Shown here in pieces: positions 1 to 64,000 of a DNA stretch of 64,000 bases. Source of the stretch: Hyaloraphidium curvatum SAG 235-1 (lineage: Eukaryota > Fungi > Monoblepharomycota). A program made the position numbers and the translations under genes. Location: positions 248,001 through 312,000 of the forward strand of contig JAIVFI010000011.1 of assembly GCA_025558095.1 (NCBI GenBank), given 5' to 3'. The stretch's first letter is position 1. Each line of letters starts with the position of its first letter. The notes under the pieces were generated by a model, which was not told where the DNA came from, ran no database searches, and saw only the letters and a list, made by a program, of their open reading frames with translations.

Positions 1-454
1 CGCGGGCGCCGCCAAAGAGCCACACGAGGTGCGGCCAGAACTCGTCCGGCGAGCGGAACTCTGACCGCGAGGGGTGGCCGGCGAGGTGTGCGGGGGCGTC
101 GTCGGCCTTGCCGGCGCCGCGGGCGACGAGCGCGTAGCCGTGCGGCCACCGTGCGAGCCGCGGGTCGGTGCCGGCGGGGTTGGCGGCGGCCTCGGCGGGC
201 GCGCTGCCCGCCCACGCAGCCATCTTCTCCGGCAGGCCGCCCGCGGCGTCGGCGTCGAGCAGCCGCCGCGGGTCGGCGGCGAAGGCGACGGCGGCCTCCG
301 TCGGCAGGCCGCTCAGCCGCGCCAGGTCCCACAGGGCGGTCCACAGGGCGCCGAGCGCCGCCAGCCAGCGGTCGGTCTCGCGGGCCGGCGGGGGCGAGCC
401 GATGCCGCCGCCCGGCGACCCGTCCGACAGCGGCGGGGGCTCCAGCGTGGCCAT
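1..454 (-). CDS. Clr2-like (cryptic loci regulator / transcription silencing) N-terminal domain protein, runs off the window
   Basis: Minus-strand frame from ATG at 454 (not in the ORF track because it has no stop in the window) reads ...WPHGYALV...AHLAGHPSRSEFRSPDEFWPHLVWL. This resembles the fungal Clr2 motif GY.L...YLYGHPS...FRSP.EF.PHL.WL. Confidence 0.6.
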   Translation of the reverse strand, partial: MATLEPPPLSDGSPGGGIGSPPPARETDRWLAALGALWTALWDLARLSGLPTEAAVAFAADPRRLLDADAAGGLPEKMAAWAGSAPAEAAANPAGTDPRLARWPHGYALVARGAGKADDAPAHLAGHPSRSEFRSPDEFWPHLVWLFGGAR

Positions 455-1121
455 CGCCGTTCACGGGCGGCGGGGCGTGGGGCGGCGGAGTGGGCGGGGT
501 TCCTGGATAAAATGGGGCGGTCAGAACGGCGGTCCCTCGTCGGCGGGCCGGCGGTCGGCGGAGTGGGCGCGGCTCCAAGCGCCCCCGGTCCCCCGCTCCC
601 GGTGCGTGATTGGCCAGCTTAAACCGTTTTAACCCGTCCGGCACGGGAGGAGGCGGGGAGGCGCCGTCCGCCGGCGGACCCCGAGTCCGATGCGGCCCGG
701 TTGATCAGGAAGCCGCGGCGCCGCGCCCCCCGGCGCCGCCCGCCGCCGCCCGCGCCGCCAAACAACTCACCTGCGTCGTCTCAGCAGAAGACATGCCGCG
801 CCCGGCAGAGGGGCCGCCACCCGCGTCGTCGGGTCGGCTGCGGCGGGCGGTGTGACGCCCTCCCCGCGGCGCCCCCGCTGTCCGCCGGCGGCCCGCGGCG
901 TGCGGAACCGGCTGGACGGAGCGACGGCGCTGGCGATTCGGAGGCCGCCCGCCGCTCCTCCCCGCGCCGTGGGCGGGAATCACTCGAACGTTGGAACCCT
1001 AGAAGATCCGCTAGGCGATCTCGAGCCGATTCGCGCCGAACCAGGATCGCGCAACGCCTCCTACCGAAAACTCTAAGCTCGCACCCGAAGCAACCTTTGC
1101 CTCCCGCCCCTCCTGCCCACG

Positions 1122-1777
1122 ATGAGCGTGGTCACGGACGAAAAACACCAGCTTGGCCGCACCGACTCGTCCTCCGCCGCACCGGCGCTGCCCGAGGGCG
1201 CCCGGCGGTGGCTTGTCTGCCTCGACGGCTCCGAGCTCTCCGAAAAGGCGTTCTCATATGCCGCAAGCAAGCTGGCCCGGAAAGGAGACCAGCGTGGGTT
1301 CCTACATCCAAATTCCCGACCCCGAGCTCATTTCGGCCCCCATTCAAGTGATCGCGCTCGCGGTGCTCCCCGACTCCAAGGTCGCCGAGGAGTTCCTCTC
1401 GGACGCCGCCACGGGCACGCACCAGCTCGACGACCACATGGAGCAGCTGGTCGCCTCGATGCGCGGGAAATGCGAGGCCGTGCTGGCCTCCTCGTTCGGT
1501 TCCGGATGGAAGGACGAGGTGCGTCACCATTTCCCGTTTCCTTCCTCCCGCCTCACGCGTTTCACCCGGGGAACAGATCGACCTCGTCCTCTCGGTCCGC
1601 GTCGGCGACCCCGGCCCCGTCATCTGCGACGCCGCGGGCGAGTACGGCGCCGACGGCGTGGTCTGCTCCTCCCGCGGGCTGTCGGGGTGGCAGCGGCTGA
1701 TGCTGGGCAGCGTGTCGACGTACCTGGTGCACCACGCGCCGAGGCCGGTGGTGGTGGTGCGGGAGGACATGTCGTGA
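1122..1777 (+). CDS. Universal stress protein (USP) family, spliced
   Basis: WLVCLDGSELSEKAFSYA at the N-terminus. The last exon has GDPGPVICDAA...VVCSSRGLSGWQRLMLGSVSTYLVHHAPRPVVVVR. Two short introns. Confidence 0.9.
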
Positions 1778-2183
1778 TACGGGGGGTGGGATCCGTGGCG
1801 GGGGTCGCGGCGTTGGAGGCGCTCGACCGGCGCCGCCCGATTCGCGGTACGCAGCCGCGGGATGGAACGGACCATTGCCCATGTTGCGATCGGATTGGTT
1901 CCGGGCCCCCGTTTGGAACTTCGGTCACGCCGGCCTGCGGAGGAGCCTGGGCCGACGACAGCTCTAGCTGCGAAACGTCTGTTTTTGGCGCTGGGGCCGC
2001 GGCCACACGGAGCGTGTGGATGGCCGGACCGCAGTGCTTTGCTGAATGGATCCGTTTCTCTGAAAGTATCTGCTAAGTACTTACGTCCGTTCGCGGGGCA
2101 GTCGATCTTGGGGCGGAGTTTCAGCGTCCTCGGCGCGACTGCCTCCCATCAGTTCTTTCCACCGCGGACCAACAGCACACGCG

Positions 2184-3748
2184 ATGGAGGCGCTCAAGCG
2201 CGACGCCGACGCCGCGTCCGTCTCGCTGGACGTGTCAAACGGCGCAGTGCCAGCGGAAACGGGCGACGCGGGCGCCAAGGAGCCCGCGTTCGTCCTCTCG
2301 CCCGCGGAATACCTCGCCGCCGTCCCGCTGTTCCCGAAGCTGCGCGCAACTTTCGCGGGATCGCCGCCGCCGGCGGACCGCGCGAAGGAGCTCCGCGCCG
2401 CCCGGCCGCTGGACCGCGCGGCGCTGCTGGCGGGGCTGTCGGCCGAGCCGGCGCTGCAGTACTTCACGGCGTTTCAACTCTGGCTGAATCCATTCGCGGC
2501 CCGCGTGTTCGAGCGCGGTCTCGCCGTCTTCCTGACGGGAATGTCGGTCATCTCGTCGACCTGGGTCTTTCGGACGGACTACGGCTTCGCGGCGAGGCAG
2601 TTCGCCGTCGGCTTCGCGAGCTGGGTCCTGTTGTTCACCCAGATTACCCTCGTCCATCCGTCGATCAGCACTTTCCGCCGCGCTCTCGAGCCCCTCGGGG
2701 CGAGCCACGGGGACGTTCCGCGCACTCTGGACGCGTACCCCCTCGCGGGACTGGCGAGGTGGAGGGCGCTCTTGGACGACTCCAGCAACGGGAACCCGTC
2801 GAAGCTCCTATCCCACGACCCCCTGGATGACCTGTGTCCCTGCAGCCTTTCCCGGTGCGCGGGAGGTCTGGTCAAGGGCATAGCCATCCTCCGGATCGTC
2901 GAGGCCGCCGTCAAGATCGCACTCCTCGGCACGTTCTGCGTTTTCACGTTCTGGACCCCCTACATCACCTTGGCGAGCAGTTTCTGGGGGACGACGTGGA
3001 CCGCCGTGCTGGGATCGCTGAACGGTGCGAGATTCCGTCAGCACGGCAAAGTGAGCTGACGCCCCACCTCCCCATCCCCAGCGGTCGCCCTGGCATTGTA
3101 CGCCTTCCCAAACTCGATCTGCCGGTTCACGGCGAGCACCACCGCCCTGCGGCTCTCCGAACGCGTGGCACACCGCGCCATGAAGCTCGCGCTCGACGAC
3201 CTCCTGGCGCGCCTGACGACCGGCGCCTCGCGGCCGGAGGCTTCCGTCGCGGGGGAACCCTACGCGGAACTGCACACCGTTTTTACCGCCATCTGGAGGA
3301 CGAGGATATCCAGCTTCCATTTTTCAAGGCTGCAGGTGTTGTCGGCCGGGCTCGCCGCCCTGCTTTCCGTCGTCAACATGGTCCGTTTAATCCCCCCTGT
3401 GGCAGCCAAACCGCGTGCTGACCGCCTCCCGGCCGCCGCCCGCAGATCGTCGGCTCCTGCATCCCATCCATGTTCCTCGGCTACATCCTCTACGCCATCC
3501 TCGCCCAGGTCCTCTTCGACCTCCTCGCCCTCGCCGCCTCCAACGCACAGGTCACCTCCATACGCGACCTGTACCTCGAGGCCCAGCGCGAGATCAGGGA
3601 GCTTCCCCTGCCGCCGGACCCTCAGCGCGCGGCGGACCTCCGACGACACGACGCCGTGGGCTGGGGATCTCTATATCGCTGGACTTTGTGTGCCAGGGCG
3701 GGTGAGGACGCGGTGCGGGGAGGCATGTGGTATCGTTGTATCATCTAG
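2184..3748 (+). CDS. Multi-pass membrane protein of unknown function, spliced; 3' end uncertain
   Basis: Hydrophobic segments across ORFs 2184-3059, 3096- and 3470-3748, linked by short introns with GCTGAC branch sites. Confidence 0.6.
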
Positions 3749-3846
3749 CACATGGCAGTGCGTACATAATCCAGACACAGTCGGTATAGGATATATGCCC
3801 CCTTATTTGCCCGCAATAGTCCGTGCGGTCAGCCACCGGTAGCGGA

Positions 3847-5414
3847 TCAGAGCAGCAGCGCGGCGGCGACGGCGAGCGCCGCCAGCGCAAACACCGCCGG
3901 CCTGGCCTGTGCGCCCGGGGGCGCGGCGCCGAGGTCGATGGTGATCGTCGACCGAATAGAAGTGGTCGAGACGGGTGAGGGGGAAGAGGAGGAAGTCGCC
4001 TGCGTGGTGGCGGAGCTCGTCGCGGGGGTGGTCGCGGCAGAGGTGGTTGCCGCGGAAGTAGCAAAGGTGGTCCTCGTGGTTGCGCTCGAGAGCTCAGTGG
4101 TGCGGGTCGTCGGCGCCGAAGAGAGGGTGGCCGTAGAAGTGCGGAGGGAGGACGTAAAGGTCGAGGTCGCGGTGCGCGAGCTGCTCCGCGTGGTGCGGGT
4201 GGCGGAGGAAAGGCAATCGACCGAGAAGGAGTCGACGTGCAGGACGTAGTCGGGGTTGGGGTCCCTCGACCTACCAAAGAAAGGCGTCAGCAACGAAGTC
4301 GGGCGGCTCGGCACCGGACAACCCACCAGTCGGTCGGCGACCCTGCCCAGTCGGCAGTGCCGGGCGCGCCCTGCCCGCCGTCCCAGATGGAGAAGCTGAT
4401 GCGCGACTCCTCGGTCGGGAACTTGCTCGTCTGGTTCTTCAGCAGCGTCCGCAGCACGCGCCCGTCCGACAGCCACCGGATGTAGTCGGGCTTCCAGTCG
4501 ATCGTCAGCGTGTGCCAGTTGTCGTGGGTCTCGCTGCCCAGATCGTGGATCTGCCCCTGGCCGTAGTCGAGGTCGTTGGCCGCGAACCAGTTGCTGTAGA
4601 CCGAGGTCGGCAGGCGCCCGACGAACTCCCAGTCGATCTCATCGGGCACCGTGATCGACGCCGTCGGGTCGGCCTTGGTGATGAACGAGGTCACCACGCC
4701 GAGGCCCTTGCCCGACTGCACGCGCGCCGTGATGACGCCGTACTTGACCCAGCGGGTGTTGTACACCGTGGCACCGAACCCCTGCACCCGGCCAAACTCG
4801 TTCAGCTTGTCGTCCTTGCGCATCCAGAGCTGCAGCTCGCCGTTGCGGATGGCCGCGTAAGAGGGCGAGAACTGCGAGATCCAGTGCGCGTGATCCGGGT
4901 CGCCGTCCCAGTCCTTGCTCTGCACGAGCATCGAGGGGTCGTCGAAGGTCTCGGAGTAGGTCACGCACGGGTGCCGCTCGTAGCAGGCGCCGGGGAAGGA
5001 GGCTGAGGGGTCGCAGCCGGCGCCGCAGAAGAGGCCGCCGGTGTCGCAGTAGCCCTGGAGGCGGCGCGGAACCGACCGATGCGGTACATTATGAGATCCA
5101 TCGTCGGATCGCCGGGCGAAGCGGGCGGAGGAGTGGGGGTTGTGCGGGGGGATCGGAGGGGGAGCGTTCAGGGACACCCGGCAGAAGGCAATCGGGAGGC
5201 CGCGGGGGGCGGATCAGACGGCAGAGGGGAGGAGGATCGGGAAAGGTCAGCGGAGGCAACTTCGAGCGGGCAGAAGGCGGCGCACCGAGTTGCAGCACGG
5301 CGACGTCGACGGGCACGGCGCGCCGAAGAACTGGCAGGTTGTCTGCTGCCCGCGAACCGACCCGGCGAGAGAAAGCAGGGCCGCACAGGCGGCGAGGAGC
5401 GAGATCCGCTTCAT
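3847..5414 (-). CDS. GH16 chitin transglycosylase (Crh1/Utr2-like), probably GPI-anchored
   Basis: Signal peptide MKRISLLAACAALL, Cys-rich N-terminal module, catalytic DEIDWE, a Ser/Thr-rich tail and a hydrophobic C-terminus (AVFALAALAVAAALLL). Confidence 0.9.
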
Positions 5415-5602
5415 GGCGGCAGAGGGAGGTGCGGGAAGAGGTGAGGAGTGCTGGGGCAGCTGTGCTGGGTGGGCGCTTGAAATACCGCGTGCGGCCCGGG
5501 CTGAGTCAGCTCCGCCCCGTTTCCCATTCCTGGCGACCTTGCGCCGCAACACATGTGCTCGATCCGGCAACCGATCCGGAACCAGCAATCTATAGCCATA
5601 AT

Positions 5603-7732
5603 TCAGAGCATCACCGCCGGGGCCGCCGACGGCCCGCAGCGATCGCAGCATGCGCGCAGATCCAGCCCCAGCAGGGACGTCGCCTCGGCCGCGCCCGCCG
5701 CCGGCGCCGCCCCCGGCGCGACCCCCAGCTTCTCCTTGAGCGCGTCGATCGTCTCCTTGCGGATCGGCGGCTTCCTGTCCTCCGCCGGCGCGGGCTGCGG
5801 CATCGGCTCCGGCGCCTCCTGCCCCTCCGTAGCGGCATCCACGGCGGGCTTCTCCCCGCCCGCCGCCTCCGCCTCCGCCTCCGCCTCGCCCTCCTTGTGC
5901 GCCGCGTCCACCTCGTGCACCACCTCGTGCACCGCCCACTCGAGCTCCCCCACCCGCACCTTGAGCCCCTCGTTCTCGGCCTTGACCCGCGCCAGCTCCT
6001 CCTGCACCTCGGCGAACCGCTCAAGGAGCAACGGCTCCGACGCCGGGTCGGGCACCTCGGCCGACTTCCGGCCGAAGAACAGGCTGCCCGACCTGCGCGC
6101 CGCGGGGGCGGCGGGCACCGCGGGGCCGAGGCTGGCCTGCACGATGAGCCGCTTGAGTTCCCGGTTGGCGGCCACCTGCTCCTCGAGCCGCTTGGCGAGG
6201 GCGTGGTGTTGCTGCTGCAGGAGGTTGTACTTGTTGGACAGGGTGCGCTGCGAGTCGTCGCCGCCGCCCGTGGGCACGGGGACCGAGGCGGAGGAGGAGA
6301 GGTTGGAGGGGGGCCGGACCACCGGCAGGTCCGGCATGGTGGGGAAGGTAGGCGAGATGGGCGAGGCCACGAGGTTGCGCATCAGCAGCACCCTGTTGGC
6401 CACGGCATCCGCGCGCCGCTGCGCGGGGTCGAACCCGGCCAGCGCGGCCTCCGAGTCGACCGAGGTCCGGCGGCTCCGCTCGGCGTGCAGCTCCCGCTCC
6501 ACATCGTCCCGCTCCCGGATCAGCTCTTCAATGCGCGCCTGCTGCCTGTCCACAACGCCGTGCGCCTCCTCCACGTCCTTGCGCAGCCGCGCGTTGGCGC
6601 CCCGCAGCTGCGCCACGGCGCGCGTCGCGATGCTGTCGGCCAGCACGTCTGCGCCCGTCCGCGCGCCCGTGGGCGTCGACGCCTCGGGCACCGGCTCGGC
6701 CTCGGGCACCGCCGGCGCCGAATGCGCCTTGGTCGTTTCCAGCAGGATCTGTAGCTCCGAGCACCGCCCGCGGAGCTCGGCCACCTGCGCCTCGAGCCCC
6801 TTGCGCACCTTGCCGTGCACCCCCGCCATGTCCCTCAGGAACCCCTCCAGCTCCGCGATCCGCTCCTCCAGCTCCCTCTCCCTAGCCTCGTGCTTTTCCC
6901 GCTCCCGCTTGACGACCTCGGCCTCCTTGGCCCTCAGCTCCTCGAGCAGCCGCACCGAGGCGGCGTTGGCGGCCTCCACCACCCGCGCGCGCTCCCGCCG
7001 CGAGGCCTCGAGGTCCGCGGCGAGCGAGGCGGAGAGCGCCTCGAGGCGGGCGATGCGCTGCGTGGGGTGGTTGGGTTGCGTGGAGGGGTCGGAGGAGGGG
7101 ACGACCGAGACGAGGGAGGAGAAGAAGGAGAAGGGCTGGGAGGGGGCGGCGGGGGGCGGTTCGAGGGCGGCGGGGGCGGCAATTTCACGTGGAGCCGAGT
7201 CGGGAGCAGGGGCCGTCGGTTCCGGTGCCGCGGCGAGGGCGGCCTGCAGGTCCTCTGTTATCTTGGCCACGCGGGCCTCCGAGTCGGGCTCCGTCCGTTC
7301 CACAGGAACAATCTCCAGGGCCGGAGCAACCTCCTCTGCGGGTGCTTCCATCCCATTTGCGCCCGGTGGCACCTCACTAGGAGCAGGATCCGTTTGTTGT
7401 GCCAGAGGTTCGGGCGTTTCCGAGTCTTCCCGTGACACGGGGGCGCCCAGCGCCCCCTGTGCCCCGTTCACCAGCGGCGCCGGCGTGCCCGGCGGCTCCA
7501 GCGCGGCGAGCGGCACCACGCGCGACGAGATCGGCGACACAATCGGCGTGCCGTCGTCGTCGTCGTCGTCCGAGTGCGAAACGCGCGGGCCCAGCGGCGG
7601 GTGCGCCTCGAGCCCGTTGCGCGGCTTCGCGCCGGCCATGAAGTCGCGCAGCTTCTTGCGCGCGGAGCCGAGCCGCGAGGCGTCGAGCGGCAGCGGCGGC
7701 GGCGCGGGGAAGTTGGCTGTTTGGGTCGCCAT
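5603..7732 (-). CDS. Coiled-coil hypothetical protein
   Basis: Long ORF with heptad-rich E/R/L/A segments and GC3-biased codons; no recognisable family. Confidence 0.65.
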   Translation of the reverse strand: MATQTANFPAPPPLPLDASRLGSARKKLRDFMAGAKPRNGLEAHPPLGPRVSHSDDDDDDGTPIVSPISSRVVPLAALEPPGTPAPLVNGAQGALGAPVSREDSETPEPLAQQTDPAPSEVPPGANGMEAPAEEVAPALEIVPVERTEPDSEARVAKITEDLQAALAAAPEPTAPAPDSAPREIAAPAALEPPPAAPSQPFSFFSSLVSVVPSSDPSTQPNHPTQRIARLEALSASLAADLEASRRERARVVEAANAASVRLLEELRAKEAEVVKREREKHEARERELEERIAELEGFLRDMAGVHGKVRKGLEAQVAELRGRCSELQILLETTKAHSAPAVPEAEPVPEASTPTGARTGADVLADSIATRAVAQLRGANARLRKDVEEAHGVVDRQQARIEELIRERDDVERELHAERSRRTSVDSEAALAGFDPAQRRADAVANRVLLMRNLVASPISPTFPTMPDLPVVRPPSNLSSSASVPVPTGGGDDSQRTLSNKYNLLQQQHHALAKRLEEQVAANRELKRLIVQASLGPAVPAAPAARRSGSLFFGRKSAEVPDPASEPLLLERFAEVQEELARVKAENEGLKVRVGELEWAVHEVVHEVDAAHKEGEAEAEAEAAGGEKPAVDAATEGQEAPEPMPQPAPAEDRKPPIRKETIDALKEKLGVAPGAAPAAGAAEATSLLGLDLRACCDRCGPSAAPAVML

Positions 7733-8020
7733 GAACCGCCGCGCGGGGCCGGCAGGGGCGGCCGCCGAGTGCTGCTCCTCGCGCGGGGTCCGCACTGCCC
7801 GGAGCCGCGCGCCCGATTGCTCCCGGGCCGGCTTCTAGCGGCCCCAGTTGCCTCCTCGCGAGGTGTGCGACGTCGTATACGACGTGTGCCTATCAAAAAC
7901 TCGGCTTTGAACCGCGTCAAGCCACGACGATCCACTTTTCAAGGCTTTGCCTATGTACTGCTCGCGCCTTAGAAACACCGACTTGATTCCCTCGACTCCA
8001 AGCCGCTTCCCACCGCCGAC

Positions 8021-11000
8021 ATGGCGACGGGGCCGGCGCGGCGCGTGGCGCCGCCCGTGCCGGTCCCTCCGCTGCTGCACCCCGGCCACGCCGTGCCCGA
8101 TGCGCCGCGGACGCGCTCGCGGGGCTCCTCCAACGCTCCGCCGCCGCCCGCGCTCCTGGACCAGGATTTCCTCGAAGAGACCAACCGCGTGCTCGTGATT
8201 TCGATGCACCTGCCCGTGACGATCGATCTCGCGTCGTCGGGGGCCCCCGGGCCCGAAACAATGGATCCTGCGGGGTTGGGAGGCACGTTGCGCCGTCGCG
8301 GGGCACGGACTGGCAGCGATGTCCAGGGGGAGAGCTTTTCGACCGAGTTTTCCCCAGCATCGTTTCTGCTCGGGAAGCAGGAACCGCTGTCGGAATCGGT
8401 GGCGTCGCTCGCGCCCCCGTCGCCCCGGCGTCGCTCCGACGGACGGACAGCGCAGACCGACGCAGGCGATTCGCCCTCCGACTCGCCCGCCGAACCGCCG
8501 GCAGACTTTCGCCTCCTCCCCGCGACGGTGGGCAACCATGGCTTGCGGAACGCGGTGGCCTCGGTGCCCCAGCTGCGCTCGCGGTCCCTCTGGGTCGGGG
8601 CGCTTTCCAACGTCTCGACGGAACTGGCATCTGCATCGACGCTGCGCGCCATCTCGGACCGGCTGCTCGCCGAGGCGTCGTCGGTGCCCGTGTTTCTGGA
8701 CGACGAGCAGTACCACGGCGCGTACGAGGTCTTCTGCCGCCAGGTGTTATGGAAGGTCATGCACTACGAGGTGGACGAAGTACCAAAGGGGCAGACTTTC
8801 GACCTCAAATACTGGGAAGCATACGTCGCGGTCAACCGCCTGTTTGCCTCGGTTGTTTCCCGGCTGTACCAGCCCGGCGACGTGCTCTGGGTGAACGACT
8901 ATCACCTTATGCTCCTCCCTTCCATGCTGCGCCAGCTCCTGCCGCAGGCCACCATCGGTTTCTACCTCCAGTACGTTCTGAAGTTGGTCGGTTTCTTGGA
9001 ACCGTCCCGCTGACCTCCTGCGCCAGCATCCCCTTCCCCTCCTCTGAAATCTTCCGGTGCCTGCACGTCCGCAAGCAGGTTCTCGAGGGCATCCTCGGCG
9101 CCGACCTCGTCGGCTTCCAGAACTACTCCTACCTACGCCACTTCCTCGTCAGCGTGAACCGCCTGCTCTCCCTTGACTCGACCCCCCGCGGGATCCAGCT
9201 CCCCGAGACCGTCGTGTCCGTCGGCATCTTCCCCATCGGGATCGACGTCGCGGCGCTGCAGGAGCGCCGGCGGAACCCCGAGGTGGACGAGCACATGGGC
9301 AAGCTACTGCGGCGGCACGCGGGGAGGCGCCTGATCGTCGGCCGCGAGAAGCTGGACAGCACGAAAGGGTACATACAGAAACTCCTGGCGTTCGAGACCT
9401 TCCTCGACCTGAACCCCGAGTTCGTGGGCAAGGTGACGCTGATCCAGGTCGCGGTGCCGGCGCAGTCGGATCCGGACCTGGAGGCGGCGGTCGGCGACTG
9501 CGTTTCGCGGATCCAGGGGCGGTTCGGTTCGATCGGCTATTTGCCCGTGGTTTACCTGAAGAAGGACATTGACTTTTCTATGTATCTGGGCCTCCTCGCC
9601 GCCGCAGACGCGTGCATCATCACCTCGCTCCGGGACGGGCAGAACCTGACTTCGCACGAGTTTGTGGTGATGCAGGAGGCCCGCAAATCCCCCCTGATTC
9701 TTTCCGAATTCGCCGGGGCTTACTCGGGGTTCGGCGCCGCGTTGCGTTGCAATCCGTGGGACCAGCTCCAGGTGGCGGACAAGATCCGGGAGGCGCTGAC
9801 GATGCCCGCGGACGAGAAGGAGGCGCGGTGGGAGGAACTCTACGGCGGCGTGCTGAACGCCTCGGCGCAGTCCTTCGTCACGGGGTTCCTGTCGGAGCTC
9901 AACAGGGTGCACAGGGACGTGCAGAGCAGGTACAGGACCAACATCCCCAAGCTCGACGTTGCGTCCTTCGTCGAAGCTTGGAACGCGGCCAAAGGGATGC
10001 GGCTGCTGTTCATCGATCAAGGCGAGGACGTGCCGTGTCCTCGATTTAGGCGGGCTGACCGTTTCCTCGAACCAGACGGCACGCTGTTCCCCTCCAAGTT
10101 CCTGAAGCCGGTCGGTCCGCAGGCCAGCGGCGTCCGCGATGCGCTCGCGCCCTCCGCCGCCGAAGCGCCCTCGGAATTCTCCCCCGCCCGCCTGGCCGAC
10201 CTCCTCGCCGACCTCCGCGAGTCGGACCGCAACACCGTTTTTGTCATGTCTGGACGTCGCCGCGACCAGATCGACGAGGGCGCGCCGCCGGACGCCTTCG
10301 ACGGTGTCGGCCTGTGCGCCGAGAACGGTTGCTTTTTCCGGTTTCCCGACGAGGAATGGGAGGCGCTCGTGGAACCGGACTCCCTTCACTGGAAGAAGCC
10401 CGTTTTGGACATCATCGGCTACTTCAACGACCGCACTGCGGGCGCGCAGATTCAGGTCCGCGAGGCCAGCATCGTTTGGGACTTTGCCAACGTGGAGCCG
10501 CAGTTTGGCCAGCGCCAGGCCGCAGAGTGCGCCAACCAGATCTCGGGCAACGTTGGCGTCAAGTTCCCCGTGCACTGCCTGATCAAGCGCGGGCGACTGG
10601 AGGTTCTGCCCAACTTCACCGACAAGGGAGCCGTGGTGAAGCGGGTCCTGGAGCGCTACCAGAGCGCCGACCTGGTCCTCATTGTCGGAGACGACATTGC
10701 CGACGAGCCCATGTTCGAGACGGCCGAGGCTTTCATTGGCGCCAACGCGCCTCCCGGGGAAGAGCGCCGGAGGAGCAGCACAACAACGTCAACTGCCCTC
10801 TCCGACATTGCGGAGGACGTCTGGGGGGCCGCGGACATGTCGCCGCAAATGGACGGGATCCCGAGCTCCGCGGGCCGGCGGAGCCCGGCACAGCCCCCGC
10901 CGATAAGGCTCGGCGACGCACACGGCGATTCGGCCATGCTCATGCGCAGGGCAACCCTCTCCTCGTACCTGCGCTTGGTGCCGACGACGTTCATTACCGT

Positions 11001-11121
11001 CACGAACGGCGCCAAGTCGACAAAAGCGCGGTACTTCTGCTCGGGGACGAACGAGGTGTGGGAACTGCTCCGGGCCGCGGTTGCGGCAGACAGGAAAGCC
11101 CAGGAGGAGACGGTCAGCTGA
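8021..11121 (+). CDS. TPS2: Trehalose-6-phosphate synthase/phosphatase complex subunit (GT20 + HAD phosphatase), TPS2-like
   Basis: WVNDYHLMLLP, IPFPSSEIFRCL, SLRDGQNLTSHEF and LILSEFAG motifs. HAD motif DQDGT appears after removing intron 10022-10075, followed by SGR, AENG and GDD..DEPMF. Confidence 0.9.
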
Positions 11122-11136
11122 TCAACGTCAATGTCC

Positions 11137-12303
11137 TCAAGCTCGGTACATGGCATCAAATCCCCCGCAATGGCGGGGCAAAAGGAAACGCGTCCACCGT
11201 GGCAAAGCACATCTCGATCCTTTCCGCCTATCTGCCCTTGTCCGACCGCGCCTTCCATTCCATGAGGGCGGCAAGTTTGTCGCCATAGTCCTTCCGCAGA
11301 TCCGCAAGCTCCTTGTCACGCGCCGCCAGCTGCTTCTCCAGCTCCGCGTTGCGGTCTTGCAGCTTGGTCTGGGACTCGCCAAGAGCCTCGAAGCGGTTCA
11401 TCAGGTCGTTGTATAATGGTCGGAAAGCGGCATTGCTGTTCTGGACTGCCAGGCCTAACCGGTGTCACACAACGGTTCCCGGCGACCGCAGAGCCTCCTA
11501 CCTTGCCACAGCTCTTGCAAACTCGTCCACTCCGCGCCGTCCTTCTGTATCTGCAACGCCGGCTGCCCGGTGGCAGCGATCAGAAGCTTGCTCGTGTTCT
11601 CCTGCATCCGAGAGAGGGCGCTGAGGACGCCCGACTGTTCGTCCACGCGGTCACACAGAACCGTGAACACCTTCAGCAGGTCTTCGTGGATGATCTTCAT
11701 GAGTTGCTCCTTCAATGTTTCCATCTGCTCTTCCGGAAGCGGCTGCGGTGGGCCGTCCTGCATTGCGTCCGCTTTCCGCTTCTTCTGATTTGAGGAGGAT
11801 TCCTCCTGCCGGGGTGCCGCGTCCCTCCTGTTCTTGAGGCCCAGAACGGTGACCTTGAGCTCCTCGACTTCCTTCTTGATGCGGTCGAATTCGACCTTTG
11901 TCGGGATCCCGTGCGCGTTCGTCAGGTCCTCCCTCGTAATGAAGCGGCTCTTTGTCTCCTCGGCTACGGCCTTCCTGATCCGTGCGTCCATCGCGCTCTG
12001 GAACGTGCGTTCGCACTCGACGAAGTGCTCCTTGCGGATCTGCGCCAGCTCTTTCTTGAGCCGTTCGATTTCGGCCGCGACCCTCTTCACCGGCACGTCG
12101 CCCGAATCCGGCGCGACCACGGCCTCCTTCAGCGTCTCGAGATGGCGCTTCAGCTGGCGCTCCATCTCCGTAATCTTCGAAAACTTCATGACCACGGGGA
12201 GCATTTTGACCAGCGAGTCCAGGAACGGGGCGCTTTCGGTGTCCAGCGTTGAAGCCGGCCGCGGGCCCGAGGCCGCGGCTCGGACGCCGTTCGGCTGGGC
12301 CAT
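11137..12303 (-). CDS. Coiled-coil hypothetical protein, spliced
   Basis: 282-aa ORF with coiled-coil composition plus a likely 3' exon; no family recognised and the 3' end is approximate. Confidence 0.5.
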
Positions 12304-12519
12304 TTCGGCGCGGCGATGACCTATTGAAGGTCAGAGCCGCGTCGCTGACGATCGTCGAGCCGCGTCGCGGCAAGACCGGGGGACGCGAGGGGCTCGGACC
12401 ACAAGGGGGAGTAAAGCCGACGCGCTTCTCAATCACTTCAGTTGAATCCAGCGAAAAGAGAGGCCGAGCGACCGACACTGCCAAATTTCAGGGTCATTTT
12501 CAATTCTCCATTCTCCGAT

Positions 12520-13656
12520 TCAAGTTGTCCGGCGCAACGCCTCGTCGTACAGCTCTGCCTTGGTCACCCTGCCCCGCTCCACAACCCACTCCCGCAAATC
12601 GTCCACGGCCCGGCGATCGAGGTACAGGAACCTGCCCTCCTGGTCCACGACCCCAAACGCCCCGTCACGGGTGAGCTGCTGCTCAATCCGACGAAGGAGC
12701 TGCGTCAGGTCCTCGTTCTCCAGGAAGGGAAACCGCGCGCGAAGGTCCGCAGGCCAGGTCGTGCCGTTGCGCTGCTCGAGGTCAGAGGACAGAGGGCGGA
12801 GCACATTCAACAGACCAACCATCAGAAAAGCGACAATCTCCGGCTCCGCCCGGGCCATGGTCTCGCGCCTGTCCTCCGCGGCCTTTCGTTCCGCCTCCTT
12901 CCGCGCGGCCTCTGCTTCCTCGCGCTTCTTGCGCTCCTCCTTTTTCCGCCGGTCAATCTCCTCTTCCCTCGCCTTCCGCTGAGCGGCGCGCTCCTTTGCG
13001 GCTTCCAGTTCCTCCTCGAGTTCCTCCTTGTCCGGCAGCGCCTGCCTCTGCTCAAACACGACCCATTCTCGGTAGCTCTTCATCTCCTGCTTCCGCTTCA
13101 GACGCGCTGCCTTTTTCTTGCCGATCCTCTTTGGCAGCGCCGGGTCGTTGGAAGAACCCTCACCGGGGTCGTCGTCGTCGTCAGAAGATGACGCGGCATT
13201 GCCCGAGTCCGCTGCCGCGCCGCCAGGGGCGTAGGTGCCCTCGGAGGAACTGGACGCGTCCGGCACGGCGCGATGTCGAAGCCCAAAGTCCGCATTGGGT
13301 TCCCGGGAGCCATCAGAGGGGCCTGCCGCAGAATCTTCGGCGAAAGTCGGCGCGGCCTCGGTGGAGAGGACCGGCTCGCGTTCGACCAAGGGCTCTGGAG
13401 CAGCCTCTACCGGCGGCGGCGGCGTGGGAATCCGTTCATGCTCCAACTGTTCGAGCTCCTCCCGGCGGCGGCGCTCTTCTCGCCTCCGCCTCCGCTGTTG
13501 GAGGCGATAGCTGTACGCGAGCACTATCCCGAGCAGCCCGAGGACGATCACGAGCGGAAGAAACGCCAGAATCTTGCTCGTCAAAGCTCTCGGCACGAGC
13601 GCCGCGGCATCGTCACCCGAAGGCGGCGGCCGCCTCGCGTTCTGCCTCCGCGACAT
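12520..13656 (-). CDS. DDRGK domain protein (UFBP1/DDRGK1-like)
   Basis: N-terminal TM helix, KRIGKKKAARLKRK, an E/K-rich coil, and C-terminal winged-helix-like GVVDQEGRFLYL...WVVERGRVTKAEL, which matches GVIDDRGKFIYI...GRVS. Confidence 0.75.
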   Translation of the reverse strand: MSRRQNARRPPPSGDDAAALVPRALTSKILAFLPLVIVLGLLGIVLAYSYRLQQRRRRREERRRREELEQLEHERIPTPPPPVEAAPEPLVEREPVLSTEAAPTFAEDSAAGPSDGSREPNADFGLRHRAVPDASSSSEGTYAPGGAAADSGNAASSSDDDDDPGEGSSNDPALPKRIGKKKAARLKRKQEMKSYREWVVFEQRQALPDKEELEEELEAAKERAAQRKAREEEIDRRKKEERKKREEAEAARKEAERKAAEDRRETMARAEPEIVAFLMVGLLNVLRPLSSDLEQRNGTTWPADLRARFPFLENEDLTQLLRRIEQQLTRDGAFGVVDQEGRFLYLDRRAVDDLREWVVERGRVTKAELYDEALRRTT

Positions 13657-14014
13657 CGCGACTTCAATTGGGCAAAAGGGCTTGCGCAGAAGCACGGGCT
13701 GGGCCTTTCTGCGGTGTCTCCCCTTGCGGAGCGGCCGACGGGAGGCGACGGCGACTTGGAAATTTGTGTCTCTAATTTGTCTGCGCGCGAATCCGGGGCG
13801 CGGCGCGGGAGGAGGCCGTGCTCGGAGTTCGCGGGCAGTGAACGAGCTGAGCTGAGGGCCCCGCATGCGTCACATCGCCTAGCGCAGAGGGCCCCGAGCG
13901 GAGTTCGCTGTCTTCGACGCGCGCAGTCCGCATTCGGCGGGGAACGGGCCGTCGGCGGCCGCTCGGAACCGGCGGGGCGCGTGCCGCCGAGGACCCCGAA
14001 CGCCGGGGCACGCG

Positions 14015-15472
14015 ATGGTCTTCTTCAAAATCGGCCCGGACAGGCACAGCCTCGTGCCCTACGTGCCGAATCGGGACGACGCTCCGTGCCCGGTCGATTC
14101 GCCGAACTTCACCGGGCAGGTGCTCGTGCGCGTCGCGCGCTACACCTCCAAGGTCGCCCCGGGGCCGCATCACTCCCCATACTTCGCCAAGCGGCAGCGC
14201 AAGTACAGCATAACGTTCACGGGCCGGTTCAAGCCCACGAAACCGACCAATTTCGGCTCGTCGGACCCGCGCTGGACGTCGAACGATGTGTACTGCTGGA
14301 TCGAGATGGAGCGGCCACTGCGGCTTCCGCCCCGCATCATTACCTCCGGAGGCCTTGCCTTCATCCACTTCTTTGACCCGCTCTTTATCACCGACGTGGG
14401 CTTCTGGGCGGTTTTTGGACTCGGCTTGCCGCTAACCTCGCTCCGCACGTCACAGGGCATCTTCAAGCAGGAGCCGTACGCGGGCACTCCTGTCTTTGCA
14501 ACATTCAACCTCATCAGGCTCGATTCGGCTCCTCAGGAGGTGGCGCGGCCGGAAACCTCTGGAGACCTGGACGCCGGCAGCTTGGATGGATCGTTGAAGA
14601 CCACCTCTCCCGTGCCGAGCGAATCTGACGTCTCAGTGGACGAGGTCGAGGCCGAAAAGAGCCGCCAGCTTTCGGAGCAGGCGCTACATGCCGCTGCAGA
14701 CGAGATTGGCGTCAGCACGGAGCAGCTGGTGACCCTGGGCAAGAAGTACAATGACGAAGAGGAGAAAATTGGACTCCAATCGCCGATCATCGACCCGCTG
14801 GGACGGAAACAGGGCGTCTCCACGCCTCAGCTTCTGGAGCTGCCCCCTCCCGCTGCGCCTGCTTCCCCCTTGCCCACCTTCGTCACCTACGAGGACTCGC
14901 CGCCGTCGATGAAGCCGCTGCGCGATGTCTCTAGAGATCCCTCCCCTAGGACTGAAATTCTGGCTCCCAAGCCCGTCCATCGACCGGGACTGGCCACGCC
15001 TCAGAACGGTGCAGCCGACAAGCGCACCCCCTCGGCTCCCAGCGCACCGCCGCGCCCCCCGTCGCCCACACGGACCTTGGCGCTGCCGCCGTGGCCTTAC
15101 TCCGCCGCGCTTTTCGACGTCGCGGAGGACTTGAAGGGCACGATACCCGCTACCATCGACACCGTGAAGAAGCGGCGAAAGTACTTTTCGAACGAGGCCA
15201 CCCGCCGCGCATACCCGTTGGATCCCGACACGGTGTACACTTTCGAGTGGGTTATCCGCGCTTTGGAAGTGATCCGCCGCTGACGCTTTGCTTTTTCCCT
15301 AAACAGAATGTTCGATCAGTACATCGATTTCAACCGGATGACGATCCACGTCGGATTCGAAGTTGGCGGGCGTTCCCTGTTCGGCGAGCACAACAAGATC
15401 AGGATCACGTTCGCCGACTTTTCGCGGCGGCACGTGTTCTTCTGCATCTACTGCGACCCGGAGGACTTTTGA
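14015..15472 (+). CDS. DUF1769-like protein
   Basis: VDSPNFTGQVLVRV...YFAKRQRKYSITFTGRFK at the N-terminus and KKRRKYFSNEATR...YTFE near the C-terminus; spliced. Confidence 0.75.
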
Positions 15473-15974
15473 CGAGGCCGCGCGCGGGGCGGTGGGCTTG
15501 CGAGGCGTTGGGCTTGCGAGGCGTTAGGCTTTCGAGGCGGTATTGCCTGTGTACAGAGGCTCTTTCTCGGCAGGAAAAGGTAGTGGATGTAATGTAGGAG
15601 GAAAGAGGAGTCAACTCGAATCTCTGGTCGGAGAGAAAGGATGGTTGGGCGATTAGCACGACCCCGTTCTGTGGACGACTTGATGGGTCCCGGCGTCCCG
15701 AATCAGTTCACACCAACTTCGGTCTCCGTCGCGCGTCGGCCAACCGGGTCCATGCCCGGCGTGCGGACGCGGCGGCAAGATGCTAGGGAATGAGCAAGAC
15801 AGTGCCCTTTCGGAGGAGCAGCTGGCCCGCATCGGTGGGAACACGTCGCGACGGTTGGCGGATTCGGGCACTCGCTCACCCCGAACCTGCCCCTCAGAGG
15901 AGAAACGACGCGTGGCGGAGGAGCGTCTGAAGGCCAAGCGCGGGCCCGCGACGCAGCAGAGCCCGAACGGCGCC

Positions 15975-18900
15975 ATGCCGCCAGCTTCCGGCAGCGAACC
16001 GTCGGCGACCCCGGCCGCCAAGACGGCAGCCACGCCAAAGTCGGGCGGGATGACCAGCGGACTCGTGCAGAAGGCGATTACGAGCTTCTTCAAGACACCT
16101 GCGCCCGGCGCGGTGGCTTCATCGAGCCCGGACAGGCCAAAGTCGGGCAAGAAGACCCAGGCCAAGCTGACGGACAGCTCTTGGGGAGGCCCGCCGTCCT
16201 CGGCTATCAAGCCGAAGGCGGGGCCGAGCGGGGTCAGACCGATGGAGACGAGACCGTCGGCACCGTCGAGCTCCACGGTTCCTCTCTCGGACGACCGCGA
16301 GGTCATGGTCCTCGACGACGAGGTCCCCGAGCCCCGCACGGAACTTCGACCTGCTGCGGCACCGGCATCGCAGGCTCTGGATGACGACGAGGAGGACGAC
16401 ATTGGATTCAGCGCCAAGAAGGTAAAGGCTTCGCCCTTTGCGTCCACTTCGCTCTCTGAACGGTTCAATGGGTTATCAGAGGCGCTTGAAGAGAGCGGTC
16501 ATCGAGTCGAGCGAGGACGAGACGGACCTGAGCATTCGGCGCAATGACGACGTCACGCCGCCCAGCAAAAGAAGCCGGCCGTCCAAGGGTGCGGACGACG
16601 ACAATTATGCGGATGGTTCGGCCGGTTCCGACGCCGAAGAACCCCTGCGCAAGGCCCAGCGGCCAAAGGATACGACCGCTGCCAAGCTGGACCAGTTCCG
16701 GGCTCCGCTCAAGTCGACTCCTGCGTCAGCTTCCCGTCCCGCGCAGACCCCGACGGCGCCGCGGCCGAAGCCCCAACCTACCCCGACAACGGACAAGGGG
16801 AAGGGCAAGGCCAAGGATGGGGACGAGCAACGCTATCCCTGGCTCGCCACTCTTCGAGACGCGCAGCAGCGGCCCGAGAGCGACCCCGACTACGACCCGC
16901 GGACCCTGTACATTCCTGCTGCGGCCTTCAACCGCCTCACTGACTTTGAGAAGCAGTACTGGGAGATAAAGGCCAAGCACGTGGGTTGATTTTGTCTCGC
17001 TTCGATCGTTGCGCTAACTCCGTTTGAACAGTGGGACACCGTGGTCTTCTTCAAGAAGGGCAAGTTCTACGAGCTGTACGAGAAGGATGCGTACATCGGC
17101 CACCAGGAGCTGGATCTAAAGCTCACGGAACGCGTCAACATGGCGATGGCGGGCGTGCCTGAGGCGTCCGTGGACGATTGGGCCGCGAAGCTGCTCGCCA
17201 AGGGTTACCGCGTGGCGAAGGTCGATCAGATGGAAACCAAGGTCGGGAAGCGGATCGAGGACAAGAAGAACGGCGGCAAGAAGGTTTGTTTGCGCATCAG
17301 CAGCACCGATCGACGACTCACGCTCTCTCGCCGAAGGACAAGATCATCAAGCGGGGCCTGTCGTACATTCTCACCAACGGAACCCTCAGCGACCCGTCCC
17401 TCATCGCCGGCGACATGTCTACCTATTGCATGTCGATCAAGGAGGACGTCACGGGTTCCGACGGCGAGCTGAACCCCAAGATCGCCGTCTGCTTCGTCGA
17501 CGCCGCGACCGGCGAGTTCAACTTCGCCAGCCTGCACGACGACGAGAATCGGACGCAGTTCGAGACGCTGATCCTGCAGCTGCGCCCGCGGGAGATCGTC
17601 TTCGAGAAGGTGAGCGCTGGCCAGCACAGTTCGTTGTGGTCTTCTGACGTCAGCTCCGTTCAGTCCAACCTTTCCCCGAGAACCATGCGGATCCTCAAAA
17701 TCCATCTTCCCTCCGCCGACTTCCAGGGGCTTATTTCCGACCGCGAGTTCTGGAGCGCCGAGACGACGCTCCACGAGATCCGAGGCCGCAAGTACCTGTC
17801 TTCAACCGTCTCTGCCGACCAGGACGAAGACGATTTTGACGGGACCGCGCTCGATGAGGGATACGACGACTCGGACTGGCCCGAAGTGGTCAAGGGCGCA
17901 TGCGCCGACCCGCTGCTCTTGTCGGCTTTCGGAGGCCTCATCTGGTACCTTCGCTCCCTCAAGCTCGAGCGGCAGCTGCTTTCGCAAAAGAACTTCGCGA
18001 TGTACGATCCCCTGCGACGGGTCGGCACCCTTATGCTGGATTCGCAGACGCTCATCAACTTGGACGTTCTTTCCAACTCGTTCGATGGATCCGACAAGGG
18101 CACCCTCTTCTCGACCCTCAACTTTTGCCAGACGCCTTTCGGCAAACGATTGTTGAAGAAATGGCTCTGCCATCCGCTCCGGAATCCGGACGACATCAAC
18201 AGCCGCCTGGACGCCGTCGAAGACATCGTCGGAATCGACGGCCTGCTGAACGGGATGGAGCAGCAGTTCCGCCAACTGCCGGACATTGAGCGGACCATCA
18301 GTCGCGTGCACGCCGGAACGTGCAAGCCCAAGGACTTTGTCAACCTTCTGCAATCCCTGGAGGAGGTGTACACGTTCTTCGAGGACATGCGTTCCAAGGC
18401 GGACTCGTTTGCTTCGAAGCGGATGCGGGCGGTCGTCATGGACACCTTTACGGACGCCCTCAAGGCAAAGCTGGACGAAACGAGCGAGTCTTTCGAGCTT
18501 TCCACTGACGACGGTGGGGGTGAGTTTGCTCTGTGCATCTCGTCTTTGCTTTTGTGGTCTGATTTCCGCTCAAGCGGGCGAAATCGTGGCCAAGAGGGAA
18601 TTCGACGCTCATTTTGCGGAGTGCTTGGACCGCGTCGAGGAGATCCGAAAGGAGATGAACGACTACCTCGCGGAGCAGAGGAGGTCTCTCAAGTGCAACA
18701 TCTCGTTCAAGGACATCGGCAACGAGAAGTTCCAGATGGAGGTCCCGAAGAATGTCAAAGCTCCGGCCAACTGGGATCTCAGGTCGAAGACCCAGGTGAG
18801 ACCAAACCGCGCCCGCGGAAGCTTTCGGAATCTGAACACCCTTTCGTGAGCAGCAAGTAAACCGGTACTGGACCAGGCCGCTCCAGAACATGATCGAGCG

Positions 18901-20054
18901 CCTCGAGGACGCTGAAGAGTTTCTGCAGCAGGCCCGGCAGACGGCCAAGCTCCGGCTGTACGAGAAGTTCGACGAGTCGTACCAAGACTACGCCCGCGTG
19001 GTCAAGAGCATCGCGGAGCTGGATTGCTACCTCAGCCTGGCCAAGGCCCGCCTTTGCTTCAATGCGCCTGTGTGCCGGCCCGAGTTTGTGCTGGACCAGG
19101 GGCCTGTCTTCGAGGTCCGGGATCTGCGGCACCCGCAGTTCGCGTCGACCACCGCGGGGCAGGACTTCATCCCGAACGACACCGCCCTGGGTGGCTCCAA
19201 CGGGAACATCATCCTGCTGACGGGCGCCAACATGGCCGGCAAATCGACCCTTCTGCGGCAGATCGGGCTTTGCGTCATCCTTGCGCAGCTTGGCAGCTAC
19301 ATCCCCGCCTCGTCGTGCCGCCTCAGCCCGTGCGACCGGATCTTCACCAGGATCGGGGCGAACGTGAGATGTGGACCCATGTGCTTGGAGGGCTGCGCTA
19401 ACTGGCGACCACCTGCAGGACAACATCATCGCCGGCCTGTCGACCTTCATGGTGGAGCTGAAGGAGACATCCCGAATCCTGAACGAAGCAACTCCGTCTT
19501 CGTTGGTCATTCTCGATGAGTTGGGTCGCGGGACCAGCACGCACGATGGATACGTGGGTGCAGTTGCGCTCCCTCACGCGGCGCCATCTCACCTCGTCGT
19601 TGTGTAGGCGATCGCGCTTTCTGTCCTGCACGATCTCATCTCGAGGATCGGCTGCCTCGGACTCTTCACCACGCACCACTCGATGCTGACGAGCGAGTTC
19701 GCCAAGAGCCCGCTGGTCCGCCGCTGCTACATGTCGTACATCAGCGACGACGACGCGCGGACCGTCTCGTTCCTCTACAAGATGGTCGACGGCGTGACGC
19801 AAAAGTCCTACGGCATGAACGTGGCCTCCATGGCCGGCATACCCCCCGAGATCGTGGACGTCGCGGACACGGTGGCCCGAGAATTCGAGACCGAGCAGCG
19901 CGAACGGCACGGGCGGGCGACGCAGGAGCGCTCCTCGCTGCCCCTGACGGCGCTGGCCGACTTTGCTGCCCTCTTCAGGCGCGACAATGCACCAAGGAAA
20001 CCGGCCTTGGACGTGGCGCTTCGCTGGGCGAACGTCAATGGTGCTTTGGCTTGA
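15975..20054 (+). CDS. MSH6: DNA mismatch repair protein MSH6, multi-exon
   Basis: PIP-box [46 protein letters not shown], Walker [10 protein letters not shown], and DELGRGTST. Confidence 0.95.
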
Positions 20055-20172
20055 TCTGGTCCTCTCTCATGCAAGATACCACTCGTCGATTCCCCATGTC
20101 AAAGAGCTGTACACACTGCTACCCTACCATACCATACCCAGAACCTTAGTGTACAAATCAATGATATCGTCC

Positions 20173-23100
20173 TCACTTGGCGGTGCTGCGCTGACGTTCG
20201 TGTGCGTCCCAGTTGACAGCCAAACCCGTCTCGGTCTGCTGCTGCGAAGGGGCCCCGAGCAGGTTCTGCAGGTCCGCGAGCGACTTTTCCAGCCTCTGCG
20301 CCGCGGTCTCGCTCTCGGGCGGGAGTCTCTGCTGCACGTCCGCGGCCATCGATGCGCCGTTGGGGCCGACCAGTTGGGTGAGCGTCCTCGCCCCGAGCAT
20401 GTCCATCACCTCGCGCGGTATCACCGCGGGGCCCGCGTCCCCGGAAGGCGCATCCGGCACCCCGGAAGCGTAGTGCTGGACCGCCGCCGGTGGTGGTGCA
20501 GACGAGAATGAGTTGCTGCTGGCGACGGCCGATCCGGAAGATGTGACGGCCCGCTTGGAAGTCTTTTTCGGGAGTGGCTGCCTCGCGGGCGTATCCTCGG
20601 GCAGCCGCATGTTCGCGAGGGTCTGCTCGCCGAGGCCGGCGAACGCTGCCTGCGGGACGGCGGCGGAAGGCTGCCTCATGTGCTGCTCGTTGCCGACGGG
20701 GATCGCCGAGGGGGTCGGCGAACGCACGTGGTCCTTGCCGCCCGTCGACAGGTACTGGCTGCCCGACGCACCGACGGGGCCGACGGCAGGCGACGTCGAG
20801 TGTGTAGAAATTGCACCGGATGCGTTCCTGCTGCGCTCCTGCTGCGGCATGGCCCACGGATCCTTGAGCTGCGACGGCGAGCGCTTGTGGCCCTGGCCTG
20901 CCGAGGCCGGAGAAAGCATTGGCGAGCCGTTGGTGGTCGGCAACGCCACCGTCATCGGCGGCAGCGGGCTCGTCACCATCCTCGAGCGCTGCTGCGCGCC
21001 CTGCGTCGGCTGCAGGTACTCGGATCGCTGGCGCCCGTGGTCCTTCACGGGATCGAGGTACGGGCTCGCCTGCTTGGCCGGCGGTTGCGCCGAAGGCGAC
21101 CTCGCATGATCCTTGGTTCCTGGCGGTTGCACCGAAGGCGACCCCATGTGATCCCTCGCCGCATGCGAATCCACGGCCGGCACGAGGTTCGCCAGCGTCT
21201 CCGCCCCGAGCCCCTGGAGGGCCCCATGCGGCAGCTCGTCCGCCAGCCGCGGGTCGAAGATGTGGTCGTCCGATTCGGCGCGCGACACGTCGCCCCCGGG
21301 CATGAGCATGCCCGCCAACGTCGCCTCCCCGAGCCCGGCGAGAGCGTTGACGGGCAGGCTCGGCGGCGTGGGCTCCCGTCCCCTGGCCCCCGCGCCGGCG
21401 GGACCGAGAAGCCCGGCCAGCGTCGCATCCCCGAGCCCGGCGAGCACGCCCTTGGGCAGATCCTCCGCATGCTCCCCGATCTCGCCGCTGCGCACGGGTG
21501 CAACCATTCCCGCCAGCGTCGCGGCCCCAAGGCCGTCGAGCGCACCCGCAGGAAGCTGCGACGGCCTGGCGGCCTCCTGGTGCGCCTGCCCCACCGTGGG
21601 CGCCACCAACCCCGCCAGCGTCGCCGCCCCCAGCCCCTCCAGCGCGCCCGTAGGGAGCTGCGCCTGCGACGCCTTGGCACCCTCGTGCACCTGGCTGCCC
21701 GTCGGCGCCAGCATCCCCGCCAGCGTGGCGTCGCCCAGCCCCGCGAGCGCGCCGCCGGGAGGCCCGCCCGCCGGCGGCGCAACCTCGGCCATCTCCTGCT
21801 TCGCCGGCACCGCGGCCGCGGCCGCGGCGCCGCCCTCGGGCCCGTGCGGCCTGTCCCCCCTGGACCCCATCGATCCCACCGAATCCTCGTCCGAGTGCCA
21901 GACGAAGCCCTCCTCGTCCGGCTCCGGCTTCTTGGCGGGGGTCGGCTTGCGCCGCACCGCGAGCGCAATCCCCGCCCCGATCAGGCCCGCAGCCGCCACG
22001 CCGCCGACGGCGATCCCGATGATCGCGCCGGTGCTCAGCCCCCCCGACGGCTGCGGCGCGGGGGTCGGCTCGGTGCCCGTCGGTGTGGGAACGGTGCCCG
22101 TTGCGGTAGGCGACATGGCAAGACGGAAGGGGTACTCGGTCCGGCCGTCCTGGGAAAGGAGGGTATCGGGCATGCCGACCTCGAAGTCCGCGCGGCGTGC
22201 CAGGCGCGCGACCGCGGTGCGGTACGCCCGCACGAGGCGTCGTCGGCGGCCGCCGGGGGTGACGCCCTCGTAGACGGCCATGAAGCGGGCGTAGAAGGTG
22301 AAGCCCAGGTTGTCCGAGGTTTCGCGGGTGGTGACGAAGTAGCCCTCGAGGGAGGGGCCCATGTTGGGCGTCAGCGCGATCCGCAGCGTCGCATTGTCCA
22401 GCTTCCTGACGTTGAGGCCCGTCGCGGTGCCCAGCCGGCGGAGGTAGTTGGGCGTGCCGAAGCCGTCGTTGCCCTTGCCCAGGGTTTCGTTGAAGCCCGG
22501 CGTCGCCGGGTCGCGGGTTTCGTTGACGCTGCCGAGCTTGGCCACGGTCAGCTCCACGAGCTTGAGGTCGTGCACGTCCACGATGGTCGACGTCGCATTG
22601 GCGACAAACAACACCTCGTCGCCGAAGAAGTACGTGTCCCTGTCGTCGCCCGGCAGCGCCCCGGGCCCGCCGGCCGACTTCATCTCCACCGAGAGCGTGC
22701 CCGTGGCCTCTGCCAGCGCGCCGAACTCGCACACATTGATCCCCGCGCCGCCATCGGTCCCCGCCGTCTGGATGCTGGTGCCGGCCTGCTGGATCGCGCT
22801 CCGGCAATCGGACACGGCGAAGCCCTGCTCGGGCCTGCCGGCCTGCGGGAGGAAGCACTCGCTGCGGAATTCCCAGGCGTAGACGCCGCCGATGTCCGCC
22901 ACGGCACCCGGCCCGGCACACACGCTCGCGGGGAGGGTGAAAACGGCGCGGCCAGACTGCCAGCACTGCGTGTCGGTCGTGTTGACAGGCAGGCCCGAGG
23001 CGTTGTTGGCGGGGGGGTTGGCCATGCACGCGGCGGGCACTGTGAAGACGGGGTCGAGCGCGGTGACCTTGGGGAGGTCGCGCATGGCGGTGGTGTTGGG

Positions 23101-23987
23101 CGCGGCGACGGAGGTGAAGACCAGGTTGAAGGGCCAGCGGGTGTAGACCTGGTAGTCGAGGGCGACGGTGATGGTGGCGTCCTGCTGGAAGGCGACGTTG
23201 AAGCCCGTCACGCGCAGGTTGCGGATGCCCGACTCCGCGGCCAGCGAGGTGTTGGTGGAGATGTTGACCTCGCGGGGCAGGTTGTAGACCACGGGGTACG
23301 AAACGGACGAGTTGCGCGGCCGCCCGTCGAAGTAGTCCGTCCACGCCACGTAGATTGTGTTGACGTAGGTGTCGTAGTTTGCGGAGCTGTTTGAGATGCG
23401 CCAGCCGCAGCCGGCGACCTCCTGCCACGAGCCGAACAGCGAGTCCGCGACCGGCATGGCGGGGCTGCCCGGTGCGCCCGAGCCGCAGGCGGTGAGGTTG
23501 ACGGCGCGCGCACGGGTGGAGCACAGCGTGGCGTTTGCCGCGGCGCCTGGGGTGGTCGAGTTGCCCACCCGGATCGTCAGCGTTCTAAGGAGGGGCGGCA
23601 ATGGGAATTAGTGGAACTGGGACACGCCAGCCGAAGAGCCCACCGGTTAAAGACGAACGGCGTAGCGGCCTGCACCATCACGGCCGCCTTGACCAGGTTG
23701 CCCGAGTTCGGGTCGCGGTACGAGTCGGCGAGGGCCACGCGGGGCGTGCTGCCCGCCGAGCCGGGCGCGACCCACGGGCACTCGCACGGCCGCTCCGTCA
23801 GCGCGGCGCCCGGCGCGGCAACCGCCGGCGGCAGCTGAGACGCGCACGCCGGCGGCTGCGCGGCCGCGGGGGAGACGCAGAGGGCGAGCGCCGCCAGCGC
23901 GGACAGCACGGCGACCGCCGCTCCCGCCAGGCGCCGCCGCCGCCGGCCCGACCCGCCCGTGTACGTATCAAGTCCGAGGGTCCGCAT
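20173..23987 (-). CDS. Type I membrane protein with Cys/Thr-rich ectodomain and repeat-containing cytoplasmic tail
   Basis: Signal-like hydrophobic stretch in exon 1 and a 1142-aa second exon. TM AIIGIAVGGVAAAGLIGAGIALAV is followed by RRK, then about eight G(A)LxGLGxxTLA repeats. Confidence 0.75.
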
Positions 23988-24608
23988 CGCTAGGCACAAG
24001 TCCGGAACGGCGCCGGCCCGCGATGGGTGGAGAAAAGAGGGAGGTTCATATGAGTGACGATTTGTCAGGACCGAGGTGGGACGCCCAGTGCCCTACCCAG
24101 CCTCCGCTCCGCCACGGGGCTTCAAAGGACCGACGCCGAGGCAAACCTCAATTCGACGGCCGGAACTGCTAGTACATCCGATCCTCTGATCGGACTTGGA
24201 TGGGATGATGGCTCCCGATGGTCTGGCAGGGAGAAAGCAGACGGCAGACCGGATGGCTTCCACGGACCAGATGCGGTCCACCAGGGTGCTGAGGTGTGAA
24301 ACATGTTTGTAACGGCAACCCCACGGCAGCTTGAAAGCCGCGGATGGTGGTCTGCTTCGCCAACTGCAATGTGATCAAGGTCCCAGGCTTTCTTCCTCCT
24401 CCACACGGCCGATCCGCCCGAATCGGACCGACGGTGCGCCGCAGCTACTGTATTTCCGATACATGCGCATCTTCAGGGCCAGGAACTGATCCATTACTGG
24501 GGAAGTGCCCGTGATCTGCGCCGATGATTGGCGACGCCACGAGGCCGCACTCACCGCGAGACAGAAAACGGTCTGTTCCACCACCCGGCTTCCCGCCCAC
24601 ACTCAGCG

Positions 24609-27600
24609 ATGGTCAAAAAGAAGCTCGGCGGCGGCGCGGTCGCCGGGCTCAAGAAGGCGCCCAAGAAGCCCGCGGACGAGGCGCCGCCCGCGGAGGAGGA
24701 CGACGCGCCCGCCGCTCCGCCGCCGCGCAACGTGTTCGCGGCGCTCGAGGACGGCGGGTCGGCGTCGGACGGCAGCGATGCGGAGGCCGCGCCGGCAAAG
24801 GGCGGCAAGGGCGCCAGGGGGAAGCCCGGGAAGGCCGAACCCGCGCCGTCGGACTCGGAATCCGCGCCGGAAGACAAGCCGGCAAAGGGCAAGCAGGCCG
24901 CAAAGGGCGGCAAGAAGAAGCAGCCCGCCGCCTCCTCGGGATCCGGCTCGGACGTGCCCTCGCCGCCGCCGTCGTCGGCGCGGAAGCCCAAGCCCGCCCC
25001 GCCCGCGGAGGAGGAGCACGAGCCGCCGGTGCCGGTGAAGCTCCCCGCCAAGCCGCAAAAGACGCACGGCTCGCTGGCCGCGCGGCGGCTGGCCACGGAG
25101 AACTTCGATTCGTCGGCGTCGGAGCGGGCGTCGGAGGACGACGAGACCAAGCGGACGCCGGTGGACGTCGAGTTCCCGGGGTGGAAGAAGGAGGACCGCA
25201 AGGCGACGGAGAAGAAGCTCAAGGCCAGGGTGGCCAAGGGTGGGCCGAGGATGGACACGCCGGAGCCGCAGAACAGGAAGCTGGACCTGGACGACGAGTC
25301 CGAGGGGAGCGGCAGCGACGAGGGCTCGGCGAAGGGCAAGGGAGGGAAGGGCGCATCGGCGAAAAAGGCGCCGTCCAAGCCCGTGAACGCTTTCGCGGCG
25401 CTCGGCGGCGGCTCGGACGACGAGGAGCCGGAGGAGGAGGTCGATCTGGGCAAGAAGAAGGCGAAGCCTTCGAAATCAAAGGGCGCCAAAGCCAAGGCCG
25501 CGCCCGCCAGCGAGGACGAGGCGCCGCCCGCCAAGGGCTCGAAGGCCGGCGCCTCCAAGACCTCGGCAAAGAAGCCCGCCGCATTCGTCTCGGACGACGA
25601 GGGCGACGCCATGTTCCGCAAGCCGGCGGCGGCGCCGGCGTCCAAGAAGGACAAGAAGAAGGGCAAGAAGGGCGCCGCCGACTCGGACGACGAGCTCGCC
25701 GAGGGCCTCAAGTCGGTCAGCCTCGCCGGCCAGACCACCTCGACCAGCTACGGCCCCGGCCTCACCCGCGCGCTGGGCCGCGGCGTGGAGGGCGAGGTCC
25801 GCGCCGACGGCTCGTTCGCCGCGTCGACGGACTACCTGACTGTGACGGGCACGTCGGTCTCGGACGAGACGAGCAAGGACATCATGATCGACCAGTTCTC
25901 CATGGCCGCGTACGGGCAGACCATGGTCAAGGACACGACGCTCAAGCTGATCTACGGCCGGCGGTACGGCCTGATCGGTCCCAACGGATGCGGTGGGTTG
26001 TTTCCCCTTGTTGTGCGGCGCGGCGGGCTGACTTCTGGCCCGCGCAGGCAAATCCACGCTCCTCCGCATGCTCGCGCGCCGGGAAGTCCCCATCCAGAAC
26101 TCGATCGACATCTACCTCCTCGAGAACGAGTTCGCCCCGACCGACATGACAGCCATCGAGGCCGTCGTCGACATCGTCAAGACGGAGAAGGAGGCACTCG
26201 AAAACGAGCAGGAGGAGTTGCTGGGGCAGCCCAACGGGCACGAGGACCCGAGGTTCGAGGCGATCACGGAGAGGATCAACGACCTGGACATCGAGACGGC
26301 GGAGCGGAGGGCCAAGGGTGGGTTCGCTGCTTGTGTTGATCGTTGCAGAGGCTAACCCGGTTTGCAGAGGTGCTCGCGGGTCTCGGATTCACCCCCCAGA
26401 TGCAGCTCATGACGACCAAGGAGTTTTCGGGCGGGTGGCGGATGCGCATCTCGCTCGCCCGGGCGCTCTTTGTCAAGCCCACCCTCCTGCTCTTGGACGA
26501 ACCCACCAACCACCTCGGTCAGCTCCACAGCGTCCGCACCCGGAAACGGAACTGACAATCGTCTTATGCAGATCTCGGTGCCTGCGTGTGGCTGGAAGAG
26601 TACATGAAGAAGTACAAGCACACGATCCTCTTTGTCTCGCACTCCCAGGACTTCCTCAACGGCATCTGCACCGACATCATGCACATGCACAACCGCAAGC
26701 TCGACTACTACACCGGCGACTACGACGGCTTCGTCCACGCGCGCGGGGAGAAGGACGAGTACCTGAAGAAGCGCGCCAAGGCCGAGGAGAAGCAGGTCAA
26801 GAAGATGCAGGACACGGTGGCCAAGCTGGGCCAGAAGGTGGCCAAGCAGGCCAAGCAGAAGGAAAAGGCGATGCAGAAGAAGAGCGAGAAGATCGCGGAC
26901 CTCAAGGACGAGCTCGTGGTGGAGAAGGACCTCAAGATCAGGTTCAACGACTGCGGCCGCGGCATCCCGCCGCCGGTCCTGCAGTTCCGCGACGTCTCGT
27001 TCGGATACCCCGGCCGCGACGTGCTCTTCAAGAACGTCACCCTCGGATTCGATCTTGACTCGCGGGTGGCGCTCGTCGGGCCCAACGGCGCGGGCAAGTC
27101 CACGCTGCTGAAGCTCATGGTCGGGCAAGGTGCGTTGCATTTTGCCGTGCCACGGGATCCGTTCTGACGGACTTTGTTGCAGTGCAACCGACGACCGGGG
27201 AGGTCAAGAAGCATCACCACCTCCGGATAGCCCGCTTCCACCAGCACCTGACGGACCAGCTGGACCTGCAGGCGACCCCGGTCGGCTTCCTCGTGAACGC
27301 GTTCCGCGACGAGGAAGGCACGGCCATCTACAAGGACCAGGACATGCGCAACATTCTGGGCCGGTTCGGGTTGACGGGCAAGAGCCAGGTGCAGCAGATG
27401 TTCCAGCTCAGCGACGGCCAGAGGCGGCGCGTCATCTTTGCCTGGCTCGCGCTCACGACGCCGCATATGCTGCTGCTCGACGAGCCGACAAACCACCTTG
27501 GTGGGTAACCTGAGGCGTTTGCTCGACTCGCGGCTGACCTCGGTGCCTCCCCGCCAGACTTGGGTCAGTTCTTCGAGTCCTCTATTGGCCGCATCGGACG

Positions 27601-27942
27601 TTGGTTGACACTTTTCCTTCTTTCTAGAAACCATCGATGCGCTGGCAGAGGCGATCAACGAGTTTGACGGCGGTGTTGTCCTGGTATCCCACGACTTCCG
27701 GCTGATCGATCAGGTTCGTTGGCCCGAGTGCCGCCTCGCGTCCCTCCTGCTGACACATGGCATCAGGTCGCCAAGGAAATCTGGATCGTTGAAGACGGTG
27801 GATGCGAGGAATGGCAAGGGGACATCCACGAGGTGAGTACCCGGCCGTCTGCTGCGGTGCACCGCCGGTCGCGTGACCTCCTTATCTTTCGCAGTACAAG
27901 GACTTTCTTCGGGAAAACCTCGGGGCCGTGCCCGATGACTGA
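24609..27942 (+). CDS. ABC-F family ATPase (ABCF2/ARB1-like), multi-exon
   Basis: [10 protein letters not shown](KST), [53 protein letters not shown]; no TM domains; long K/D/E-rich N-terminus. Confidence 0.92.
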
Positions 27943-28656
27943 GCATCAGTGCTGTAATGATCAGGAATACCAATGCTTGCTTCCCGTCGTCATTTTAACG
28001 ACCGAAATGAGTTGCGTGATGCGTGATCGCGGGCTTGGGCGATCAACGGAGCCCTGCGACACCGCTCATCCCCACCCCCGGCGGCGCTGCCACTGGAAAT
28101 GGGATAGCGCGTTAGAGATGGCCAGCGACTCGAAAGCAGGGGCTCCTGCCCACCAGGCCGCTCCCGCGGCGCACACCCTCCACGGACATCCGAGCCAGCA
28201 CCCGCTGAACATGACCGGCCCTCAACCCGTGCGTCGGACATCGCTCCTCGGCAACTCGACCTTCGCCTCGCTTTTTGCGAAGTCTCACCCTGTGCCACCG
28301 AGCACGCATGCCCGTGAGCATCGTTCCCGGTGACCAGACGCCGGAGATTAGTCACTGAACGCCGTGTCCCCCAGCGCCGTTCCAGCACCAGGAGAGGCCC
28401 CCTGCGGAAGAAGCGCCGGCCAAGAAGGACCAGCACCATGCTGCGGTCATGCAGACGACGGAGCGGCCGCTGACGCCCATGGGGAGCGCGATTCTGAAGG
28501 GTCGGTCGCCCGAGACGCCTGCGGAGGGCCAGGCTCATTCTTCGTTCCATCTCCAGGCCAATGGGACGTGCCCAGTTTCTGATTCCGTCTGGTCTGTATT
28601 TGGAAGTGTACATGGGGACGCTGTCGCTGTTGCCATCAATCAATTCAAGAAGTCTG

Positions 28657-30111
28657 TCACAAGGCCATGTAGTCTTCTGCCGTTGGGATCGCTGCCGGCG
28701 GAGGGCAGAACAAGAGACCGTCTGAATTCATGATCCTTTGGAAGATGTCGAATCGCTCGCGCAGCTCCCTGTTCTCCTCCTCGGCTTTCGGCTTCCTCTT
28801 CAGCTCGTGCGAGAGCTTTCGCATTTCCGCTTCCAGCTTCTCCGACAACCGGAGGACGTCGGCGACGGATGATTCAGATGGCACTGGCACACCAACATCC
28901 GGTGGTGCTGCGCGTCCTTGTCCGATGGGCGAGCTCTGCGAGGCCTTGCCGTCCGAAGCCCGCGACGGAGGTTTCCGTTTCGGCGCCGTCGGTGCGGAAG
29001 CATCAAACGCCGGCGGACCGAAAGCAATCTCTCCCGCCTTGAACATCCGATACGAAAGCTTGAGCAGCTTGTCCAGAAGCTCGTTCTCGCGGTCCAAGTG
29101 CCTCAGCTGCACGGCCTCCCGGTGCAGGGCCAGCATTTCTTCATCCATAGAGCGCAACTTATCAATAGCTCCGCGGAGCAGCGGTTGCATGTCATCCTCT
29201 CGGAGCTGATTGCTGATGGCGCCCCTCACTGCGCGACCCATCTTTCCAGCGAGCGAAAGCCTCTTCTTGTGGCCGGGCTTGAACGCGGATGGCGGCGCAC
29301 GACCGTTCTTCCGGTCGAACTCTTGCTCCTTCTGCTTCTCTGCCAGAATGAGACTCTGGAATTGGTTGTCGCTTGGCCAGAGGAAAAGAGCAGGATTTGC
29401 CAGATAGCGAGAAGCCATCTCCCTGGCCCGGCCCATGCGTTCCGCGTACCTGAATGGCACACTAGTCAGTTAAACCATCCCAGTGCTGTGGCAGGAACAT
29501 GCTTACTTCTCTTCTAGGTACGGATCCGCTGGCGGATGGGAGTTCTCGCCGAAGACGTATTTGACGTCGCTCGCCTGGCAACGTGACCGAAAATCAGCAA
29601 CGCTGAAATCTCGCGAGGCCAAACGACGAGCTCACATCGAACTTCGCGTACGCGCCGTCGTCGAAGCTGCGTACAAACGAGCATATGCAGGCGTAGCCGG
29701 GGGCTGCTTGGCAGCATCCCCGCTGCTTCTGCAGCTCCAACTTGACATCCGCCGGCACGGAGTCTTCGGAAACGACCTGAGGGACGTGCCACATGAGCAT
29801 GCGCACCTCCGCTCCCAGAGCAACGTGTGACGCACCAAGACAGGCCACCTGCACGTCCAAAGGCAACAAACGCGGGAGAGAGCGTTGGTGAGACCCTGGT
29901 TCATTCCATTCACAATTCATTCACGACGAAGTACCATATGTCTTCGTCGAAGTTGACCTGCCGGGAGATGTGAGGAAAGACGAAGGGGACGAGGGGATCG
30001 ACGTGCCTCCAAGATTTCCGGCCCCTGAAACGCGCCTCCATCGCCCTTGCGTGACGCGTCAATCTCCAAAGCAGCCCTTTTCCGCTTCGCGCCAGCCGGT
30101 CCTGAGGCCAT
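28657..30111 (-). CDS. Hypothetical protein, spliced, C-terminal coiled coil
   Basis: 267-aa last exon with coiled-coil segments; upstream exons and the start are uncertain. Confidence 0.45.
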
Positions 30112-30172
30112 TCCGCCTCGCAGTGTGTTCAAGCAGTCAGTCGCGGAGGCCTATCAACCATCACCTGCGCCG

Positions 30173-32959
30173 ATGGAGCCCCACGCGCTCCCTAGTCCGC
30201 CTCAGGCGTCTCCCCTTCCTCCGGTGGTCGATGTATTGGACGCGCACATGGACGAGGATGGCGATGGGGACGGAGACTTCCGCGACTCGCTGTTGCCCGG
30301 GGGCCCGTCGTCCCGCTTCGTGGAGCCTCTCCCCGCGAGCCGCTACGTGACGCCCAACAAAGTCTGCTTATTGGCACTGATCGATTCGTGGTGCAAGAGG
30401 TCTGAGGCGTACGGGACTGCTGGGTCGGACGCGCTGCTTGCCTTCGTGACCTGGAGCATCGAGGAGAGGAAGCGGACCTTGGGCGAACCTACTTTCGGCG
30501 ACCTCTGTCGGAGAACTAGGCTCCTTCCCGACGATCTTGGCGAGCTTATTGTGGCGGATCTGATCGAACACGTCGGTGAGGGCCAAGCGCGCAACGACCT
30601 TGCCAGTGACGCTTTCCGCGCTAGACCGCTGGTATCGACAGCCTCGATGCCTTCTTGGATTTCTTTGCCGCTGCTTCTCGCCTACTTGGACCAGTGGATC
30701 CGACCTCCTCAGTTCGAAAGATCGATGGAACCTCCGTGCTGGGCGTATTCCTGCGGCAATGCTGTCTGGACTTCAACACCATGGCCTTTGATAGGGTCGT
30801 TTCCTTCTACGAGTCGTTCCGACACTACGTGATGGAACCCGGGGGCGAATGGCAAGAAGGAGTGACGAACGGTGTCGCTGAGCAGATGGAGGGACTGTCG
30901 TTCCATCGTGCCGCACCGGCAACGCCGGGCAGATCGAACCGGCTCTCAGGGGAACGTCTTCCTACTCCTTCGGCAACGAATCGAGAGTTACTGGGAATTG
31001 TTTCTGACCACGACCTCCACAACTGGATACAGGGGCAGATCAGTCGTATTGAGAGTGGGTCCGGAAAGCCTGCCTTCCATTTCCTTCATCGAGCGTGTTC
31101 CTCCAACAGTCATGGCTGGTCGGCCACTGCCACTTTCCGTGCGCTCGGCACTCCGGAAGCTGCAGTCCCAAATGGCGGACCTTGACGAATACAACTGCCT
31201 CCTTTTCGTCGACGCCATGGAGCGCGGGGAGTACGTCGTGGCGGTCGACAGTTTGCGCCGATTCTTCGACCGGACCATCCTGCTTGATGCTCCGGTGGAT
31301 TCCGAGGACGTTTCACCGAAAGAGCCACAGCCGCGTTACCAATACGCACTCCTTCACCTTGCCTCGGTGCACGCGGCATTTGGCTACACCAACGAGGCCA
31401 TCACCGCGTTACTGGAATGCCAGGACATTGCGCGGGAGAACCACGACGCGGCTTGCTTGAAGTTTTGCCGGCTTTGGATGCAGAACCTACAGTCTCAAGG
31501 CGACCGATCGGGGACTGGCCGGAATGCCATCCTTGGCACCCTCGCAGAATCGTCCAGAAAGGGCGGACTCTCCTACCTGCAGGCGTTGGCCGAACTGACA
31601 ATCGCCAGGCAGGCGCTGCAGGAGGTATGCTCGTGCTATGTACGCCGCTCTCCCACTGTGTTTGATTTGGCTTGCAGGGCAAGCCGCCTGGCTCTTTCTT
31701 TGCGGCCTATACGCGCGCAAATGCCATTATCAGTCGGCCAGAGCGGCGCCTCGAGTCTCCGGAGGACGGCGAGCTCCTCCGATCCCTGCGCGCACCCGCG
31801 CAGCTTCTCCTCGTAACGGCTTACCGGCGCTATGGATTCGCAAACCTCGCGCGGACGCTGGATGCCATGTCGAACGAGCTCAAAGAGAGCTGCGACGCTG
31901 CAACGTGGTCCAGGATCGTGGCGGACCGTGCGCAGGACCTCGTGTCTTTCTCGGGCAAATGGAAAGAGGCAGACAGGCTTGTGCATGGCCAGATGGGGGA
32001 GGCAAAGGGTCACTTTGTCGCCGAAGCGGAGTTGAGGCAGTTCTGGGATCTTGTGTGCTTTGAACGCTCGCTGCGGAGGTGCGTCGTCACCCATTTTGTC
32101 TGGGCTCGGCTTGACCCGCGGAGGGCTGCAGAAAGGAGGCTTCGAAGCTCTCTCTTCTCCGGGCGCAACTGCTTTCCTCGTCAGGCCAGCGATCTGGAGA
32201 GCCCGAAGATCCCGACAGGGTTCTTGAAGTGCAGATGGTCGTCGCGGAGTACCTTCTCTCCATCGACAAGGTCCCCGAGGTATGTTCAACGGTGTGGACA
32301 CTTCGCACCGAGGCCAACGATTGGATTCCAGGCCTTCTCATTGCTGTGCGAAACGCTTTCGCACCCGGCCTGTACTGGCCCTTCAAGTGTCGCCTTCCTC
32401 CTCAAGCTTGCCGACCTCCACGTGACTCGCTCCTCCTCGCCGCTCACGGCCCTCCCCCTCATCTTGCGCAGCCTCACATTGAGCTCGCAGTTCCACATGG
32501 CATCGGACCAGCTCATCGCAGCCCTGAAGCTTGCAGGCATCCTCCTCAATTTCCAGGGGCTTTCGCAGCGCAGCCTGCGGCTCTGCGAACAGGCAATACC
32601 GACGGTGCTCGCAGATGGTACTCTAGTCGCGCGAGGGGAGGCGTGGGTGACGCATGCGCGGTGCCTGATCGCGTGCGCGGGCGACTTGCTCGACTCCGAG
32701 CAGCAAGACCGCCGGACGGAGCTGCTGGAAAGCGCAATCGAGTCCTTGGATCATGCAAGAGAAGGTATGTCGTGGCGCTGCGGCGACGGATCGCGAGCTG
32801 ACGCGGTGACCTCCAGCCTACGAGGCCTTCGAGGCAGTCGACGGCGTACAGACGGCCCTGTACTACAAGAGCCGGGTGTTTGACATCCTCGGTCGGACGG
32901 AAGAGCGCAATGCAGCTGCCGCACAGTTCATGGCCACGACGGCCACGACGCGATCTTAA
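30173..32959 (+). CDS. APC5: Anaphase-promoting complex subunit 5, multi-exon
   Basis: YVTPNKVCLLALI, SVLGVFLRQCCLDFNTMAF, EYVVAVDSLRRFFD, QYALLHLASVHAAFGYTNEA...ECQDIARENHD, followed by TPR-like helices. Confidence 0.88.
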
Positions 32960-32998
32960 AGCGAACAGGGTCAGGCGGGAGATCCGAATCTATGTGAA

Positions 32999-33672
32999 TC
33001 ACAGGGTGTTCTTCCGCGACATCGAGCTGCCGCGCTGGCTCTTGAGCCAATCGTCCAGCTCCTGCACCTTCCTGGCCGCCTCTCGCTGCTTCTCCCACTC
33101 GAGGGACCCCGGCTCGGCATAGGAGCCCCGCAGCTTCTCGTACTCCTCCCCTGTCGTCAGCATCTTCCACGGCTTGCTCCAAAGAAGGGGCCGACTGCGG
33201 AATGGATTAGCAGGTGCCCCTCGCGACACTCTTCGCTTTCGCTCACCCGAGGAAGGTGGCGTACTGGGTCAGGGTGAGAGCAAAGTAGGCGAAGCAGAAT
33301 CCCATGACCGCGGCAACCGTGCCGGTCCCAATGAAGAACCAGCTGGCGTAGTTCTGGGCGAGATCGCTGTTTCAGCGCCGCGCGGCGGGGCCCATCGGAA
33401 AGATTGCCAACCTGGAACAGAATGGAGTACTTTTCGCGCGGCGTCTGCGGACCCGCGGGTGCTGGTGCAGGCTTAGGAAACGCTTTGAGCCCTCCGGTTG
33501 GGGCGGAGACCGGGGTCGCAGGGGATGCAGGCGGGGGCGCGGTGGGAGTGGGTGCCTTTGCCGGAGCCGGAGGCGCGGGAGCGGGGACCGGTGCCGCCGC
33601 AGGAACGGCAGGTTTCGCTGCCGGCGGTGCGGCAGCAGCCGCAGGCGGCGCAGCCGGCGATGGAGTGGCCAT
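32999..33672 (-). CDS. Small single-pass membrane protein, spliced
   Basis: Pro/Ala-rich exon 1, a TM-like exon (FFIGTGTVAAVMGFCFAYFAL) and a charged last exon. Confidence 0.55.
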
Positions 33673-33847
33673 GGGGCGCGTCCGACTTATTTGGGGCCCG
33701 CTGTCCGATCGCGGACGTGCATGGACCCTGGATGACGCGCGATCGGAGCGCCGGGGCGCACCCGTCCTCCACTGCTGGAGAGCAGTTCGATCATTCCTTT
33801 CGCTTCTGTCTATTACATTCCTTTTCAGATCGTGTGATTTTCGCCTC

Positions 33848-36787
33848 TCAAAGTTCCGCGCCCTCTTCCAGGGACTTGAGCTCCTCCTCCAGCACACTCA
33901 TCCTCTGCTCAAAGATTTCAACGTCCCAGTCCGCCTGCGACAGCTCGAAGCGCGACTGCCGTAGCCTCTCTTCCGCCTGCAGAACCTGGTTCAGCAGGCG
34001 GTGGTATTGGGTATTCAATTGCACCAGCTGCAGCGGGGCAGTCAGCACGGGCGATCGATCGCCACGAGTAGCAGGTCCCACCTCGGCCTCCTCTTTGTGC
34101 GCCCACGACGGGAAGTACACGTCCCGCACGAGCCTCTCCAGATCCTTGATGTTGGACGGCGGGGGAGGCAGGGGGAACGGGGGCAGGATGCCGCGCGGCG
34201 GGCCCTGGGGCGGGGGCCGCACGGGGGGCCCCGACGGCGTGCCGGGCCTGGCGCCGGCAAACTGCTGCGCTCCGGGGAACGCGGTGCCGGCGCTGCGCGG
34301 GGTCGGCGACGGCCTCGCTTCCTCCTCCGCGGGGGTATTGTTCTGCGGCGTCGGGATCCGGAGGGGGGCGGGGTTCGTGGGGTTCGGAGGGGGCGGTTGC
34401 TGGGGCGGCGGAGGGAGGGATTGCGACTGCGGGGCCGGGGGCACGGCCTGCGGCGGCGGCCGTTCCGGTAGCGGCGCCGACACCGTCTGCGCCGGTGCGG
34501 GCTTGCCGGCCATACGAAACACGCTGTTGTACGGCTGGTCCTTTGCCGCGCCGGAAAGCTCGATGGGCACGAAACCCCCTGACGATCCGCGTCCGGAATC
34601 GGCGACGGGCGCGGGAAGCGCCCCCGATCGGCGGCCGTAGTAGTCCGGGGCCGTCGTGGGCCTCCATCCCTCCTTGGGCCTCTCGGGCGCCTCGGCATCC
34701 TGCATCACAACGTCCTCGTGCGGCCTCGGCGGCGGCGGCGGCTCGCGCGGGAGCGGGGCCGGGGCGTCGAAAGGTCGTGCGGGGGGAGAGGTCAGCGGAC
34801 CGTCGCGGGGCGGGCCGTCGCGCGGCGGCGCGTCGCGGTGGTGCCGATCGTAGCCCGGTCCCGGGAAGAACGGCGGGCCGCGACCGGGTCCGTTGGGACC
34901 GTAGCCGAAATCGCCCCTGGGAGGGAACTCCCGCTCGCCGCCCGGTGGCGGGCCGCGGAAGGGATACTCCCGGTCGGGAGGCGGGTAGAATCCTTCTCGC
35001 GGGGGATAGCCGCCCATCCGGCCGCGGTCGCCCGGGAAACCGGGGCGATCGGGGTAGAAGGGCCGCGGGGGAAACTCCCGGTCGCGCTCGTCCCTGAACT
35101 CGCGGCTTTCCGGGGCCCGTTCGCGCGGATCCCGCTCGCGCTCCCACTCGCCGCGCCCGGGAGGGCGTTGCGGATACCCTCCCGGATACGGTTCTCGCGG
35201 GCGATCGCGCTCGCCCGGGGGCCTCTCGCGGTCCGGCCTGGCTTCCCACTCGCGGCCCCGCTCCCCGTCTCTGCTCGAACCTGCGCCTTTGTAGTAGTAG
35301 TCGAAGTAGTACTCGTACCGCCTGCGGTACTCGGGGTCTTCGCGGCTGCTGCAACTCTCGAGGGCGTACACGTCGGCCCAGTGCGCAGCGTAGCGCTCGC
35401 GCTCCGGGTCGCGCCGTTCCCTTTCGCGCGACGACGGAACATCGCGTTCCCGGGAAGGCAGCGTGTCCGGCCTCGGCGGCCCGGCCCAGTCCCTCTCCCG
35501 GGGTCGCTCCTTGTCCCACGCACCGGGCTCGTCGCGATCCCGCGCGCGCTCGCCGTCGAACCTGCCTTCCTCCCTCGACGACGATCCCGGAGCACGGTAG
35601 TCCCTCGCGTCGTCCTTGTGCGGCGGGGTGCGGCGGACGTCGGGAGGCGTGCGGCGGGCGTCGGGCTGCGGTTCGTCCCTGGGCGGTTCGCGCGGCCTGT
35701 CCCTCTCCCTGTCGCGATCTCGGACGGCACTCCAGTCCTTTGGCCTCTCTGGCGGCACCTCGTCTCGCAGAGGCGGCGCGAGCCGCGGTTCGCGGCTCGG
35801 CGGTTCCGCGGGAAGTTCGGTGCTCGCGCTCTTTGCCGGCGTCGCCTCGGGGCGGCGCTGCTGGAAGGGCAGCGGCCTCCGCGGGCGACCTTCGTCGTCG
35901 TCGTTGCCGAGAGGAATCATGTTTGCACCCGTGACCTTGCGCGCCTGGTTGCCGCCGCCGCGCTTGCCGCCTCGGGCTTGCCCGCCGGGGGACCTGCCAA
36001 AGTCGGGCTGCGCAGCGTTCTGCTTCTTCTGGCCCCCATCGGACACCTTGGGCCGCGGAGGAAGCTGGTTGTTGGCGTCGCCCTGGGATCCCTGCTGGTT
36101 CTGCGACCCGCCCTGCTGCTGGCGCCTGTTCTCGCCCTTGCGGCCGCCTCCCCTGCCCGGCGTCCCCGCGTTTTCGGATCCCGGCGGACGGTACGAGTCG
36201 CTGTCGAAGGGTCTGCGTCCGCGTTCGCCCTTGCCCTCTGGCGAGGGGCGGTGGCGGCCCCGCGGCGATGCGCTACGTCCTGAGCGGGGTTGGCGGCCCC
36301 CGCGGTCGCTTGCGCGGCCGCCGCGCGCTGCTTTCTCGCCCGACGGCGGCGACGGGTCAGACTCGTCGCCGATCTCGCCCTCCTCCGGCTCGGTCTCGTC
36401 GTTTGCGGCCGGGGCGTCGGCCTCGGCGGCCGGCAGCCCGTTCGGCGCATCGGGGCCGCCCGCGCCGCCCGCGCCTTCTTCAGCCGGCCCGGGGCCCGCG
36501 ACGTCCGCGGCATTCAGCTCCGCGTCCGCGCCGCCCGCGCCCGCCGTGCCCGCGTCGCCCGCAGCGCGCGGCGATCCGAGCGACGCGTCGGCCGGCCTCC
36601 CGCCCGGCTCCCCCGCCGCGCCCGCGTCCCCTCCCGGCGCCCCCGCGGGCGCCGCCGCGTCGATCATCTGCGCGTCGCCATCGGCCGGCCGGTGCGGCTG
36701 CGCGGCGTCGGCGCCGTCCGCCGGCTCCTCCTGCGAAAGGTCAGGACTCCTCCGTGGGGCGCGCCCCGGCCCGCCGCCCACCTCCAT
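33848..36787 (-). CDS. Low-complexity (R/D/E/P/G-rich) protein with C-terminal coiled coil
   Basis: 979-aa ORF with RD/RE dipeptide tracts and terminal QYHRLLNQVLQAEERLRQSRFELSQADWDV. Confidence 0.7.
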   Translation of the reverse strand: MEVGGGPGRAPRRSPDLSQEEPADGADAAQPHRPADGDAQMIDAAAPAGAPGGDAGAAGEPGGRPADASLGSPRAAGDAGTAGAGGADAELNAADVAGPGPAEEGAGGAGGPDAPNGLPAAEADAPAANDETEPEEGEIGDESDPSPPSGEKAARGGRASDRGGRQPRSGRSASPRGRHRPSPEGKGERGRRPFDSDSYRPPGSENAGTPGRGGGRKGENRRQQQGGSQNQQGSQGDANNQLPPRPKVSDGGQKKQNAAQPDFGRSPGGQARGGKRGGGNQARKVTGANMIPLGNDDDEGRPRRPLPFQQRRPEATPAKSASTELPAEPPSREPRLAPPLRDEVPPERPKDWSAVRDRDRERDRPREPPRDEPQPDARRTPPDVRRTPPHKDDARDYRAPGSSSREEGRFDGERARDRDEPGAWDKERPRERDWAGPPRPDTLPSRERDVPSSRERERRDPERERYAAHWADVYALESCSSREDPEYRRRYEYYFDYYYKGAGSSRDGERGREWEARPDRERPPGERDRPREPYPGGYPQRPPGRGEWERERDPRERAPESREFRDERDREFPPRPFYPDRPGFPGDRGRMGGYPPREGFYPPPDREYPFRGPPPGGEREFPPRGDFGYGPNGPGRGPPFFPGPGYDRHHRDAPPRDGPPRDGPLTSPPARPFDAPAPLPREPPPPPRPHEDVVMQDAEAPERPKEGWRPTTAPDYYGRRSGALPAPVADSGRGSSGGFVPIELSGAAKDQPYNSVFRMAGKPAPAQTVSAPLPERPPPQAVPPAPQSQSLPPPPQQPPPPNPTNPAPLRIPTPQNNTPAEEEARPSPTPRSAGTAFPGAQQFAGARPGTPSGPPVRPPPQGPPRGILPPFPLPPPPSNIKDLERLVRDVYFPSWAHKEEAEVGPATRGDRSPVLTAPLQLVQLNTQYHRLLNQVLQAEERLRQSRFELSQADWDVEIFEQRMSVLEEELKSLEEGAEL

Positions 36788-36936
36788 TGCCTCCGCGCGA
36801 CGCCGCGGTCCTTACGCTCTATTCCCCGATCCTGAACGGCCCGCGAATCGGGTCGCCATCGGGCCCTCGCCGTTTTCTGTCGGCCTGTCAAAGCCGTTGG
36901 TGCGCGGATTTCCTGCACAATAAACGTCAAACCGTA

Positions 36937-39900
36937 GTTTCACACACAGGAGTCGCCGCGTGCGAATTTGCAACCGCTAGAGCACAGTCTCCATCGCAAA
37001 AGGCGCGTGGTGCCTCCTGCGTCGCATCGGGGAACGGCACGGCCAAAACATGCTTCTGAGCGGGCCAGAAACCGCGGTTCGGCTCAAGCAGACCGGCAAG
37101 CTTGGCCCGGACGAGATTGCTGCTGTACTCGCAATTCACCGAACGACGTATTTCCGTTGGATCCGCCGATGTGGGGCTCAGACCGTTCCGGACCATCCCC
37201 GCAAGGCCTTCCGCAAGGTGTCCGAGGAAATGGTCCGGCACGTAGTTGACGAGGCCAAAGCTCGCGTCCGCGTGACGCAAAGGGAGCTCGCTGCTGACCT
37301 GGCGGAAAAGTTTGGCGTTTTGGTGTCGCAGCAGCATATCTCGCGGCTGCTGAAGGCCAACAGGGTCACGAGGAAGAAGCTCACCATTAAGAGCGCCGAA
37401 GCCCTGAAACAACCCGAGCGGCACCGCATGTTCCACGAGAGGGTCACTTCCTTTGATTTGGGGCGCCTAGGTGCCTTGGACGAGTCCTCATTCCAACTCA
37501 ACGATCCGGGGCGCTTCGGCTACTCGGAGAAGGGGACTCCCGCCGTCGTATACCTGCCAGGGAACCGGGGCCCCAAGGTGACCCTTTGCCTCGCCATCTC
37601 ACCCACTTCGCGACCCGGTAATCACACTGGAAACGTGATCTCGTACCAGATCTACAGCGGCAACATGAACACCGAGAGGTTCTGTGCTTTTCTCAAGACT
37701 ATTCGCGCCGGGGCTTGTGGGTCCGAGTCCCTGGGCGTTATCCTGGACAATGCGGGTTTCCACGGCTCTCCTCTGCGGGCAAGGAAGACCACGGACGGCA
37801 CGGCAATAATAAAGAACCTCTCGGGCAAGTCGTTCCTTGCGGTCCAGGCCGTAGCAAAGGCCAACAATCTGAGCCTCATCTACCTGCGACCGAGATCGCC
37901 GGAATTTAACCCGACCGAGTACGTGTTTGCCACGATCAAGAACCTCGTGAGGCGGGACTGCCCCAGGACGGTGCCGGATCTCGTCCGGTCCATCGAGAGG
38001 GCCATTCAAATCGTCGGCCACGGCGATCTGATGGCGACGTTCCGGCACTGCTTGAAGCTAAGCGAGGCTGAGTTTGTGCGCATCGCGGAATCCGCGTCCG
38101 CCGGCAAATGTGTGGCGCGGAAGGTCACACTACAAGGTCAGATCTCTGCCTTTGCTTCTCCGGCTCCTCAGACGTGCCCTTCCGCGATGGAGGGCGCAGC
38201 AGCGACCCAGACCGAAGCAAACGCGGCCGAGCGGCTCGCTGAAGAGGTGGACTGCCATGACGGTTGCGCATCGGGCATGCAGACCGCGCTGACTCACGAC
38301 AACGCCCACTCCGAGCAGGCTCGCAACCTCGGCGTCGCCCACATCAACCCGCACCAAAAGCACACTTTGCTGACCCTGAGGGAAGTTCTCCACGTCGATG
38401 GTTCGGCGAGGGAATTCTTTGGGCCGTGGAACGACTTCACGGACTCCGCTCAAAGGACCGCGGGCTTCGACGCTGCGGACGTCCTCGGGGGCCTCTCCAA
38501 CCTCGGTGAAGCTCCTTTTGAGTTCATCTGTCAGCGGGTGGCATCGGGTCGGGGGTACAAGCTGGAGCGCGAGCTTTTCGTCGCGCGCCTCCGGAACATC
38601 GTCGCCCGGCGGCGCCGGGTCGCCCCCAGTCTGATCGGACCAGACGCACCGGCACCTCCCTTTTTCCGCCCCGCGGACGATGGCGCGGATCTGGGACCGC
38701 CGTCAGCCCCCGACGTCTCCATCTCCCAGCTGGATAACCTCGCCCGCTATGCCGACGTCCCACCGGAACTTAACGTCTCGTTCAAGAAAGCCAGCCGCGC
38801 CGCGTTGAAACAGCTGTTTCCGCTCTCAGCCCTTGCAAACGACACCGTGCTGGACGAGAGGTTCGCCATCCTCCTATCGGGCCTTGTACGAAACGGTCGT
38901 GGACCAGAATGGCTACGTGCGCTCGCTGTTTCTCTCTGGGGACAGCTCGGCCCGGCCGGGAGGGCACGCATGGACAGCTTCGAAACATCCGAGACAGCAC
39001 GTCGTGCTCTGCATTATGTTCACCAGCCCATTTCGAAGGTCTGTCGGTTGGAGTACCTCGAACGCGCGGCTTCGACCGAGTCTTTGCCAAGGAACCTTAG
39101 GCAGATACTGGAGGAAGCGTGCCGCACGCTGAAGGACCAGCAGGGCCGCTCGCTTTTTGATGCGTCGCCCGGCCTGGAGTACTTCCTTGCTTCGCTCTCC
39201 CTCCCGCAGCGATGCAAGATAGTCATGGCGGCGCGTTTGCCGGATAGTGTGGCGAGTCGCAATGCGGAAGGGCGCAAGAGATTCTTCGATTGGGCGGTGT
39301 GGAACCCGATGGCGGCCAACGAGGAGGCCCTCGCCATCGAGAATCCGGGTTCCGTTCCCGTGCTGGTGTGCAATCTCCTGTCGAGCAGCCCCGCAATCCC
39401 AAACTGATTTTTGCCCCGGCAGCTGCTTTCGTTCCCGGGCCTTTTCCAGATGAGCCCGGGCGTACCTGGACTGGATGCAGAGGGCGATAAGCTGCTGGCA
39501 ACCCTGTTCCTGAAGGCGGAGCAGCTCGGGTGGGAACACTCTTCCATGGTGACGCTGCGGCTGATGGAGTCGGGGCCCAAGATGCGCGATTTTACCCTGG
39601 ACTTGTGCGGTATGCCCGCGCTGGTGCGCGGTAGCAACCCCGAAGCACGGCAGGAGGCCGCGCGCACCGCGCTCGACGCCAAGCTCCACTTCCTCGCGGA
39701 ATCCGTTGGACTGCTGGACTTCGGCCGTATCCAGAAGCGGGATTGTCCGCTCTGTTCCTTCAGTGTGCAGGTGGAAGGCGAAGTCCCGGCGAAGGCTGGG
39801 CGGCGGCGCAAGGTCGCGGCGTCGGGGATGGTGGCTGACGGAGCTGCGCGGGAGCGTGTCTATGACGCCGAGCTTCGGCTCCTCCACCACGTCAAGGGTG

Positions 39901-42900
39901 CGCACCTCACCTGCAGAGCGTGCCCGGGGAAGGGACATCAGTTCGACCTCGAGAGTGAGTTCCGGCAGCATGTCGAGGAGAACCACCGTGGGGCGTGAGT
40001 TGCACCGCGCTTTCCATGCATGCCTGGGACCGATGCGAAGCTGACCGCCGCCGCGGACAGTTTGGTCGCCCCAAGGAATCTCACCACGTCGTTCGGCCAG
40101 TTCATTGCCAACGCACACTACATTGTCCCGTTCGCGTCGACAAACCTCAAAGCCAACATTCCTACGGGCCTCGGCGGCTCGTCCTGCCCTTTCTGTTTCG
40201 CCGGTGGCGGGAGGCACCGGCAGGAGTGCTCTCCGAAGCGGCGGTGGGTCGCGCTCAACGGCTTCCTCGCACTTGGCGACCCCCAGCACGAGCGATACAA
40301 GACGATGACGGAGCTGGCCGTCGAGTGGTTCCCGGCGGCCGAGGTGTGCCACCCATGGGCGCGGGGCCCGTACGAGCAAGTCGGGCCCCTCATCACCAAG
40401 GCCTGCACCCTCGCCGCCATCTTGTTCAAGATCATCTGGACCAAGATCTTGTTGCAGATCCACAACAAAGAGCTCCCGGACCAAGACGGATCCGTCACGC
40501 AGGACATGCTCGCCAGCTTTCCCCCGTCTTACGTCGCAAAGATTGCCATCCACGCCGTGCTTGGTGCCGGCCAGATGTCCGCCGCTGTTGGAACCCGCCG
40601 CGCGGGAAAGCAGAAGTCGGCCGGGCTCGGTGCTGGGGCGAGATACTCGGGCCATTCGGGTGCGCCAGGAGTGGAGCAGCTTGTGGACGGCGGTCCGGAC
40701 CTCGGAGCCAACGACGACGATCGAGACGAGGTGCTCGAGGACGTTGACTTCGAGGACGATGACGACGCGATGGCCGAGGACCAGGCCGGCGCCAAGATCT
40801 TGGCCGACTTCTTGCACGGCGAGCTGGATCAGATTGAGGACGAGGACTTGGTTACGGCTGAGGACACCCCCGATCTCTCGCAGGTTGCTGATCAGGGCGC
40901 ACCGTCCGTTCTCACCGTCGCGGAGCACAACGCAGCGGCAAAGCTTGTCCGCAAGGCGGCCGTTGCTGCGTTTGCAGAGGCGCGGGAACTTGTGGGCGAG
41001 ACGTACGAAAAGCTCAGGCCGCTTTTCGTGCAGGGACCTTTGCTCCGCTATGCCGAGCAGGTCGCTTTCAACCGAGCTCGAAGCGTGCCGCAGCGGCTGC
41101 TGACTGCGCTCAAGGTTCTCATCCGTCGCTTCCTACGCGGGGAGGTGAACGCGGGCGTCGGCCGGAGGCGGATTGGCCCAATCCTCAGCTACGCTCTGGC
41201 AAAGCTCGGATATGGGGACGACGACTTCTCCAATTTCCCGTTCGAAAGCGCATTTGGCTGTGGTCTTGCCGAGGCCACGGAGCTCAGGGTCGGGCTGGGG
41301 AGGCTTTTCCGGCCGTTCAGAGGCTTGCAGCTGAACCGGATCGTTGACCTCCGGGATTCAAAACAGAAGCCGCCGGTGCCGGCAACCGTTTCGCAGCGGA
41401 GGGTTATCGCTCGGGTCCTGCAGGACAAGCAGGCGGGCAACCCCGTGGCGGCCGCGGTGCGAACCGTGAACCTGCCGAAGGGCAAGCCGCGCGGAAAGGT
41501 CGACGCGGAAACGGAGGCGGTGCGCAGCTACCTCCAGAACATTTGGGAGACGCTGCCGCGGGCCTCACCTGCGGAGAAGGCTGACTTGCGAAAGGTGGAG
41601 CTGCAGGAGCTGAGGGACTGGGTGGTTGCAAACCGTCTACAGCTTCGGAGCATCCCCTTCCGCTACCCGGCCGTGACCACGGCAACGATTCGGTCGACAG
41701 AGCAGAAACCCAAGTTCTGGGTCCCCGAGCACGCCGAGGACATGAACGAGGCGGCGGCGGCGGCATTGGTGGGGCAGAACCGGCCCCACTGGGAAAGCGA
41801 GAAGCTTCTGGTGGCGCGGATGAGCGAGTATGACCTCGACAAGTGTCGTTCATCCACGAACCCCGCGGACGAAGCCTTCGGCTTCCAGATGTGCTTCATC
41901 GCCCTGCACGAGCTCGAAAAGCAGGACGAGGCGCTGAAGAAGAGGGCCGCGTCCGCGGCTGCTGCACTGCCGGAACCTGGAACGGCGCGGAGGACGAGCA
42001 CCGCCAGGGACCCCGATTCAACCCCAACTTTCCCAACCATTTCAACTGCTCCGGTCAAGGACAGGGAGGCTTCGAACAAGACCAGGAGGGCCCGCAACAC
42101 GTGGCGGCCGCACCGCGTCGAGAAGCGGCATTACAGCAAGAATGGCTCCCCGAAGCGATGGCACGGGTTCGTCGTGAGCTTCCGTAAGCGCCGACCGCAG
42201 CCGGGGCCCGAGGGACTCGCCAAGAAGGAGACCATGGAGACGAAGCGGCGGGAGCGCAAGGCGGCCGCCGCCGCCGCGATGGCGGGGCTTGGCGCCGCCC
42301 AGACCGGCAAGGAAAAGGCAGCCTCGTGGGCGCGGCGGAAGCTTCGGGCTGCGGTCGCCGAAATCAGCTTGTCCCCCGTGACCGTCTACATCTCGGCCTC
42401 GGATCTGCCCGAGTTTTTGTCCAAGCTGGGCGTGGAGGTCGCGCCTGGCATCGACACCTCGCGCGTTGACTCGGACTACCTATTGGGCCACCTGCTCAAC
42501 GGCGGCAACCAACTCGTCAACGAGGACCGGCTCTTCCGCCTCCGTCAGCAGGGCAAAGTCTCGGCAAGGGGCCATGCCGCCGCCACGCAGCCCATCTATC
42601 GTCGCACCGCGGACGTTCTGAGGTACTCCGGCGTCCGGGGCATCTATCATTGCGGCAGCACCCTGGGCATTCTTAACGAAGAAGTCTCCTTCGTGGAAAA
42701 GGTCTCGTTCCAGCAGTCGCAGCAGCAGGAGCGGCAAAACACGACACAGGACGTCGAGCCGCCAAAGCGCGCAGCGCATTCGCCAGCAGCCGCGCCGGCT
42801 CCTCCTGTTCAAACTCGGCCCACCGTCTCCGTTCCCGCCGCAGCTCATGTGCCCGCCGGTCTTGCTGCTTTCGAAGTGGATGTTTCGTTCCCTCGCGATG

Positions 42901-45539
42901 TTCCGATGGATCCCTACCCGCCGCTCTACACCGGTCCATGGCTGCCAAACGGCGATCCGGACCCGCCGTGCGACATGGCTGTCTTCGATGGTGGGCATTT
43001 TGCTCAGTGACGCACGGGTTCGGAGGCTGATCGGATCCTCACTTTTCCAGGCCAGAATCGGATTTGGCATGGGGGCATGGTCTACTACCTGCAGGCGACG
43101 GCCCAAGGGGACGAATCGGTCCCGATGGATTGGGAGCCCTCTTATTGTGCCAGCAGCAACCTTAACTTCACCACCATGCCTTCCGAGCCTCCGGCGGACT
43201 GCGGCATCCCCGCCGCGGTCCCGCCGGAACCCCCGCCCTTTTTCTCCTTCGTCGAACCACCAGCCTCGACTTCTCTCCCTGCCTCCATTCCCCCGGAACC
43301 GCCCCCGCATTGGGTGCACGACCCGTGCTCGTGCTGTCAAGATGCCGCCTGCAAGGCCGTGGACTGTGCGCCCAACGTGTTCGCGCCCCTGAGCTCGGGG
43401 CACAACGACCCTCCCTGCGCGACTGTCTCGCCCGGTGACTCGGTGCCCGAGACTTCTGTGCATCCATGCGCGGCCCTTCCTTTCCCCGACTTCTCGCCGC
43501 CACTTCCTTCCCCCTTCCTTTCTTGCTTCCCTCCCGAAGTCGTCGTTTGCGCGGTCGAACCGTCGCCGCCGACGGTAACGGTCGAGGGCAAGTTCGCTGC
43601 CCCCGTACCTCCTCAGCTGGCCCCGACCCCGGTTCCGCTCCCGCCGCGTTCTGCCGAGCCGTTGCCGCGGCCCCCGGTCGACTTCAAGACTGGCATTCCC
43701 GTCTACTACCTCAGCCGCCCTGACCATGTGTCCGTGCTGGCACCCAATCTCCTGCACATGCCGACGCAGGCGGAAATGTTCGAGCGGGCCGAGCGCGGCG
43801 AGCCAGTGGAGGGCGGGGTCGTCGACGTGGATCCGAATCGCTGGTTTCTGGCTGTTGCCAACCGCCGCGTCGACGTGCGGCTCGTTGCCAAGAGCCTGAA
43901 CCCCGGGCCGAACGGACGCTACGACTTCGCCAACAGTCATCTGCCGGGGACAACGGAGCGCATCACCGTGACCAATGCCGACGGCACCAAGTCGCACTAC
44001 GTGCCGAAGCGGGCGAACCCGTCCAAGGCCGACGGTTCCGTCAGCTTCGGGAGGATCGTCGGCTTCCACCTAGAGCACTCCTGCTCCGATACTAAGCGGA
44101 TCGCAAGGTCTTTCGGTCCGTCGCCGCCTGCCGCTGGAGCCTGCAGACACCACCCGCTCTGGGAGCCCAAGATCTCGGAGTTCAAGCCGCCGGCGCCCGA
44201 TTCGCGCCCCAACGACGCTGCAAAGGCGGAGAAGCACGCTCGGCGCAACGTCGAACTGTTCCCGACCCCTGGCGGCTGCACGGACGAGTTTGGTGCCAAG
44301 CTGTGGGGCGAGGTCGCTGGTGCCGGCCGTGCGGGGACCCCGGCGCTGCCGGAGCTCATCCTCGGTGTTCCGGCCAAGCTCGACCGCCGCCTGTGCGGCT
44401 ACGACAAGGCGGCCGCGCGTCTGAATGCCACCAAGCGGACCACCATGCTGGACGTCAACGATTGCGAGGGCAACCCTGTGCAGAAGTCTCTCCACGATTT
44501 CGAGCGCGACCTGCCCTCTCAACGCACGACAAACAGTGCAGCCTTCTCGGACTACACGAGGGCGCTGCTGCCACAACTCGACCGCATCCTGGACGTCTAC
44601 TGTTCCGGAGAACGGAGGTGGGCAAGCCAATCCCTGTGGCAACGACTTCGCTCACGCATCCTGCAGCCTGGATCGTGTGCGCACGATTCGCCGGCGCCGC
44701 GAGGTCCTCAGCTGGATCTGTCGCGACATGTGTCGCAACCCGTATTCGGGCAAGTACGATCCACAGACGACCATCGCATACGGCGCCGCGCGATTCGGCC
44801 ATGCGAGCAAGGGCGGCCCGGCCTCCCGGATCGTTCGCTTCAGGGCGGAGCTGGCCAAGGCCGGGATCATGGTCTTGGTCAACGAGTACCTCACGTCCCA
44901 GATGTGCAGCTGGTGCGGCAGCCGCCGTGATCATCCGACTCGCCTGACGTCCTTTCCAGCTGCAAGACCACCTATGTCGTCGGAATCCGGAACCCCGGCT
45001 CCAAGGGCGAGGTGCGCGGGGTGAAATACTGTCTCCTCTGCCGCCGCTTCTGGATGCGCGACGTGAACAGTGTGCACTCCATGGAGCACCTCTTCTGGTT
45101 CGGCCTCATCACCGGAGGGGAGCGCCCCTGGCCGTTCAGGCCGGACACCAGGAAGCCGAAGCCGCAGCCCAAGCTCCGAGCTGGGACTGGTGCAGCGCCG
45201 CGCAAGTCCGCGGGTGAGCGCGCTCGCATTCGCGACGGTCATCCCGAGCGTCATCCCGAGCTGATCCGGGAGCTCCAGGTGCCGCCACAGGCCGCAAGCG
45301 TACGGCCGCAAGCGCCGCGAATGGGTCGGTCAAGAAGCTCAAGCCGGCAAGCTGACCTGGCCGCGGAAACAGTTACAAGTTGGCGTGCCATGCACCGCGT
45401 GGGCGCCATTGCATTTGCTTGATCGAGGTGGAGTCCGTCAGGGACCGCCTTTTATTCGCAGGCTCGATGATGAACATTGCTGCTAGGCCGCAAAGGATTG
45501 CGGCACAGGGGGAACAGTAGCAGTTTCTGAGAGTGTAGC
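36937..45539 (+). mobile_element. IS630/Tc1-mariner-type DNA transposon carrying a Fanzor (about 8.6 kb)
   Basis: TA at 36935-36936 and 45540-45541. Imperfect terminal inverted repeats: GTTTCACACACAGGAG versus GCTACACTCTCAGAAA (reverse complement of 45524-45539), 10/16 identical. It encodes a DDE transposase and a Fanzor and sits between two divergent host genes. Exact ends are inferred. Confidence 0.75.
37050..45422 (+). CDS. Transposase-Fanzor fusion protein, predicted 2,697 aa (exons 37050-39365, 39423-39994, 40061-42990, 43051-44617, 44667-44912, 44960-45422)
   Basis: Five GT-AG introns of 57, 66, 60, 49 and 47 nt each have a branch motif and preserve phase; exons total 8,094 nt. N-terminus: HTH plus ALDESSF / ILDNAGFH / SPEFNPTE. 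C-terminus: VDVDPN, IAYGAARF...LVNEYLTSQMCSCC, CLLC..FWMRDVN, RPWPFRP. Confidence 0.8.
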
Positions 45540-45560
45540 TACGTACGTACGCGTTCGCGC
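45421..45560 (+). ncRNA. Candidate Fanzor omega-RNA (scaffold at element right end plus flanking guide)
   Basis: Hairpin GCCGCAA-AGGA-TTGCGGC (45487-45504) is enclosed by ATTGCTGCT/AGTAGCAGT (45476-84/45516-24). Further stems are ATCGAG/CTCGAT (45422-27/45463-68) and GTCC/GGAC. The position matches TnpB/Fanzor guide RNAs. Confidence 0.55.
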
Positions 45561-45577
45561 TCGTTCACAGGACAGCA

Positions 45578-46011
45578 ATGCCGCGGGTGCGCTTCCCGTG
45601 GCGATCACTAGGCTTGCCGCCATCCCTTCCGTGCACCGCCCCGCGTCTGCCGGCCGCGATGCCGCGCTGGGCGTCGACGCTGGCACCGGCCCGGTTCCCC
45701 CTCCTCCCGTGGGTTTGACAGGCAAATATGCCCCATCAAGCACCATCGATTGACGATATTCGTTGCTAAGCATCCCCCCGACGACCCTCCGTCCTCCCAC
45801 CGCCCCCTTGGGCGGCCCCCTCGCGCTCCGCCCGGGGCTCTTCACGCCGCCGATGCAGGCGCGCCACACGACGCGGGGCAACACGTACCAACCGAACTGT
45901 CTGAAGCGGCGGCGCCAACACGGATTTTTGCGCAGGATGCGCACCACCACGGGGAGGAAGATCCTGCTGCGGAGGTCGCTGAAGGGGCGGAAGCGGCTGT
46001 CGCCGGCATGA
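45578..46011 (+). CDS. MRPL34: Mitochondrial ribosomal protein bL34m, with intron 45709-45770
   Basis: [43 protein letters not shown], preceded by an Arg/Pro/Leu-rich presequence in exon 1. Confidence 0.92.
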
Positions 46012-46203
46012 GCCGGACTGGAGTGTCGAGCACGGACGGCGGAGGCGGATGGCTGTGAAGGATCAGCGGGCTTGTTCGCGGAAGGGGGAATCGGATGTCA
46101 GATCAGCTTTTTTTCACTTGTGCTCTTTCGGCTTGCACATTCTCACATTTCCACTTCACACACGAAGCACAAGAGGCACCTTCAGAAAAGGAACAAAAGC
46201 GAC

Positions 46204-47541
46204 CTAAAGCTTGCCCAACTTCGCACTTCCGCCCTGCGGCACGATCTTGACGTTGGGCACCAGGCCCATCGACCGCATCTCGGCGATCTGGTCCGAGAGC
46301 ATCCGCTCGGTGTCCCGCCAGCCGGTCCAGCCGAACGACTTGGCCTTGTTCATGCCTGCGGCGCGGTCAGCGTCGCAACGTTTCCCGAGGCAAACGAAAA
46401 CCCACTGGCGAGGCTGCCAAAGAGGATGGTCTGGTCGACAAAGTCCAGCGGCGCGTAGGTCCACCCCTTGGGGTCCAGCTTGGGGTCCTGCTCGCAGAGC
46501 AGCTTCCACGCGTACTCGGCCTTGCTGGTCTTGGAGTCCGCGGCCGGGTAGGGCGCGGCCATCTCCTTCTCGATCGAGAAGCGCCGCCACGACACGGCCT
46601 TGACGTCCTTGGGCACGTCGCGGACTTGGAGCCCGGGAAATCAGCCCATGCAATCGCAACGCAGCACCGCAAAGGCACCCACACTGGTCCTCGGGCACGA
46701 CCGCCCCAAACTCCTCGGCCACGACCGGCCAGATCAGCGCCCAGTTGAACAGGTCGCCGTTGGTCATGTTGAGCATCTCCCCCCTGCACTTCGGCTCGCG
46801 CATCGCCCACAGGTTGAACTCGGCCAGGAGCTTCACGTCCGTGGCGTCCTGCCAGGCCTCGTACGCGACGGCGGATCCGGGGAACACCATGGGCTCGCCG
46901 AGCACGGCTTTGCAAGAGGCGTAGACCGCGAGAGCGACGCCAAAGTTCATGGCGGCCTGCGAGGCGGCGCCGAAGATGATCGAGGGCGCGGTGACGGTCC
47001 ACTTGCCCTCCCACCGCTTGCCACGGGAGAAGGATTTCAGGAACTCCATTTGGGGCGTGTAAAAGTACTTATTCCATCTGGCGTTCGGTCCAGCGCAGCG
47101 ATCTTCCCTCCACGGTCTTTTGCTCGCGGTGCCACCGTAGACGCCCAATCCGATCTGCAGGAGGACGAATTCGAGGCTGCAGACGGCGTCCGCGGCACGG
47201 AGCGAGCGCCGGAACATGTCCGCGTTCTTGCCGTTCATCGCCGGCGTCCCGTCGTCCATGTACGCCATGTAAAGCACGTGCGTGGCGTCCTTCCCCCTGG
47301 GATCCTTGCGCAGCTCTTCGATCGCCCGGTTCTCCCCGTCCTCGAGCAGGAGGTCGACCGAGACCCAAGACAGCCTCGCCCTCTTGTCGCCCAGAGACGC
47401 AAAGAACTTTTCGTTCGGCGGCCGCCTCGACAGGCCGATCACGTGCGGGACCTCGCTCTCGGGCAGGGAGAGCAGGAGGCTGATCTGGGCCGTGCCCGAG
47501 ATACCGTTGGCCCCGACCACGATGGGAATCATCGGCGGCAT
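46204..47541 (-). CDS. NAD(P)-binding SDR of the PRISE/progesterone 5-beta-reductase-like family, spliced
   Basis: IVVGANGISG, GLSRRPP, THVLYMAY, FYTPQ, LAVYA...PMVFPGS, NMTNGDLFNW..IWP. Confidence 0.82.
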   Translation of the reverse strand: MPPMIPIVVGANGISGTAQISLLLSLPESEVPHVIGLSRRPPNEKFFASLGDKRARLSWVSVDLLLEDGENRAIEELRKDPRGKDATHVLYMAYMDDGTPAMNGKNADMFRRSLRAADAVCSLEFVLLQIGLGVYGGTASKRPWREDRCAGPNARWNKYFYTPQMEFLKSFSRGKRWEGKWTVTAPSIIFGAASQAAMNFGVALAVYASCKAVLGEPMVFPGSAVAYEAWQDATDVKLLAEFNLWAMREPKCRGEMLNMTNGDLFNWALIWPVVAEEFGAVVPEDQCGCLCGAALRLHGLISRAPSPRRAQGRQGRVVAALLDREGDGRALPGRGLQDQQGRVRVEAALRAGPQAGPQGVDLRAAGLCRPDHPLWQPRQWVFVCLGKRCDADRAAGMNKAKSFGWTGWRDTERMLSDQIAEMRSMGLVPNVKIVPQGGSAKLGKL

Positions 47542-47867
47542 TGGGAATACCGCTGATTCAGTACCCGGAGCTCGCGCTCTAGCTCGCCGAGTTAGACTAT
47601 GACGTCTATCGCTGTAGCCTTTTGGCGCCGAAGGAGGGCCTCAAGATGCAGCGGTCTGTCGCCCGGGAGACACAGTTGTCCGACGCGCAACTCCTGCCGC
47701 TGCGTGACACGGGATCGAACGCCGCCAATACGATGCAGCAGAGAGTGCGCCGAAGGTTCCGCAGAGCCGCAATCAAGGTGGCCAACTGGTAGTGTCTTCG
47801 AGTAGGTGATGGGGGACGCGCAGCGAGTCCGACGCGGGCGGGCCGCGACCCCTTGCCACGCGCAGAC

Positions 47868-49031
47868 ATGCAGGCGTCGGCAGGGCAGCTTGCTGTCGCC
47901 GCGCTTGTGACGCTTTTATCCTTGTTCGCGCTGTGGCAGCTTCTCGTGTCGTTCCCGCCCCTTGAGACCGGGACCCGCTACAGCATTGCGACCGGGACGC
48001 GGGGCACGCGACCGCGGCGGTATCTGGTCTCGCTCTCGCTGTACGGGCGGTTCTCCAACGGCCGCCTCGCCTTTGGGGCGCTCGACTTCCTGGCCCGGCA
48101 GCTCGGGCGGACATTGGTGCTCCCCAAATGGGACCTCGGGATCGGGGACGCGAGCCCGTCGTCCTTCTACGACGTGGCGCACATGCGGCGCTGCGGCCTC
48201 GACGTCGTCGAGCTCGAGGACGTCGAAGAGGAACTGAATCGGACGGCGGGGCTCGTCATTCACCTGCAGCACCATGCGAGCGATAGGGAGGACTTCCGGA
48301 CCGGTAGCCGTCGGGGTTGGCAATGGCCGAACGGGACGGACTGCGATTTCGGGGTGAACTGCGACCACCGCGGCGGTTGGGCCCAGGCCGTGTCCCTGGT
48401 GCAATCTGGGCGGTGGCAGCACATCGTTGCGGTCCTGTCGCGCGAGCCGTTCGCCAGCCTTCCCGCGGTCTTTGTCGGGGCCACCTTCCTGGACGACCGG
48501 TACTTTCCCCTGGGGTTTCCGTGCCCCTTGATGCCCTTGGCTCCCTACCTGGATCTCGCGAAAGCGGTCGTCAAGGCGGCCTTCGGCGGGTCGGACTGGT
48601 TGGGCGTGCACGCCCGGCGGACGGACTTTGAAGGCCTGCTCGGCCAGCCGAACGCGTCGGACGTGGCCGACTTTGTCCGCGGCGTGATGCGCCGGACCAA
48701 TGCCACGCGGCTGTACCTCGCAACGGACGCCGAGGGAAAGGATCGGGAGGACCTGATCCGCCTGCTGCCCAAGCCCGTGACGCTGGATTCTGCCCTGGCA
48801 AAGGGCGACGTCCGGATCCCGCCGGAAGTCTTCAAGCAGAACGTTCCGGAGGAGTCGGTCTACGACTTTGTGGACAAGCTGGTGCTGTCGTTTGCGCCGC
48901 ACCTGCTGTACGACAACCGATCCACCTATTCGCTGGACACGAGAGGACTGCGTGCCATGTGGGGCATCGACGGCCGCGAAGAAGTGTTTCCCTGGAACAT
49001 CTTCCGAATAAATCCGGGCCTGCTCGGTTGA
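47868..49031 (+). CDS. O-fucosyltransferase-like glycosyltransferase (type II membrane)
   Basis: N-terminal TM; GRFSNG...LARQLGRTLVLP, WLGVHARRTDF, LYLATDA, VDKLVLSFA...STYS. Confidence 0.8.
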   Translation: MQASAGQLAVAALVTLLSLFALWQLLVSFPPLETGTRYSIATGTRGTRPRRYLVSLSLYGRFSNGRLAFGALDFLARQLGRTLVLPKWDLGIGDASPSSFYDVAHMRRCGLDVVELEDVEEELNRTAGLVIHLQHHASDREDFRTGSRRGWQWPNGTDCDFGVNCDHRGGWAQAVSLVQSGRWQHIVAVLSREPFASLPAVFVGATFLDDRYFPLGFPCPLMPLAPYLDLAKAVVKAAFGGSDWLGVHARRTDFEGLLGQPNASDVADFVRGVMRRTNATRLYLATDAEGKDREDLIRLLPKPVTLDSALAKGDVRIPPEVFKQNVPEESVYDFVDKLVLSFAPHLLYDNRSTYSLDTRGLRAMWGIDGREEVFPWNIFRINPGLLG

Positions 49032-49417
49032 TCCGAATGATAATTGAAAATGTACGTCGATCGCTGGCGGGGAAGCTGAGGATGATCGACTTCCTCAACT
49101 GACCTCACCGCGTGTCGGTCCGGTCTCTCCTCTGCTGCCTCCTCATGGAACTCAATTCGTGCCAGCAGGAAGTTCTGCTCGCCATGAAGGGAGATGAACG
49201 ACCGGCTGCGAGTTGGTGCGGGCGACTGGCGCGAGGGAGTGGTCTGGGATACATCCGTGCCGCGAACCTACGTGGACTGCCGCGTGCTCGATTTGCTCAG
49301 CGGGAGGACGCCGCGTGAAGCACCGAAAAGCTTGACGTGTGATTGCTTTATTCAAAGGCTGGAGGGGGCCGCGGTATGGTCGCAGCCGGACTTGGCTCAA
49401 TGGCCACTTCGAGACCT

Positions 49418-52400
49418 TCACATGGCCAGCTTCTTGTAGTCGACCAGCTCCCTCCGTTCCAGGCGGATCCACTTGTTTTTGTCCTCCGCAGGAGGCTTTG
49501 ATCCCGCGGCGTAGAAGCACGTGAGCTCGACGCCGCGCGGATTCGGCTGCCGGTTGCGCTCCTCCGTCGTCTGGGGCCGCTTCATCGTGGCCGACATGAT
49601 TCCGAGCTGGACGTCTGCATAGTCGCGGATCCTGTTCGGCACCGACTGGGCGAACGAGGTTGAAGCGGAGGCGTCGGCCTTGGCGATCGCTGCCTGTTCA
49701 GGCGTCTTGCCCTTTTGCTCTCGATCGACCGTGCCGTACTGCGCCTTGATCTGGAGCACTCTCTTGCCGATCACGCGCGTCAGGGCTGCCGAGTGCGGGT
49801 CGTGTGGCGTTGCGAGGGCCTCCCGAGCGGCGAGCGCCTCGAGCTGCCGCGCGGTCACGACCAACGGGAGCGCCTGCCCGTCGAGCAGCTGCCGCGCGCA
49901 GCGGATCCAGAGGTTGTTTTTCGCCACCGCGAGCGCCTGCTCCTCGGTGATGTCGGGCGAAGAGTACTTGTCGTAGCCCTCGAAGGCCTTGAACGACTTT
50001 TCGCGCGGCGCAGGCTTGCCGCTCTTCGACTTCTTCTTCGGCGGCGCCTTCGGCGGCTTCGACGTGCTTTTCCTGGGCTTCCTGACCTTGGCTGCCGACG
50101 CAGGTTGACCGAGGATCGTCTGCGCGAGCTTGGGTTTCGAAGAAGCGCCGACAGGCCCACCGGATCTTGAGCCCGAAGAGGAAGCTGCAGGTGAAGCGAT
50201 CGGCGTTTTCTGCGGCGCCGCAGCCAGGCGCGAGGAGGAGCGGGTCGCCATCTTCGGCGCGGAGGCCGCGACGCGTGCCGACCGGCTGCGGCGAGGGAGA
50301 TCGCTCCCCTGCGATGCTTCGATCGCCGATTCCTCGAGCACCGCTGCCGGCGCCTCGCTCGTCTGCGGAACACCTGCGTCGAACGGGGCACCGAACTCGT
50401 CGTCTGTCTCGGAGCCGGCGTCGGTGAAGTCGCAGCGGTCGACATCTTCGGCTCCAGCAATTCGGGGCACCTCCAGATCGAACCCAGCACCCTCTTTCTC
50501 GGACGGCGCTCCGAAGTCGTCATCGGTCTCGGATCCGGCATCGGTGAACTCGCAGCCGTCGGTGTCCCCCGTGCCGGTGACATCGGCCGCAGCCCGATCG
50601 AACGCAACGCGGAGGATCGCGGTCTCCGCGAGGCTTTCGGCGTCCGCGAGGCTGCTCGCTTCCCCTGCGGTGCTTGAGGCGTATCCGAATCCGCCTGCGT
50701 CGGCCAGGCTCGTCGAATCGGCCCAGCTCGCACCGTCGTCGAGGCTTTCGACGTCGCCTGCCGCTTCACTCGTCTGCTGCTCTTGTTCGGACCCGTCGGG
50801 TGCTTCGGCATCGTCGGCGGCGCTGGCTGCGTTTTCGGCCTCCCATGCGGCCAAGTCCGCGGCATCCTTCGCGAGGATCTCGGCCAGACGGCGCTGCATC
50901 GTCTTGCACTTGTACTTGGTGTGCAGCGGGTGCTTCGAGTGCTTCCCGGAGAGCTCCTTGGAGATGTCCTCGACGTCCTCCTTCCGCACGCACGAGCCGC
51001 AGCACACCATGGCTTCAGCGTGATGCTAACGTACGAATGGTGCCTGGCGAGCGCGAGGAGTTCATCGTAGGAAAGGGTGAGCAGCTCCTCCGCGCTGATG
51101 TTGCCCTCGACGAAGTGCTTGACGATCTTGTATCCCTCCAGGTCTCCCATCTCCTTCTTTGCGCGACGCTCGCGCAGGCGGTCCTTTTCGCGGCTGCTGA
51201 GCGAATCGAAGTGCGGGATCTCCTGCGCCAGCTTGCGGCTGAGGAAGGTCGCGAACGCCTTGTCGGCGATCGCCTGGCGCTCTGCAGCCGCCTTCACCTC
51301 GTCGTCGGACATCAGGCAGACTTGTGGCGCCTCGGGATCCGCGGCAGCCGGAGAAGCCGCAGCGGCGGCGGTCGCCACCTGCTCCTCGCCGGAAGGACCG
51401 TCGGACGGAACCGGAAGTCCGAGGACGTTCCGGCTGTCGATGGACTTGAGCTTCTTGGCGACCCGAGGATCGAGCTCGGCGGCATCGAGCTGCGACCGGT
51501 ACTCGGACACCTTGCGCTTGAGGGAGGCCGGCTCTGGCGTGGGATGGCATCAGCTTCCGTGTAGCCGGGCTCCAACGACGTCGAATCCCACCCTTGCCCT
51601 TGCTCTTGCTCGCGTTTCCGTCGCCCGATCGCTCCCTTTCCCTGTCCATCGCGGACTTGACGGCGGCGATCTTTTCGCGGAAACTTTCGGCGAGCGGATC
51701 GAGGATCTTTTCCTTGACGTAGACGTACGTCTCCTTGAGGTCGAGCTGCTCGGGCGGGAGGCCTTCGAGGTATTTGTGCGCCACGACCAAGGCCGTCTTC
51801 TTGGCGTCGTGGAGGTCGTTGAGCGCCATGGTCACGGCGTCATTGTGGCGGTTGAATGCTCCGAAATCGCAGCGGGTGACGGCCAAGGCAAACACCTCGT
51901 CCGAGAGCCGGATGACCCAGGACATTGCCAACGAGTCGAGGAAGGGCCCCGGGGGCTTGGTGATGGTCGTCAGCGGCCCGTGATCGCCCGCGAAGCACAA
52001 GATCCGCTTCTTCTTTTCGAGCGCGAGATTCTTGATCTGCTCTTCGTATGCCATGAGCTCCTCGCGGGAGAGCTCGGCGGCCCGCTTCTTGAAGTCGGCT
52101 GACTCGAAGTCCCAGAACAAGTTCGCTAGATCTGTGTTTTCGCGGGCAATATGGAAGGCTGCAGACTTCGAGATCGTCGCTTCCCGCTCCAGATCGACGA
52201 CGTGCAGCTCTTTCGCTTGCTTCACGAGCCGAGGAGCAGCACTTCCGACCGCGAGGACGAGGGGGAGCTCCACTCCTTCGTGCTTCCACTCGCGCAGCTG
52301 CTCGTGCCGCAGGACCCCGAAACACGAGCGGTTCAGGATCGGGTCCGGGCCGTCGGAGTACAGAATCTTGCCCAGCGCGATGTTGGCGATCTCGATCAGG

Positions 52401-52849
52401 GATCTCTCACGGGGGTCGAAGATTTGAACAGCGAGGGCTTTGTACTCGGGGGCCGGCTTGGCGGGATGGAGAACAGTCAGAAGACGCGAACAAACCCGTC
52501 GCAGCGAGCGTACCCTTTTCGATCGCTTCTTCCAGATAATCCTGCTTCGTTTGGTCCCGGCCCTCCATGTCCTGGCTCGTGTCGCCGACGTAGTCCGCGC
52601 CCCGTCCCAGTCGTAACAGCGCTCCTTCAGCAGCCGGTAGTAAACGAGGCATTCGTCGCCTTTGCCGGGCTCGAACACGCCCTCGACGACGATTTCGGGG
52701 GGAGAGGAGGCGAAGTTGACGCGCAGACGGGTTCGCGAGTGGGCGATATCGAACGCCTCGCGGAAGATGCCGGTCCGAAACCCGTTCCTGCGCTCGTAGT
52801 CCTTGATGCGCTGCTGTAGGCGTGAATCATCGTAGGGATTCGACCCCAT
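49418..52849 (-). CDS. Large hypothetical protein of the accessory region (one clear intron near 51.5 kb; frameshift or unresolved intron near 51.02 kb)
   Basis: Three successive frames (52849-51590, 51530-51030, 51010-49418) have coding-like composition; no family recognised. Confidence 0.45.
50381..50566 (-). repeat. Two-copy internal repeat, 120-bp period (DGCEFTDAGSETDDDFGAP / DRCDFTDAGSETDDEFGAP)
   Basis: Near-identical nucleotide segments at 50381-50446 and 50501-50566. Confidence 0.85.
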
Positions 52850-54308
52850 CCTGCCCCTGATTGGGGTCAGAATTCTGCGAGAAAGAGAAGGAGGCGCCGA
52901 TCACGCCGAAGGCGTCGGACAGGGCGATCGGCGAACCTTTCCGGATTGAACCTCATGATCTCTTGAGAAAGACATTTGATTTTGCTTTCCAGATGCTTAC
53001 AGATGTTCTGTTGAACTAAGCTTCGCGTGACGGCCACGGGACTCCGGACAAGTACGATCATCGACGCTCTCCTAATCGATTCAAATGGATGGATGATCGG
53101 TACGACGAAGAAAGGTGCTGGATGAGCGCTACGACGAATCGGATCCCGTGTAGCTGAGGAAGGCTCACCTCAACTTGTCGATGTGTTGGAAAGCCGCCAG
53201 ATCAGAAGACCAAAGGTAGGCAAAGCCGCCAGATTTCGAATCAAGTCAGCATAAGTTGGTCGCATGGTCGTGACGCTGACTTGGCACAAGACTAGGGAGC
53301 TTCGGAACGCTTTAAACAGGGCCTGGGGCAACAGGGATGCCAAAGAGACAAAATGAACACCTCCGACGCGACCTCCGACGCGGAGACGTGGCCCCCGGAT
53401 CTCCTCAGACACTGCCGCGAGAGCCATCTGCTTGGTCGAGTCGAAAGAAGCCGAAGAATAAGGGCCTGAAGTCCGAGCGACGTCACCGCTGCCACTTCCA
53501 CGTGCGGATCGCCGTTGCAGGCCCAGAGGACTCCAACGTGGGGAAAAGAGGGCCACTTTCGAGCAAACACGTTGTTCTAGCTATTATTGACGAAACTCGG
53601 CGGCCTTTGAACCTGATTCAGACTTCACGTGTTCAGTCGGTGGCCTTCTTTCCAATGGCGACACGGTTTCCAGCTCCATGTTCCGTGTCCAGACGGCGAG
53701 GCCGTCGTAAAAGAAAGCCAAGCAAGTTTGTCAAGGTAGGCAAGCCGGCAGTCGCAGGCCCTGTGAAGTTCCGGGCGGGATTCGGCGTGCCCGTGCAGGA
53801 ACCGCAGTCCGCGAGCCAGCTTTCAACGAAGCCGCAGCCAAACACCGTGAAAGACGTAGCGTCCGATGCTCAACGGCCACAGACTGAAGGTGGCCGTCCC
53901 GAACTTTGACGCCGGTGACCTTGGATCCGACTCCACGGTGTGTGCCGGAACCGCCCGCCAGCGCCGACAGTGCCGTGGAACAGTAGCCGAGCGGCATGAC
54001 CATGACCATGTCGTGCTGTCCTGGCCTGCCTCAAGGCCGGGTTCTTCCAGCGTCCGCTCGAAGGAGACATCGTGCGTCGCCCTCGCTGCCTCCGTTAACG
54101 CCTCGTGCGACCTTCGCCCGCCGCGAACAACTCTGCCACCCCTGAAAGACCGAAACGGCTACGGTCAGATTTCATCAGATACAATTCTCTCAGGAGCATC
54201 CTTGAAAGATGGCGGCGACCGGCGGTCGAAAAAGGGGGCGCGGGCGAAGCCCGCGGCCCCCCGCCGCGGAGCGAGCACCGCCGCTCCAAGCTCGAAAAGA
54301 GAGCCTCT

Positions 54309-54400
54309 TGCGTCAGCCGGGAATCGAACCCGGGGCCAACCCAGACAACTCTCCCTTCGGAGGATGGCAAGGGCAGATTTTACCACTAAACCACTGACGC
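54309..54400 (-). tRNA. tRNA-Gly(GCC) with a 21-nt intron
   Basis: GCGTCAG acceptor stem, TGGTTTAGTGGTAAAA D-arm, TT-GCC-A, intron, CCGGGTTCGATTCCCGG T-arm, CTGACGC-A, and a downstream TTTT. Confidence 0.9.
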
Positions 54401-54416
54401 CGCTTAGATATGAACA

Positions 54417-54810
54417 CTACGAAAGGAGAACACTCTCAAGCTTCTTCTGTTTTCGCGAGCCCTGGAAGTCGGGATGGTAGTTGAGATTGGCATCGTCCGC
54501 GGCGGGATCAAACTGGGCGTGCTTCGAGCCCCCAGGCAACCACTCATCCATCAGCTCAGCAGGGGTGCGGTGACCTTTGGTGCGCATCCGGTGGTTGTTC
54601 CAATCGCCCGCGAACTTGTCCAACATGCGCTGGATCCGCGGAAGGAACACAGTGTGCAATGCCTGGGCATTAACGGGATCACTCACGTCCAAGAGGTTGT
54701 CTGCCGTGAGATCTGCAAAGACCGGAGTGATCGCGTCGGTGATCTTCGCGCCCATGTGTCTCGCCACATCCTTTCGACTTTAACGTGGTGGGTCAACTTC
54801 CCCACACCCC
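54417..54810 (-). pseudogene. Integrase-core (IS3EU-like DDE transposase) C-terminal fragment, frameshifted
   Basis: THHVKVERMWRD, then a 2-nt slip (GAC-AC-ATG), then ...LLDVSDP..ALHTVFLPRIQRMLDKF..DWNNHRMRT..RTP, matching the HNxRIERLWRD...WNxH family. Confidence 0.65.
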
Positions 54811-55002
54811 GCGGCTCCCTGCACGCCTGGCGGACCCGCAGGCCTCTGCCAAACCCTCGGAGCCGCCGAATCTCGACCTTTTCTCTCGCTTGCCGGGCGT
54901 AGAGCTCCGTCCGAACATTTGGGAAGTCGCGAACCGCGAACCGCACCCCACCCCCCGCCGATCGTGCGCGCAGCGGCCAAGGCGCCGCAGCTCCTTCGCG
55001 CA

Positions 55003-56710
55003 ATGTTGGACAGGGAGGACGCAGCGATTGCGGGGGCGCAAACTGGGATTGGAAGCGGGAACACGAGCGGGGACGGCGACGGTTCTGCCGGTACCCCGCC
55101 TGCCACTTCTCGCAAGAGGCGCGGGCGCCCGCCCAAGCACGGCGGTGCGTCGGCAACGAACGGCGATGGCACCTCGTCGGGGGGCCCGCCCAGGAAGCGG
55201 CGCGCAGAGGAGCCCGCGGACCCGTTCTGCAAGGTCGGCGCGTTCGGATACCACTACTGCGAGGATTGGCGGGAGATCGACAAGCAGAACGCGCAGGCGG
55301 TCGTGGACGAGCTGCATGAGGCTGCTGGCGAGGCGGGACCCGACGCGGAGAACAGATTGGCAGCCGCAAGGGCTCAGCTCGACATGGCGAAGGGCGGGCC
55401 GGGGACGGCCGAACGGGACCACGAGCTGGAGAAGGAATGGTGGCAGTTCTGCGAGTTCTTTGCTCAGAGAGGCAAGACCTTGCCGAAGCTCGGCGTTGCC
55501 GGTCCTTTGCCGAAGCATGTCATGGTTTTCTTCTCGTGGGTGGTCGAGCCTCTCAAACCGACATTCTCCTGATGCCTTGCCGCTGCAGAGAGTGCTACAG
55601 CGCGGCGGTGAACAACCCCACCGAGACTGTGAAGGATTTGGGTGTCTCCTCTTTCCGCACAGCGCGGTTTGGGTTGTCATTTGTGAGTATCACTTGAACT
55701 TTTGCTTTCTCCGATCTGACTCCATATTCCTTCCCAGGCTTGCCAGAAGGGCGGTCACATGGACGTTATCAACGTCGATGAGAAGCTCCACCGCTTTTTG
55801 GCCGACATGGAGAACCGGCTTACCACCGCCAAGCCGGAAGTCGAAGCAGGCCGAGCAGTTCGACTTTTTCTCCGACTTCGACACGCTTCGCGAGTGGAGC
55901 CTTGCGAAAGGCACGCTCGCGGCACTTCGTGCTTGGGTGCTTGGGTGCTTTTCCTGCTGAGGGTCGCGCTCTTCTTCGGGTGAGTGAGCGGTGTGCTGGT
56001 TGTGCTGCCGGTCGCGCCCTTCATTCTAACCACTGGGCCCGCGACAGGCGGCTGGATCCCACCAGGCTCGATGTCTCCGACGTTGCCGTCCCCATCGGGC
56101 CCCTGAAGGACGGAAGCCGCGGTCCTCTCATCGACGAGGACGGTATGGCGTGTCGCGGTACCTCTGGATTTACCTGTACAAGTCCAAGGGCGCCAAAGGC
56201 CCGGTCATCTTCAAGCTCAAGCGCAACTACCGCGACTTCAAGCTCTGCCCGGTCTACTGGCTAATGCTCTACCTTACCTTCAGCAAGGTCGAGTCGGGGC
56301 CGCTGTTCCCGAAGCTCTCCTCGGGCGGTGCGCCCTTGACCGAGCGGCTCTCTGCCGACGACGTGAGCAAGATCTTCAGCGAGGTACCGTCGTGCCCGTT
56401 TCCCTTCGAGTATGCTAACCACGATGGCCTGCAGATGATCAACGGCGCCTTCCCCGACGACAAGCGCAACTTCACCACCCATTCCCCCCGCCGATCGATG
56501 GCCAAGCTGGCTGTCATCCTCCTGGCACAAGAGCACGAGATCAAGGCGGCCGGACGATGGACGTCGGAGGTCTACAAGCCCTACATCGGCCTGGGGAAGA
56601 TGCAGCTCGAGGACTACGTTCTCGAGTCAGTTGGTGACTCGGACGTCTTCAAGAACATCTGGGCACGGTGGAGGTGGTCGTGCCCGCGCCACCTGGGTAA
56701 CGCAGCGTAG
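55003..56710 (+). pseudogene. Crypton-type tyrosine recombinase with N-terminal AT-hook, multi-exon, about three frameshifts
   Basis: KRRGRPPK; ALFFG/RLDPT (first Arg); KSKG; CPVYWL; GPLFP; THSPRRS; AAGRW.S..Y..YI. Frame changes near 55835, 55937 and 56150. Confidence 0.75.
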
Positions 56711-57153
56711 GTCGCCGCAAGGGCGATGATCGGGGAGCCGGGTGAGCGTTGGAATGGGGTGGAGTTGGAGCGCGAGGTAGAATTACGGAGTGCAACAACC
56801 ATGTATTACAAACAGAGCTGTCTTTTCAAGATTTTCACCGATGAAGGAGTCGATTTCCCCCAACGTGGGGGCGGTGAGGGCGCCTCGCAGCGCCTGATTG
56901 GCGGACGAGTGAGTTGATTGTTTACGTCCGTACAGACACAACCCCGATTGCGGCCGGCCCCCTCGCTTGGCGATGTTCGTCGCGATGCCGAAGCGGAGCT
57001 GGCGCCGCTGGACCGGATGCACGCGCCGCGCGCGCCGCAGCGGCGGAACAAGTTTGTCGAGCACTCGATCGACACATTCGATAGGCATAAAGGTTGCGTG
57101 ATTCTCTCTCTTCCGGTCTCTATTGCACGCGCTGACGGTCGGATTCCTTCCCA

Positions 57154-57494
57154 CTAGTTCATAATGGGCTCGCGCACCTCGTTGGCCCCAGCGTGCCAGT
57201 CGTAGGCCGCGATAGCGAGCAGGAGCGCGTCGGCAAGGTTGGACTTGACCAGCTGTGACGCGGCGCGGTACATGGTGACCTGCTCCGAGGTAAAGACGAT
57301 CTTGCGGAACCTCGACGGGGTGTTGATCGGCGCGTGGTAGGTCCACTCGCCGTCCTCCTCCCACCAAGCCGACATCAAGAGCTCGACCAGGGCCCTCGTG
57401 TTGGCCTTCTTCTCGACGGAAGATCTGCCGCCGATGTTGAATTGGGTGGCGAGGGTGCGTGTGTTCGAGTACCGAGCTTGAGCCCCTTTTGCCT
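57154..57494 (-). pseudogene. Possible Ydc2/Cce1-like RuvC resolvase C-terminal fragment
   Basis: KKANTRALVELLM and VKSNLADALLLAIAAYDW resemble K.DDLAD.LL...AW.EW; the N-terminal half is absent. Confidence 0.35.
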
Positions 57495-58647
57495 TCAGGA
57501 CGACGGGACGAGTTTCTTGATGTGCGGGAGCATGCAGAGCACTGTCGGGGACTGTCAGCTTCGAAAGGGAAATGGCGTCAACGAGGGAAGGCGTGCCTTG
57601 CGGATCGTCGAGGACGACGACGTCGGTCTCCATGAGCTCGCTGCGGAAGTACTTCTCAAAGTTGGTGCGACCCCAGCGCTCGTAAAAATCCTTATCTTGC
57701 TGCGTCAGCCGCTCGTGGCTCACCCCCTGGACCGTGTTGTGGAAGCGACGCTTCATGATGTCGTAGACCTTGGGATCAGGTTTCATCTGGAGACACGATT
57801 GCTCAGAGGCAGCCAATCCAGGGCGCACATCAGCGCGTGCCGCATGAGGGCCACGTCGCCGCCCTGCGCCGTCGAGTTGAACCAGGCGATCCTGATCTTA
57901 GCCGCACGGACCTCCTTGGCCATTCGAATGAGCGACGACCAAGTCTCGGGGGAGGACAGGTGCTCGTAGTCCTGCAGGTCCACTAGGTGGATCCTGAAAG
58001 CGGCGAATAAGATCTTGTTCAGGTTCGTAGTCGCCCCCGCTCACCTGGAGTTCAAGTCGACTTGTACAGAGTGCGTCGGCGTGAGCTGGATGCGCGGGAT
58101 GTGTCCGATGGCCGATGCGGTGACGCTGCGGACGAGGTGATCAGCTGCGGATTCTAAGCAGAGTCAAGCTAGAGCCCACAATGTCAGCATCTTGCGGCAG
58201 GCGCTAGCGGCCCGCTCCTCCACAGTCTCTCCCTGCGTCTGAGCAACGATCGGGAGCACGTCGAGTTCCCTCCACAGCAAGCTCGGCAGCCGCATGGGGT
58301 AGTTGCAACCGCCCGCATGTCGACGACCTGTAGATCGCTCATCCTGCCAGGCTTCGACAGCGCGAGATGGTTGGAGTGCGTTGAGAAAGGATGAGCTCGG
58401 AGAGAGAAACCGCAGGCAAAAGTGTGGCCGGAGGCGAGCGAGTAGTGGTGCAGCCACGACAGGATGTGCGAAGTGGTTTGTGCGAGAAGAGACGAGAACG
58501 ACGGGGCCGGATGAAGCGAGCCGTCCGAGTTGTCGTGTCGTGCCCGACGCCGGTGAGGGGAACTAGCTCGACAAGGTAATCGATCGCAAAGTTGTATACA
58601 TGTTTACGCCGAATTGCGAGTTCTTCCAGCTCCATCACATCCACCAT
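57495..58647 (-). pseudogene. Fungal trehalose phosphorylase/synthase (GT4, ccg-9-like) 5' fragment, truncated
   Basis: LWRELDVLP..VEERAASACRK, FNSTAQGGDVALMRHAL, MKPDPKVYDIMKRRFHNTVQG and DVVVLDDPQ, then a stop shortly after. The GT-B C-terminal half is missing. Confidence 0.8.
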
Positions 58648-59229
58648 GGCAGGGCCGCACCCGGACTCCGCACCTCCGGGACATCCTCAGCCGGCTCAGC
58701 CTGCCGCCGGGGCGAGTGGGGCCTCGCAGAGCGAAGCAGCGCCGTACGCCGGCCCCACCGTGTGTCCCCACGCCTCCCTCGCCCCGCCTTGCGTGAGTTT
58801 CGAGGACGACAAGGATCCTTTGCGGCTTTTCATATGCTCCACTACCAGTACAACGCTGCCGATTTCGACGACGACGTCGACGACGAGGAGGACGAAGTCG
58901 GCACCGGGAACGGGGCGAACTGAGGATTTCCGGGAGGTTCGCGCTGACGCCAAGCGAACCCCTCCGATTGCTCACGACGTTCCAGCTATATAGATCTTCG
59001 ATTCAATGAGCTCCAGTCAACTCGGTCCTGTGCTGTCCCGCGCGTCGCGTGGACGCAATCGGATTGATACCACTTCTTTTGGGCAGCGAAGGAGTCGATT
59101 CTTCTACAAGCCTCCATTTTTCTACAGGCCCGTGCTCGTCCTCGGACGACGGTAAAGATCGCCCCGTTTCCTGTCCGAGGTGCGGCCCGTTCTGATCTGC
59201 GCGTCCCCTTCGATGCCTGTGCCCCGCTC

Positions 59230-60000
59230 CTACTCGGTCGCCCGCTGATACAGGAACGCGGCATCGACGACGACGGCAGGGCCAGTCGGGTAGTGGCCGT
59301 AGCATGGGCTCCCGAACGCCGCATGGGGGCACCTCGTGTGTCCGGTGTACGTGTCCTTCTCGGCCTCAGGGATGAGCGATCCATCGGCCTTGCGCCACAT
59401 GGATGCGAATAAGGCGCACGTCTTGCGGCTCTCGTTTGCCTCCGGGCGCTCCGCCGTGAGCAGCTCGACGTTGGCACCAGCGTTGCGATCTGGGATCAAG
59501 CGCTTGTCCCTCTCGCCCCGGTGCGATGCTTCCACCCCAACCGGGAAGGGAGCGCCATCGAGCTCGTAGTAGCGCAGGAGTATATGGCTTAGATTGAACT
59601 TCGTGGAGAGCTTCATCTCCTCCTTTTAGTAGTCGCGGTATTCTTTGTAGATCGTCTCTGTGCCAAGCAGATTGCGGACCTGTCCCGGGTAGGGTTTCGA
59701 CTTGAAGCCCGTCGGATCGCCCTTCTTCTTGTACGAGAAGTTCATTTGAGGGGGATTCGACGACAGGTTCGTGACGAAGACTTTGCGGTTTGGCCAGCGA
59801 ACACCGCCTATTCCTCCTCCCGTTGAGACGGTAACCATCCGGTCCTCCCGTAGGAAGCCCTTGTCGATCATGTCGTATACCATCTCCTTGATGGCCGTGG
59901 GTGAGAAGATGTTCGCGGGGCACTGGGCTCGGGAGGCGCCTCCATCGTCTAAGTACTCGTTCCCGGGGTAGCCGACGGCGGAGAGGAGTGCGAGGTTCAT
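59230..60000 (-). pseudogene. His-Me finger (His-Cys box-like) endonuclease with one in-frame stop at 59626-59628
   Basis: ORFs 60000-59626 and 59616-59230 are in the same frame (..DY*KEEMK..). Motif EASHR...AERPEANESRKTC...CPH....PC. Confidence 0.65.
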
Positions 60001-60190
60001 AGCTAGGCTATCCTCCTGTGTGCGTCAGAGATAGAAGGGTGCGCCGACGCGGGGAGACGTCGCGAGGCCAGGAGGCGCTTTCGAGCTGGGACTACGATAA
60101 TCACCGGCCCTTCCTCAGAACTCCACCTGAATTGCGGAACACCGTGCTCCGCCCGTTTGGCCCCCAAAGCGCAAAAAGCCGCACTACACC

Positions 60191-61123
60191 ATGTCTGATT
60201 TCGACCTGGGAACCGTGGCCGTCGGGGGCTACACTGGTCGGCCTGTGGACCACCTACCCGACGATTCAAACCGCTGGGCCAATTATCTCTCGACGGGGAG
60301 CCTGGCGGAGCTCGAAAAGCAGTTGCAGGCCAATGGGACGTTCAGACACCTGGACTTGGTCCTGCAGACCGGCGGAGGACGTCTGGTGAACGGGAAGCTA
60401 GAGCGTTGGCCGGACGTCGTCAACCCATTGGTCGTTGCCGCGGATTGTCGCGAAGGAGACGGAGCCGCCAGCTGCAAAATCAGGTGGAACTCCAACATTG
60501 GAAGACAGCTCTCCGCGGCGCGCCGGGCAGCTGGAATGAGCGAGATCGAGGTTGACGGCTTCGTGAACGTCCCGTTCAACCACATCGCCTACCGTTGCGT
60601 CTACAGCGGCGAGAAACTGAAGCTGGCGATGCAGCTCTCGCACCTCACACCATGCTACGACAATCTACTCGTCGAAGAGTTCAACCTTCCCGTGGATTCT
60701 CAGATCATGGTCGCGGTGCAGGAGCTGCCCGAGTTCAACATGTCTCGACATCTCTGCCGAAACTTCGTTACCATGTGGACGAAGCCTAACGGGCAACTGA
60801 TAACCGCCGCTGAGGTGCAGACCTTCACGGACCTTTCGCTGTGCAACCATGTGCTCTACGGCGCGCCCTGCTTCCGGCAACCTCCTCACGTCCTCCCCGT
60901 AAAACCGATCCCTCGGCCGCTTAGTGTGGATACCCGAGGCGTGCGAGCGGCCCTTCTGACGAGCCCGGAACGAGCAGCCGTAGAAACGGCGAAGAGAAAG
61001 TCGCGCAAGGCACTTACTTTGGAGGATCTGAGGAAAATCGTGACGGACGTGGCGCGCAAGGGGAGCGACCAGGGGAACGGGGTGACGGAGAAGAACAACC
61101 AACCAGATCAGAATCTGTCGTGA
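60191..61123 (+). CDS. His-Me finger (His-Cys box-like) endonuclease; may continue by splicing at 61120
   Basis: NHIAY...MQLSHL...QELPEFNMSRHLC...CNH....PCF; a GTGAGT donor overlaps the stop codon. Confidence 0.7.
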   Translation: MSDFDLGTVAVGGYTGRPVDHLPDDSNRWANYLSTGSLAELEKQLQANGTFRHLDLVLQTGGGRLVNGKLERWPDVVNPLVVAADCREGDGAASCKIRWNSNIGRQLSAARRAAGMSEIEVDGFVNVPFNHIAYRCVYSGEKLKLAMQLSHLTPCYDNLLVEEFNLPVDSQIMVAVQELPEFNMSRHLCRNFVTMWTKPNGQLITAAEVQTFTDLSLCNHVLYGAPCFRQPPHVLPVKPIPRPLSVDTRGVRAALLTSPERAAVETAKRKSRKALTLEDLRKIVTDVARKGSDQGNGVTEKNNQPDQNLS

Positions 61124-61172
61124 GTTTCCTCTTCATCTCGAGCTCTGCACGATGCCACTGACGCACGACAAG

Positions 61173-64000
61173 ACTGGTACCGCAGCTGCCGGCCCCTCAG
61201 CTCCAGGAGCCCGTGGAAACATCTGGGTCCGCAAAGCGGAAGCTGCTTTTCGCGGACGACAACGGAAGTGATGGCGACACGGAGAATCTGTGAGCATTCT
61301 ATTCACACCCGAGCTTCTGCCCCTGCTAACCGGCGCAAAGGCCTGCGCTCCAGCGGCCCGGCAAGAAGGCCATCGTCGTCGGCAGCGACCCCTCGCAGCT
61401 GACCTTTGGCCAGCACCGAGGAACCGTACGCATCCCATCCGACGGTGTACGGTAATTCAATCCGCTGACATCCGCGAATTCAGTCGCCCCGCACAGGGAC
61501 CAGAACGACGGCCTCGAAGGGCTGTCGATGTCCTTCTCGCACTCGTCATACGGCGTCAACAGCATCCTCTACTTCCCCGAGCTCAGGGCGTGCGTGCATT
61601 TGCCCGATTGATTGTCCCTTTTGCTGACCGCCATTCGCCGCCAGGTACGCCGTCGTCCCCCCTGGCGGATTCGTCCTCTTCCAAGGCCGGTTCTTCCACA
61701 TCCCAATGTGGGAGCTGGACGAGAAGATCTGGGGCGGGAAGAAGCGCACGCAGAAGCTTTTCCGCTCTACTTTCATCTCGTACCGTCAGCAGACCTTCCT
61801 GGAGAAGCACAAGGTGCTGCGCGGTTCCGCGCTCCACTATGGATGGTGAGTTACCGCGATGCATCCGCAGTTTACGATGCTCATCACCGGGCCGATGCCA
61901 CCCAGGACGGTCCCCATGGACTCCATGCTGCCGTCGCAGACGATGCTCCGCTTCGAAGCAGCCTTCCGCTCGGCCTGGGAGGAGGTCAACATGGGTAACT
62001 GGGACGAGGCAGTCTTTGACGTGCCCGGAATCCTAAGCCACGTCGCCCTGAAGGGCGCGGTCCTGCCCGACCCCGAAGTGTCGCTCAACATCGACCCCAA
62101 GACCAGGGAGCCGGAGCCCGTGCGCTGGGTGCCGCCCAAGAAGACTTACATTCGCTTTGCCGAGCCGGGTAAGGTTCCCAAAGGACCTGTCCCGTTCGGC
62201 AAGCGGGCCGAGGACCTGATGGTGGTGTACGCGCCGCGGTCCAAGACGATCGAGGACCGCGATGCGGACCTGCTCAAGGCCGCGGTGGAGAGCGACTGCA
62301 CGTGGGTGCAAGGTGCGGTCCTGCAGGACATCAAGAACACCAGGAACAAGTCGCTCGGTGAGTCGGCGCATTCCCCGTTCTCGTGCTCGGCGGAAAGGCT
62401 CACCTCGCGCGCGCGCGCTCGGTCCAGAGTCACTCGACCCCAAGTACTACGAGCGGCTTGCGATCGCGACGGAGACTCTCCGGCTCTATGCGCCGGGCGC
62501 GGTCAGCTGCCAGAAGATCCGTGATCAGGAGCAGGTTCGTGCGAGGCGGACTCTGTGGGGCGGTCGTCACCTCACCCTTCCTTGCCGCGACCAGGTCACG
62601 CACACGAAATTGGCCGGAGACGTGCTCTTCAAGGCCGTTTTGGGCCAGAGCATGTTTGAAGACGACGCCGAGCCGAACGACGGGCCGCTGGAAGCCGCGG
62701 CGGCGCGCGGATCGGAGCCGGTTGAGGCCGCGGCGCCCGGGGGAGCCGCGGCCTCGGACGGACTCGATGCGGGCACCGGCGACGACCAGCGGGACGAGGA
62801 GATGCAGGAACGCGACGCCGAATGCGGCGGCGAGGCGTGCGAGGGTGCCGGCGGGGAGACGGCGGGAGCGGGTGATGCGGAGGATCGTGGGGATGTGGCT
62901 CGAGTTGGAGTGGCTGAGGACGCGCGCTCCGACGGCAACTCGGAAGATGCGCATGACGCCGGCGCCCGCGAGCAGGAAGCCGGCGCCATCGACGTGGAAT
63001 CGGACGCCGGGGAGCAGGGCGGCGCGCGTTCGGATGCCGAGGAGCCGGGCGCGGGTGCGGAGGGCGCCGAGGACGCCGACGACGCCGCCACCGAGGGCGG
63101 CGGCGCCGAGGACATTGAAGCCGGCGCCGTCACGGACGACGACGGCGCGGAGGACGAGGATGACGAGGAGGACGCAGAGGACGACGACGATGCCGACCAG
63201 GCGTCCGAGTTCGACCCCGCGCAGGACTCGGAGGAGGACGAGCCGCTGGACCCGGACGGAGCCGACAAGGACTTGGCATCGGAGGACGGGGACGCTCGGG
63301 ACGGAGCCGCGCCGGACTCGGGCGCCCCTGAGGGTGCGGCGGGCGCGTCGGGCAAATCGCCGCAGCCGCCTGCCCCCGCCATGGACCCCAAGCTCGCCAA
63401 GAAGCAGCTGGCCAAGGATGCCAGGGACAGGAACCAGGCCCAGCTGGGAATGGTACCGCTGATCAACGCCGAGGCCGCCCAGGACGTGTGCGTGACCATC
63501 AGCGACCAGCTGTACCCCTCGCCCGACGCGGAGGAGCAGATGAAGTTGCTCCGGCGGACCGAGCACCCTGGAAGCTCTTCCATCCCTCGATTGGCCGCTG
63601 GCCAGGGGACAGAGCAAGACCCCGTGCTGCTTTTGAGGGACCTCGCGGAGATCGCCCGCCAAGCCCGTCGCACGTCAACTGCACTGACGTCGAACGCCGC
63701 GATCGGGCACCTCCTGCGCGCATACGTTGTCTGTGTCCTCGCGCACATGTACGACCTCGTGGACCAACTCGCGGAGGTCATCGTGAAGCACGATGGCTCC
63801 ACGATTCTCGATGCGACGAGCATCACGTCGGGAGACTTCTCTGGTCACGATCTCGTCGTGCTGGCCGAGCAGACGCGGTCGGCCATTGCGCGCATCGATG
63901 CATCGGAAGACTTTGAGCAGCACCTGAACAAGCTCCACCGGACGTTCCCGCTGCTCTTCTCTGTCCCCGCCCACCAGGAGGCCAAGGCTGCGGAGACGTT
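61173..64000 (+). CDS. Multi-exon protein with TET/JBP-like 2OG-Fe(II) dioxygenase domain, acidic linker and helical region; runs off the window
   Basis: After removing intron 61590-61644 it reads APHRDQNDGLEG...ILYFPELRAYAVVPPGGFVLFQGRFFH...FRSTFISY (HxD 61492-61500, distal H 61697, R 61763). Intron 61846-61905 and one near 62.36-62.43 kb keep the frame open. Confidence 0.7.

Follow-up and report, generated by a model that had tools for sequence, protein, structure and literature searches.

Fanzor-type DNA nucleases are normally RNA-guided, and the question raised by this locus is whether such a nuclease can be encoded in the same reading frame as a transposase. An earlier note had proposed a spliced fusion of this kind on the forward strand of the window (the whole stretch of 64,000 nucleotides analyzed here), with no stop codon between the two parts and with both catalytic centers apparently intact. 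The continuous frame is upheld by the present analysis. Indeed, one run of 2,697 open codons begins with an IS630/Tc1 DDE transposase and ends with a RuvC/zinc-ribbon module of the Fanzor type, and the layout is found in three lineages. In our reading, the window copy is probably a recently active autonomous IS630/Tc1-like transposon, whose sole gene is a five-intron frame of this length encoding, in this order, the transposase, a linker and the Fanzor part.

The spliced reading frame

Excision of five introns from 37050-45422 yields 8,094 nt, i.e., 2,697 codons and one terminal stop, and the spliced sequence is open from the transposase to the nuclease. All five introns have GT..AG ends and a CTNA[CT] branch-like motif, in line with the canonical introns described in the earlier note. 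Their lengths are 57, 66, 60, 49, and 47 nt, and they separate open stretches of 772, 190, 976, 521, 81, and 153 codons.

Exon 1 (37050-39365) encodes HTH regions (aa 9-120), the IS630/DDE_3 core (aa 143-302) and then 430 further residues. Intron 1 (39366-39422, phase 0) leads to exon 2 (39423-39994, ~190 codons), which carries Cys/His zinc-finger-like motifs, is 36% identical to a second family of elements in the genome (family 2) and weakly matches L040 (E 0.002). After intron 2 (39995-40060, phase 2), exon 3 (40061-42990, ~976 codons) forms the conserved linker. Intron 3 (42991-43050, phase 1) precedes exon 4 (43051-44617), made up of ~200 proline-rich residues, the RuvC-I strand and a helical region. 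The gene is completed by intron 4 (44618-44666, phase 2), exon 5 (44667-44912, in which the alternative RuvC-II Glu lies and the first CxxC begins), intron 5 (44913-44959, phase 2) and exon 6 (44960-45422, with the rest of the zinc ribbon, RuvC-III and, before the stop codon, a basic tail that is not conserved).

At 65% GC, one stop per ~40 codons is expected by chance in a random frame. The exons far exceed this interval and the open frame is therefore beyond chance, all the more so because family 2 has introns of unrelated sequence at these five places, in matching phases. Introns 1 and 4 are matched there in position and phase, the phase of intron 2 is kept, and intron 3 occurs at the same site, after ..AV[FV]DG, with the same phase. 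Introns 4 and 5 are further validated by uninterrupted homologs that match colinearly across both: the L035 ORF reads through the intron-4 point, and L042, L040, L039, L073, and L035 are uninterrupted at the intron-5 point, where they read ..SQxC-x-x-C.. Finally, neighboring ORFs of the gene are only 3-66 nt apart, and thus there is no space for separate genes.

The transposon and its copies

The gene is contained in a transposon copy of 8,607 bp (36935-45541), whose bounds are the points at which homology with nine other copies stops, and which is flanked by a CG duplication (36933-36934 and 45542-45543). Full-length copies of this family (family 1) measure ~8,629 bp. The terminal inverted repeat is imperfect and ~26-28 bp long, and in both families it contains CACAC and GCTACT boxes; read directly, the full left end and the reverse-complemented right end match at 17/28 positions. 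Comparison of all copies at their left ends showed that the left repeat of the window copy (36935-36948) is shortened, the next 22 bp, including the GCTACT box, being deleted. The right repeat (45514-45541) reads ..CAGTAGCAG...GAGTGTAGCTA. Its terminal GTGTAGC(C/T)A is common to families 1 and 2, and a near-identical GTGTATAGCCA occurs in L073/L079, a metagenome element found on independent scaffolds.

A 2-bp flanking repeat accompanies 8/9 family-1 and 3/3 family-2 copies (11/12). Its sequence varies (CG, GC, TG, CC, AC, AT, GT), and TA was never seen in these 12 copies. The 15 insertions (10 and 5 copies) are at unrelated sites, at which no conserved flanking motif or TAM was seen by eye. 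The ten family-1 copies are 99.6-99.95% identical, and the search for other copies with the same frame found seven of the ten to be without disabling lesion in the stretches read (~500 bp being unread in five copies). As judged from these sequences, the element is young and multi-copy, and probably recently active and autonomous.

The transposase module

The N-terminus scores above the cut-offs of both Pfam DDE_3 (56 bits, E 5.3e-15, cut-off 28.6 bits) and NCBIfam IS630 NF033545 (126.8 bits, cut-off 100), the former profile having been suggested earlier as a check. The triad proposed in the earlier note, D37479/D37746/E37917, corresponds to D144, D233, and E290 and is invariant across family 1, family 2, and L073, hence in three lineages. 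The spacing of 56 residues between the second Asp and the Glu is unusual. Thus, the N-terminal part is predicted to be an HTH-bearing IS630/Tc1-type DDE transposase with an intact triad.

The Fanzor-type module

The C-terminus was compared with the Fanzor signature DP-x, E-x6-CxxC, CxxC-x6-D (Yoon et al., 2023, PMC10711439). It carries DPN, a Glu six residues ahead of a CxxC, a second CxxC, and RD, and the three acidic residues named in the earlier note are found where it had placed them: D43830 (DPN, codon 43830-43832, exon 4), E44884 (NEYLTS, codon 44884-44886 in NEYLTSQMC, exon 5) and D45060 (RDVN, codon 45060-45062, exon 6). The published RuvC-I motif is DPG (Yoon et al., 2023, PMC10711439); of this motif, Asp-Pro is kept and followed by Asn in family 1, family 2, L035, and P0002-P0005. 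The alternative RuvC-II reads N-E-YLTSQM-C-S-C-C, with the same Glu-to-CxxC spacing in L042, L040, L039, L041, and L035. From the zinc ribbon to RuvC-III, the pattern is CSCC-x22-CLLC-x6-D, the CxxC-CxxC spacing being 22 vs. 12-18 in the published pattern (PMC10711439).

The zinc finger had been described as a CSCC/CLLC motif assembled only by splicing. This holds for the first pair, since intron 5 splits its third Cys codon (TG|C). The second pair (45030-45041, exon 6) reads CLLC in the window copy alone; aa2569 is Pro in the other nine family-1 copies, and the family 2 sequence is C-P-T-C. Exon 5 gives 22.6 bits against Pfam TNB, over model positions 13-38 only, and remains below the cut-off of 26.3 because intron 5 splits the domain. 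The uninterrupted homologs all exceed this cut-off (L042 36.5, L040 34.5, L039 42.9, L073 38, and L035 32.4 bits).

L042 is 52% identical, and the intron-free paralog L035 is matched by exon 4 (colinear BLASTP, E 4e-13), exon 5 (E 5e-10), and exon 6 (E 6e-11). Exon 5 is 83% identical to family 2, and an exon 4 profile (HMMER) retrieved five relatives among 1.84 billion proteins. The RuvC D-to-E distance is ~335 aa. The top PDB matches of the L035 whole-protein model (mean pLDDT 56.6) are the Spizellomyces punctatus Fanzor1 (SpuFz) structures 9cey and 9cez (Foldseek E 0.018); in this low-confidence model, the VIA Z of 5.2 covers just 71 residues. The relatives carry a TDG-like strand region upstream of RuvC-I, and a WED/REC homology search by hhalign, in which that region was compared with the C-terminal part of exon 3, reached only 4% probability. 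Altogether, the C-terminal part is predicted to be a Fanzor1-like RuvC/zinc-ribbon nuclease module with an intact RuvC triad. The genome also contains stand-alone Fanzor paralogs devoid of a DDE part, such as L035.

The linker and its conservation

Between the two modules lies a conserved linker of ~1,800 aa that resembles no known fold. Its main part, exon 3, consists of a C-x2-C..H..C motif, two helical bundles with an acidic disordered stretch between them, and another conserved part at the C-terminal end. It is 33-41% identical to family 2, and hhalign relates it to the ORFs that precede the Fanzor part of L040 and L041 (95% probability, E 1.6e-8). Its AF2 model is helical, and Pfam and PDB fold searches with it gave no match.

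Family 2 (five copies, 8,654 bp) is homologous along its whole length, with 28-74% protein identity (~40% overall), and reads as one frame of 2,623 codons. Five of its seven introns share position and phase with family 1, their sequences being unrelated. L073/L079 is also laid out as one frame: DDE_3 (52 bits) and TNB (38 bits) lie ~9 kb apart on one strand, and strong GTGAG..CAG introns bridge all ORF junctions. Among the five intron positions, only that of intron 4 is matched in L073, also in phase. The transposase-Fanzor layout is maintained in three diverged lineages.

Between families 1 and 2, dN/dS reaches its minimum in the two catalytic modules, with 0.16 in the DDE region and 0.16 in RuvC-II/TNB, against 0.36-0.55 over most of the linker and 0.22 in the proline-rich stretch; pN is lower than pS in all regions. 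With the triad residues conserved, both catalytic centers are apparently intact, as had been proposed, and selectively constrained. Among family-1 variants, those private to a single copy comprise 26 nonsynonymous and 10 synonymous changes and those shared between copies 8 and 10, a contrast that is not significant (Fisher p = 0.07).

One polypeptide or several products

Even if the frame is continuous, the gene might yield several products, through retained introns, alternative splicing, internal initiation or proteolysis, so that the working proteins would be a transposase and a (giant) Fanzor on their own, the fusion being at most a precursor. We regard this as unlikely. Retention of any of the five introns leads to a truncated protein; with intron 1, translation would stop at 39405-39407 and yield 785 aa with the transposase alone. 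The first intron of L073 directly follows the DDE domain and its retention gives 457-472 aa, so that a transposase of ordinary size could be made in this way. Long disordered acidic and proline-rich stretches separate the modules, and the existence of stand-alone Fanzor paralogs such as L035 also favors separate products. However, separate products alone would not require a frame that is open over all junctions in three lineages, the linker is itself mostly constrained, shared synonymous variants are scattered along the entire frame, and no gap between ORFs has the size of a promoter.

The right end and the possible role of the Fanzor part

A conserved 3' block (45417-45455) begins with a 21-nt sequence, GCTTGATCGAGGTGGAGTCCG, identical in both families, followed by a short hairpin and a T-run. 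In the window copy the 21 nt overlap the stop codon, and in family 2 they belong to the 3' UTR. The genome has 15 occurrences of a 17-nt core, GATCGAGGTGGAGTCCG, one per element copy (10 and 5), and none elsewhere. Folding of the right end is no better than that of shuffled sequence (z = 0.13), and an Rfam search gave no match. The 21-nt block is the one lead to a candidate guide RNA.

This block, perfectly conserved between the families, could also suit a Fanzor part that serves as a targeting or RNA-binding module, either tethering the protein to its own RNA (cis-preference) or guiding insertion as Cas12k does. The fusion of an inserting enzyme to an RNA-guided module would follow the logic of CAST systems. 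Nevertheless, such a role is very unlikely: the RuvC D, E, and D are all kept, in a region with the lowest dN/dS, and a fixed guide would reuse one target, whereas the 15 insertions share neither their site nor, by eye, a flanking motif, and their 2-bp duplications vary. Lastly, that the fusion is an artifact of few stops in GC-rich sequence and of freely picked GT..AG pairs over independent or decaying ORFs is hardly credible, for although the opposite strand does contain long spurious ORFs (e.g., 38913-40928, minus strand, 671 aa) and many alternative GT..AG pairs preserve the frame at some junctions, protein homology is confined to the proposed frames, the five intron positions and phases recur at ~40% protein identity, uninterrupted homologs span introns 4 and 5, pN is below pS throughout, and seven of ten copies are without disabling lesion in the stretches read.

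Returning to the fusion reading, the main product would be a single polypeptide. Its DDE part would excise and insert the element, leaving a 2-bp duplication. Its Fanzor part may be loaded with RNA from the right end of the element plus flank and would follow the TnpB/Fanzor homing model, cutting sites that lack the element or have lost it by excision; repair of the break would then restore a copy there. Homing by empty-site cutting is a role proposed for TnpB-family nucleases (PMC10432273), and the model is borrowed from there. If true, the fusion would ensure that the two activities reach the ends of the element itself together, in a 1:1 ratio.

Comparison with known systems

In the Fanzor papers surveyed (including PMC3627910 and PMC10432273), transposase and Fanzor are separate ORFs or fusions are unmentioned, and none of them describes the single-frame layout. 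PGv-1 and PUl-1 (Mariner/Tc1, PMC3627910) resemble the present element in that a DDE transposase and a Fanzor1-type TnpB homolog are located within one TIR-bounded element. There, each protein has its own ORF and TA duplications flank the elements (Bao and Jurka, 2013, PMC3627910), whereas here one finds a single 2,697-codon spliced frame, an additional ~1,800-aa conserved linker and a duplication of 2 bp other than TA.

SpuFz is likewise a fungal-type Fanzor and the best Foldseek and VIA match of the L035 model. Its chain has ~600 residues (PDB 9cey/9cez), and its inverted repeats enclose no transposase (Saito et al., 2023, PMC10432273). The element differs by its RuvC-I DPN, its D-to-E distance of ~335 aa and a WED/REC homology undetected by hhalign (4%).

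The element resembles IS630 and Tc1-mariner transposons in its DDE triad, its short inverted repeats, and the HTH domains at the N-terminus of its protein, but it lacks the TA duplication and its protein extends 2,350 residues further. IS200/IS605 and IS607, with their right-end (omega) RNA, likewise combine a transposase and a TnpB-family nuclease inside a single element. However, TnpA and TnpB are separate genes there, and the HUH or serine transposase chemistry is unrelated. In CAST systems (Cas12k with Tn7-like machinery), a DDE transposase works together with an RNA-guided module derived from TnpB. These systems are prokaryotic, multi-protein, and nuclease-dead, with insertion specified by the guide, whereas the element described here has intact nuclease residues and is inserted at diverse sites.

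A single spliced frame

Across window 37050-45422, long open reading frames (ORFs) follow one another in series on the same strand. The earlier note had joined them through five introns, and these stand as proposed: they measure 57, 66, 60, 49, and 47 nt, all have GT..AG borders, and in each a branch-like motif, CTNA[CT], lies 15-30 nt upstream of the acceptor. Their removal leaves the continuous frame that had been claimed, with 8,094 nt, 2,697 codons, and a sole stop at the very end; the catalytic residues named for both modules were also found where the note had placed them. Because at 65% GC a stop is expected about every 40 codons in a random frame, exons that stay open for 772 and 976 codons cannot be put down to chance. 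Exons were joined computationally for the frame check, the alignment of the two element families, and dN/dS; database searches of the window protein were run exon by exon. Two antisense ORFs lie over the element, at window 38913-40928 (-; 671 aa) and 42480-44069 (-; 529 aa). They lack supporting homology and are of the kind that commonly arises opposite a GC-rich coding strand.

The catalytic ends of the frame

The N-terminus had been read as an IS630/Tc1 DDE transposase. It indeed passes Pfam DDE_3 (E 5e-15) and the NCBIfam IS630 model (126.8 bits, cut-off 100), and it contains HTH regions. Its triad, D144, D233, and E290, is invariant across the three lineages of the element described below. 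A word-based homologue search with exon 1 as query returned one match.

At the C-terminus, exons 4, 5, and 6 are colinear (E 4e-13, 5e-10, and 6e-11) with L035, a Fanzor-type locus of the same genome that scores above the Pfam TNB cut-off. In the single-exon Pfam search of the window element, TNB appears as a fragment of 22.6 bits, below threshold; the match is only partial because intron 5 interrupts the domain. Four related loci devoid of intron 5, L042 (52% identity), L040, L039, and the metagenome scaffold L073, are uninterrupted at this junction and reach 34-43 bits for TNB. Set against the definition of Yoon et al. (2023; PMC10711439), the Fanzor RuvC/zinc-finger signature assigned from the sequence holds for DP-x, the Glu, both CxxC, and RD, but departs from it at the third residue of RuvC-I, which is N (DPN). 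The alternative Glu lies exactly six residues ahead of CxxC, and RD six residues beyond the second CxxC.

Against PDB sequences, the best matches of L035 are all TnpB/Cas12f/Fanzor2-type chains, at weak scores. With its AF2 model (pLDDT 56.6), the top two Foldseek matches (E 0.018) and the top VIA match (Z 5.2) are the S. punctatus Fanzor, which is suggestive of a Fanzor fold in the modeled protein, not decisive for it. WED/REC homology was undetectable in the window element (hhalign for WED, 4% probability), and the PDB sequence search with exon 5 and exon 6 profiles gave no relevant match. An exon-4 profile searched with HMMER against 1.84 billion representatives gave only 5 matches, and the word-based search with L035 as query gave none. 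Fanzor-type TNB matches of the same genome are found at L035 (G000:C2:397554), which is a stand-alone, intron-free paralogue of 599 aa, L036 (C5:336026), L037 (C2:426655), and L038 (C14:724943); three of these exceed the Pfam cut-off, and one lies within a 972-aa open frame.

Conservation of the fusion frame and selection

The same genome harbors a second, diverged family of five copies, each of 8,654 bp. Its homology to the family of the window element (family 1) extends from end to end but is confined to the protein level. Identity is highest in exons 5 (81%) and 6 (67%), stands at 44% both in exon 1 and in the C-terminal half of exon 4, and falls to 36% in exon 2 and 33-41% in exon 3. Once canonical introns are removed, family 2 also reads as a single 2,623-codon frame. 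It has seven introns, five of which match those of family 1 in position and phase, with unrelated intron sequences; family 2, read as a composite of L030 5844-10000 and L031(-), apparently has two extra introns within the region that is exon 3 in family 1.

A third lineage is represented by the 10.8-kb ENA metagenome scaffold L073 and its sister L079, 99% identical and from a separate sample. The element spans about 10.4 kb (L073 86-10504; L079 46-10471). On one strand of L073, DDE_3 (52 bits, 42% identical) is followed by three long ORFs, a RuvC-I exon, and a TNB exon (38 bits), and every ORF junction bears a strong GTGAG..polypyrimidine..CAG intron. The flanking duplication is ambiguous (one of two). 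The right end (GTGTATAGCCA) is similar to those of families 1 and 2; the left end (CTTACTGTAGC) looks like the right-end motif in direct, not inverted, orientation. The corresponding protein clusters have 53-68 members, from ENA metagenomes of the GROS21-1 series. A metagenome scan gave 30 loci, all of them merely distant C-terminal Fanzor matches without DDE or linker homology.

Between the two catalytic parts lies the linker. The middle ORF of L073 (1,075 aa) matches ORFs preceding the Fanzor part in the relatives L040 and L041 (hhalign E 1e-92), and these in turn match window exon 3 (hhalign, 95% probability, E 1.6e-8). Pfam applied to exons 2-6 one by one gave no match above cut-off, and Foldseek with the linker model gave none in the PDB. 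Exon 3 yielded weak leads only in the ESM Atlas (scores 0.85 or less), and the L073 linker as query of a word-based search, one match.

Between families 1 and 2, dN/dS is 0.16 in both the DDE region and RuvC-II/TNB, 0.36-0.55 over most of the linker, and 0.22 in a proline-rich stretch, values that are rough because dS is saturated. Within family 1, single-copy variants comprise 26 nonsynonymous and 10 synonymous changes, vs. 8 and 10 for variants common to several copies (Fisher p = 0.07), a pattern consistent with purifying selection on the active lineage.

Copies, ends, and the conserved 3' block

The 31.9-Mb genome (55 contigs) contains ten family-1 copies, 99.6-99.95% identical. Seven of the ten show no disabling lesion over the sequence read, which in five '+' copies lacks about 500 bp (window 41050-41550). 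Copy C35 has K2265* together with a 5' deletion, copy C15 has lost 1 bp, and a 171-bp deletion in one C7 copy is in frame. Such near-identical copies, undamaged in the parts read, suggest that the element is still active.

Inter-copy homology stops at window 36935 and 45541, and the two termini are imperfect inverted repeats of about 26-28 bp. Eight of nine family-1 copies and all three testable family-2 copies are flanked by a 2-bp direct repeat whose sequence varies; TA was never seen as flanking duplication among the copies of either family examined. The outermost base varies among family-2 copies (left a/g/t, right g/g/c). Since no common motif is visible in the flanks of the insertion sites, a TAM cannot be assigned. 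With just 115 nt ahead of the ATG and 119 nt behind the stop, the giant frame is the sole gene of the element.

In the window copy the frame is open, but the left inverted repeat (left end 36935-36948) has lost 22 bp, the GCTACT box among them. This copy may no longer be mobile. Three amino-acid changes are unique to it, of which one falls in the zinc finger: the finger described in the earlier note is present, but the L2569 of its second CxxC (window 45034) is private to this copy, the nine others having Pro. A 979-aa ORF (window 33848-36787, -), for which Pfam gave no match, begins about 150 bp from the left end, which places the insertion upstream of this ORF. About 660 bp past the right end lies a PRISE-like Rossmann gene (window 46204-47541, -).

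At the stop codon or in the 3' UTR, a 21-nt block (window 45417-45437; L031 4731-4747(-)) is identical in both families, whose DNA identity elsewhere is about 65-70%. The block runs into a hairpin and then a T-run (together window 45417-45455), and the genome contains exactly 15 occurrences of its 17-nt core, one in each element copy and none elsewhere. The block is a candidate part of a guide-RNA scaffold or of a transposase site. The right-end RNA fold is unremarkable (z = 0.13), the two-sequence consensus fold of the block has no covariation, and Rfam gave no match.

Proposed mechanism and relation to known systems

What is observed is the arrangement of the element, its intact catalytic centres and their constraint, and its recent amplification. 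As to mechanism, we infer that the whole frame would yield one polypeptide. Its DDE part would cut and paste the element with a 2-bp stagger; its Fanzor part would take as guide an RNA from the right end that reads into the flank and would cut empty or excised sites, and repair would then restore the element. The main rival is that one gene gives separate products, by intron retention, internal initiation, or processing. Conservation of the translational fusion argues that transposase and nuclease would act on the same DNA simultaneously. At somewhat less than even odds, the full-length fusion would be the working enzyme, a natural single-chain transposase and putative RNA-guided nuclease in which DDE excision and insertion would be coupled to guided cutting of empty sites.

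If so, covalent coupling would make a self-contained drive that cuts, pastes, and copies back and, in the boldest version, RNA-steered insertion, a eukaryotic counterpart of CRISPR-associated transposons. With both activities acting together on one DNA, the homing hypothesis would be directly testable with one protein, and because the copies suggest ongoing activity, the element would be open to study in its native host. If the conserved fusion reflects joint action, it would also offer a natural template for eukaryotic single-chain, RNA-programmable DNA-insertion tools.

Fanzors travel with Tc1/mariner and other transposons, where their role is unproven, and descriptions so far assign transposase and Fanzor to separate genes. 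A natural transposase-Fanzor fusion is not mentioned in Saito 2023, Jiang 2023, or Yoon 2023, and a full-text literature search returned none. In the Mariner elements of Bao and Jurka (2013; PMC3627910), transposase and Fanzor1 are separate proteins and the duplications are TA, whereas the window element has one frame and a 2-bp duplication that is never TA. Given these separate proteins and the literature searched, the fusion is therefore a new architecture of a known association.
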